DNA of 63,841 bases, counting the filler, from Ministeria vibrans ATCC 50519 (taxonomy: Eukaryota; Protista; Filasterea), in the NCBI GenBank assembly GCA_943704425.1. It is 9 parts of 9 records of this genome, joined end to end, with 100 filler letters (N's around TTAATTAATTAA, not from the genome) between each part and the next. Parts side by side here need not be neighbours in the genome. Positions count along the whole stretch, not along the records: positions 37,035 to 40,468 come from CALSCP010002371.1; positions 40,569 to 52,079 come from CALSCP010000678.1; 7 more parts are not named here. One strand, written 5' to 3'. Below, one piece after another: positions 1-63,841 of the stretch (the stretch's first letter is position 1; every line of letters begins with the position of its first letter). The notes below the pieces were generated by a model. The model was not told the DNA's origin and did not search any database. It saw only the letters and a program-made list of their open reading frames with translations. The translations under genes and the position numbers were made by a program.

Positions 1-348
1 GTCCTCGCGATTTTTTTTTTTTTTTTTACGTTCAAAGTCTGCACGTGTAAAAGATTGGGGGTAGTGGCAGCGGATGCGCCGGTATTGAGCGACACTCAAT
101 GATGGTTTGAGGTTGTGGAGGAGGCGTTGACGAAGGAAATGGTTTCGCACTCGCTAAGAAAAATGATGACATTCAATTGTCGCTGGAAAAGAGCCGCTTG
201 TGGCTGTGCTCGTGTGGGCGGGGCATAGTGATAGCATGATGGAGGGGCGGTGGTGGTGGTGGTGGTTGGGAGGCTGATTGTACGCGTTGCCGTTTTGCAG
301 ACGACTTCTTTTTTATTGGGTCTGACTTTATTTTTTTTGTGTGTGTAG

Positions 349-1566
349 TGGAGGGTGGACATCGCGCGGTCATGTTCAACCGCCTGAACGGTGTGCAGGA
401 TAGGATTTACGGCGAAGGAATGCATTTCCGGTAAGGAAATGAAATCTGTGTGTGTGTGTGTGTGTGAGAGTGTGAGTGTGAGTCGGAAGTTGACTCATGT
501 TGGCTCGTCACAGAGTACCGTGGCTCATGATTCCCACCACCTACGACATCCGTGCTCGTGCTCGACGTATCCCTAGTCTTACGGGTAAGGTGGTTGTTTT
601 TTTTTTGTTTTACTTCTTACTATTTTTTCTACTTGACACTCTTCTTCTTATAATTGTTCTCATGTAGGAAGCAAAGATTTGCAAATGGTCAATATCACAC
701 TGCGTGTGCTTGCACGTCCCGACATCACCCATCTTGCTGAAATCCACAGAAATCTCGGCGTTGACTACGATGAGGTAAAACAACAGAGATAGAGAGAGAG
801 AGAAGGTAATAATTATTATGAATATTTTGGTAGCGAGTTCTTCCGTCGATTGTCAATGAAGTTCTCAAGTCCGTTGTTGCGCAATTCAATGCGTCGCAGC
901 TGATCACTCAGCGCGAACGTGTCTCTGGGCTGATCCGTTCGCAGCTCATTGAGCGTGCGCGCGATTTCAATGTTGTGCTTGAAGATGTCTCCATCACGGA
1001 CCTCAGGTGAGGAGGAGCAGGCGTGAATGAAAACGTGACTGACTGAGTGTGTTAGTTTCGGTCGTGAGTACACTGCTGCAGTGGAGGCCAAGCAGGTGGC
1101 GCAGCAGGAGGCCCAACGTGCGCAGTTCATTGTCGAGAAGGCTAAACAGGTTAGTGAGAGAGAGAGAGAGTGTGTGTGTGTGTGTGCGAGTGAGTTGAGT
1201 GTTCAATTGTCTGGTATGTGTGTGCGTAGGAGCGACAAGAGAAGATTGTGAATGCAGAGGGAGAGGCACAGAGCGCCAAGCTGATTGGTATGAGTGTGCG
1301 TCACAACCCGGGTTTCCTGCATCTGCGTCGCATTGAGGCTGCGCGTGAGGTACCAAACATGTGTGTATGTTTTTCTGCGTCTCATTTCTCACACACGTAC
1401 ATTTTATCAGGTGGCACAAGTGATTGCAGTGTCGCAGAACAGGGTGATGCTCAACTCAGACGCACTGCTGCTCAACGTGGAGGACTCGGGCAGGGGCACA
1501 GACATGCTGATGGACACCTCCAACGAGAGCAAGCCCACGGCCGTTGCTGCTACGTCGTCCTGGTAG
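349..1566 (+). CDS. PHB2: Prohibitin-2 (7 visible exons; first exon not located)
   Basis: Spliced GT-AG exons give [124 protein letters not shown]; stop ends at 1566. Confidence 0.95.
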
Positions 1567-1747
1567 ACACTGTCTTCATTACATTTTTTGCTTTTTTTGT
1601 CTTTTTCTCTCTCTGTCCCTTTCTGTTTCGATGTGTCTTGTGTGTTTGATAATTGGAGGAAGAGAGACAGTTCTAGTATAGTCAGCTGTAGACAGATATG
1701 GATTGCGTGTGCAAAAGTGTGTGTACGGCTACTTTGAAACATTTGGT

Positions 1748-2838
1748 TTACAGAGGCTTTTTCTTCTCGTCGTTGGAAGAGGAGAAGTGGTTTGGCGCGA
1801 CCTGATCGTATGACGGGGGAAGGTCTTGAAAGACGGTAGCGGAGGTAGAGGCAGAGGAAGAGGAAGCGGAGGGGGGCATGAGAGGCGCGGAGGGGGGCAT
1901 GAGGGGCGCGGAGGGAGTGGGCTGTTGGGCGTAGTAGGGAGCGGAGGGGCCGGACCACTCCTGTGAAGGGTACGGCTGTTGCTGTTGCTGTGGAGGGTAT
2001 GGCTGTTGTTGTTGTGGAGGGTATGGCTGCTGTTGTTGCTGAGAAGGGTATGGCTGTTGTTGTTGTGGAGGGTATGGCTGCTGTTGTTGTGGAGGGTATG
2101 GCTGATGTGGTGGTGGTGGTGGTGGGTATTGTTGTTGTTGCTGCTGCTGTTGTTGTTGTTGAGAGTGGTGCGATGGTGTTGAGGAGGACACGCTCACTTT
2201 GATGACGAAGATGTCGGGTCCGCAAGGAGAATTTTTGCCGAAGAGACGGAACTCTTCAAATGCCTTCTCAAAAATGAGCTCGTACACGATGCGGCCGCCA
2301 GACCGCTGTGTCGCCGTCACACAAGCAGTAATGAGTTTGCTTGTGGCGGTGCGCATCTCATGCTGCCACTTGTCGCCGGCGGGCCGTACGTAGCATTGAG
2401 AGATGCATGGAGCGATGCACAGGCCAACGAGACAGACGGCGCACGGAATGAAGGTTGTGAAGCAGCAGGAGGCGCGCGACACGACCACGCGCATGGCGTC
2501 CGACACCGGGTCGCAGACTGCGTTGATCTCAACCATGAACTGCTGAAAGGCAGTGGGGTCGAGCACCTCCTCGAGCGCAGAGGGACGAGAGTACCCAAAC
2601 TTCAAGGCATTTTGACTGTTAAAAATAAAAAGGAACGGAGAAGAGGATAAAGCAGAGTGGGTGTCTCGCCAAGGGATGGCGGGGTGGCATACCTGCCCAG
2701 ATTGCGCTCGGGCCGCAGATAGGCCACAACGCCGGGCTCGTCTTTGGGTCCGCGGCGGTTGAAGTCGCGGTTGGCCATGGCCAGATCGCCCAGCGTCATC
2801 CAGTTCATTGCAAGCGCCCCTTCGCCCCTAAGCAGCAT
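1748..2838 (-). CDS. Cys-rich hydrophobic (Erf4/Golgin-A7/CHIC-like) protein with Gln/Pro/Tyr repeat tail; 2 exons
   Basis: Intron ~2692-2617 joins ORF 2602-2838 in frame with ORF 1748-2605; FQQFMVEIN followed by CCFTTFIPCAVCLVGLCIAPC; (PYPPQQQQ)n repeats and a PPSY motif. Family call is tentative. Confidence 0.6.
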
Positions 2839-3337
2839 ATGCCGTTCACGGAGTTAAAATACACACCCACGAACCACATTTCGACAATGTACCATGTTGT
2901 TTGGCGTCGTGGCATGATGTCAAAAATTGAAATGAAATGAATAATCTTATGATTCTTATCTAATCAACCGAGCAACGCTGAAAGCTTAAATGAATTCTGC
3001 ATTTCTGCTTATTACATAATTTTTGATGTAAATAGATATGGAGGTGGAAAATACTCGTTGGAATGGAGGGGAGAGACGCAGGAGAAGGGATGAAGTTGAA
3101 GGTGAAGCAGAGAATTTGATGGTGGAGGTAAGGACAACAAACGAAACTTTGAAAGTCACTCGTTCGCCCGCGTACGCGTGTAGGAGCGGCCTGCAAAGCG
3201 CATATGTCGACAACAGGTGGAAGATGGCGTTGTTGAAGTAGCGGCGGCGGCGGCTCCGAGCTCTCCGATGGCGATGGAAGTGGACGGAATTCAAACGCAT
3301 CAGACGATGGAACTGGATCAGCGCGTCTTGGTGTGGG

Positions 3338-4684
3338 TCAAGGGGCTGCTGACTTGGTCGAATCGATAGCAAGCATGTGCATGCACGCGTGTTCGTCGGG
3401 GGCAGGAAAGCAAGCAGCTCCATTTGTATCACAATATTTTATGTAAGACAAGCAACACTTCTTCACTGTCTCAAAGAGGCATCGTCCAAAAGTGGCGCGG
3501 AAGGAACACACCTGCCGCAGAATCGGGTACAGCCGTGGCCGAGCGAGCCCCACGCAAGTGCTCGAGCGACGTGCGTTGAGATCCCAGGAGCGTTGCTGAG
3601 GGAGGGCAGACTGGAGGCGCAGCGGGCACTCGGGTTGTTGAGCGTGCTTTTCGGATACCTCTTTGTGGCTTGCGCGAGGCAGCATGACTGGCCCGTTGTT
3701 GTTGTTGCTGCTGCTGCTGCATTTTTGGCATGGCTACCACTTTTTCTTTTGTGCCGGTGCATTGCTGTGCGTCGGTCGTCATGGCTGCAGTGACCGCGCT
3801 TGGTCTTGTCGCCACTCTCATTGCTGCTCTCGTTGCTGGTCTTGTCGCCGTTCTAGTAGTGGTGGTAGAGGGTGGTGGCGGCGGCGGTGGTGGTGGTGGT
3901 GATGGTGATGGTGTTATTGGTGGTGGAAGAGGTGCGGGTGTCGTAGGCTTGCGTGGTTTGTGCGCTTTTGCAGAGTGAAGCAGCAGTCCTCGTTGCGTTG
4001 CAAAGTGTCGCACTACCACATTCGAATAAAAAGAGATAAACAAAACAAAACGAAACACATCAAATCAGCGGTGGTCGGCGTCCGCATGCATGATGATGTC
4101 GTTATTGGCGTATAATATCTTAAGATATTCAATTTGGGCGTCGTACTGCAAGCGGGAAAGCAACAGGAGAAGACGCGTTGATTTTCGGGACTGTTTTGCG
4201 CCATTTCCATCGCGCTGCGCTCAAACGACGGTGACGAGGATGCCATTGACTGCGGCCCTGTCTCTGGGCCTGGCTGGGTGTTGCTGCTTGGCGTTGGGGT
4301 TGGAGAGGAGGTGCATGAGACAGTGGTGAGTGGCACAATGGGCGGCAGAAGTGTCGGCGAGAGCGCGTCGCTTCGAGACGGTGATCCCGCCGTCGTTGTC
4401 GCATCGTCGTCGTCGTCATTGCCGTCCAGCTGATACATATCACTGCAGCCTGCGGGACCCGCAAGGAGAGAGCCAATGGTGGCGAGTGGAGTGGCGTTGT
4501 CGTGATCGCTTCGAACGTGTTCCAACGCAAAATAGGCCAGTGTGTGCGCGTCCCTCTCCATGCCAACCCTTGTACGCTCGCAATCAACGCATTCTGCTGG
4601 CAGCTGCAAACTTGACTCCATCTCGGGTAGAAGCTCCACGGAGCCAGCTGGCTGGCCCAGAATGTTGTCAATAAACTCGTCCAT
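3338..4684 (-). CDS. Low-complexity protein with a single C2H2 zinc finger
   Basis: Splicing ORF 4013-4684 to ORF 3471-4058 yields FSCCFPACMRHFATQRGLLLHSAKAHK (C-x4-C-x12-H-x4-H). The 3' end is at 3471, or at 3338 via another intron. Confidence 0.55.
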
Positions 4685-4892
4685 AGGCTAAAGTTTTTCA
4701 ATTAGACTCTATCTGTCCTAAGTCCTAACTGATATCTTGATCTCCTACGACCTCTCAAATGGCAGTACACTGGTGACTGGCCACGGCAGAACACTAAAAT
4801 ACGTGCAGATTATTAGTAATTAGGGCAATATTTCTGGGTGTGAATCATCTCATTCAGAAATTCGAAAATGCACAAATTTCTGAAATTTTTCA

Positions 4893-5985
4893 ATGTCGGC
4901 CACGTTTGATATTAACGCCAGCGCGCAAAAGAAAGAGTTTATGACTTCGGACGGTGTGCGTCTCAGCTACCTGGAGGCAGGTGAAGGCACCCCTTTTGTG
5001 ATGGTTCCAGGTAACTTTTTCGTAACTTTACTGTAACCAAACGGAGAGTCCGCTGAGAATCCGCTGAGAGGAAGAGAGCGCGTCGCTGTCGGCGTTTGTC
5101 TGATGTACATTGTACACTGTATTATGCAACATAATATCCGACCGTTCCGGCCAAGCAGACGCCTCACATGGCAATGCATGTGTGTTTTGTGTGTGTGTGT
5201 GTTTTTTTTTTCTTGTTGTTGTTGACGTACAAAATCAACACGTAGGAATGAGCCAAAGCAAGGACCAGTGGTTCCAGCAGATCAACGAGTTTTCCAAGAC
5301 GCACCGTGTGGTGGCGGTGGACATGCGCGGACACGGCGACAGCGAAAATGCCATTTTTGGGCATCGGATTTCGCGATACGCAACGGATCTGCACGAGCTG
5401 ATGTGCGCACTCAACCTGCACGACGCCATCATGATGGGCCACTCGATGGGCTGCTCCATCATCTGGTCGCTCTTCGACCTGTTCGGCGCTGCTCGCATGG
5501 CGCGCTGTGTCTTTGTTGACATGTCGCCCTTTCTGTGTAAACATTCGCAGACGACAGTGCCCCAACGCGGCGGGGCCTTTGACGCCGCCGGGACCTTTGC
5601 GACCGCCGACGCCTTCCGTGGCGATGCGGCCGACGCAACGACCCGCGCCATTCTGACGAGTATGTTCACCGAATCAGTCTCCAAAGAGATGTTTGAGACG
5701 ACGACTGCGCTGAATCACAAGATGCCGCGACCGCTCCTCGCCGAGCTGCTGATCAACAACGTGTTCAGCGACTGGTGCGATGTGTTTCCGCGCCTGCAGC
5801 TGCCCTCGCTGTGCATTGGTGGGAAGCTATCGCTCGTTCCCTGGGAGAGTGTCGAGTGGCAGGCGAGTCAGCTGCCCAAGGGCCGTGCCGTCATCATTTC
5901 CGCCGAGGACAAGGGCAACCACTTTGCCTTTATGGAGAATCCCACCCTTGTCAATGGTGCCATCAAGGCTTTCCTCGCCGAGTGA
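4893..5985 (+). CDS. Alpha/beta hydrolase (non-heme haloperoxidase/arylesterase-like), 2 exons
   Basis: Exon 1 MSATFD..TSDGVRLSYLEAGEGTPFVMVPG, intron 5011-5245; VAVDMRGHGDS, GHSMG nucleophile elbow, C-terminal GNHFAFMENP His. Confidence 0.9.
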
Positions 5986-6128
5986 ATACAAAAGTACAAT
6001 GAGGGTCCATCTTTTCCCGTACGAGATGGAGATGAAATGGAGATTCCTATGATATTCCTATCCTAATCAATAATGACAATAATTTTTGAATTTTATTTTT
6101 GTTGTTTTCCGTCTGTTCCTCGCATACG

Positions 6129-7240
6129 ATGGTCAAGCTGATGTGCATGTGGGGTGCTGTGCTGGCGGCGTGCATTGTTGCGCTGGCACAAGGCAGTCGA
6201 CTGGAACAAGTGCACTTGTCATTCGGAGACTCTCCAAGCGAAATGACCGTCTCATTTGTCATTGTGGGCGCGTCAATTGATAGCAGTATGAGTGCAGAGG
6301 TTGCGTATGGCACGAAGAGCGGGGAGTTGACCGGTAATGAACGTTTTCAGTGCGCCACAAAAAAAACGACAAGTGCTTGACAAGCGTGTGGTCCTTCCAG
6401 AGACGGTCAGGGCGGGCACGAGCACGTACACGGACGGCGGATGGGCTGGGACGCTGTACAATGCAACGCTCACGGGCCTGGCGCCGTCCACCGAGTACTA
6501 CTACGCGTGTCGCGTCGTTGCGCGCGACCACGTCGACCTGGCCATGTTGAACCCGCTCGTCTTTGACCTTACTGCCGAGTTTTCGTTCCGCACTGCGCCG
6601 CCTGTGGGCTCGGCCGAAGGAATCAACCCCGGTGAAGGTCTTCAAATCTATGCTGTTGCGGATCTTGGTGAGAACGAAGGAAAAGCGCACACATCTCTAC
6701 ACAACTGTATCACACTTTGTATGTGACTGCATCTTAAATAATAATACTGACTGGCTTCTTCTTCATCACAATAATAATATTATTATAATAATAAACATTA
6801 AACGTCCTTTGTATTCGCGCAGGACTTGGATGCGACAAACCCGGTTGTGGCAATGCCACGGTGGCGGCACTCGCTTCGCTCGTGGCAAACAAGAAGGCTG
6901 ACTTTGTTTTGCACGCCGGAGACATTGCGTACACGTCGGGGACCCAAAACATTTGGGATTCATACATGAACGAAATGGAACGTAACAAAACGGAGGAACA
7001 TGGAAAGAATGAGTCACAATGCGTGTTTGCTTTGTAGCCATTGCGTCTCTGACACCCTACCAAGTGTGTGTGGGCAATCATGAGTCACACTACAATTTCT
7101 CGGGCTATCTCCATCGCTTTAATATGCCCCATTATTCACAGAGAGGCAAACTCGCCAATTTGTATCATTCGTATGATTTTGGTATTGTTCACTTTTTGGC
7201 GTTTAGTACGGAACACGATCACTCGCCAGGAACAGAACAA
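6129..7240 (+). CDS. Purple acid phosphatase (secreted metallophosphoesterase), 3'-incomplete
   Basis: Signal peptide, EQVHLSFG N-terminal domain, LTGLAPSTEYYY, ADLG, HAGDIAY, VGNHE, YHSYDFGIVHFLAFSTE; C-terminal GHxH exons not found after the N gap at 7270. Confidence 0.9.
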
Positions 7241-7827
7241 GTAAGAGAAAAAGACTGCAATATTTCCCTNNNNNNNGGGGTGGAGGGGGGCACAAGGGAT
7301 GCACTGCAATGCACGCGGACGGGCCCGTGCGCGCTCCAGCAACTCACTTGTGCATTGGGACTCGTTTGTGGGACGAACGAGGGACGAACGTTAAAAAAAA
7401 AAAAAAAAAAAGTCGCGACGAAAAAAATCCCGTCCAAGAAAGACGCGAGCTGCTAGAGGGCTTCAATGCTTGTCACTTACCAAAGATAAGGTTACGGGAG
7501 AACATGACTGTGCTGAAGAGGCCAAAAAAGAAAGATTCGACTCAGAATTTGACTGAAGAAGAACTGAAATGAGAAATCTTCTCTTATTTTTTAATATGAG
7601 TCGGAACTTAAATTTTCTGAGACTATTTGATCGTTGTCGCGACCTTGTGAGTCGTGACGACTCGTTTAATACACCCAAGTGAGAGACCCAAGCGCGGTGA
7701 AGCGCCACGCCAAATAGACCGCCCACTCGCACAATTCGGTACAAATGAAGGATTTAGGTTAGAGTTGACACTAAAAAAATAATACTATTGCTGTAATACA
7801 TACAGAGAAATAAAGATAGGAAAAGGT

Positions 7828-8829
7828 CTACTCGAGGAGCGGACGCTGCGACTCGGCGTGGAAACGGTCGGCACTGCGGTTCTGCCAGACCTTCATGCCA
7901 AGGTAACCCAGGAGGAGAAGGGCAAGGATGCCGCCAATGACGCCGCCGGCAATGGCGCCGGCGTCGTCGGACTTGTGGGGAGCAGGAGGAGGCACAGAGG
8001 TGGGGTGGGACGTTGCTGTCGCCTGAGCACTGCTGACAACCGTGCTCATGGCAGGTGCTGCCGACTTGGAACTGACCGCGGTCGACACTGCCGATGCAGA
8101 CGTGCTGGGGGCAGTAGAGGACACAGCAGCAGTGGGAGCAACGGCAGTCGAGGCAGCCAAGGAGACTGACGCAGCGGCAGACGACGCAGCAGCAGTGGGA
8201 GCTGAAGCAGACGACTCAGCGACAGACGACGGAGCAGCAGACGACGCAGCAGCAGTGGAGGCTGCAGCAGACGACTCAGCGGTAGACGACGCAGTAGCAG
8301 AGGGAGCTGCAGCAGACGACTCAGCGGTAGACGACGCAGCAGCAGTGGAGGCGGCAGCAGACGACTCAGCGGTAGACGACGCAGCAGCAGACGACGCAGC
8401 AGCCGAGGAAGCAGCAACAGCTGAGGTAGCAGCAGATGAAGCAGCAGCAGAGGAAGCAGCAACAGCTGAGGTAGCAGCAGATGAAGCAGCAGCAGAGGAA
8501 GCAGCAACAGCTGAGGTCGCAGCAGATGAAGCAGCAGCAGCAGATGACACAGCTGCAGCAGAGGAGGCAGGCGCACTAGAGGGCGACGCCACCGCAGTCA
8601 TGACGCCACTCGCGACAGCCGCCGAAGTTGGAATGGCAGCAGTGGACGACATGGCTTCGGATGTGGCCATCGCACTGGCAGACGCCGAGTCGGTCACGGC
8701 CAAGGGAGCGGCACAGGCGAGCGCAACACAACACAGAGCTATGTCACAAACAACATGAATAATAAACACGAGAGAGCATGGCCGTTAGAAGTCCACTTGA
8801 TCACCAAAAATACACGTCAAAAGAGGCAT
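7828..8829 (-). CDS. Ser/Ala-rich mucin-like single-pass type I membrane protein
   Basis: Short first exon MPLLTCIF spliced to ALCCVALACAAP (signal peptide); tandem SSAAASSAATSAVAA / SSTAESSAAASTAAA repeats; TM segment AGAIAGGVIGGILALLLLGYLGM; short cytoplasmic tail. Confidence 0.8.
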
Positions 8830-9212
8830 CAGCAGAGTGGCGGCGAGACGCAATCAGCGCAAACGCGACATCAGAAATCACGCGTGATTGCACATTTCCC
8901 TCAAAATCCACAAAAACACACTCACCCCCAGCCGATTTCCACCAAAATGGGGCATAGCATGGCCCGTCGAGTCCCCTCCCGCCCCTTTCCACGGCAATAC
9001 CCAATCATTTTCACGCCAAACGACTCAACTCGACAAAAAAAGACGAAAAACATCCGCGCATCGCTCAACCGTCCCCTCTCTCCTTTCCCCGTGAGCTGAC
9101 CATACCAAGAAAAACTGGCCGCATGGTACTGAACAATCCGCAAAAAATCAAGTCGAAAATGTGTTAAAAACAATAAAATGAATAAAACTTTACTCAATAT
9201 TTTAGAATTGGT

Positions 9213-22045
<12,833 letters not shown>

Positions 22046-22176
22046 TTCTATTTTGATGCCTTGTGAATAATTATAATAATCAATGACTTGTATAAAATAT
22101 AACACTATCGTCGTTCTTTTTTGATTCTGAAAAAGAAAAACGTATGTTTCGTATTTGTTTGGTGATTCTTGTGTTT

Positions 22177-22771
22177 CTACAGCTTCATGGGATCATCCAG
22201 TTCGCGCATGGCCTCGGCGAGCTCAAGCAGCTTGCCAATCTCGTCATGACTGCACGCCTGCTTCAGGAACGGATGCTGAAAGGTAAAGAAGAGCACATCA
22301 ATCAGCACAAGGACACGAAAGAGAAGAAAAGGTAAAGGGGAGGGGAGCGAAAAACAAAGTGAGAGAGAGAAAGAAAAGACGGAGAAGAAGGACACAAAGT
22401 GATAGAAGAGTATGGAGAAAAAAAAAAGTAATGGAGAACGAGTATCGCACCTTGAGGAGCTCGTGTGAAGTCGCACGCTTGTCTGACTCTTGCAGCATGC
22501 GGTCCACAAAGTCTCTAAAGTCGGGAGACCATTCAGAGGGGTTCTTGAAGGTCGGAGGATTCTCAGTGGCAATCAGGAACAGTGCACGCAGTGGGTCGCA
22601 GTCCATGTAGGGCGGAACAGTGTCGGCCATTTCAAGACACATAATGCCCAACGACCACACATCAACCTGAGTAGAGCGATGGAGGGTCGGATCAATTAAC
22701 AAAACGAGACACACTTATAATGACAAAAACAATAATAACAATAATATAAAAGAATTAGTTGGTGTTGTTGG

Positions 22772-22802
<31 letters not shown>

Positions 22803-25740
22803 AATGTTAATGTTGTTGTTGTTGTTGTCGTCGTCATTGTTGTGGTGGAGGTGTTATTTTTTTAATTCTACCTTTGCATCGTAAGGATGGTTGCGCACCA
22901 CCTCAGGTGCCATCCAGTAGGGTGTGCCCACGACTGTTGTGCGCTTCGTTGCGTTATCCGTCATTTCCACACAGTACCCAAAATCCGCCAGTTTCACATC
23001 CTATTCAACCAACAAAAACGTTATTAACTATTACCCGTCTGTCTTCTCTATATAAATATAATCATCCATGACATCGACCACGTACTCCACGGGTGGACAA
23101 CAAAATGTTGTCGCTCTTAATGTCGCGATGCAGACGGTTGCGCTGGTGGAGATGCGCCAGACCGGCCACCACCTCCCGACACACAAACGCAATGTGCGCC
23201 TCCGACATGGTCTCATTCTTCACCAGCTCAGTCAGTGTCCCTCCCGCCATAAACTCCATAATCACCTACGCGTGAAATGACCCACCACAAAGACAAAGGC
23301 ATAAGACACACAAAAAGAGGGACGTAGATATCAGTGTTGCTTCATACCCAGATGGACTTTCGAGTAAGAAAACTTCCGCGGTACTGGACCACATTGCGAT
23401 GACGAGTGATTTCAAGCATACAAATCTCGTTTTTGAGCGCCTTCATGTCAGTCCCCTTGAGCTTGATCACCTTGACTGCCACCACCTCGTTCGTTGGCAG
23501 ATGAATGCCTTTGTATACACACCCGTAAGCACCTTAACCAACAAAAAGAATAAAAACACCATGTGTGAGTAGTCGCGTCTGACGCGAGGTACTTGTTTTC
23601 TTTTTTTTTTTTTTTCTTTTTTTTTCCTTCTCCAATTTTTTTCAAGTCCTTAAAGTACAGTTTGGGGTCTTCGCGCGAGACGCGCTTTTCCCATACCTCA
23701 TCGAGAGTCATGCGGACCTCGCCGGCATTGGTTGAGGCACGTGAGGGCGCAGTCATGCTCGTGCCAACTGCCGCCGACACAGACGGGACATTGACGAGCT
23801 GTTCTGTTTCGACGACGGGCGCCACTGACTCTGAGGCAGATGCGCTAGGTGACCCAAACGCCTTTGTGGCAGCCACATCGGCAGCGGAAGGAGCAAGAGC
23901 GGGCACGGGAGCGGAAGCCTCCTGTTGGGGTACCTCTTGTTGGGGTAAAGGAGCAGGCGGTTCTTCGTGGTGTGGAGGCGTTTGATTGTCAGAGTTTGGT
24001 GCTTGCTGTTCGATAGAGGGTGTGTCGTCTTGGTTGTTGTCGACGTTAGGATTGACAAAGTGGTAGGTGGACTCGTTGGCAAGACTAGTTGAACTGTTAG
24101 CGAGGAGGCGTGCGAGGGCAGCGGCGCCAGAGCTCTCTTCCTCCTGTTCTTGGGAGTCGCCGTTGGCGACGCTGGCTGTTTGTGGAAAAGAGGTGGAGGA
24201 GGGTGCTTCGGTGGCTGTCGAGTCTCTGGGGTATTTTGTGGGTGGACGAGGCCGTGGCTGAGGTTTAGGACGCGGACTTGGCTTGGGGGCTTTTGAGGCG
24301 GGACGTGGTGCCTTGACGGGAGGTGTGCGCGCTGCTGTTTGGGCCGGTATTGCAATGATGTCAGGCACAATTTCAGTTTCGCTGTCAATGTGTTTGTCTT
24401 GGGGAGGCGGAGTGGGTGGGCGCGCTTCGTTTGCCTCGGCCTGCGCATCAATTTCAGCAACCTCCTCGTTGCCGTCGTCAGTGTCCTGGCCCGACTGGCT
24501 CGACGAAGGAGGCGGTGGTAAAGGACCGTCGCGAACGCTTTCGCGTTTCTTGGGATTAAGACGATAATCGCGCGACATGGGTGACGGCCTCTTGGGTTTG
24601 GCAACACCAGGCGGGCCTACATCGGAAGCCTGAGCCGGCGGTGCGGCCTCGCCGGGGGTCGGTGGCAAGGGTGAGTCGGCTGTGGTGGACTGAGGGCGTT
24701 TGTTTTTGGCAGGTCGCGGTGAGTAGTCAATGGTGGGAAGGGGACGCACGGTGCGTCGTTTGAGACTAGCTGCCTGGGGTGTGAGAGGGAGAGGATGCAC
24801 AACCAAGGCCGAGGTAATATCATACAGGTGGCTCTCGTCGTCGCCTTCATAGTCGACGGGCAAAGGGGCGGGTCCAGTGGGACGAGTGGCGTACGCAGGC
24901 AAGTCGTACAAGAAATCATCGCCAGTGCTCTCCATGACAGCCGAAAGAGTGCTCCCTGCAAGCGGTGGAGACGGAGACGATTCGTATTGGGCAGCGGAGG
25001 CAGCAGTGGCGTGAGGGGTGCGCTCATAGAGGGCATTGTCAACCATGGACGACGAGAGAGACGACGTCGACTGAACTCGCGACCCCACTGCACTCGGCCC
25101 TGACTGTTCACTTCTTCGTCCACTACTACTGTCATCATCATCGCTGCTGTCCTCGCCCGGTTCACCAAGGTCCGGTCGCAGTGACGTCGTTCGTTTTGGA
25201 GGAACCTAAATGAGACAAAAAAAAATCAAAAAAAATCAAAAAAAGAATTGAACAATAATATTTAATGTTGTGCGCGGTGCGCGGTGCAAATGTGTATGTA
25301 AGTCATGTGAATGTATATGTTGTTGTTGTGCTGTGCTGTGTGTAAGTGATACCGTTGATTGGAGAAGACCCTGTTGGAATTCAAGAGCCTTGAGCAGTGC
25401 CGAAGGGTTCTTGCGCATTTCGTCGAGCGTGAGACCCGATTGTTTCACAAGCATTTCCCACTCTTTAGGCAGACCAATGACTTCGCCCTGTTGCGAAAAG
25501 TCCACGTGAACCACGTTACGGGTCACATTGAAGGGTCGACCAATCTCGCCCGCCTTGTTCATGTTCTGCGCGCTTCCTTTCTTCTGTACACAAAAGAGGC
25601 ACAACGACGATATGTGTGCACACTCATTGAGCGAATCGCTTCTCATCATCTTTGGAGGGCGGGGGCCTGGCGTGTTACTTACCGACAGCAGACCAGTCTG
25701 TGCAGCAACAACAGGAGCGGCGGCGGCAGTTTCGGCACTC
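22177..25740 (-). CDS. p21-activated kinase (PAK/Ste20) with CRIB domain; 5' end uncertain
   Basis: [38 protein letters not shown]; kinase exons [71 protein letters not shown]; stop at 22177. Confidence 0.93.
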
Positions 25741-26475
25741 TAAAGTGAGTAAGAGCGGTTCACATGACACGACAGCCAAAAAGGGACACCCCAGCGCGCA
25801 GTCCACTTGCAACCGCTTGCGCGTACCATATGATAGTCGTGGCGCACGAGAGTGGGTGCACTGATTTCTGCTTTGCTGAGTCGTCGGGTCTTATCCTTGG
25901 ACACAGGCTCCTGCGAGCAAGGGACGAAGAGCGAACGAGGATAAGCGAGACGATATCAAAAAAAAAGAAATTAATAGTAAACATGGACACGCTCAGAGCG
26001 AAGACAGAGGCCGCGAGACCAATGGCGACGGCGGAGAAGGATGGCCAGGATGGAATAGAGGGAGTGGGGCGGGCAAGGAGGGCGCGCGAGGGGCGACTGA
26101 GGCGCAAAAGATGCGCTGTCATCCCTTCGCATGAAAAAAAAAAAAAAAAAAGCCAAGTTTGTTGGGAAAGCCATGCAGAAAATCCTGGGGGGGTTGGAGT
26201 GTGGCTGGATGGGCAGGGGAATATGGAGCGGGGGTGGAGGGCATTTGAGGGGAAAATGCAGCGGAGGGGCAAGGAGGAGGGCGAGCGGCGCAGAAGGGAT
26301 ATCGGCAAAGTGATGTGGGTCTGTTTGACGTGTGTAGCGCCAGTGCCCAAGGGACGCGTGCGCTGCAGCGCCACACCCGCCCGTACGGTCCGATCGTCAG
26401 CAATGGGCTGGATGTCGTGCGTGTACACCGACGGGTTCCTCTCTGTCTTTTTTTTTTTTTTTTTTTTTTTTTTTT

Positions 26476-26575
26476 NNNNNNNNNNNNNNNNNNNNNNNNN
26501 NNNNNNNNNNNNNNNNNNNTTAATTAATTAANNNNNNNNNNNNNNNNNNNNNNNNNNNNNNNNNNNNNNNNNNNN
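26476..26575. other. Artificial scaffold spacer N44-TTAATTAATTAA-N44. The same spacer recurs with the 12-mer at 36979, 40513, 52124, 56758, 58179, 59556 and 61556
   Basis: Identical 100-nt construct with stops in all six frames; genes are cut at each one. Confidence 0.97.
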
Positions 26576-26930
26576 ACTGCCTGACGACAAGGGATACACG
26601 ACGGACGACAAGTCGCAGACAAAGCTGACAGCACTGCTGGTGCGCGCACTGGGTCCGAAGGCAGAGGTGTTTGAGGCTGGCGAGCCTGTCATCTCTGTGC
26701 GCGATCTGAGGTCTCGTCTTCAGAGCTTAGCCTCCACTGCGGCCGATCAGTTGCAAGCACTATTAGTAGGTCGCATCTGGCCTGACTGGCACGACACGCC
26801 CAACGATGGTGACATTCTGCTGTACCGCACAGGCAGTGGTGTGGTCCCTGCCCCTGCCACTGCTGCTGGCCCTGCCACTGCCACTGCCCCCGCCGCTGCC
26901 ACTGTCTCTAGCCCCGCGCCCAGCCCATGA
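26576..26930 (+). CDS. 3' fragment of a gene; resembles the C-terminal (p10-like) half of caspase-family C14 domains, followed by a Pro/Ala tail
   Basis: Open from the scaffold start: GYTTDDKSQTKLTALLVRALG..ISVRDLRSRLQ..GRIWP..DGDILLY; motif resemblance only. Confidence 0.35.
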
Positions 26931-27085
26931 TTGCATGAATGTAAATAGCTTTTACTTTTTAGCGTTCTTTCAAGTGTACACCGTTTTCCTTGGCCAGATC
27001 ACAACTCAATGATCGAATAATTCGCACATTTTCCAACATTCTCATTTCTCAATTAACTTCAAACTTTCAGTGATACTCTTCCGCC

Positions 27086-27359
27086 ATGCCTCAGAACGAG
27101 CATATCGAGCGCCACAGAAAGCTGCACGGCCGTCGCCTGGACCACAATGAGCGCGAGTACGCCCTGCCGCCCAATGATCAATCAATCCGCGTGTCCTTCT
27201 CACTGTCCTCTTTCCGTTTGTCGCTCTCGCTCTTAGGCGAAAGCGCGAGGCTCGCAAGGCCCATCAGCTCAGTGAGTATGCACAGAAGACCCATGGCATT
27301 CGGGCGAAGCTGTTCAACAAGCAGCGAAGTCTCGAGAAGATCACTATGAAGAAAAAGTA

Positions 27360-27397
<38 letters not shown>

Positions 27398-28554
27398 CGG
27401 GTGTTCGTTGTCCCACGCACACACCCCCAGACGCACGGATGCGGCACTGGCGCCCGCGCATATGGTTGCGACGCCCCTGTGGCGCTCTTTGAGACGCGCC
27501 GAGTGACTCGTTGCGACTCACGGCGGCTGTTGTAGGATCAAGGAACACGAAGAGAAGGCGACCAAGAAGAAGAACGACGCGCACGTCCCCGAAGGCGCCG
27601 TGCCCGCCTACCTGTTGGACCGTGAAGGACAGTCGCGTGCCAAGGTATGGTCTGCCGATGAGAGCGAGCGCGCGAGAGACGCCTGATACCGTTTTGTGCA
27701 TTAGGTGTTGAGCAATACAGTCAAGGAGAAGCGTAAGGAAAAGGCCGGCAAGTGGACGGTGCCGCTGCCCAAGGTCAAGGCCGTGGGCGAGGACGAGATG
27801 TTCCGCGTCGTCAAGACAGGCAAGCGACAGCACAAGGCATGGAAGCGTGTCGTCACCAAAATCACCTTTGTGGGCGACGGCTTCACCAGAAAACCTCCGA
27901 AATACGAACGGTCCTCACCAACTCAACAGTATGAAAGTGACTGACGGTTGCCTTTGATACAGATTCATTCGGCCAATGGCAATGCGGTTCAAGAAGGCGC
28001 ACGTATGCCATCCGGAGCTGAAGGCGACGTTTCATCTGCCTATCATCGGTGTTAAGAAGAACCCCACATCAGCCACTTACACGTCACTGGGCGTCATCAC
28101 CAAAGGCACCATCATTGAAGTACGTGTTTGTTGGAGATGCCCGACCGTCCCGACCGTTTATTGCGTCACACACACACACACACACAATGCATCATTACTC
28201 ACTCGTTCACCCAATCATCTGCTACACCGAATCTCTGCAAACATTCACCAACACTCACTTGTCGCCCACTCAAAATGTTCACTCTCCATCACGCACAATC
28301 ACACACAATCACTCTCGCAGTCGAACTCGCGTACATTTTGACGACCACTCACAACCACTCACTAACCCGATTCGAGTCCAACCCCCTCCCCTCTCGATGC
28401 CTCCACTCACCTCCTCCCCGCACTTTCTCCGTAGGTCAATGTGAGTGAATTGGGTCTGGTGACCACCACGGGTAAGATTGTCTGGGGCAAATACGCCCAG
28501 GTGACCAACAACCCCGAGAATGACGGCTGCATCAACGCCGTCCTCCTTGTGTAA
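27086..28554 (+). CDS. NSA2: Ribosome biogenesis protein NSA2 (6 exons)
   Basis: [66 protein letters not shown], ending [31 protein letters not shown]. Confidence 0.98.
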
Positions 28555-29192
28555 CAGTGCAACCCTTTCTTATTCTTCAACTCAGCCTTGTACTGCCACT
28601 CATTCATTTTTTTCTCTGAGTATTTGTCATAATGATAACCATGGTGGAGGGCCAGCCACCATGTTTCGAATTCAGGGCCACTTCAGACTTCTCTCTTACA
28701 TTTTCACAATTGGTCGACCGTATTATAAAAATATGAATAGTAGTCACATCGCAGAACATATTACATAGCCAACTGTAAAGTGGTGCGTCGTGTGAGTGCT
28801 GATGACCTGATGCTAAATGTGGTCGTTCTCAAAAAAAACAAACAGACGTCTGATCATTCATTCATTCACAATTAGCCAAAAAAAAAAAAAAAAAAAATCC
28901 AAATATGAACACAAAAGGCAAAAAAACCAAACTCCCACGACCCACACCCCCACTGCACACTCCGCCGCCTTGGGGCCCGGCTCCCTCTCTACCCTGCACT
29001 GTGCGGCGTGTCTTCGCCCGGCCGGCGGGCCGTGTGGCATCCGCTGAGCTCAGCTGTTGCTTTCGTCGACGTCACCGGCAAAAAGTGCTCTGCATTCTAA
29101 ATTCCTCACTGCCATCTAAAAATCTCAAAAACCTCAAAACGTGACTCTTGCCTCACTTCTATTTGTTCTCTCACACCCCTTGCCTCGCACCC

Positions 29193-31968
29193 ATGGCGTC
29201 CTCCGTGCTCCACATGCACCCCGCTGACCAGGAGGCGCGCGAACAGGAGGTGTCAAGCGCTCCTGTCGAGAGTCCCAAATCCGTTCGCACCAGCCTACGA
29301 CGCATTCGCGCGCGTCTTGGCGCCGCCCAGGAGCAGGTGCGGGCCATGCGGGCCTCGCGACCCCCGTCGCAGCCCAAGGCATTCCCTCCAGCGAACATTG
29401 CAAAAATGTCGCCTGGAATCCAGCGCGCCTCACGCGCCTCTCCAAGCGGCTCGTACCACCTCAGCCCCGCCCCGTCCGCCACCGGCAGCATGACGCCTCC
29501 TAAGAGCCCCGCGCGCATCCACAATCCAATTGCGGTTGTAAACCGAGCACTCAACACACCGCCTCCTCCGTCGCTCGTGTCGCTCGAGGCCGACAGTGAC
29601 AGCGGTGTCAGCGACGAGGGCCACGCCGAAGATCGCCCGCGCTTGCCCACGAACCGTCGCCTGTCGGCGCTTCTCTCGCACGACAGTGCTGATGGACTCG
29701 TTCGTGGTTTTTCGCATCTGACGTCGCCCACTTCCGAGGAGATTGACACAGATCTCTTCCTGGACTCCGTCGAACTCAACCTCTCCACCTCATTACATAC
29801 ACCACTGGCCGCAGCAACGCTCCGGCAGGGTCGCTATGCGCCTGCCAAGGGCGAGTACCCCAGCTCAGGTGATCCCACGCTTGTCGTTCACTCGAGCACC
29901 GCCAGTGACTGCAGCAGCACCGGCGACGACAAGGTGCCCGAACTGCCAAGTCGGTCGCCTCGCCACGATGTCACCGGTGCCATTGAAGAAGAAGAGGGTC
30001 CGCTGGGAGGCCAGGAAATGGTCACGCCCGACTTGTCGCTTGAGGTCGACGTGCTCATGCCACTCGACTCCAAGGGGGAGTTTGAAATGGCAAGTCCGCC
30101 GTCTGTGCTGAGCACAAGCAACAAGAAGAAGGCCAAGGTGAACAGGAGCAAGAGTCGTGGACGTCCCCCCTCCCGCTCCCAGTCGCTTATCTCACGACAA
30201 CTCCCACCCACACCCGAGCCGCTCAAGTCGGCGGCGGCAGTGGCCGCCGCCGCTTCCTTTGCCGGCAGTTCCAGCCGACGCTCCAGCATGAGCGACCACA
30301 GTGTCGCGGCCGCGGCGCAGCTCATTCGCAACCATGCGGACCATCGACGCAGCCAGATGAACTTACAGTCGGTGGCAAGCCTGCAGTCGCGCGAGTCCAT
30401 CGCCTCGGGTGTCGACGACAGTGCCCTTGTGGCCGTGGGTGCCATGTCTTCGTCGACCATGGCGCACATGCTGCAACAGAGTCGCGTTGCAAGCGAATCA
30501 CTCATGCAAAAATCGCTGTCGTTGTCGTCCGAGCACGATGTGCACCACTCGTCTGTATTTGACGGGGCCGCGTCGGGTACGAGTGCCGCCAATGCTGCTG
30601 CCGTCGCCAACGCCGCCACCCCGCGGTTTTCCTTGGCCCATCCCAATGCACGTCGCCTCTCATCCATCGAACGCCAAAAGTCCTCGTCGCCCGTCTTCAA
30701 CTGCGACTCGAGCTCTCGCGGCTCCATGGACCACGCCGAGGTGTCCTGGTCAACGGCCCTCGAGTATGCACATCGCGGCGAATTTGAGGAGGCGGCCGCC
30801 TGGGGCGAGGATGCGCTCCGCTATCAGATCGAAGAGGGCAGCGACCCCATCGAGCTGGCCAACATGCAAAACGGTCTCAGCATGCTCTACCGCAACATCG
30901 GTCGGTACGAAGAGGCCTTTCACCTGTGCCTGGCAGCCCATCGTTTCCTCGAGCAAGACTCGCGTCTTCCCCCACCCGAACTGGTTGCCTCCACCGCCAA
31001 CAACCTGGGCCTGCTCCAGATTCATCGCAAAAACTTTGAGGATGCCGAGCATCTTCTCTTGTGGGCTCTTCGTCTGGTACACAAAAGAAGAATCTTAAAA
31101 ATAAATTATTTCTTATTCTTTTTTTTGTAGAGAGAAATGATGGGCTCGCCAAGCAAGGTGGCACAGTCATTGATGAACTTGGTGGCGCTGTATGTGCGAA
31201 GAAGGTCCTTTTCCGATGCAGAGCCGCTCACACGACGTCTGGTGCGACTGCGACAACGACAGTACGGGCCCGAGCACGAGAAGACGGCGGTCGCCCTCAA
31301 CGAACTCGGCCTTTGCCTCGACAAGCTGTCGCGCTTCCACGAGGCCGAGGCACTCTACCGCGAGGCGTTTGCCATCCATTCGCGCGTCCACGACGCTGAC
31401 AACACGGCTGGCACTCACCAGATGGCAGCGTGCATTGAGAACCTTGCGCACCTGTGCGTGCGCCAGAACAAACAAAGTGAGGCGGAGACACTCACGCATC
31501 AGTTGCTCGGCAATGTCGTCGCGCGATTTGGTCCCATTCACACCGAAGTGGCTCGCATCCTGCGTAACCTTGCTCTCATCTACCATCGCCAAGGCAAACT
31601 TCCCGAGGCGCTCAACGTAAGAACTTCTCAAACCTCACCCATTCATTACTAAGATTGTTCGTGCGTGTAGATGTATGAGTGTGCGGTGCGCGTGATTGAA
31701 AGACTGAACAAGACTGGCTCGTACTCGGTGTCGTTTGTGATGATGCTCTCCAACCTGACCGACGTCTTCCTGCGGCTGGGCCGTCCGTTGGACGCAGAAC
31801 AGTCGCGCGAGCGCATCCACGCGACGCTCATTGCGGCCGATTGGCCCTATGACACGAAGCGACGCGTCGCCGAAGTCATCATTCGCAATGCATCACAGGG
31901 CGTCAAAGAGTTTGTGGGCACTGAAAAGGTACCGAAAAATGTTGTTTATCAAAATAATAATAATAAAA

Positions 31969-32040
<72 letters not shown>

Positions 32041-33078
32041 TTTTTATGTTTACTTTTTTAGGAGCGACGATCAATGGAAGTGGCAGTGGCAAAGAGTCGT
32101 TCGATCAAGGGACTGCAAGACATGGCATTTGGATCGCCGTTGGCGTCGCCTTGCATGGCTGGCCCATCCAGTGCGGGTATTGCTGTGGGCGCTCCAGTGG
32201 CACCTGCTGTAGCCAGTCGCGAGTCGATTGCGTCCGAGGACTCGAGAGATCGCACGCCCAAGACTGAGCTGTACCATGCTCACAAGAAGGAGCCAGTGCT
32301 GCCCAGCTACTATCGCACGTCGCTCAGTACAAATGTGCGTTCGCCAGTGCGCGCTGTCGCTCAGCGACCTTTGCAGCGCGAAACCATTGAGCGCAGTGTG
32401 AACCCGCTTGGAAACACACCCAATGACTCGGGAACAACTGGACAGGCAACGCCCAGTCGTGCTGCGGCGGCTGGAACGCCTTCGTCACTAAATGACTCGC
32501 AGGGTCCTCGTAAACGCGACATTGGCCGTGTGTTTAGCGAGCCGCTGTACTCGCTGATGCGCTGGCGCGGACGACGCACTGCGTCCATGTCACAGATTGA
32601 CAGGGAAAAGGCGGGTGAGGTGGAGCTGCCGTACGACGAGCGCAGTGGTAGCGGACACACCAGCCCCGAGCGTCCGACACAGCAGCGCCATCAGCAACAG
32701 TCGCGGGCACAACAGCAGCGGTTGCAAATTGTCAATAGCAATGAGGCAGACTTGAGCATCCTGAGCGACAAGAGTGACGAGCCGGTGTTGGTGACGCGAC
32801 TTGCGTCTTCCACGGCGGAGGAGGAGACGGACGAGGAGGGCGACGAAAGTGATTGTGAGGGTGAACGTGACGACTTTGCACGTGACCATGACGAAGAAGA
32901 TGACCAGGCAGCGCTGTGGGCGACAATGGCGGCTGAGGCTGAAGGGGACGAGGAGGAGGAGGAGGAGGAGGAGGAGGAAGAGAGCTCATCGTGGTTGCAC
33001 ACCAATGGTGAAGAGCGTCGAGAGTCTATCAAGTCGTGGGCCGAGGAGTTTGTTGTGGCTGCCATGGACTCATTTTAA
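29193..33078 (+). CDS. Large disordered protein with central kinesin-light-chain/NPHP3-type TPR repeats
   Basis: LANMQNGLSMLYRNIGRYEEAF, ASTANNLGLL, YGPEHEKTAVALNELG, FGPIHTEVARILRNLALIYHRQGK; introns near 31077-31130, 31617-31670, 31930-32061. Confidence 0.85.
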
Positions 33079-33742
33079 AGGGGGGAGAGCAGCAGGAACT
33101 CTGTGATTGAGAAGAATAATTATTAATGTACATAAGACGTAACAAAACAAACAAAAAGAAGAACTCTATTTCTACGATGACATTCGTTTGAATCATACTA
33201 TAGTATACGCATCAAGCGAGTCCCCACCGACAGATATTTTGTTCCATGTGACACGTGCAGTATACCATGCATGGGATGAATCGCGTACATAACTCACCTG
33301 TGTCGTGTCAGGCGCACTCACTCGCCAGAGGGCTCACCCACCGCATGCTCACGCGGATACAGTCATCCAGTCGTGCCCCACGGGTGTCTGTCAAGACGGC
33401 CGTCGCGCAATGCCGTGGCGGAAGGATCGAGTTTACTTTGTCGTGCTGCTATGAGGAGTGGCGGCGGATCATTAAGCGAGCAGCAAAAATGCTCTCCCGT
33501 TACTCTTCGTTTAGATCTTGAGAATCCGCCATGGGGAACTTCGTATTGGTATTCTATTTATTCTTAAACTTGCATTAATTATGGGTCGCTGTTGGGCGTT
33601 GACCGCTGGGAAATAAGCAGTGGAGTGAACAGTAGACTGAAATGTTTTCATGATCATCAAAAATATAATTCCAATTCAAATAAAAACTGTCCGTCGTCGC
33701 AACGACTCTTTTTTTGACAGTCTGGCTCTGAATCCTTGGAGG

Positions 33743-35226
33743 ATGTCAAAGAGATCTGGTGGCGACTCGACGGATTACTATGCGGTTTTGGGGCTGGAGG
33801 CGACGGCGACAGAAAAGGAAATTCGATCGGTACGACTGGACAGGTTTCGGGGACTAATGCGACGCAGACGGGCCTGGGCACGCTCTGTGTGTGTGGCGGG
33901 GCTGGTCGGGGTGTGGGGGGGGGGGGGGNNNNNNNNNNNNNNNNNNNNNNNNNNNNNNNNNNNNNNNNNNNNNNNNNNNNNNNNNNNNNNNNNNNNNNNN
34001 NNNNNNNNNNNNNNNNNNNNNNNNNNNNCCGCCACCGACACCACCACCACCACCACCCATGCCCGGGTTGGGTCGCTTTGCTGCCCAGTTGTGTGTGCGT
34101 TTCTGTGCTGACTGCTGTTTGCTGCAGGCGTACCGACGGACTGCGCTCAAGTACCATCCGGACAAGAACCCGGGAAATGCGGCAGCCGCGGCCAAGTTCA
34201 CGCAGCTGACGGGCGCGTACGAGATCCTGGGGGATGCAGCAGCCAAGGTAGGTTGGAGGCGGAGGGGCGGGGGAGCGCAGGACGGCGCTGACGATGCTCT
34301 GAGTGTGTTTATAGGCCAAGTACGATCAGTTGCTGAAGGCGCGCAAGGCCAAGAATCTGCGCGATGCTGAGCTGAACCATAAGCGGAAGAAGCTGAAGGT
34401 GGGCAGGGCGGTGTGTTGCTTTTCGTCCTTGTGTCTTTTTGTTTTTGTGCGTCTTTTTGTCCTCTCTTTTTGTTTCTTTTTCTCATAATTATATTATTTT
34501 GTGTGTGGTTCTCACTCTTTCATGTTGATTTGTTCCTTCCACTATTCCCTTTCCATCACACATCGTTGATGAAACTCTTTCTCTGCTTAGAGCGATCTGG
34601 AGCGACGAGAGGAGGTAGCACGTCTGGCGCGACTGGGAGTGGTGGAGGAGGAGCAAGATGAAGAGGCGCAAGAGAGGGCGCTTGAGCGAGAGGTGGAGCG
34701 ATTGCGCAAGGACGGGTTTATGCGCATTCAGATGGAGCTGTTGCGCAAGCAGATGGCAGAGACGGAGGCAAGGAAGAACACTGAACAGGGCCGTGGGACA
34801 GCCGAGGAAGCGGAAGGGGGTTCAATGACCACTGTGAAGCTCAAATGGTCGTCCAAGAAGACACCCGCGTACACTGAGGATATGATTCGACGGCTCATGC
34901 TGACCTATGGTCCGCTTGGCGAGTGTCTGGTGCGTGAGAAATCAGCTGTTGTTGAGTTTGCGCATCTGGAAGATGCCAGGCGGTGTGTGTTGCGCGAGAC
35001 GGGCGCTCCGTCCAATCCCATCACCGTGACTCTTCTCGTGGAAGGCGCAAAGGCACCACAAGCACGGCCGTCCGTGACAGTGAGTAGAGGAGCCGATGCA
35101 ACTGCGGCGGGCGCTGCGAGTGCTGTAAGCGGTGGTCGTGATCACGAGAGTCTTACGCTAATGCGAATGAGACAAGCGGCAGAGAGAAAGCGACTGATTG
35201 CCGAGGCGCAGAAGGAGGATGTATAG
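33743..35226 (+). CDS. DNAJC17: DnaJ subfamily C member 17 (Cwc23-like; J-domain + RRM)
   Basis: [24 protein letters not shown]-domain; RRM TVKLKW..SAVVEF; C-terminal [20 protein letters not shown] signature. Confidence 0.92.
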
Positions 35227-35633
35227 ACGCGTATTGTACTTTAAAATATTTTCATGGTTCTATAACAATTTTAGTTTCTTACATTTATTATTACAATTAT
35301 ACGTATATTTGTGCCCCTTTTAAAATTTAATTCATATGCGTGTCACTAGCAACATCGCTGCAATTGAGAGAATCCTATTCATTTGTTTGCTCAGAAAGAG
35401 TTCGACTTGTTTCTGTTGCTCAAAAAGGACATTGCGTGCATCATAATTATAATAATAACCTTTCATTGATACAAGTCAACATAAAGACTCAGTCTTGACT
35501 ACACCGCTGTCTATCAATAACGTCACTGTTGACTGACAATATATCAATCTCTCTCACATCTCTCTCACCCACAAACCGCACTCGGGTTGTTCAGAAGGAA
35601 TTCTACACACACACTTTATCTCTCTCATTGAGA

Positions 35634-35698
35634 CAGCCGCTTCAAATTGTTAGATTGTCTTGTAATGAAGCTTTTTCCCTCGGACTTCCAAAAAAAAA
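35634..35698 (+). repeat. Very short diverged copy of the LINE 3' terminus with poly(A)
   Basis: cagccgcttc..tagattgtcttgta..atgaagctttt.ccct.ggacttcc(A)n matches 36869-36934. Confidence 0.75.
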
Positions 35699-36099
35699 CA
35701 CTCTCTCTGGAAACAATCTTTGGAAAAGAAAAACACCAACATTACTATTCATCACGTGGAACCCAAATCTACCGTGGAGGGGCGTTGTGAAGTGCCGTGA
35801 CGCGTAGTGGTATTGGTTGCGCTCTTTTTTATTAAACTTTCAGGGTGGCTTTCATTGATATATATAAACCAATAAGAATCGCACTCCTCATTTTCATCTT
35901 TTGACGGTGACGTAGTTGCGCTTTCTCATCGCATGTGCTCCTCTTTACTCTTTAGCATCTGTTTGCTTCCGTGGTTCGATCCTACCGAGTCGTCATCCCG
36001 ACTTGGTACAGGACGTTTGCGTCCAGTGGCCAGGCGTTCACTCGTTCCTTTTCACTCATCTTCTCGTTTCCCTAGCTAGAGCAGCATAATCGTCTTCCG

Positions 36100-36934
36100 T
36101 CGTCTGTGGAGGGAGTGGGGCCAACACAGAACACAAGGCTCGGTGGTCAGACTATGTGACCGCGAGTGGTGTGCAGCGGTGGGTCGCGGGCTCTCCCCGA
36201 CAAAGCGGAGGTTCCTAGTCAGGCTGTTGTGTGATATTCAACCGGCAGCAAGCGTACAGCACAGGAGGGGCCTTGCACAGTCGACAGTCTGTAAGTACTG
36301 TGCGACAGTGGAGACCACCGCGCACATCTTTGCGTGCTGTGCCCAACCCTTCCTGCCCAACAACAACTCGTGTGCGGAAGAGATTCGGGCGTCTCTGAGG
36401 CGTTCTCTCCCCCAGTGGCGCCACATGGGCCGATCATTAGGGTCGGTCAGGAAGGAGTGTGATGACCAACCCGCCCTGCACTTGGTGTCTGGTTGCTGGT
36501 CGTTGGCCATGACGCGTCGCATCCCAGCCTACGCTCGAAAAGATGCAGTAGCGGCTGCGAGACAGTACCTGGAGGCGGCGTATGAGCATTACAGGGAGTG
36601 GCAGCGGCGTCAGTACGTTGCTGCCTGATCCTGGTGTTTGTTTTTATTTTATTTTTCCCATGTTACCTTTTTCTTTCTTTTCTTTCTTTTCTCTCCTTTT
36701 CCCCTTTTTGCATTTTCTTTCTTTTCTTTTTCTTCTCCCTTTTTCATGCGAGATGCTTAGTTTAAAATCAGGAGGCGTTTTCAGCTGCTGAGCGGTTTAC
36801 TTGCTTGGGTGAATGGCTTTGCATGCAAGTCTCTCGGAATGTCCGCTTCGGCCCATGCGGGGGTGAAGCAGCCGCTTCGGATGGCTAGATTGTCTTGTAC
36901 AATGAAGCTTTTGCCCTAGGACTTCCAAAAAAAA
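36100..36934 (+). mobile_element. 5'-truncated non-LTR retrotransposon (L1/Tx1-like ORF2 C-terminus, 3' UTR, poly(A))
   Basis: ORF 36143-36628 carries the CKYC..ETTAHIFAC CCHC knuckle typical of ORF2 ends; T-rich UTR; ends in an A-run; second 3'-end copy at 35634. Confidence 0.7.
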
Positions 36935-37034
36935 NNNNNNNNNNNNNNNNNNNNNNNNNNNNNNNNNNNNNNNNNNNNTTAATTAATTAANNNNNNNNNN
37001 NNNNNNNNNNNNNNNNNNNNNNNNNNNNNNNNNN

Positions 37035-37822
37035 CACATATAGCCAGTGACGTAGGAAACGGGCAAATAGCGCTTGTCCTCACGACCGATAGTATCGTTG
37101 CAAGAGTCCCTGGCCTGTTGGTCATATTCTCTCAAAAGAGGGCCGAGGTAGCTGAATTGAGTGCTGTGCAGATCGAGCTTTGGTTGTTGCACTTTGAGCT
37201 GGTACAAAGCGTATGTGGTACACGATATAATTTCGTTGTTACCACAACGCAACGAATAAGACTTTTTATCCGCCTCTGAGGATGCGAACACTGTCCATTT
37301 ACATGGCATATTAGCCGATGTCATTTCGCCCATGGGCTCTTGGTAGTGCAGCTCTGAAGCAGCATAACAGCAGTGCACAAAGGTTTTGACTCGATGCACC
37401 GTGCACATAAATCCCGCTGTTTGCATCATTTTTGGAAATTCATCGTAAATCCGAAGCGGACCATCTTCGGTGGCGAACCCGACTTGAGATCCATGGCCAA
37501 CAAAGTGAATGTTGAAGAGTGCTTGTGTACTGATCCTGAGTTTCAGATCACTAGATCGGCGGTCGGAAGCGGAAGCCAACTTAGCCAAGACCTTGACTGC
37601 TTCCTCAATCGTCTGTTTGGTGACCTGTTGGGTTTTATCGTAGGCAACCATGAAACCGCCACTCTCACGATAGAGATTTTCAAGAACCCTTGCGTCCGTT
37701 CGGAGGTCAGCCTTGGCGTCGTCCACGACAATCAAAATGAAATACTGCCTTTCAGCATTGCGTAAAATGCAAATGCGTGAAGTCGTTGATCGCTTCTCGC
37801 AAACGCCCAACAAGCTACCCAT
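37035..37822 (-). CDS. Divergent clan CD (caspase/metacaspase/legumain-fold) cysteine peptidase; intronless, 3'-truncated
   Basis: FNIHFVGHGS (His-Gly), KTFVHCCYAAS (cf. DxCySG), TVFASSEADKKSYS, SCTTYAL in canonical order; N-terminal MGSLLG. Confidence 0.7.
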
Positions 37823-38444
37823 CGTTTTGAAAATGGGAAAAGAAAGAAAAAAATTAATAAAACAATAAACACCGCTCCCTCGCCTCGTTCCGAGGGGAGG
37901 ACGAGTTACCGAGAGTGGTAGTGGCGACAAGCTCATGTGAAAACAAAGAAAGTTGCACTTGCAAAATTATTACTTTTAACCAAAATGTGCTATATATCCT
38001 TATTTTCTTTTGCTTTTATTTTTTACTAGTTCCCAAGCTGCTGAAGTATCATAGTTAATAATTATTAATTTTATCAATTGAAATATCCCTTCAGCCTATT
38101 TGGGTTGTATTCTTCTTCTTCTTTATCTCTACTTTGTTTGAACCGTTCCGACTTTTCACGTTACTACCACACGATCAAGTTCAACGAGATGCTCCATAAT
38201 TATATAGAATCAATTCTGTATAAGCATGACGTCATGAGAAAAGTGGTATGATCAGTATGATGCAAAGGAGTCAAAAACGCAATCGGTCGAATAAAAAAAT
38301 TTGTGGGTTAGGATAATACAATGAAGCCTGTTGGAAGGGTGTCGAAGACGGCAAAAGGGCCAAAGGTGCTACTTGACCCTATTGGGAAAATTTCAAGAAA
38401 TAAAAAAGCGAAAATTTCGTCGAGTTTTGATATCCTTGGGCGTT

Positions 38445-38503
38445 CCAGCACAGAGATTCAACGTTTCGTGTATTCAATACACTTCTTCAGGACTATGTGA
38501 TGG
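38445..38503 (-). ncRNA. Minimal type I hammerhead ribozyme, copy 1
   Basis: Minus strand: CCAUCACAU AGUC CUGAAGA A GUGUAU UGA AUACAC GAAA CGUU GAAU CUC UGUGCUGG; one mismatch in proximal stem I. Confidence 0.75.
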
Positions 38504-38644
38504 TAGAAAGAGGAAAAAAACTGACGAAATGAGAGGAGAGTGACTTTAAATAGGAAAAGTCTTATGCAATGGAATTATGCACTATTGCGTAAGACTCATT
38601 GCATAATTCCTTTTGCGTAATTCCTATTGCGTAAGAGGCACTTG

Positions 38645-39130
38645 TCACTCGTTGTCAGAGAGAGGTGCGACCTGGGTGTCGGCGTTGTGGCGTAGCAGTT
38701 GTCGGAGGTTGCTGATACGTGACCAGGCGAGACGGACGTGACGTAGGACAGATCGATCAGAGGGCGAGACTTTATGACGTAGACGGGCTAGGGTTAGGAG
38801 TTCCCGCCAGGGTACCTGCTCTGTCACTTGTGTGTGAGGGAGCACAAAGGTGGTTAGACGCTCTGGCGGGGCTCGTGTGTCGTCTTCTGTCGTTTGTCGT
38901 TCGCACTGCTTGCCGAGGTAGAAGTGTCGGTCGGAGTGAGTGACAGATGCAAAACAGCGAGTCGTGAAGGCTGGTGGGTAGCCTCTGGCTCGGAGTCGGT
39001 TGTAGAAGAGCTGGGACGCCGCAGCAAAGTGAGCGACGTCAGTGCTCAGGGTGGCGAAGCGGGTAAGTTCGACTTTGAGGGAGGCGCGGAATACTTCGCG
39101 TCTTTGTGGCTTTGAGTGCCTGCTGAGCAC
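38645..39130 (-). pseudogene. C-terminal (thumb/helical) fragment of Penelope-like reverse transcriptase, with no GIY-YIG domain
   Basis: VELTRFATLSTD..F....QLFYNRLRARGYPP and AWSRISNLRQLL resemble PLE GELxRy..S..RLxxRGYP and AyrRxxNLrxLL motifs; stop follows ~16 aa later. Confidence 0.8.
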
Positions 39131-39403
39131 GTTGTGTTTGTTTGTTTGCTCTTGTGTTTGTTAGTGTGGCGCGTTTTATTACTTTTGTGTGTGACTGTGT
39201 TGTTTTCTTAGTGTTCGTGATTGTTTGTTTTTGATATTATGTGTGTTGTTTTGGTATTTGTTCTTTGGTGTTGCTTGTAGTATCCTCTTGTGTGTTTTTG
39301 TGTTTGATGTGTGTGTTGAGGATCGCGATGTATTCCGAGTGGGCCCCATAAGCTGCTTGAGTATGTGTTAAACGTCTGAATACAATCGTAAAGTTCATGT
39401 CTC

Positions 39404-39458
39404 GGTTAGGGTTAGGGTTAGGGTTAGGGTTAGGGTTAGGGTTAGGGTTAGGGTTAGG
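39404..39458 (+). repeat. Telomeric repeat tract (TTAGGG)8 + TTAGG
   Basis: Direct reading. Confidence 0.97.
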
Positions 39459-39590
39459 ATAATAGAATGAAGCCTGTTGGAAGGGTGTCGAAGACGGCAA
39501 AAGGGCCAAAAGTGCTACTTGACCCTATTGGGAAAATTTCAAAAAATGAGAAAGCGAAAGTTTCGTCGAGTTTTGGTATCCTTGGGCGTT

Positions 39591-39649
39591 CCAGCACAGA
39601 GATTCAACGTTTCGTGTATTCAATACACTTCTTCAGGAATATGTGATGG
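39591..39649 (-). ncRNA. Minimal type I hammerhead ribozyme, copy 2
   Basis: Minus strand: CCAUCACAU AUUC CUGAAGA A GUGUAU UGA AUACAC GAAA CGUU GAAU CUC UGUGCUGG; CUGANGA/GAAA core, perfect stem II, AUUC/GAAU stem I, palindromic AACGUU stem III. Confidence 0.82.
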
Positions 39650-39932
39650 TGGAAAGAGGAAAAAAACTGACGAAATGAGAGGAGAGAGTGAGTTTAAATA
39701 GGAAAAGTCTTATGCAATGGAATTATGCAATATTGCGTAAGACTCATTGCATAATTCCTTTTGCGTAATTCCTATTGCGTAAGAGGCACTTGTCACTCGT
39801 TGTCAGAGAGAGGTGCGACCTGGGTGTCGGCGTTGTGGCGTAGCAGTTGTCGGAGGTTGCTGATACGTGACCAGGCGAGACGGACGTGACGTAGGACAGA
39901 TCGATCAGAGGGCGAGACTTTATGACGTAGAC

Positions 39933-39977
39933 GGGTTAGGGTTAGGGTTAGGGTTAGGGTTAGGGTTAGGGTTAGGG
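39933..39977 (+). repeat. Telomeric repeat tract (TTAGGG)7
   Basis: Direct reading. Confidence 0.97.
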
Positions 39978-40359
39978 TCCTTTGCTTTGTGATGTGACTG
40001 GCGCTGCACTAGACGTAACGTGAATGTGAGTGGCTGCGACTTTGGCGTTTGTTGTGCTCTGCTGACATTGGTGGTATGCTGTCGTGTGAGTGTGAGCTTA
40101 TAACGATGGTTATGTTTGTGGCTTGCGTGTTACTTTCACCTTGGGAGAGGTGGTGTGGTGTTGGCTGTCATGAGTAGACTGGCGTTGCGGTGGAATGAGA
40201 GAAATTTGTTTGTCTTGACTTATAGACCCTCTTGTAAGAGTGAGAGAGAAATGGGAGTAGAGAGTTAGAGAGGAGAGGGCGCGATGTATCCTGAGTGGGC
40301 CTCATAAGCTGCTTGAGTATGTGTTAAACGTCTGAATACAATCGTAAAGTTCATGTCTC

Positions 40360-40384
40360 GGTTAGGGTTAGGGTTAGGGTTAGG
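40360..40384 (+). repeat. Telomeric repeat tract (TTAGGG)3 + TTAGG
   Basis: Direct reading. Confidence 0.95.
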
Positions 40385-41493
40385 ATAATAGAATGAAGCC
40401 TGTTGGAAGGGTGTCGAAGACGGCAAAAGGGCCAAAAGTGCTACTTGACCCTATTGGGAAAATTTCAANNNNNNNNNNNNNNNNNNNNNNNNNNNNNNNN
40501 NNNNNNNNNNNNTTAATTAATTAANNNNNNNNNNNNNNNNNNNNNNNNNNNNNNNNNNNNNNNNNNNNGAGAGAGAGAGAGAGAGAGAGAGAGAGGAGCA
40601 GCAGATCGCAGAGACGGCATACTTCCGGCATACCCCGTTGCCGGTGACTAGCAGCGTCACGGGCTGCGTTGGGACCACCCCGGTGAAGATGTACGTCAAG
40701 GATGCGCCGGAGACGACACTACAATGCACAGGAGACCCGGGGGCGGGGCAGGGAAGGTGAGCGGGAACGATGTATTGTCTTGTGGGAAGTCTTGCGGTTC
40801 GTCTACCCTCCAACAGACTTGGTCTGCGATCCAGATGACGTCGTGACACACACCGGATCAAGAGCCAAGCTCATGCTGACGCTGGCAAAGACGCTTATGA
40901 GCGCGAGGAGCATGGCTTAATCTCTTATCAAAATTGACTGAAAAATTACTGAATAATTATTTTTTTCCACGTGAAAAGAACGTGAAAAGGACGTGAAAAA
41001 TCATTTGGAAATCGATTGGAAATCGTTCTGGGGCTTCACCCATGAGACAAACACCACCCCGGCGTACTGTAGCTACTACCGCCGCTTCCAGTCTCCCGTC
41101 ACTCCCGTTGGCGCTCACTTGAAACCGCGGAGCAATTTTCTCTTTTCCTTTCTCTCTTCTTTATCTCCTTTATCTCCCCTTTATCAATTCTCATGTGATC
41201 CTCTCCCGGGAGACCCTTGGGCGGCCGCCCAGCTCGCCTGCCTGCTCCAACGGCCCAACGCTAATTTACGCTATGTGCAGGCAGTGCAGCATGTGAATAT
41301 AACATGTTCTGCTGAGGCACATCTATGGATCTCTTCGTGGACGGCTAGAAACATATGTTGCCTATGTTTTGCAGGTTGTACAACAATTGATGTTATTTTT
41401 TGTGTTTTAAGCCGAGATGAGAGATCTCTCCAGATTTCAATTCTGCACCCTTTTTCACTATAGTACTCGCGATTTTTCGACTCCACTGCCATT

Positions 41494-43284
41494 ATGTCAC
41501 GCCCTTCTCGTGGTGCATCCGCGTTACTACGTGCAATTCTCTTTCAAGAAGAGGCTGACGACGAAGAAGTCGAGTTACACCGAACCCGCGACCAAGAGGA
41601 CTTTGGCTTCGTTTCGGAAGGTGATGAAGAGGATGTGGGGGATGGAGTGGAAGAAGATGAGGAGGATGCGGAGGACGAGGAGGACGAGGAGGAGGCAGGA
41701 CCGTCGCAACCGGCGAAAAAGCGTCGACGAACTGAACACAACTCGAACGAGCCCCGCTGGGTACAGAAGGACATTAAGCGTGGTGAAACGCCCTCACTAG
41801 ATGAAATGAACATCAATAGAGTCACTGAGGCGGTTTGGGAGGCTTCAGGCCCTATATTCGGCCGCGGGGAGGACGCGACCGAGGTTTTGTGCTTCAAAAA
41901 ATTCTTCACCCACGAAATCGTGTCCCACATCGCCGCCGAGTCCGTTCGCTACGCTGCCGCCAAGGGAAAACGCATACAACTTGATGCAGATGCCTTGTAC
42001 AAGTGGATTGGTGTTGTCCTTCTGCGCGCACAGCGTCGCCCGCGTCGCACCAAGGACCTGTGGAGCGATGACCCGTACGAGGGTCATCCTGAAATCGGGC
42101 GCATCATGTCACGCGACCGGTTCTTGAGCATTTTCTACGCTCTCCACGTCGACGAGTACACCGACGACGATGTGCAACGTGACAGTCTCGCGAGCATTCG
42201 CTCCTTGCACGACCAAATTCTCTTTGCGTGTCACACGTCGTACCGACCTAGCAAGCAAGTGTCGATCGATAAGATGACAGTGCCTTTCAAAGGTCATTGC
42301 AAACACCTCCAACTATTCAAAAGCAAGCCGCACGGCTCTGGTGGAGCACTCCGCGTCGATGCACTGTACTCAAGCGACACGGGCTACTGCTACTCGTTCG
42401 TGTTTGAGTGCGACAACACGAAGTGTCAAACCGACGAGACGCGTGGCATCACAAGCAGACTGCATGCCCGAACACTTTGGCTCGCCGAACAGCTGCCGCA
42501 CCAGTTCCATTACATCTACATGGACAATCTGTACATCAACGAGGGCCTTCTGCTGCAACTACTCAAGCGCAACCACTACGCTCTCGGCACTTGTCGCGCG
42601 CCGCCTGAGGAGGTCAAGCAAAAGCGTGTTGAAAAGAGAAAGCTCGAGGAAGTCCGTGGCACACTGAAAATCGCGCTCAATGCCTCCAGCACCGTTGCAG
42701 CGTTCTCGTACTACGACAAGTCGCCCGTACACATGATGACGTCCTACCGAGCGGCCTTTGACAAGTCGACAGCACCCAGAACTGGCCGAGATCGACCCCA
42801 AGCCCTCACTGACTACAACATGTTCATGAACGGTGTGGACCGTTCAGACCAGCTCCGGTGGCAGAGACCCTCGTACATGAAGGGTGTGAAATGGTGGAAG
42901 GCTGTGTTCTTCTTTTTCTTGGACCTCAGCGTTGTGAACGCGTTCATCATGTTCAAAAACCGGCCGAACGCAGACGGAGCAGCTCAGCCGACTCTCTACA
43001 ACTTTCGCCGCGCACTCATCAATGCACTCGCACCCACGCCCCCCAACCCCCGCCTCTTTCCCGGCCCACAGCCACGCACCGCTTCCTTTGAGAATCGCGC
43101 CATCGAGAAGCACTTCCTCGTACCCAATCCTGAAAAGGACCCAGCCACTGGTGGTCGGTCTGGTCGCTTACGCGCCTGCTTCCGCTGCAAAACTCACAAA
43201 ACGCGCTTCATCTGTCGCGAGTGCAACCGTGCCTATTGCCTGAACGACAAGCGACAGTGTTTCAACCTTGAGCATGGCATTTAG
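41494..43284 (+). mobile_element. piggyBac-family transposase (PGBD4-like), intact intronless 596-aa ORF
   Basis: Acidic N-terminus, MSRDRF, VSIDKMTVPFKG, IYMDNLY, YNMFMNGVDRSDQ, KWWKAVFFFFLD...NAFI, C-terminal Cys-rich CxxC..CxxC..C..C..H; TIRs not identified. Confidence 0.95.
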
Positions 43285-43419
43285 GGCGACTGGTGACAAG
43301 ATTTTCCGATTTTGTTCATGATTAGTATTTTTGTAAAAATTGAGAGCATAATATGTTACCCGTCCACGAAGAGGGATATCCTTCCGCTACCACTAAGCTT
43401 GTCAGTCTCATATCAAAAA

Positions 43420-44125
43420 AATGGGCGATAACAAGTTCCTCGGCTGCTGCGCTCTCTGTGTGACACCTACTTCCACCCCTCGACCCTAAGATTTAAGAAC
43501 GGCGACGAGTGATCTCTATTGAGCGCGACTTGACGCGCCACTTCAACGCCATGCATCTCAAGGAACTCGCCGAAGTCCTTGGCGCGCAAAGAGAAAACAC
43601 AGAAGACAGAGAAAGCCCAAAGCCATGGACTCGACGCTGAAGCTGCCTCACAACTTGGCTGCCAAGGCCCTTCAAGCTCAGATGCGACACACCGCCCTCA
43701 AGCTGCAGCCACTCGACGGATTGCAGTCCGCACCACTCAAAGGTTCGTGGGCGGAAGTCAGTTTGCCGGAGACCTTCTTTGCCGCTCGCGGGACCGTTCG
43801 CGACGCTATGATCAAGGAGCATACGTTAGTGAAGGACAAGCTCAAGGTGGAGCTCAAGAGCTACCCGTTTGTGTACATCACGATGGACGGTTGGTCTCGC
43901 AGAACCTCATCACATCACAACGGCATCAACGTATTGTTCATGGAGCGGATCACTATTCGACCACCACACCCGACCTCAGCGTCCCTGGCGGTATGCGCAC
44001 CACAATTACACTACGCGAGCGGCTACTTGCCCATCGGTACTCGGCGGGGCAGCAGACGGCAAAACATGTGTGCGCGGAACTGCTCAGCACTCCATCTGGC
44101 TATGATTTTTGCGTTCACGTTGTGA
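43420..44125 (+). pseudogene. Decayed hAT transposase fragment (BED finger + first catalytic Asp region)
   Basis: CALC...DLTRHFNAMH split across frames; KDKLKVELKSYPFVYITMDGWS; frameshifted LRERLLAH..QTAKHV. Confidence 0.7.
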
Positions 44126-44277
44126 GTAATACGTGGATTGTACGTATCATGAATAAATAAGTTTTAATCCTCTTCTAATCAAGTATAATAACGATTCGAA
44201 GAAGAAGAAGAAGACACAAGTAAATTTGATCTGCAAGCTAAAGACGTGCACGTCGTTGTCTATTTTAATTCTTCTTC

Positions 44278-44810
44278 TCAAATATTTTCCACGTACTCCA
44301 CTTCCTTCGTGGAGAGCGTCGTGCAGGTGACCCCGCCGTCGGTGTTGGTTTCCCCGACGGTAGCGGGCATGAACGTGCAACCGGTAATGCTCTGGGTTTG
44401 GAGCGTTGCGACAGTAGTGCCGGGAGTATCTCCGTCAACGGTGATGGTAGAAGTTGCACTGCTGGACTGTTCGAAACCGTCGATGGACACAAAGGTAAAT
44501 CCTGTCGCCAACTCGTTCACTCGAACGCGTCGATAACTCGTTGAGGTCCCAAACAAAACCCCCTTGCCCGCTCCAGAGCCCTGTAACACAACAAGTTTTC
44601 ATAAGTAAATAATTAATTTTAAAGCTGATGAGGGTGTAGACGCTTAAAAAGGTCAAGAAAACATCAACTTTCAAGTTCATCCTTAATTAATAACAACAAT
44701 GATAATAATTATTATAATTATATTCCATGTAGCGTATACGTGCACAGTACGGAGTAATAATTATTATTATTAATAATAATAAAATTAATTAATAATAAAA
44801 ATAATAATAA

Positions 44811-44850
<40 letters not shown>

Positions 44851-45053
44851 GAGAGGAAACACCGTACCTGAGCACCAACAGAGCCACCGGTGCAATAGAG
44901 CTCCATCTGGCACCGGTACGGCGTCTGCGTAGGCGCCGCGTGTACTTGAAGTACAACACAGAGAACAACAACGATAAAAAAAAGCGACCTACATAATGAA
45001 TAAGATGAACGTTTGCATCACACCAAAAAATTGTATTCTTAAACGCACTTCAT
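44278..45053 (-). CDS. Small secreted protein of unknown function (at least 3 exons)
   Basis: Micro-exon ATG AA spliced to SLFFIVVVLCVVLQVHA (signal peptide), then APTQTPYRCQMELYCTGGSVGAQ joined in phase 0 to GSGAGKG..EYVENI*. Confidence 0.6.
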
Positions 45054-47123
45054 GATGGAGATTGATTGATTGTCGTCAGTCAAAGTCGTTTAGAAGGCTA
45101 CAGATCTAGAAGAAACGCAAAATACAATAATAATAAAAATAATAAGAATAGTGAGTGCAGCATAATTATAATTATAATTATTGGGCTGTATTCTTCTTCT
45201 TCTTATAATAATGAAGAGTAATACAATGCTTCCACCATGTGCATAAACTAAGACTACTACCCCCAAGGGTGGAGCACCCATTAGTAGATACACAGAGTAA
45301 ATAGATGCGCTAGGCGCTCTCGCAGCAAGCGTACGAAAAAAGTGAAGAACTCGGAGAGACGTACATAATAATATAATAATAATAATTATAATAATTATTA
45401 TAATTAATATACAACATCAAACTGAATGACTATGGCATCTGATCGTGCCAACACCCGCAAAAAATACAGATCCGCTTCGAATCGACGACCCTATTACGCA
45501 AAGTACAAACACCACTGCTGCAGCGTGCAAACAGAAGCGAAAGACGCCCGGCAGAATCCGCAGGCAGCCCGAAACGAACCCGAAACACGGCTTGCGAAAA
45601 CGCCCAAAAAAGAGAAAAAAAAAAGGTGTTACAATTGTACGGACTGTATTGGCGCTCACCAGCGCCCGTAACCAATCGCACCTCAATCTCAAACAACATT
45701 GCTGCAAACGGATGCGCCAGACATCAGACATCAAGCAGAATTTGCAGGCGGCCGGGGGAGACGAATGAGACGGAAATGAGACGACAACGACTTGCCTGCG
45801 CCCCGCATACCCACCACCACGATAGACGGNNNNNNNNNNNNNNNNNNNNNNNNNNNNNNNNNNNNNNNNNNNNNNNNNNNNNNNNNNNNNNNNNNNNNNN
45901 NNNNNNNNNNNNNNNNNNNNNNNNNNNNNNNNNNNNNNNNNNNNNNNNNNNNNNNNNNNNNNNNNNNNNNNNNNNNNNNNNNNNNNNNNNNNNNNNNNNN
46001 NNNNNNNNNNNNNNNNNNNNNNNNNNNNNNNNNNNNNNNNNNNNNNNNNNNNNNNNNNNNNNNNNNNNNNNNNNNNNNNNNNNNNNNNNNNNNNNNNNNN
46101 NNNNNNNNNNNNNNNNNNNNNNNNNNNNNNNNNNNNNNNNNNNNNNNNNNNNNNNNNNNNNNNNNNNNNNNNNNNNNNNNNNNNNNNNNNNNNNNNNNNN
46201 NNNNNNNNNNNNNNNNNNNNNNNNNNNNNNNNNNNNNNNNNNNNNNNNNNNNNNNNNNNNNNNNNNNNNNNNNNNNNNNNNNNNNNNNNNNNNNNNNNNN
46301 NNNNNNNNNNNNNNNNNNNNNNNNNNNNNNNNNNNNNNNNNNNNNNNNNNNNNNNNNNNNNNNNNNNNNNNNNNNNNNNNNNNNNNNNNNNNNNNNNNNN
46401 NNNNNNNNNNNNNNNNNNNNNNNNNNNNNNNNNNNNNNNNNNNNNNNNNNNNNNNNNNNNNNNNNNNNNNNNNNNNNNNNNNNNNNNNNNNNNNNNNNNN
46501 NNNNNNNNNNNNNNNNNNNNNNNNNNNNNNNNNNNNNNNNNNNNNNNNNNNNNNNNNNNNNNNNNNNNNNNNNNNNNNNNNNNNNNNNNNNNNNNNNNNN
46601 NNNNNNNNNNNNNNNNNNNNNNNNNNNNNNNNNNNNNNNCACCCATCCATATATCTATCCTCATAATCTAACACACAGTCACGACAACAAGCACACCAGC
46701 CGCCCTACAGCCGACCCGCCCCGCCTGTGTACCACGGGAGCGCCCCGCAGCCACCTGGACTTGCCGCCGCCGACCACCGATCCGATTGCCTCAACCACGA
46801 CTTCGACTTTACACTCCTTGCCGACAGACACCTTCATGGTGTCAGAGCCCTCAGCCTCCTCTGGGGGTATGGCGTACCATTGCGATTGCCTCACTGGATA
46901 GCGTCGACACAGCACTATGACCTGCCACTGTTCTCCCATGTTACCTCTAGAGTTTCGGTCGAGTTTGCAAGGCGGTCTGGCTGTGTCTTCGCGTGGTGAC
47001 TGTATCATTAATAAATGGGTTGTATTCTTCTTCTTCTTCTTCTTCTTATAAATGGGTTGTATTCTTCTTCTTCTTCTTCTTCTTCTTCTTATTATTATTA
47101 TTATTATTATTATTATTCTAAAT

Positions 47124-49336
47124 ATGTTCAAAAACGACTTTCAAGGCGGTACTTTCCTGGAAGTTTACTCCCCTCAAGTACAGGCCAATTGCAAATCTTT
47201 TGTTTGTTTGTTTTTTATGGAATCGAAATTCAATCAATGTCAATAATTCAAATCCACAGGGTAGTCAGACGCCTGGAAGTGTCTTCAAGTGCACCGGGAG
47301 CATCACGAAGCGATATTCAAGGGAGGCCAAGAGTAACGTAGTCTCTATTGAGGGCAGCGCGACAACGTCGAGTCGACTTCAATTGCCTCGTTCGGAAACG
47401 CTCTCGCTGGGCCTGACGCAACGCTTTCTTGTGCTCCAAGTAAGAGCCTGAGAGACCGTGTAAAACGTCACGGCAACTGTGCATGGATGAAACCGCTGCG
47501 CTTAGGTTTATGTGAGTGTTTCGGCACCATTTTGCGTTGAACTGTCACTTCTCGCCAACGATGGCGTTCGACACCGCACGATTCTGTCCACGGTTCAGCG
47601 CGAGTTTCAAGTTACACATCTTCATGCAAAGGTGCCTCTGGGCATTGTGTGTCGCGGCGTTTGGAACAATTTGTGCCTGGATGTACATTCACTGTTGGTC
47701 GGTTGTTTCCCTTCTGCTCTTCCGCGCTCCATCGACTCCATTGCCATTACCTCCTCCTGTAAACTGCGCAAGGTACTGTATTCATCAATTGCATCAGCAT
47801 TGAACACTGTTTGTATCAGTCAACAGCTATTGTATTCGTCCATTATTATTATTCTCAGCTGTTACGTGTTTCTGTCGCTTCATTTCATTTACTTCTATTT
47901 TTATGTCGTTACATGTTTCCTAGATATTCACCATGAAAGAGTGTCCTGTCGACACGAGTGTGGGTGGTGTTGCACGTGATGCACGGGGGCCCGTTGGCAC
48001 CGAGCCGATTCCACGCAACCTGAAAATGCATCCTGACACGCCGAGTGTGACACAAGTCATCGATATTGACGCGGCGCTGTCCTCTCCTTCAAGAGTCTGT
48101 CGTGCGCCGTCACCTGCAAAGGCAACAGCGTTGCCGGCACGCAAATTGGTGAACTTGACGAATTCCAAGTCAACCGCGGTGACGACGTCAAAGAGCCCTA
48201 GTTCAGGTCGCAGCAGGCATGTGTGTGGGAGAGAGCAGAATGACAAGACGGTAGGGGAGTCGTTGTCTGTGAAAGATGACGACAGCGAGCCCGATAGCAA
48301 ACTGTACAGGTATACGTCGGAACCTGTTGTGACGCGTGTGCCTTCTCGCTCTCGATCGGTCGCCCTGGCATCCACAACAGGATCATCATTGCACGATATC
48401 GATGCAACCCGATTGAGACGCCTGTCCTACGAAGACGACGACTTTAGCGCTACATCCAGTCCCGACAAGTCTATGGATCAAGCAGACGACCCCGATCTTG
48501 ACAGCACTGACAATGTTGAAGATGAAGAAGAAGCGGGTACGAAGGAGATTGCCTGCGAAGAGGATGATTGGAGAGGAGACGCGTCGACAGACAGCACGGA
48601 CGAGGAGGCGCGCTTTATGGAGCGGGTTACGAAAAAGAGTCATCGCCGGAAGAAGAAAGGCGTCGACGAGTGGCGTCCGCTCGAGCGACAAGCTGTTGTT
48701 GCCGCCGAGTATTCGTACGGAACGCTGGCTAGTGACACGTCCATGGTGCGCAGCAACTACGATAGCGAAGATGACGACCAGCTGCTGATGCGACCGAGTC
48801 GAGGCGGTTTAGGATTGTCTGGGCGTCTTGGTGACTCGGCTGGCTCGTACGCATTGATTGACGCTGCTCAATTGATATCGCTTGGTGATGACGACGATGA
48901 TCATGATGGTGCATTCGGACGGTCACCAACGAGGGTGTTTGCATCGGATAATGATGAGAGCGTAGACAGCGGCAACGACCTCACCGATGAGAGGCGACGA
49001 CAAACACGCGCATTTAGTCCACCTCTTGTGTCGAACGCGAATAGTTCGGGTCGCCTCACCGCTGGAGGGGGCGTCAGGCCGCAAACTCAAGGGGAGGTTT
49101 TGGAATGCAGCTTTGGTGGTATGTCGTTGCAAGGTGGGCTACTGGGCCGTATGTTTGGGCCGCCGGAGAATGCTGTTGAGGATCAGGACAGCGGCGTGTG
49201 TGGGCGCTCGGCTGAAGAACTCATGGAGGAGGAGGATGATGAAGAGGAGGAGGGGGAGGACTTGGAGCTTCTCTTTGACCCCCAACTGAATTGTTACTTT
49301 GATCCTAAGACCAATCGCTACTACGAGTTGGCGTGA
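47124..49336 (+). CDS. CFAP20DC: CFAP20 domain-containing protein (C3orf67)
   Basis: MFKNDFQGGTFLEVYSPQG, LGLTQRFLVLQ, LHAKVPL..WNNLCLD, CKLRK|IFTMK; C-terminal LLFDPQLNCYFDPKTNRYYELA*. Confidence 0.92.
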
Positions 49337-49498
49337 GTGAGAAACATTAACGTACTGCTCAATTAATAATAATTATTATTATTAATAATAAAATAAAATT
49401 ATTAATATAATAATATTATTTTTTCTGTAACAACAATCATAATTGTTCTCTTACATCAAAAATAATTAGTTTTAAAATTTTACTCATTGTTATTGTTG

Positions 49499-50777
49499 TT
49501 AATTTTCTGTCGGTCGCGCAATTCGCAGCTTCTCTTCGCATTCGTCACGCAACAGAAACTTCTGAATCTTTCCGGTGACCGTCATAGGATAGGAATCAAC
49601 AAACTACAGAGTGAAAGACGCGTCAGCTCATGCCGAACCAGGATCGGCCGTTGCCTCTTACGCGCACATACGCCGGCACCTTATAGTGCGCAATCTCGCC
49701 CTTGCAAAAATCCTTGACGTCCTCCTCCGTCATAGTCGCCCCTTGCTTCAACTCCACACACGCACATATTTGCTCGCCATACTAAAAACGAGATCAAAAA
49801 GACAGTCACAAAGACGCACAACAAATGAATCAATATCAAAATCGTATCGAGAAGACACAATTCGAAACAAGCCATTCAAAGTAAAAGTGGTTTGAAACAA
49901 ACAGAAACGAATGAGAAAATAAAACAATAATAATAAAATAATAATAACAATAACAATAATAATATAATTCACGTCACATTTTGAGATACCTTTTCATCAT
50001 ACACTCCCACAACATTGACATTCTTGATCTTCTCGTGTGTGAACAAAAAGTTCTCAATCTCAACGGGAAACACATTTTCTCCGCCACGAATAATCACATC
50101 CTAAGCCCAAAACACCAAAATAATTATTATCATTCACTATTATTTTTTATCCATTAAAGTCAAGCGTTCTTCTAAAGTTCACCTTGTTCCGCCCCACAAT
50201 GCTCAAATACCTATATATAAACAAGTCTCACATATATTCATACACTCTAGGGACCCTATTCTTTTCCATACCCTTCCTTGTCCATCACCGCCAAATCCCC
50301 TACAAACAACAAAATCCTCAACACTCTACCAATACACATCACACACACCCTATTCCCACCAGTCTTCATCCAGCCTGCCTCAATTGCATCTTCCGTGCGC
50401 ACGGGATCATTCCAGTACCCCTGCATCACACCATACCCCTACAGAGTAACAAGCACGCTCACAACGTCAGAGATTGCGTCCCATATCGGTCCACCCATTC
50501 AAACGCGAACCTTGACATACAGCTCGCCCTTCTCGTTGTGTGCAACGTCCTTGCCCGTCGCTGGGTCCACCACGCGCGCAAGGACATGTGGCATCACCTT
50601 ACCCACCGTCCCACATCGCTTCTCAAGCGGATCATCGATGGACGTCTACACGGAGAAGGAGAAGGGAAATACTTGAATCAGAACAAATAAACGACGGAGA
50701 AGGTGTATATCAACCCCAAGTCAATAATTTTCATGAGAAAAAAAACAAAAGGTTGCCAATGCAACAAACAGAGCAAT

Positions 50778-50845
<68 letters not shown>

Positions 50846-51996
50846 TAATAATAATAATAACAATAATAATAATAATAAGAAAAAAATAGAATACTATTAT
50901 TATTAATAATAATAGCTAATATTGTTGTTGTGTTTTTTTTTCTTTCTTTTTTTGACATCAAACAACAGTCTCTAACTGACAAACAAGGATGTACCATAAA
51001 CGAAACGGGCGAGGTCTCGGTCATGCCATAGCCAATGGTCATGTCGGTCAGTCCCATCTTCGACACCACCAGACGCATCGTCTCAATGGGACATAGCGTA
51101 CCTACGTGACAATTGGTCACAACCCAAAACTCTACTACTCCCTTCTTCTCTTGCACCTCCTACCTGCCATAATGCCCGTGCGCAGCGACGACAAATCAAA
51201 CGATGCAAAGTCTGGGTGATGCAGTTCACCAATGAACATGGTTGGGACGCCATGTAAGCCAGTACAGCGCTCCTACACGCACAGTGAGAACATTTATGCA
51301 CATACAACATGTAAGCTCAGATATCGACACACCTCTGCACATTCATACACAAAAAACCATTGATACACATATAGATAGCACTCCCATTTATCATTTCATA
51401 TCCCCGCTCCTCTGGCTCACCTTTTGCACCGCCTTTAACGTCGCATCCGCATCAAACGAGTGCGACGAGTAGACAACGGCAGCACCATGGCTCCAGGCCG
51501 CCAGGTTGCCCATGACCATCCCAAAGCAATGATACAGAGGCACAGGGATACATAGACGATCAGTATTGCTCATGCGCATTTGACGACCCACAAAAAAGCC
51601 GTTGTTGACAATGTTGTGGTGTGTCAATGTCGCGCCCTTTGGCAGTCCCGTGGTGCCACTATGGTACGAGTCATTTCATACTATGCGGTGAATGTGTCTT
51701 TTGTGTACATACCTCGTGAATTGAATGTTGATCGGCTCGTCGGGCGTACACGCCGGCAACGAATAGTGCGACTCAACGTCGCCACTGCGCAAAACCTCGT
51801 TGAATGAGACACAGTGCGCATGGGAGAGCGAGAGAGGTGCCGTCGCATCATCATTGCACTCAATCAGCAGCGACATCTCCGGTACATGTTTGTCCAGCTT
51901 GCCCTGCGCCAGTTTCGGCATTGCCTTGATCAACACCCCAAGGTTGTCTGATTTTCCCAGATTGGAAGTAAACACGAGCGCCTTGCAGCCTGTCAA
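49499..51996 (-). CDS. Acyl-CoA synthetase (ACSF2-like), 5'-incomplete, multi-exon
   Basis: [71 protein letters not shown]. Confidence 0.93.
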
Positions 51997-54064
51997 CTAT
52001 ATAATATTCTGCAACGGCAAGGTGGTCGACGAGCGCGAGATCCGTGTCACCGTCGCCCAGGAGCACCAGGCTATCACCCNNNNNNNNNNNNNNNNNNNNN
52101 NNNNNNNNNNNNNNNNNNNNNNNTTAATTAATTAANNNNNNNNNNNNNNNNNNNNNNNNNNNNNNNNNNNNNNNNNNNNGCTGCGACCGCGGTCGGTCGC
52201 GCTGCGCTCATCATCCTCATCGTCGTCTGAATCGCTGAGAGCCCTCGCAAGAAGGCTGCCGCTGCGGTCGTCCATTTGGTGACTGGATGTTTTCGACTTC
52301 TTCGCTGGGGGCCGCGACGGCGCGTCAAGAGGAGATAGAGACAAAGGTTTCTTGGGTATTCTAGTACGGTCGTGCACGCCACGGCCGCGAATGCTTGCCC
52401 ATCTCTCCTCCAGCGCTGCTCAAAGTGCCAACTCCTCTGTCACAGCTGAATTTGTCCCTCCCACCGGTGCTTGTGATGCCCCCGTTGCTCCCGGTTTTGC
52501 CACTGAATTCGAACAGGGCGTGTCATTGACCACTACCTTGTGACGACGCCGATCGATGCAAACTAGTTCGCTCCTTGCTTCAATGTTGCTGCTCACTGGC
52601 TAGAGCACAGTAATGGCCTGCACAATAGCACCATACATTGGAGGTGAAGCGTGTGCAGACAATGTTGCTCAGAATGTCGCCGTGCTCGCCCGGCCCGAGC
52701 CAGGTGGGGCCCTTGCCTCCACAACAGCGAGCGGCCGCCTCTCGCCTTCCGAGCTTGAATTCCGTCGTCGCCAGCGTGCCTCCTAGACTTTGAGCTCCTG
52801 TTTCATCGTGTGCGGTCACGCTTCATGGTCTAAACGAGAGTCTTCTTGGGTGTGCCGGTCGCCCCATCGACGATTGTCGCCCGTGACGCCCGAAGCGCTT
52901 CACCGTCCGTTGCCGCAGCTCGTGCACTAGCTTGCTCGCAGGTTTCTCTCACTGGCCACACTCCACACCACTATTGCTGAGGTTGCGGTTCTCAACAGTC
53001 TCAACGAGTTGCAGCACCAGACGAGCGTGTACTCTGGCCGCGCTGGAATCTTTCGTCACATGCTACGGGACCGTTCGCTCACCTTGCCTGCCAACGCAAG
53101 TCGTGTGCGTTGTTGCGAAGCCCTTGACGACGTTCGTAAACGCGTCGATGTGCACTTTCAGCATGCCAGCGACGAACGTCTACGCATAGCATTGAGGGGC
53201 AGGGTGGCACTGGTAAGAGACAGAGGTTGTTACTTCGCTGAGAGGTAGGGACAGTACCGGCTCAGCTGCTATCAACATTGGGGTGACACCGCTCACACCC
53301 ACACGGGCATCGGCAGTGTCAAGCGCGACCGAGAGCAGGAGAATTTGCCTCCGAACTTTGCTCTGCGGATATCCGCAATTTCTCCGCAACCAACGCGTGG
53401 TTGCTTGTCATTGACGAATTTCCATGCTCCCGACCGACGTGCATGGCAAGACGCTCCTGCGCGTTACGACAAAGTTGGCAAAGCTGTCCGCTAGCTTGCG
53501 TCCTTCCTCATTCTCGGCGAGTTCTACCAATGAGTGCGTCGGCGTCGGCGTCCACAAGATCTCCGCCAAAATCGACTCACCCACACCCTGCGAGGCACAT
53601 ACTTGTGGCGCAATGCTCAACAAATGCTATTTACCAACTCAAGTGAAATACTGAAATGTACAATAATGAAACAGTTTATTATCAATTCTCCCTTTCTTTT
53701 CTATTTTCCTTCTCTCCTTGATTTAAGCTTTTCTTCCACGTCTAGTAGACTCTAGCTGCCCATCTCAGCTCTAAAAAGTAAAAAGAGAGGTTTGTGGCAA
53801 AACTTTGTCGGCGGAGCTCCGCGAAGTTATCTCAATAAATCGACGTAAATGCGTCGTGCCCCCGGAGAGATCATGAAGTTTTCGATCGGCGTAGTTCAAT
53901 AATCAATTCAATTGCATCACTACTGTCCCACAGACAGACAGACAGACAGAAGGCAGAAAGAGTGAGTGTTTTAACTGCCTGGTTTCCTGTTCCCACACAG
54001 GGCGCGGCGGGCTCTTTTCAATCGTCATTGGAGCTGTGGTTGAAGGGCTTTTCGCTCGTTTGCA

Positions 54065-55081
54065 ATGGACATTTTCACTTGGCGTCGAACACTCCGACTA
54101 ACCTTTTTTGTCGCGGTGGGTGCCGTCTCGTACGCGACCCATGCAGGAGCAAGCTACAATCTAAACCTTCTACACGCGCGCTTGGAGGAACGCCTTGCCA
54201 CTGGCATGATTGTGACTCTGTGGGGCGAACTCTTTAAGATTGTGTTGAACCTGGCGCAGTCGCTTGCGACAGGAGTGAGCCCTCTGAATCGCGACTGCCT
54301 GATCTTTTGGCTTCCAGCTGCCATGTATGTGGTGGTCAATGCGGCGAACGTGGCCTTGGCGTCGCGAATTGATCCAGGCACATTGCAGACTCTGCTCAAC
54401 ATGAAAATTATTCCGACTGCCCTCCTCAACGTTCTCTGGTTACGAAAGCGCCTCCCAATACATCAAGCGGTGGGACTTGTCGTGTTACTGGCTGGGTCGC
54501 TGCTGGTGACGTCGTGCCAGGTGTCGAGCAATGCTGGCAGTATACCCACTGTCCTGGCTGTGCTCCTCTTCTGTTGTATGTCCGCTCTTGCCGGTGTTGT
54601 GTGCGAGAAACGCATGGACATGCTGCCGACTACCAGCACATCGCAGATCAACACAGCCATGGCCCTTTTCTCCATCTTGTGTAGTGTGCCTGTCCTAATA
54701 ACAATGCCTCATTTGCTGCAGACGCCACCGCTGAACTTGGGCACGTTTGTGATGTGGCCAGCACAGAGCATCTCAGCTCTCCTACTGGTTGTCTCCCAAT
54801 CGACAGTCGGTGTCATCGTTGGCTACCTTATCCGACACGAAGGCAACATTGGCCGTCTGTTTCTCACGAGCGCCGCCGCTGTCGTCGCGACCATGGTGAG
54901 CATGGTCGTCTTCCACCTGCCACACTGTTGGCTGTTTGCCTTCGGAAGCGGCCTTGTATTGAGCGCTACCGACTCGTATGTGACCGAGCAGCTGCGGGTG
55001 TGGGTTGCAATGGCGCGCACTGCCGGCTGGTGTTCGCTTGCCTGTGTGACGTGGTGGGCCGGCAGTCACTATGCTGAATAG
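54065..55081 (+). CDS. Nucleotide-sugar transporter (SLC35A-like), intronless
   Basis: GELFK, PAAMYVVVN..IDPGTLQTLLNMKIIPTALL..LRKRL, SALAGVVCEK; roughly 10 hydrophobic segments. Confidence 0.85.
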   Translation: MDIFTWRRTLRLTFFVAVGAVSYATHAGASYNLNLLHARLEERLATGMIVTLWGELFKIVLNLAQSLATGVSPLNRDCLIFWLPAAMYVVVNAANVALASRIDPGTLQTLLNMKIIPTALLNVLWLRKRLPIHQAVGLVVLLAGSLLVTSCQVSSNAGSIPTVLAVLLFCCMSALAGVVCEKRMDMLPTTSTSQINTAMALFSILCSVPVLITMPHLLQTPPLNLGTFVMWPAQSISALLLVVSQSTVGVIVGYLIRHEGNIGRLFLTSAAAVVATMVSMVVFHLPHCWLFAFGSGLVLSATDSYVTEQLRVWVAMARTAGWCSLACVTWWAGSHYAE

Positions 55082-55298
55082 CCCTTCGCCATTTAGCACG
55101 TAACAACAAAATGGTTGAGCGCCAAGTTTGATCAAGTTTAAGTTTGATCGAATTGTTAAATAAGTTGCTGAGTGGCCTTCGTACATTTTTTGATTATTGT
55201 ATATTTCTGATTGTGTATTTCTGCATTAATTGTTATTTCTGCTACAAAGGATAACATGCCCTCACATTTCAAACAAACAAAAAAAAAAGTGTTCGTGA

Positions 55299-56159
55299 TC
55301 AGTGAAAGCGTACGGGTGTACGCCACTGGTCGCCGTACCACGACACAAGAAATTTATGCACAAGTTTTGGAAGTGGTACAGAGACGTTGCGCAGTCGTCC
55401 ACTAATTGGCGGGAATATGCTTGCGTCACCACCAAGCTTGCCGTCGTAATCGCCGTTCGGTAAAAAGTCTACGTGAACCGATGTCGAGTCACCAAATGCC
55501 CCAAAATCGTCTCCCTTGCGCCATATGTAGGGTTTCCAATGCTTAAACTTGCGCTTGCCAAGACTCCGCCGCACCAAGTCTGTGTTGATCACAAGCGGTG
55601 CTACGCCGTAGCGAGCCACGTCGCTGATGCACACACGACCTTCAATGCCTGCAGCAACGTCACCTTGTACGAGGCTCAAGCCTTGCTGCCCAAGTGCATG
55701 GCGAAGCCGTGAAAAGGCACCAGGGAATGTATTGTTGCGCAGGGTCACGTCTGCATCATAATCCCAAGCAATAATGTCCTGCTCCCGAACCGCACCAAGT
55801 GCCGTGCCCCAGCTTAAGACTATGTCCAAGTTGAGCGTGCGCGCTACTTGTAGAACATCGATGAGAACACGAAATGTCAAGTCTGTGCAGGAGGGGGAAG
55901 AAGACTTGGTCGAATTGGTGTCGAGCCATGCTGGAGGTTCTTGGGCGCTACACGCAATCCTCGGACATTCCACACCAACCAGATGTGACACTAGCCCTGT
56001 CGGTGGTGGTGGCGGCAAAGCTGGCTGAGGTGTGACCATGCTATGAGCGACGATGGAACTGGCGGAGGAGGAGTTCACGGATACAGAACTGAGCGTCAAT
56101 ACGACCAGGACCGCCACTCCACCTACTAGGGCAACCTTCAGGGACAGGTAAGTTCGCAT
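55299..56159 (-). CDS. LicD/fukutin-family nucleotidyltransferase-fold protein with type II anchor, intronless
   Basis: N-terminal TM, Ser/Pro stem, LSWGTALGAVREQDIIAWDYDADV, VHVDF, FLVSWYGDQWRTP. Confidence 0.88.
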   Translation of the reverse strand: MRTYLSLKVALVGGVAVLVVLTLSSVSVNSSSASSIVAHSMVTPQPALPPPPPTGLVSHLVGVECPRIACSAQEPPAWLDTNSTKSSSPSCTDLTFRVLIDVLQVARTLNLDIVLSWGTALGAVREQDIIAWDYDADVTLRNNTFPGAFSRLRHALGQQGLSLVQGDVAAGIEGRVCISDVARYGVAPLVINTDLVRRSLGKRKFKHWKPYIWRKGDDFGAFGDSTSVHVDFLPNGDYDGKLGGDASIFPPISGRLRNVSVPLPKLVHKFLVSWYGDQWRTPVRFH

Positions 56160-56832
56160 TGTAGAATAAATGAGGTCTATTGGGACTGCCGACTGACTGA
56201 GTGTGATCTCAGATCTGACCAGGAAGGAAAGTTTAATCAAAACATCAGCTCAACTGTAGACTACAGCCGCCACGAGTACGACGAGTACTATATCCACCTC
56301 ATCATCGAAACCAAAGACTTTGGTCGTCGGGCACAGCGTGAAGCGACATAGACGGCAAGGAGGAGGAAGGACAGTAGTGGTAGGTAGAGTTGTAGGAGGA
56401 CAAAACAAACAATGACAGAAATGAACGTATTTGCTCTTTGCCGTGTGTTCGACAGAAATACCTCTTCGCCACATTGAAGATATTAAACAGCTAATTAGTG
56501 GTAAAAAGTGAGTGGACTCAACTCACCCAAGTCCCAACAGTAAACCGTGAAACATAAACGAACGCGTCAGTAAAGAGTTTCAAGAATGAGTGAAAGAGTA
56601 AGTAGATGTTTAATGCACAAAAAGAAATCAGTTCATGACGGAACGACGAAAGGCCGACACATACTGAGCGGGAAACCAGTAGACAAAGTAGCGAGACGCC
56701 TCGGTGGGACCCANNNNNNNNNNNNNNNNNNNNNNNNNNNNNNNNNNNNNNNNNNNNTTAATTAATTAANNNNNNNNNNNNNNNNNNNNNNNNNNNNNNN
56801 NNNNNNNNNNNNNCCCCCCCCGTTCTCCGTAG

Positions 56833-57713
56833 GCGCCTTGGTGGGAGTGCTGCAGACAGAAAGGCGCTGGATGGGCACGCGTGAGTCGGTGGAAATTGTC
56901 GACGGACGAGTCAAAGGCACAACTGCCCAACTGCTCGCGCAATTTTCCGACACTGTGCGTCTTGTCCTCATCGACTCCGTGGCAACCCTTGTGCATCGCG
57001 AAGGCCTTGCATCTACCTCAAAGTCTATGCGTCACGCAGCACGTAAGAGTGCACAAAAGTGCGCCAACTGCGCGTCTTACTTGCGCCCTTTGCTGATGTT
57101 GTAGGCAGTCGACGAATCCTTGGCGTGGTTCACTCCGATGTGTTCCAGGACCCATCAAGTGTTGCCGCTCTTCGCTACTGCGCCGACACCAATATTGAGC
57201 TTGAAGAAGCAAGCGTACCGGGCACAGACGGTCTCTGTGTCACCATCCATCGTCAACCAGCCGGCAAAATAGTGCGCTCTCGCGAGTGCTTTAGGTTCGT
57301 CAAGCAGCCAATTCTTGCTTTTAACATGACTTTTCTTTTTTTCCTTTGGCATGGTAGAATAACAGCTAAAGGTATCGCATTCACTGCCGAGGAGAAGAAC
57401 ACCGTCGAGGCTCCAGTCCTGACAGAGGTACGTCAATCCTTCTTCTTGTACATCGTTTTTTCAGCAGGTTTTATTGATTTATTCAATGCCTTCCCGTTTC
57501 CCTCAGGTTGATCCCGGCGAAGGATTAACATTCAGTGTACATACACACAGTGCCAGCGAGCGTAGCAGCAAAGCAACAGTGCGGCTGCCCTACGAGCACA
57601 CACAGGCACGCAAGGACTCCTACCTCAGCACAGCTGGCGGACGCATCTTCTATGAACCCGACCGCAACGACGATTACGACTCCGACGACCCCGACGACGA
57701 CCTCGACATTTAG
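56833..57713 (+). CDS. ELP5: Elongator subunit 5, 5'-incomplete
   Basis: VLIDSV, LGVVHSDV, VDPGEGLTFS..ERSSKATVRLPY, GRIFYEPDRNDDYDSDDPDDDLDI*. Confidence 0.9.
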
Positions 57714-57788
57714 CATGCACCCCATAAAATACATGATATTATATCCTTTTTTTCTCCCTCTGTCCTTGTCCTCCACCATTTTACTGCT

Positions 57789-58093
57789 TCATTCAATCTT
57801 CACCACTCCACCAGCCTTTTCCAGAGCCGCCTTCAGTTCCTCCGCCTACACACACACACACATCACATCACATGCAACCTATCAACACACATCTTCACAC
57901 AGGCGCGTGCACGTACCTCTGCCTTGGTTGCCTTCTCCTTCACCGTGTTGGGTGCCCCCTCAACGAACTTCTTGGCCGTCACCAATGTCATGTCGGGCAC
58001 AAGCGACTTGATCTCGCGGATCAACTTCACCTTTGATGCCGCATCAAACGACTCCAGCTTCACCGCAAACTCCGTCTGCTCCTTCACCTCAAC
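57789..58093 (-). CDS. MRPL12: Mitochondrial ribosomal protein bL12 (L7/L12), C-terminal exons
   Basis: EQTEFAVKLESFDAASKVKLIREIK..AKKFVEGAP..KAE|AEELKAALEKAGGVVKIE*. Confidence 0.93.
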
Positions 58094-58289
58094 CTTTTCA
58101 AAAAAAAAAAAAAAACACCACCCCCTCCCCATCANNNNNNNNNNNNNNNNNNNNNNNNNNNNNNNNNNNNNNNNNNNNTTAATTAATTAANNNNNNNNNN
58201 NNNNNNNNNNNNNNNNNNNNNNNNNNNNNNNNNNTCTTTTTTTTCATTCTTTTTTTTTTTTTTAACTTTTGAACTCCTCTCTTGTCTAG

Positions 58290-59420
58290 TCGTACTCGAT
58301 GACGGGCGAGGCCATCACTGGCAAGAAACAGGGAAAAGCCGACAGACAGGTACGGAGGATTGACGTGGGAGGCGCTGTGTGGCGCAAGTGCACTGCTCCA
58401 AGACCAAATCTAAATTAATAACATACCATGTTGGTTATTTTCAGGCGGTATTTGACAGTTTAGGCGCGCCCAAAGCAGCCAAGGCGAAAGTCAGCCCATT
58501 AACCAACCGCAAAGACCAGGCGGGCAGGAAAAGCAAAGCTGGCGACGGTACAACACACAATTGTGAACAAGAGGTCAACATTTGCACTGACACTACTCTC
58601 TCTCTCGTCGCTCCTTTTGTCGTTCTGCCATGCTACAGACATGCTGCTGCCCGGCGGTCTGGTGAGCAAGCAAGACGCAAGAGCAAGCCATACACGAGGC
58701 TTGGTACCCGAAGTGAGCAAGTCTCCGACACCTGTGCGCTCCTCTGTGTCGACCGCGAGTGCTGCAGTCGCTGAAGATGAGTCGGCTGCCGGAGAGGTAA
58801 GGCGAGCATTTCCAATTGGAAATTGCATTTATCCACCGTTTCACTGTGTGTCTAGATGTTTGTGGCGCTGTTTGACTACGAGGCACGCAGCGAGACTGAG
58901 CTGGGATTCAAAAAGGGCGACAAGTTCCGAATCCATTCGCGCGAGAATGACATTTGGTAGGGGGAGGGGCATCAAATGCAATGATCAAACTGCCGTAACT
59001 CATTATTATTATTATTATTATTATTATCATGATTGCAGGTGGGAAGCGGAGTGTCTGTTGACGAAGAAACGAGGGTGGCTGCCTAGCAATTACGTGGCAC
59101 AGACGAAGAGTGTTGAGAACCAGCCGTGGTTCCACGGGAAGATTTCACGCACTGCTGCCGAGCATCTCCTGACAAGGTACACAATACTTTATGGATATGT
59201 TGTCATAATTCTTGTTGTGGGTGTTGCAGTGGCATTAATGGATCATTCTTGATCCGCGAGAGTGAATCCAATCCGGGCGAGTACTCCATTTCACTGCGCT
59301 ACGAAGGCAAAATGTTCCACTATCGTATTATGCGTGAGGGAAACATGGTCTTCATCACCAAGGAGAACAAGTTTTTGACGCTAATGGATTTGGTCAAGCA
59401 CCACTCAAAAGCAGCTGACG
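58290..59420 (+). CDS. ABL: Abl-family tyrosine kinase, SH3-SH2 exons (kinase domain beyond the scaffold end)
   Basis: [19 protein letters not shown]; [61 protein letters not shown]. Confidence 0.92.
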
Positions 59421-59611
59421 GTACAAAAGGAAGCTGATTGACTGATTGATTGACGCTAAAGATATCATACTAACGTTGGAATAGATTTACCAGTCTGTCA
59501 AGAAAAAGGTTNNNNNNNNNNNNNNNNNNNNNNNNNNNNNNNNNNNNNNNNNNNNTTAATTAATTAANNNNNNNNNNNNNNNNNNNNNNNNNNNNNNNNN
59601 NNNNNNNNNNN

Positions 59612-60184
59612 TGGTCTCGGCAAGCTTGTGCATGCGCACATACATGTACACGAGGAAAACCGCAACAAAGGTGAAGAGCACAACGAGAATGAACACGACA
59701 ATGGCCGCAGAGTCGTACGAGGAGACGCTGCGTAAGAGAAGAAAGAGGACACATTCGGTCAATAACAGGATTCACTTCTTTCTCTTCTTCTTCTTCTTCC
59801 GGCTTTGTTTTGAGTCATACGCATCTTTGACAAAGACAAGCTCCCATGTTTGATCGAGAACATTGACTTGACGTGTAAAGGAGTGTTTCGAAAGGTCGCG
59901 TTCGGGGAGTGGAATGCCAAAGATCTCGTTGCTAACATAAACATTGACGGAGCGGCCACCCGGGAGAATGACGTGCGCCAGCTTGGGCGAGCCATCGGGG
60001 AGTTCGATGTAGACGAAGATGGAATAGTCGCGCGTGACTTCCGCAATGAAGGCCTTGTCGACAAGCAGTGGAATGGAAAATAGCCCCATTGCAAAGCCGG
60101 AGACAGTGTTGCGACGCTCTTGCAGAGTCAGTGACATGCCTGTTGGGTCTTCGCTGTCAAAAATCGCCGAGAAGAACTGAATGC
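59612..60184 (-). CDS. Fragment of a CHASE-like extracellular sensor domain followed by a TM helix
   Basis: GIQFFSAIF..TLQERRNTVSGFAMGLFSI..RQVNVLDQTWELVF, then AIVVFILVVLFTFVAVFLVYMYV. Confidence 0.55.
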
Positions 60185-60308
60185 CTACAAAATAGTGCAC
60201 CAATAAAATGTGATAAGTGTTTCGATTGGTTGCAATTGTGCGCGGCCAGATGCACACACACACATCTATCTATCTATCTATCTACCTATCTATCACTTTG
60301 TTTCTCCC

Positions 60309-60370
<62 letters not shown>

Positions 60371-60376
<6 letters not shown>

Positions 60377-60716
60377 AACTCTCTCTCTCTCTCTTGAACT
60401 CTCTTGAACTCTCTTGAACTCTCTTGAACTCTCTTGAACTCTCTTGAACTCTCTTGAACTCTCTTGAATTCTCTTGAACTCTCTTGAACTCTCTCTTGAA
60501 CTCTCTTGAACTCTCTCTCTCTCTCTCTCTCTTGAACTCTCTCTCTCTTGAACTCTCTCTCTCTTGAACTCTCTCTCTTTCTCTTGAACTCTCTCTCTCT
60601 CTCTTGAACTCTCTCTCTCTCTTGAACTCTCTCTCTCTCTTGAACTCTCTCTCTCTCTTGAACTCTCTCTCTCTCTTGAACTCTCTTGAACTCTCTCTTG
60701 AACTCTCTTGAACTCT
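60371..60716. repeat. (CTCTTGAACT)n minisatellite embedded in (CT)n
   Basis: Direct reading of a 10-nt unit with variable CT spacers. Confidence 0.9.
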
Positions 60717-60842
60717 CTCTCTCTCTCCTTCTCTCCTTCCCCCTTTCTCACTACTCTCTCTCTCTTTCTCTCTTTCTCTCTTTCCTCTTTATCTCTTTCC
60801 TCTTTCTCTCTTTCTCACTCTCTCGCTCGCTCTCTCTTTTAC

Positions 60843-61339
60843 TTTGACTGCTCCTGATCCGACGTGTTTCGCGAGTGTTTTCATGACCAAGTCTGTTTCA
60901 CTGTCGAGTGTGGGTGATTTCGTGTGCGTTGCAATCGCTAAATGTCCCAATGAGCGCACTGCGTTCGGTTTCACCTACAAAGAAAAAAGAAAAATAAAAG
61001 AAACCCAATCAGAAGAAAAGGTAGTATAGTATGACGTTTTTTTAAGACCTTATCGTGATCAGAGGAGCTGGCAACGGCTGTCTCAACAAGCAAGCGAATC
61101 AACGTTACAGGAATATCATCAATCACATAACCACAGTCTGTCTCAGTGCCAGTTTGCTCAGCAAGTCCCTCAGTCACAGTATGACTATCGCTGCTCTTGT
61201 TGCTGTTGCTGTTTCCAATGAGTGCTTTGCAGCAGTTAGCAAGGGTCCATGCAGCGCGAGTGCGCACGGGCAGCTTGTGAGTCGCTGGAGACAGAGCGGT
61301 CTTTGTTGTGCTTGCCACATCCTCAATGAAGTTGAGGTC
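60843..61339 (-). CDS. HEATR6: HEAT repeat-containing protein 6, two internal exons
   Basis: DLNFIEDV..VRTRAAWTLANCCKAL..AVASSSDHDK|VKPNAVRSLGHL..GSGAVK. Confidence 0.75.
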
Positions 61340-61460
61340 CTACGCACACACGCTCAACCTTAAGTCGCACTTCGCTCTCTCGCTCTCTCTCTCTCTATCA
61401 CTTTGTTTCTCTTCTCGCTTTGTTTCTCATTCCCTCTTTGTTTCTAATTCTCTCTTTGTT

Positions 61461-61511
<51 letters not shown>

Positions 61512-61610
61512 NNNNNNNNNNNNNNNNNNNNNNNNNNNNNNNNNNNNNNNNNNNNTTAATTAATTAANNNNNNNNNNNNNNNNNNNNNNNNNNNNNNNNN
61601 NNNNNNNNNN

Positions 61611-61615
61611 NAATA

Positions 61616-61711
<96 letters not shown>

Positions 61712-61727
61712 GTAATAATAGTAATAA

Positions 61728-61770
<43 letters not shown>

Positions 61771-61775
61771 AATAG

Positions 61776-61818
<43 letters not shown>

Positions 61819-61850
61819 AATAGTAATAATAGTAATAATAATAACAATAA
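61611..61850. repeat. (AAT)n microsatellite (intronic)
   Basis: Direct reading; similar tracts at 31970, 44810, 50780 and 63740. Confidence 0.95.
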
Positions 61851-61859
61851 ATCAATTAC

Positions 61860-63680
61860 GTTTCCGTTGATGAGACCCCCAATGACTCCATTGGCGCGAA
61901 ACAGACCCGAAGGACCAGTACCAGCCCAGTTGAGAATGGTCGTCGGAATGGAGCCCGAATCGACGAGGCGGCCATTGACAAAGAGCTGGCCGAGACGTGT
62001 TGAGAAGTCGTAGACAATGGTCACGTGCACAAAGTCAGCAAGATCGGCCGGAGTGAACGTGTAGCTCATGTCAAACTCTTGATTCTCCTGGCGCAGCGCG
62101 GTCCACATGGTGTTGCCAATAAACATGAGGCAGTTGCCTGAGAAGGAATGACCCATCTCGTAGACAAGCATCTTGCTTGTGTCGGTCTGGCAACTAATTT
62201 TGAAGTTCAAGTCGATGGTCACCGGCTGCGTCATGTACGTGGCGCCGTCAACAAAGTGCGCCTGCATATCGGTCGTGCCGTCAGCAAGCACGGCAAAGCT
62301 GTTCTCGTTGACATCGTAGGCAGCCGTGAGCTGGGGTTGGGCATCTGAGGAGACAGCAATGCGTGTGGGCACAGCATCCGTCAAAGTGAAGTTCCAGCCA
62401 ACATTGTCCTGGAGAAGGGTCGCGTAGGGCGACCAGAAGTTGGGCAAGGATGCGGGTGCGCCCGCGATGCCCACGTCGTAGGCAACAATGGGCACGTTGC
62501 AACTGGATGGGGCGCCGCTCCAGGTGCCATCCGACTGGCACTGACGCTGCACCGAGCCACTGAGGGACCCGACGGAGGATGGGCAAGCGTAGTTGCAGAC
62601 ACTACCGACGGCATTTCCAGTGCACGACTTGGTCAAATGGTTGCGTCCCGAGGTGGTGTCAAGCGGACAGGTGATGGGTGGGCAGTTGGAGAAGGCAGCG
62701 GTGCTCCAAAGGCGGTTCGAGTAGCACGTGCTGGTCTTGAGGGCCGACGGCACTTGGTAGGCGGAGTTGAGACAAGTAATGGAGCAAGTAGAGGTGACTC
62801 CCTCGCCATTGCATGTGGCACTTCCTGCGACCGGCTGAGGATGGGGACCGCAGCTGCGTTCCGCCGCAAAGGCACTGGTGGCGTTTCGATAGACTGCAAA
62901 AAAGGCAATGTCGCCTTTAAAGTTGACGTAGCTGATGGAGTCGCTGGCGAAGCCACCGGGAGTGCCCGAGACGCCAGCAAGACCCGCGGAACCGGTACCA
63001 GTCCATTGGGGCTCGGTGGAGGTAAGAGAGTCACGGAGAGCACCGTTGACGTACAGCGACCGTGGGTGTGCAGCGCCGACCGCGCGGTTATCAATAATAA
63101 CAGCAACGTGCACGAAGTTGGCGAGATCCGCCACAGGGATTGTATAGGAGAGCGTGTTGACAACGGATCCGCTTCGAATGTGACGGTAAGAGACGGTGGC
63201 GCCATTGAGCACAAGTGACGAGCCAAAAACTATGCCGCCTGTCTCCCAGAGAATGGACTGACGCGCATAACTGTCTGAGGCAACGCGAAACATGATTTCA
63301 AGCGTCACAGCCTGATGGTCGCCAAAGACATCATATGAGATGGCGGTAGTGCCATTCAAGGCACGAAATTCCATCATGCTGGTGCCGTCAAAAGAGAACG
63401 CCTTGGGGATGGTGGGATCGGGCGAACCACTGTTGACAAGGCGCACCTCAGAGCCAGCGGACGTTTGCCAATGGTACGAGTTAGCCGGAAGCAGCGACAC
63501 ACTGGACAGGGCCCACTGACCTCCAATAGCATTCGCTCCTGGCGCAGATGCATTGAAGACAGCGTACGCCTCGGGCGAGTCGACGCAGGTGAACATGGAC
63601 TCGCTGAATGGTGCGCCACTCCATGTGCCCGTGTCCATGCATAGGCGAGTGTATGTGGTAGCGGTTGAGGCAAATAGCGC
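61860..63680 (-). CDS. Internal exon of an extracellular protein with Sushi/CCP and LamG/concanavalin-like domains
   Basis: CMDTGTWSG; two LamG3-like units (FVHVAVII..LYVNG..FKGDIA; FVHVTIVYD..LFVNG); Sushi CTGNAVGSVCNYAC..GSVQRQCQSDGTWSGAPSSC. Confidence 0.85.
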
Positions 63681-63734
63681 CTAAAACAAGAGATTTGTTT
63701 ATTTTTCAACTGGCATTCTCTTTTATTAAATTTT

Positions 63735-63832
<98 letters not shown>

Positions 63833-63841
63833 CAATAATAA

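What the first reader, a model, noticed from the sequence alone, without database searches (positions are those of the whole stretch)
38305..40468. Telomere-extending chain of endonuclease-less Penelope-like retroelements at an apparent chromosome end
Seen: three head-to-tail copies of one unit, each starting at (GG)TTAGG on the G-rich strand. The element's sense strand is the C-rich strand, with its 3' end proximal and its truncated 5' end distal. The ORF fragment has PLE RT C-terminal motifs (RLRARGYP; AWSRISNLRQLL) and stops with no GIY-YIG endonuclease. Known: this polarity matches telomere-associated EN-minus PLEs (Athena in bdelloid rotifers, Coprina in basidiomycetes), which prime cDNA on the telomeric G-overhang. 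Inference: this holozoan-like protist extends or heals its ends with a retroelement working alongside telomerase. I do not recall such a system being described in unicellular holozoans.
Basis: partly seen in the sequence, partly recalled or inferred. Interest (0 to 1): 0.92.

Follow-up and report, generated by a model that had tools for sequence, protein, structure and literature searches.

The report
Telomere mosaic of two retroelement families
The end of this contig is a patchwork of TTAGGG telomere repeats, truncated copies of an endonuclease-less Penelope-like retrotransposon and, pointing the other way, pieces of a telomere-targeting LINE: a known kind of telomere-associated retroelement system, here in an unidentified marine protist.

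Summary
Three copies of one element (from 38311, 39457 and 40383) each begin at GGTTAGG on the G-rich strand, with their sense on the C-rich strand. Perfect TTAGGG tracts of 9, 7.7 and 4 repeats separate them.

The ORF fragment is the C-terminus of a 665-aa reverse transcriptase. Independent metagenome contigs carry it in a 3.6-kb two-ORF element. That element has intact RT catalytic residues, a DKN(LG) motif, TERT as best fold match and no GIY-YIG. It ends in reverse-complement telomere repeats and carries a PLE-type minimal hammerhead in its 3'UTR. It is therefore an endonuclease-less Penelope-like element of the Athena/Coprina kind.

Segments 39103-39405 and 39979-40361 are not PLE. They are 5'-truncated 3' ends of an APE-type LINE (2222-aa ORF) lying on the opposite strand and always ending ...CTCGG(TTAGGG)n. 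The array is a mosaic of two telomere-associated retroelement families.

Terminal location, the order of the units and the host's identity could not be verified; "holozoan" is untested. Endonuclease-less PLEs at telomeres have been known in rotifers, fungi, plants and protists since 2007. This is a new member of a known kind, of moderate interest.

The parts
37035..38304 (.). Unique proximal flank. It holds a caspase-like gene fragment on the minus strand (about 37037-37814, cut by the piece edge) with a 95-nt GT..AG intron at 37815-37909, followed by an AT-rich spacer.
   Evidence: Single-copy depth in four runs and a spliced joint in X7. ESM Atlas neighbours carry Peptidase_C14. No Pfam match and no homologues.
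38305..38312 (+). GGGTTAGG: the only telomeric letters between unique DNA and the first PLE copy. The last GG is shared with the PLE 3' end.
   Evidence: In other copies the same PLE end is preceded by long TTAGGG runs (loose end X1 at 38305).
38311..39102 (-). PLE copy A: the last 792 nt of the 3588-nt element (element positions 2795-3588). It comprises the 3'UTR (38311-38644) and the last 152 codons of ORF2 (38645-39102). It is 97.0% identical to the full-length element and decaying neutrally.
   Evidence: blastn. 95% amino-acid identity to residues 513-665 of P0001. pN/pS about 0.9.
38456..38494 (-). Minimal hammerhead motif of copy A. The core is intact; helix I is weakened by one substitution.
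   Evidence: Alignment A3; descriptor.
38785..38798 (+). Telomere-like 14-mer inside ORF2. The consensus is GGGTTAGGGTTAGG; copy A has one substitution.
   Evidence: All four runs read T at 38788.
39103..39405 (+). 5'-truncated 3'UTR of an APE-type LINE with its sense on the G-rich strand. It ends ...GTCTCGG and is joined to PLE copy A with 1 nt of microhomology and no telomere repeat.
   Evidence: 99.1% identity to L013 4160-4485 and 98.6% to L019. L013 and L019 carry the LINE ORF.
39404..39458 (+). (TTAGGG) x 9.2, perfect.
   Evidence: TRF.
39457..39945 (-). PLE copy B: the last ~490 nt of the element. Its coding part is identical to the consensus. Its distal end merges into telomere repeats exactly at the internal telomere-like 14-mer, so the breakpoint is ambiguous within 39932-39949.
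   Evidence: 98.6% identity. 0 differences in 142 coding nt.
39602..39640 (-). Minimal hammerhead motif of copy B. It has helix I of 4 bp, a CUGAAGA core, one extra nucleotide, helix II of 6 bp with G10.1-C11.1, and GAAACGU followed by U as the residue before the cleavage site.
   Evidence: Descriptor: 1 hit per copy and 0 hits in 500 and in 200 shuffles. The MFE fold gives the same helices. Homologous motifs occur in three relatives.
39933..39978 (+). (GGGTTA) x 7.7, perfect.
   Evidence: TRF.
39979..40361 (+). LINE-related fragment. It has a 300-nt body with no match to the PLE or LINE contigs held here (39979-40279) and then the LINE's last ~80-100 nt (40280-40361, 97%). Telomere repeats flank it on both sides.
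   Evidence: A longer repeat continues to the left in other copies (X1 record 7).
40362..40384 (+). (TTAGGG) x 4.
   Evidence: TRF.
40383..40468 (-). PLE copy D: the last 86 nt of the 3'UTR, cut by the piece edge. It is identical to copy B.

Best explanation
38305-40468 is a telomere-proximal mosaic built from two retroelement families that use the TTAGGG array in opposite ways.

(1) A 3.6-kb endonuclease-less Penelope-like element carries ORF1 (385 aa), ORF2 (a 665-aa RT) and a 3'UTR with a minimal hammerhead. Its RNA carries CCUAACCC... at its 3' end. This pairs with the G-rich 3' overhang, or with a broken end, so the RT extends the G-strand by copying the element. That leaves the sense strand on the C-rich strand, the 3' end proximal and a variably truncated 5' end distal. 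Telomerase, or slippage, then lays down new TTAGGG. One truncation lies at a telomere-like 14-mer inside ORF2; a cDNA ending there would look like a telomere end.

(2) An APE-type LINE of about 8.4 kb lies with its sense on the G-strand and always ends ...CTCGG(TTAGGG)n. This is as expected if its endonuclease nicks the C-strand of double-stranded repeats and primes there.

Shown: the anatomy, the identity of both elements, the absence of an endonuclease in the PLE, the uniform polarity, and head-to-tail arrays in independent assemblies. Inferred: overhang priming, telomerase action between additions, and any benefit to the host.
For: RT identity:
- The ORF fragment matches residues 513-665 of P0001 (E 1e-90).
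- P0001 and P0083 lie on 3.6-kb contigs from at least 6 independent assemblies. Each carries ORF1, ORF2 and the 3'UTR, and each contig has a prefix equal to its suffix, so units are joined head to tail by TAACCCTAAC.
- In the 18-member alignment DKN, PK.HK, RPI, the RT3 Asp, Q..G..G, Y.R..DD and RGY are invariant. 16 of 18 members hit RVT_1 and none hits GIY-YIG at E<=1; 8 of the 18, plus P0081 and ORF1, were also scanned at E<=10 without a GIY-YIG hit.
- The AF2 model (pLDDT 77) has TERTs as its six best PDB matches.

Hammerhead: a minimal hammerhead of the PLE type (PMC4209133) lies on the sense strand 3' of the RT in four divergent lineages, with 0 hits in shuffles.

Telomere association:
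- Relative L014 has (TAACCC)12 after its 3'UTR.
- All seven telomeric loose ends in four runs read TTAGGG on the + strand, at varied truncation points.

Age and constraint: the proximal copy A is 3% diverged with pN/pS of about 0.9, the distal copy B is identical to the consensus in its coding part, and full-length copies differ mostly synonymously.

LINE:
- L013 and L019 ORFs hit RVT_1 at 1e-16 and zf-RVT. L1 ORF2p is the best sequence match in the PDB.
- The motifs GDLN and SDH are present, and Exo_endo_phos hits at E 0.097.
- The 3' end ...CTCGG(TTAGGG)n is seen in the window twice and in L002, L012 and L013. L019, whose junction base is masked by NN, also shows a LINE tandem with (TTAGGG)3 between copies.
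Against: - No long read or terminal repeat tract shows that the array is at a chromosome end.
- None of the contigs listed by read laying spans the PLE/LINE joint at 39102/39103, nor the order of the units. The chain as assembled could be partly mis-ordered.
- The constant 10-nt TAACCCTAAC between full-length units could reflect amplification by recombination rather than repeated addition.
- Rfam finds no hammerhead, and the descriptor itself imposes pairing.
- The hammerhead cleavage site lies about 150 nt upstream of the 3' end, so how a CCCUAA-ended RNA is made is unexplained.
- The P0001 Pfam RVT_1 hit on its own is weak (E 0.12).
- No reference-based phylogeny was run.
Confidence: 0.7

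Rival explanations
1. Relic subtelomeric repeats: the elements are dead passengers, and the array was shaped by unequal crossing-over, break-induced replication or segmental duplication between interstitial telomere tracts. It was not built by ongoing addition to chromosome ends.
For: Full-length units are joined by an invariant 10-nt TAACCCTAAC in every assembly. Copies B and D are identical over their overlap. Copy A is decaying neutrally. The PLE/LINE joint has no telomere repeat.
Against: ORF1 and ORF2 are intact, and differences between full-length variants from several samples are mostly synonymous. Truncation points and tract lengths vary. Summed contig depth relative to the flank differs between runs, about 4x to 30x, although this is only a rough guide. 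A likely RNA run covers the element.
Confidence: 0.2
2. One reading: a chain made only of endonuclease-less PLE units of about 1.1 kb, whose 5' parts are 39131-39403 and 39979-40357.
For: The segments sit between a PLE body and telomere repeats, where a 5' region would be.
Against: The true 5' end of the element is different: it starts TACGCCCTATGG... followed by ORF1. The segments are 97-99% identical to the 3'UTR of a LINE ORF on the opposite strand. Independent contigs leave the window sequence at 39100 and continue into the PLE RT.
Confidence: 0.03
3. Assembly artefact: real junction types, but joined in the wrong order or number by an assembler collapsing near-identical repeats at a contig end.
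For: The piece ends inside a repeat. Unitigs of all four runs break at every repeat border. Copies B and D are identical.
Against: Each junction type recurs in independent assemblies. PLE 3'UTR-(TAACCC)n-LINE end is seen in L002. PLE end-telomere is seen in L007 and L003. LINE end-telomere is seen in L012 and L013. The unique-to-PLE junction is spanned by contigs in X1, X6 and X7.
Confidence: 0.15

Closest known systems
Athena (endonuclease-less PLEs of bdelloid rotifer telomeres)
   Same: An RT ORF without GIY-YIG, and an additional upstream ORF. Short reverse-complement telomere repeats sit at the 3' end, next to a hammerhead with a small palindromic helix III. The copies are head to tail and 5'-truncated, with telomere repeats between them and the 3' end proximal (PMC8557442, PMC4209133). 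The nearest ESM Atlas clusters are mostly rotifer proteins with DUF8422 and HTH_animal (a lead only).
   Different: The host is a marine protist-like organism seen in Tara and seawater metagenomes. The unit is a compact 3.6 kb. The repeat is TTAGGG. Clade membership was not tested by phylogeny.
Coprina (endonuclease-less PLEs of fungi and other taxa)
   Same: The same architecture and telomere association. One family hit is a Puccinia sorghi RT (P0067).
   Different: Fungal and protist PLE hammerheads are described as monomeric, with a long helix III (PMC4209133). Here the motif is the metazoan-style minimal, dimer-type hammerhead.
SART/TRAS (Bombyx, Tribolium) and other telomere-repeat-specific LINEs (Zepp, GilM/GilT, MoTeR, Tx1-1_ACar)
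   Same: The LINE part is an APE-motif-bearing non-LTR element. It is found only next to telomere repeats in a fixed orientation, is 5'-truncated, and forms tandem arrays with repeats in between (PMC10088271).
   Different: It has no poly(A) tail; the element ends directly in TTAGGG repeats. Its clade was not determined. It shares the array with a PLE of opposite polarity.
HeT-A/TART/TAHRE of Drosophila
   Same: Head-to-tail arrays with the 3' end proximal, added to chromosome ends.
   Different: Those are jockey-clade LINEs that replace telomerase. Here telomerase-type repeats persist between the elements.
Telomerase reverse transcriptase (TERT)
   Same: It is the best structural match of the ORF2 model and uses the G-strand 3' end as primer.
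   Different: ORF2 shows no TEN/TRBD-type N-terminus by sequence. It copies its own mRNA, is mobile and is multi-copy.

Membership tests
Endonuclease-deficient Penelope-like elements (Athena/Coprina kind) | Reverse transcriptase with intact catalytic motifs, related to PLE/TERT RTs | tested here: met
   The RT3 Asp, Q..G..G and Y.R..DD are invariant. 16 of 18 relatives hit RVT_1. The profile hits RT structures including TERT. The six best fold matches are TERTs.
Endonuclease-deficient Penelope-like elements (Athena/Coprina kind) | N-terminal DKG-type motif upstream of the core RT (Arkhipova 2006, quoted in PMC8557442) | tested here: met
   D147-K148-N149 is invariant in 18 of 18 members, and L150 and G151 in at least 90%. 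The third residue is N rather than G. Variants DKA, DKT and DK are accepted in other PLE clades.
Endonuclease-deficient Penelope-like elements (Athena/Coprina kind) | No GIY-YIG (or other) endonuclease in the full-length element | tested here: met
   ORF2 of all full-length copies stops at the same codon as the window fragment. ORF1, ORF2 and 8 further relatives give no GIY-YIG hit at E<=10, and the 18 members of A2 give none at E<=1.
Endonuclease-deficient Penelope-like elements (Athena/Coprina kind) | Short stretches of reverse-complement telomere repeats at the 3' end | tested here: met
   ...ATTATCC(TAACCC)n is seen in the window three times and in L001-L007. Relative L014 has (TAACCC)12.
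Endonuclease-deficient Penelope-like elements (Athena/Coprina kind) | Hammerhead ribozyme motif near the 3' end or flanking repeat | tested here: met
   The motif meets the descriptor. It has all min-HHR traits listed in PMC4209133: an extra nucleotide between 9 and 10.1, G10.1-C11.1, a palindromic 15.2-16.2, a long helix II and a short helix I. It occurs in four lineages with different helix sequences and with 0 hits in shuffles. Rfam is negative, and cleavage is untested.
Endonuclease-deficient Penelope-like elements (Athena/Coprina kind) | Located at chromosome termini, head to tail, 5'-truncated, 3' end proximal | tested here: inconclusive
   Orientation, truncation and head-to-tail order are met. 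A true terminal position cannot be shown from short contigs.
Athena clade or Coprina clade specifically | Placement within that clade in an RT phylogeny with curated references and a TERT outgroup | not tested
   No labelled Athena or Coprina reference sequences were available through the tools.
Telomere-repeat-specific APE-type LINEs (SART/TRAS-like) | Non-LTR RT with an N-terminal APE endonuclease | tested here: inconclusive
   RVT_1 at 1e-16, zf-RVT, and L1 ORF2p as the best sequence match in the PDB. The EN motifs GDLN and SDH were read by eye, but Exo_endo_phos reaches only E 0.097 and there is no PDB sequence hit.
Telomere-repeat-specific APE-type LINEs (SART/TRAS-like) | Insertion confined to telomere repeats in one orientation | tested here: met
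   The 3' end ...CTCGG is followed by TTAGGG in all 5 copies where the junction is readable. In L019 the junction base is masked by NN, but (TTAGGG)3 follows there too. 5'-truncated copies are preceded by TTAGGG. The sample is small, and in L013 only 3 repeats precede other DNA.

The most novel reading that the evidence does not exclude
A free-living marine protist, possibly a relative of animals, keeps telomeres that are jointly built by telomerase, by an endonuclease-less PLE with an animal-style dimeric minimal hammerhead, and by an opposite-strand telomere-specific LINE. On this reading the PLE has evolved an internal telomere-like 14-mer in its RT gene that lets aborted cDNAs be capped at once. 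The elements would act as a back-up healing system for broken ends; the innermost copy is joined to unique DNA by only 8 telomeric letters.
Probability: 0.2. Interest if true: 0.65.

Novelty: new member of a known kind. Interest (0 to 1): 0.45.

Why it matters
Endonuclease-less PLEs are the closest mobile relatives of telomerase, and few lineages with clean, compact, apparently active copies are known. This one offers three things. It gives a small (3.6 kb), intact two-ORF element with a conserved minimal hammerhead, recoverable from many marine samples. It gives a family of about 18 related endonuclease-less RTs from metagenomes that could widen the known range of such elements. And it shows a PLE and a LINE of opposite polarity sharing one telomere array, which allows two priming strategies to be compared in the same host. 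If the host proved to be a close relative of animals, the animal-type hammerhead would bear on when that ribozyme form arose.

Tried and rejected
- Pfam on the 161-aa fragment and on the flanking gene gave nothing.
- Rfam at E<=1 to 10 on the piece, on the hammerhead region alone and on six related loci found no hammerhead and only noise.
- The word-indexed protein search on the flanking gene gave no hit, so the host lineage could not be inferred. The ESM Atlas gave only a caspase-like lead.
- The Gladyshev and Arkhipova 2007 paper is not held.
- No paper mentions the assemblies GCA_041166445 or GCA_041294345.
- The S. rosetta transposon survey (PMC6875170) mentions neither PLEs nor telomeric elements, and nothing ties this piece to that species.
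- A PDB sequence search with the presumed endonuclease region of the LINE gave nothing.
- The ORF1 proteins of relatives share only a marginal IP.SLRVK..LS motif.
- The idea that 39321-39403 is the 5' end ('head') of the PLE or of a host RNA was rejected once L013 showed it to be the 3' terminus of a LINE.
- The z-score of the hammerhead fold is not significant (-0.84), as expected for so short a motif.
Full report
ANATOMY

The piece (37035-40468) begins with about 1.27 kb of single-copy DNA. This holds a minus-strand gene fragment and an AT-rich spacer. From 38305 onward everything is repeated DNA. TRF finds three perfect telomeric tracts, all reading TTAGGG on the + strand: 39404-39458 (9.2 copies), 39933-39978 (7.7) and 40360-40384 (4.2). 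Repeat analysis and blastn against a full-length element recovered later define three copies of one element on the minus strand:
- Copy A: 38311-39102, 792 nt, 97.0% identical to the full-length element.
- Copy B: 39457-~39945, about 490 nt, 98.6% identical.
- Copy D: 40383-40468, cut by the piece edge.

Each copy starts in the same register after ...GGGTTAGG. The first copy is joined to unique DNA by only those 8 telomeric letters.

WHAT THE ELEMENT IS

The 161-aa frame at 38645-39130(-) has no Pfam hit on its own. An exhaustive HMMER search finds a 665-aa protein, P0001, that is 95% identical over its last 153 residues and ends at the same stop.

P0001 and its near-identical variant P0083 are encoded on 3.3-3.9-kb contigs from at least six independent metagenome and Logan assemblies. 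All contigs show the same layout: ORF1 (385 aa), ORF2 (665 aa) and a ~340-nt 3'UTR. In most contigs the prefix equals the suffix. Units therefore follow each other head to tail, joined only by TAACCCTAAC. In L002 and L007 the 3'UTR runs into longer (TAACCC)n.

Independent unitigs of runs X1, X6 and X7 follow the window from 38305 to 39100. They then continue into this RT sequence instead of the window's sequence.

Evidence that ORF2 is a PLE-type RT:
- ORF2 is 22-30% identical to 17 other proteins of 560-920 aa. In the joint alignment DKN, PK.HK, RPI, the RT3 aspartate, Q..G..G, Y.R..DD and RGY are invariant.
- 16 of the 18 proteins hit RVT_1 and none hits GIY-YIG at E<=1. 8 of the 18, plus P0081 and ORF1, were also scanned at E<=10 without a GIY-YIG hit.
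- A profile of the alignment hits solved RTs including TERT.
- An AlphaFold model (pLDDT 77) has TERTs as its six best Foldseek matches, ahead of retron, group II, R2 and L1 RTs.
- The precomputed Pfam families are DUF8422 and HTH_animal.
- The nearest ESM Atlas clusters are mainly rotifer proteins with those families (a lead only).
- One family member is annotated as a Puccinia sorghi RT.

HAMMERHEAD

Craig et al. 2021 state that endonuclease-less PLEs combine reverse-complement telomere repeats with an adjacent hammerhead. Rfam finds none. Cervera and De la Pena 2014 explain that PLE hammerheads are minimal and escape standard models. [quoted passage not shown]

A descriptor with those traits hits once per PLE copy, on the sense strand in the 3'UTR. 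In copy B this is 39602-39640. In copy A it is 38456-38494, where one helix I base is changed. There were no hits in 500 shuffles.

A relaxed descriptor finds the same kind of motif on the sense strand 3' of the RT in three further, divergent relatives: L008, L014 and L015-L017. Their helix sequences are entirely different. L014 carries the U3-A8 core variant described in that paper and lies 55 nt before (TAACCC)12. There were no hits in 200 shuffles.

Pair counts give 95.8% of cells paired, with changes on both sides in 10 of 12 pairs. This is partly circular, because the descriptor demands pairing. The independent evidence is the recurrence at the same place and strand against a null of about zero. 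The MFE fold reproduces helices I and II. Cleavage itself is untested.

Segments 39103-39405 and 39979-40361 are not PLE. An exact-pattern scan of metagenome contigs with the shared 31-mer found two Tara scaffolds. L013 carries a 1324-aa ORF on the opposite strand (RVT_1 at 1e-16, zf-RVT). Its TG-rich 3'UTR is 99% identical to 39100-39425 and ends ...GTCTCGG(TTAGGG)3.

The full ORF is P0085 (2222 aa, contig L019). It has L1 ORF2p as its best sequence match among solved structures. It also has a weak Exo_endo_phos hit (E 0.097) and the APE motifs GDLN and SDH, read directly from the sequence.

L019 is itself a head-to-tail LINE array with (TTAGGG)3 between units. The same LINE end follows (TAACCC)n after a PLE 3'UTR in L002.

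The LINE therefore has its sense on the G-rich strand and always abuts TTAGGG at its 3' end. In the window, one 5'-truncated copy is fused directly to the truncated end of PLE copy A at 39102/39103, with 1 nt of microhomology and no repeat. A second LINE-related fragment sits between two telomere tracts. Its first 300 nt match nothing retrieved here. They may belong to a second LINE subfamily or to a non-autonomous rider.

POLARITY, AGE, ACTIVITY

- All seven telomeric loose ends reported by read laying in four runs read TTAGGG-like on the + strand, at many different truncation points.
- Copy A (proximal) is 3% diverged with pN/pS of about 0.9. The coding part of copy B (distal) is identical to the consensus. 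The four distinct full-length ORF2 variants differ mostly or only synonymously. This is what sequential distal addition by a constrained master lineage predicts, but it rests on only two copies.
- Summed contig depths suggest a few to a few tens of PLE copies and many more LINE 3' ends. The tool warns that such depths are not copy numbers.
- Run X7 shows a 95-nt GT..AG splice in the flanking gene, so it contains RNA. Its contigs also cover the PLE nearly full length. This is a lead, not proof, that the element is transcribed.

MECHANISM

The structure fits the published model for endonuclease-less PLEs. A CCCUAA-bearing RNA 3' region pairs with the G-overhang. The RT extends the G-strand, synthesis stops at variable points, and telomerase re-caps the end.

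Copy B ends exactly at a telomere-like 14-mer inside ORF2 (consensus CCTAACCCTAACCC on the sense strand). A cDNA stopping there would already end in telomere sequence. Recombination between that motif and the array would give the same product.

The LINE's opposite polarity fits endonuclease nicking of the C-strand, as for the telomere-specific LINEs reviewed in PMC10088271.

Unexplained points: the predicted hammerhead cleavage site lies about 150 nt upstream of the element's 3' end, so how a repeat-ended template arises is not clear. The invariant 10-nt spacer between full-length units may be templated or may reflect array amplification.

LIMITS

- The piece ends inside copy D, so a chromosome end is not shown.
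- None of the contigs listed by read laying spans the 39102/39103 joint or the order of the units.
- The host could not be identified. The flanking gene has no homologues in the indexed search and only a caspase-like lead. 'Holozoan' is therefore untested.
- No reference-labelled phylogeny could be built.

VERDICT

The array is a two-family mosaic rather than a PLE chain. The kind of system has been known since 2007 in rotifers, fungi, plants and protists. It is a new member of a known kind and of moderate interest. Its most useful novelties are the conserved minimal hammerhead across a metagenomic family of endonuclease-less RTs and the co-resident opposite-strand LINE.

Noticed in passing
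window 39103-39405 and 40280-40361; L013 16-4485; L019 400-8818: A telomere-repeat-specific LINE of about 8.4 kb with a 2222-aa ORF2 (P0085) and APE-type motifs. Its sense is on the G-rich strand and it has no poly(A): it ends ...CTCGG(TTAGGG)n. It forms its own head-to-tail arrays and appears far more abundant than the PLE.
   Followed up: partly
window 39979-40279: A 300-nt sequence with no match to the PLE or LINE contigs, fused to the LINE's last ~80-100 nt and flanked by telomere repeats. It may be a second LINE subfamily or a non-autonomous element that borrows the LINE 3' end. In other copies it extends further left (X1 record 7).
   Followed up: partly
window 37815-37909 (minus strand): Run X7 alone joins 37814 to 37910, skipping 95 nt with ends CT..AC on the + strand. 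This is a GT..AG intron in the 5' part of the flanking gene. X7 therefore contains spliced RNA, and the long ORF's N-terminus as listed (start at 37936 or 37822) is probably wrong.
   Followed up: no
window 37037-37814 (minus strand): The flanking gene fragment has no Pfam hit and no homologue in the indexed search. Its ESM Atlas neighbours carry Peptidase_C14 (caspase-like), and it has an HG...C pattern.
   Followed up: partly
window 38582-38634 and 39731-39782: The PLE 3'UTR opens, right after the stop codon, with 3.7-3.8 copies of a 14-nt repeat (CTATTGCGTAATTC) that also forms an imperfect palindrome. It could be a protein- or RT-binding site.
   Followed up: no
window 38785-38798; L001 3366-3379: A telomere-like 14-mer lies inside the RT coding sequence (coding LLTLTR) and is conserved in all full-length copies. 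Copy B switches to telomere repeats exactly there.
   Followed up: partly
L013 4486-4776: After the LINE end and only 3.3 TTAGGG repeats comes unrelated, non-telomeric DNA ending in a T-run. LINE copies therefore also occur beside very short repeat tracts.
   Followed up: no
L008, L014, L015-L018, L010-L011: A metagenomic family of endonuclease-less two-ORF RT elements of 3-4 kb. Several are assembled as circular-looking (tandem) contigs. L014 carries (TAACCC)12 at its 3' end. The ORF1 proteins share only a marginal IP.SLRVK..LS motif.
   Followed up: partly

Follow-up and report, generated by a model that had tools for sequence, protein, structure and literature searches.

A probable minimal hammerhead of the dimer type in the 3' module of a telomere-attaching PLE from Ministeria vibrans

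The locus and its element

The window, i.e., the whole stretch of Ministeria vibrans DNA that was analysed (63,841 nucleotides, filler included), contains a piece, positions 37035-40468, in which a last gene is followed by a mosaic of telomere arrays and copies of one retroelement. The features of the mosaic are the following:

38305-39100, minus strand: element copy 1, 796 nt, 5'-truncated at 39100, with a C-terminal fragment of the RT ORF, 3' UTR, hammerhead and tail
38645-39100, minus strand: C-terminal 151 codons of the RT ORF plus stop (stop codon 38645-38647), 96% identical to residues 515-665 of the protein P0001
38787-38800, minus strand: telomere-complement motif internal to the RT ORF, with the sequence CCTAACCCTAGCCC in copy 1 and CCTAACCCTAAC in the master copy
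38445-38503, minus strand: hammerhead motif of copy 1, core identical to copy 2, predicted cut between 38460 and 38459
38314-38459, minus strand: tail of copy 1 (three-copy alignment)
38306-38313, plus strand: remnant of a telomere array (repeat family D1)
39459-39932, minus strand: element copy 2, 474 nt, 5'-truncated and telomere-capped
39591-39649, minus strand: hammerhead motif of copy 2, master form with inner stem I intact (sequence, descriptor, CM, MFE)
39459-39605, minus strand: 147-nt tail of copy 2, from the predicted cut to the C-rich telomere-complement repeat (three-copy alignment, repeat families D3 and D4)
39404-39458, plus strand: array of the telomere G strand with 9.2 GGTTAG units, adjoining the 3' end of copy 2 (Tandem Repeats Finder, repeat family D1)
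39933-39978 and 40360-40384, plus strand: further GGTTAG arrays (Tandem Repeats Finder)
40385-40468, minus strand: tail of copy 3, ended by the piece boundary (three-copy alignment)

Reading along the plus strand, every GGTTAG array is succeeded by the 3' end of one and the same element in antisense orientation. Because the arrays each precede antisense 3' ends, the plus strand is the telomere G strand and the copies were added tail-first. On the sense strand of the element the array at 39404-39458 reads CCCTAA. The joining of this CCCTAA end to GGTTAG, together with the 5' truncation, is the footprint of reverse transcription primed by a telomeric overhang on the C-rich repeat. Between the stop of the RT ORF and the hammerhead there are about 140 nt, and the predicted cut is 147 nt upstream of the C-rich repeat (39605 down to 39459); a preliminary description of this DNA had placed the cut about 145 nt upstream of the CCCUAA end, in good agreement with the measured distance.

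The full element was found on L001, a 3628-nt contig from a Logan assembly, which encodes the 665-aa protein P0001. The ORF fragment at 38648-39100 is 96% identical to the P0001 C-terminus. The order on L001 is ORF1 (385 aa), RT ORF (665 aa), hammerhead, tail, CTAACCCTAAC and ORF1 again. Its first and last 30 nt (1-30 and 3599-3628) are identical, which identifies the unit as tandem or circular; its period is about 3.6 kb. The same circular-unitig signature, with 30 identical nt at the ends, is seen in a 3626-nt contig of run X7. The assembly of the full element as a circular unitig with this period is what the tandem copies claimed earlier would lead one to expect. Circular unitigs of about 3.6 kb were observed in two independent runs, at least one of them with spliced RNA, and may represent tandem genomic units or circular RNA or DNA. 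A BLAST comparison of copy 1 with L001 gave 98% identity along 565 nt and 94% along 265 nt; it has a boundary at 39100 which is also marked by contig pieces and loose ends in the sequencing runs.

Copy 2 is 5'-truncated exactly at the internal CCTAACCC motif of the element, which is intact in L001 at 3366-3377, and there runs into 7.7 telomere repeats. Such a two-unit CCCTAA motif inside the RT ORF, 45-151 nt before the stop, is found in at least five lineages of 23-30% protein identity (window, 38787-38800, minus strand; L001, 3366-3377; L004, 3037-3048; L040, 4154; L080, 2204; L064, 2769). Across lineages it is read in differing frames, i.e., as LTLT, NPNP or PNP; therefore, the constraint seems to be on DNA or RNA and not on protein. 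This suggests a built-in seed for telomere re-capping.

RVT_1 was matched in nine out of ten members of the P0001 family. The sequence ADKN (A146, D147, K148 and N149 of P0001) is invariant in ten aligned members, L150 and G151 are almost so, and the family also has the motifs YxDD and FLD. The third residue of the DKG-type motif is known to differ among PLE clades (PMC8557442). A PDB profile search with the element RT yielded generic RT and TERT matches only, and Pfam returned nothing for the two ORF fragments in the piece. A GIY-YIG domain was matched in none of the ten family members, and the ORF of the family ends about 150 aa beyond the RT core. The nearest clusters in the protein atlas consist mainly of proteins from rotifers that have the same two Pfam families, which may be a lead towards Athena-like elements. 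The PLE host proposed in the preliminary description is supported by the near-identity of the fragment with P0001 and by the RVT_1 matches and ADKN of the P0001 relatives. The hammerhead bears out the retroelement call.

The stretch is present in twenty runs from nine studies, some of them 'algae' and 'seawater' metagenomes. Four runs were examined, as contigs. In runs X7 and X17 a contig lacks 37815-37909, and the ends of this gap are GT..AG on the minus strand; the DNA run X1 is contiguous there, and X7 and X17 therefore contain spliced RNA. The skipped stretch is the 95-nt intron of the last gene before the telomeric mosaic (37035-37936, minus strand). The product of this gene has no Pfam match and no detectable homologues; an HG and CC pattern in it might loosely recall caspase-like folds. 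The contigs of X7 (38320-39100) and X17 (38405-38945) span the predicted cut unbroken, where it must be kept in mind that contigs cannot display RNA ends. At position 38493 all four runs have an A, i.e., the form of copy 2, which consequently is taken as the master form.

The hammerhead motif

Both strands of the piece 37035-40468 were read. From 39649 to 39591 the minus strand is CCAUCACA-U-AUUC-CUGAAGA-A-GUGUAU-UGA-AUACAC-GAA-ACGU-U/GAAU-CUC-UGUGCUGG, the slash indicating the predicted cut. The parts of copy 2, all on the minus strand, are:

39649-39642 with UGUGCUGG at 39598-39591: stem I extension
39640-39637 (AUUC) with 39605-39602 (GAAU): stem I
39636-39630: core C3-A9 (CUGAAGA)
39629: bulged A
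39628-39623 with 39619-39614: stem II
39613-39611: G12-A14 (GAA)
39610-39607: A15.1-CG-U16.1 (A15.1 at 39610, U16.1 at 39607)
39606: U17, predicted cut between 39606 and 39605

The hammerhead core is complete. All invariant positions are present, in canonical order between helices I, II and III. Stem I has 4 bp (AUUC/GAAU), followed by a small internal loop and an extension in which 7 out of 8 bp are formed. Stem II has 6 bp, with G10.1-C11.1 as the first pair and one unpaired A ahead of it. The A15.1-U16.1 pair is present and H17 is U, not G. Helix III has no hairpin; it lacks the canonical monomer form, and its ACGU palindrome fits the dimeric form. The MFE fold of the 59-nt motif is exactly the hammerhead structure (-12.3 kcal/mol, 55% of the ensemble), with a fold z-score of -1.45 which by itself is not significant. 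Strand reading and MFE fold agree with the sequence, structure and coordinates given in the preliminary description.

The motif of copy 1 differs from that of copy 2 solely at 38493 (C on the plus strand), which changes AUUC to AGUC and breaks one inner stem I pair. This is the single stem I mismatch already reported for this copy.

The motif was searched for with a descriptor which demanded a stem I of at least 4 bp, CUGANGA, a bulge of 0-1 nt, a stem II of at least 4 bp, GAAA, a palindromic insert, U, H and stem I. Copy 2 is its sole match in the piece, and 6000 dinucleotide-preserving shuffles of the piece gave no match on either strand. Within the piece, copy 2 was the top match of a CM from five distant relatives (16.1 bits, E 0.0036). 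Copy 1 scored 10.7 bits, and a spurious match of 11.7 bits in the piece falls between the scores of the two copies. The model search which had been proposed as a check succeeded with the family CM and the descriptor and failed with Rfam: on the piece there was no match even at E<=10 and no hammerhead model at gathering score. Likely this is because the motif lacks the helix III hairpin expected by the Rfam hammerhead models. On nine relatives at E<=1 Rfam gave only a 21-bit match to Hammerhead_HH9, the gathering score of which is 52. The ribozyme annotation gained here is well supported and is missed by Rfam-based pipelines.

The duplex of the ACGU helix III has about -3 kcal/mol compared with -6 to -10 kcal/mol for the 6-nt palindromes of relatives; these energies were computed for the helix III duplex alone, the double-hammerhead topology not being nested. 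RNAcofold of two copies swapped only stem II between the strands and was uninformative on helix III.

Conservation in related elements

Relatives were taken from metagenome, Logan and NCBI assemblies, eight of them by protein look-up (23-30% identity) and eighty more loci by a metagenome scan. The scan set comprised L001 and 93 related loci, i.e., 94 loci with 362 kb. In it the descriptor located 52 motifs, every one of them on the RT-sense strand and none in antisense. The CM, seeded with five relatives only and with the window excluded, identified 66 hammerheads in the related loci, again all on the sense strand and 0 antisense. The descriptor scan demanded the palindrome by design, the CM set did not; the CM, which was without modelled helix III pairs, recovered palindromes that are missing from its seed.

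In 47 distinct sequences the nine modelled pairs of stems I and II are paired in 96.8% of the cells compared with 31-43% when the partners are slid; these counts lean towards the hammerhead fold, as the alignment (A4) was fitted to the model structure. Double-sided changes were counted in 206 cells and affect all nine modelled pairs. The covariation score is 1.07, as opposed to about 0.1 for slid partners and 0.20 for shuffled sequences. G10.1-C11.1 is nearly invariant (GC in 40 of 41). H17 is C in 26, U in 13 and A in 8 of the 47 sequences, G in none. Beyond the 4-bp stem I the flanks pair with -4.96 kcal/mol versus -3.04 kcal/mol when shuffled (p = 2e-8), and the stem I extension described earlier is borne out in that the flanks of the relatives pair better than shuffled ones. 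The preliminary description had named a lack of conservation or covariation of core and stems across genomic copies, together with a lack of cleavage, as what would refute its claim; conservation and covariation are both present in the relatives. The complete core, the first rank of copy 2 with a CM from distant relatives and the covariation of stems I and II all speak for the proposed hammerhead identity.

Helix III is a perfect palindrome in 43 of the 47 distinct sequences and comes in eight different sequences. Palindromes are ACUAGU, ACGCGU, ACCGGU, ACGU, AUGCAU, ACAUGU and ACAAUUGU; the descriptor scan added AUGGCCAU and AGCGCGCU. In most relatives the palindrome has 6 nt compared with 4 nt (ACGU) in the element of the window. 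These palindromes support the dimer reading and fit the dimer idea of the preliminary description.

The position of the motif is conserved as well. Of 50 loci in which the RT ORF is complete and followed by at least 450 nt, 34 contain the motif, which starts 102-525 nt past the stop. The cut is followed, at a distance of 68-235 nt, by a short C-rich telomeric repeat in at least 11 relatives, two of which (L038 and L080) run on into long CCCTAA arrays. In the comparative set the distance from the ribozyme down to the telomere-complement priming site is short and fixed. Several metagenome contigs have two hammerheads spaced one unit apart. Taken together, relatives of only 23-30% protein identity share the position, strand, catalytic core and paired stems of the hammerhead.

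Possible functions, known systems and further repeats

From these comparisons it appears quite probable that the locus carries a genuine, selectively maintained minimal type I hammerhead in the 3' module of an EN-deficient, telomere-attaching PLE of the Athena/Coprina kind. EN-deficient telomeric PLEs are the closest mobile relatives of telomerase. Because of this kinship the 3' module bears on the origin of RNA-templated telomere addition.

The class of hammerhead-bearing elements is not new because PLE hammerheads, those of telomeric EN-deficient elements included, have been published (PMC4209133, PMC8557442, PMC6431247); the preliminary description had correctly stated that PLEs carry minimal type I hammerheads which fold as dimers. 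The existing picture of PLE hammerheads is unchanged in kind. Dimeric action was proposed for PLE hammerheads in which a bulged base precedes G10.1, the G10.1-C11.1 pair is conserved and helix III is palindromic, and the published minimal ones cleave poorly in vitro (PMC4209133). The motif shares with the minimal hammerheads of metazoan PLEs the type I architecture, a short stem I and a long stem II, the unpaired base between A9 and G10.1, the conserved G10.1-C11.1 pair, a palindromic helix III implying a dimer, and the location in a terminal repeat or 3' region (PMC4209133). In contrast to those, which are from EN-containing elements of animal hosts, it belongs to an EN-deficient telomeric element from a marine eukaryote and metagenomes. 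For telomeric PLEs of fungi and protists, hammerheads with a large helix III and activity as monomers have been described (PMC4209133), whereas here a dimer-type palindrome is found. A whole clade of telomere-attaching, EN-free PLEs has a palindromic helix III of the dimer type and departs from the published generalisation that the telomeric PLEs of fungi and protists have monomer-active hammerheads.

Other known systems are similar in part. Rotifer Terminons, as summarised in PMC6431247 and PMC8557442, have an EN-deficient PLE RT and a 3' hammerhead followed by a short reverse-complement telomeric repeat, and they occur as 5'-truncated, telomere-capped copies in head-to-tail chains at chromosome ends. 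Their C-rich repeat comes immediately past the hammerhead and is ACACCC or TCACCC, whereas here it is CCCTAA and 147 nt away (68-235 nt in the relatives); our element differs also by its compact unit of 3.6 kb. In Poseidon PAc from Anolis (Frangieh et al. 2024, PMC11167929) the hammerhead is likewise located about 100 nt upstream of the RT start and inserted copies include the uncut hammerhead, i.e., uncut RNA is the substrate. Unlike our element, it has a GIY-YIG endonuclease, inserts inside chromosomes and uses an AC-rich stem-loop as the RT start instead of a telomere-complement repeat. Newt satellite 2 (Forster et al. 1988, cited in PMC4209133) and the retrozymes (PMC7229834) also have a weak helix III with a palindromic loop and need two motifs from tandem repeats for cleavage; they are short non-coding tandem units forming small circular RNAs, unlike an autonomous retroelement of 3.6 kb.

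How might the motif act? As helix III is merely a 4-nt palindrome (ACGU), a lone motif cannot close it. Two motifs would pair via the palindrome to form an active double hammerhead. The partners might be successive units in a read-through transcript of a tandem array, or two separate RNAs. Because the ACGU duplex is weak, a chaperone or the RT may be needed. The cut would fall after GUU, at a distance of 147 nt from the C-rich repeat downstream. The priming 3' end cannot be a product of cleavage, since the priming site lies downstream of the cut. RNA left uncut at the hammerhead presumably gave rise to the copies in the window; therefore, cleavage most likely trims multimeric or read-through precursors, and such trimming could set the 5' end at the hammerhead of the upstream unit.

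As the chief alternative, the fold could be kept as a structural landmark and not as a nuclease; the RT would recognise it and begin copying at the downstream C-rich repeat, and cleavage would be irrelevant or incidental. The uncut origin of the window copies and the RNA-derived contigs spanning the predicted cut agree with this proposal. For the rotifer Terminons it has been proposed that the fold exposes the adjacent C-rich repeat (PMC6431247). In the canonical PLE Poseidon PAc catalytic mutants of the hammerhead leave in vitro insertion unchanged, RT starts about 90 nt past the cut, and no RNA-seq ends were detected at the cut (PMC11167929). On the other hand, every catalytic nucleotide is retained across the clade. 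G is absent from H17 in all 47 distinct sequences, when about a quarter would be expected by chance, and the palindrome, needed only for an active double hammerhead, has been kept with eight different sequences. The strict retention of catalytic bases and palindrome, which a fold serving solely for protein binding would not require, disfavours a purely structural role, and we consider such a role unlikely.

A more elaborate version of the cleaving double hammerhead would involve a circle. The hammerheads of two successive units would excise a unit-length RNA, with the 147-nt tail and CCCTAA first; this would be ligated to a circle, a telomere overhang would prime on the internal C-rich repeat, and the RT would copy round the circle. 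Telomerase, too, primes on an internal template. The CCCTAA motif in the RT ORF would then be the telomere seed at which truncated copies are re-capped. If true, this would account for the circular 3.6-kb unitigs in RNA-containing runs and for head-to-tail chains, and also for a hammerhead which is upstream of the priming site and not at the priming site. At present we regard it as speculative and rather improbable.

[quoted passage not shown] However, with this pairing A15.1 would face a C instead of U16.1, the five bases ahead of any stem I partner would stay unpaired, and the AUUC/GAAU stem I would be lost. An equivalent hairpin is absent from the relatives; in all of them a short palindrome is directly followed by H17 and stem I. 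We have rejected this very improbable structure because of the core geometry and its absence from all relatives. A chance match or decayed, functionless relic, to which the lack of Rfam matches, the z-score and the modest CM scores in the window with a spurious match between the two copies might point, is refuted by the comparative data, i.e., strong covariation, the sense to antisense ratio of 66:0 and the conserved position after the RT stop, as well as by the absence of matches in 6000 shuffles, and its probability is practically negligible.

Two more repeats were observed in the piece. Upstream of the hammerhead the 3' UTR of the element has about 3.7 copies of a 14-nt repeat (TATTGCGTAATTCC-like; 38582-38634 and 39731-39782), and these partly form an imperfect inverted repeat. 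An 80-nt module is present at 39324-39403 and 40280-40359 with 96% identity between the copies. It has no hammerhead, no Rfam match and no match in the related loci. On the plus strand GGTTAG arrays always come after the module, and the sequences ahead of it are unrelated. In run X1 its summed contig depth is about 11,000, compared with about 44 for the single-copy gene nearby, and a large number of different contigs diverge within it.
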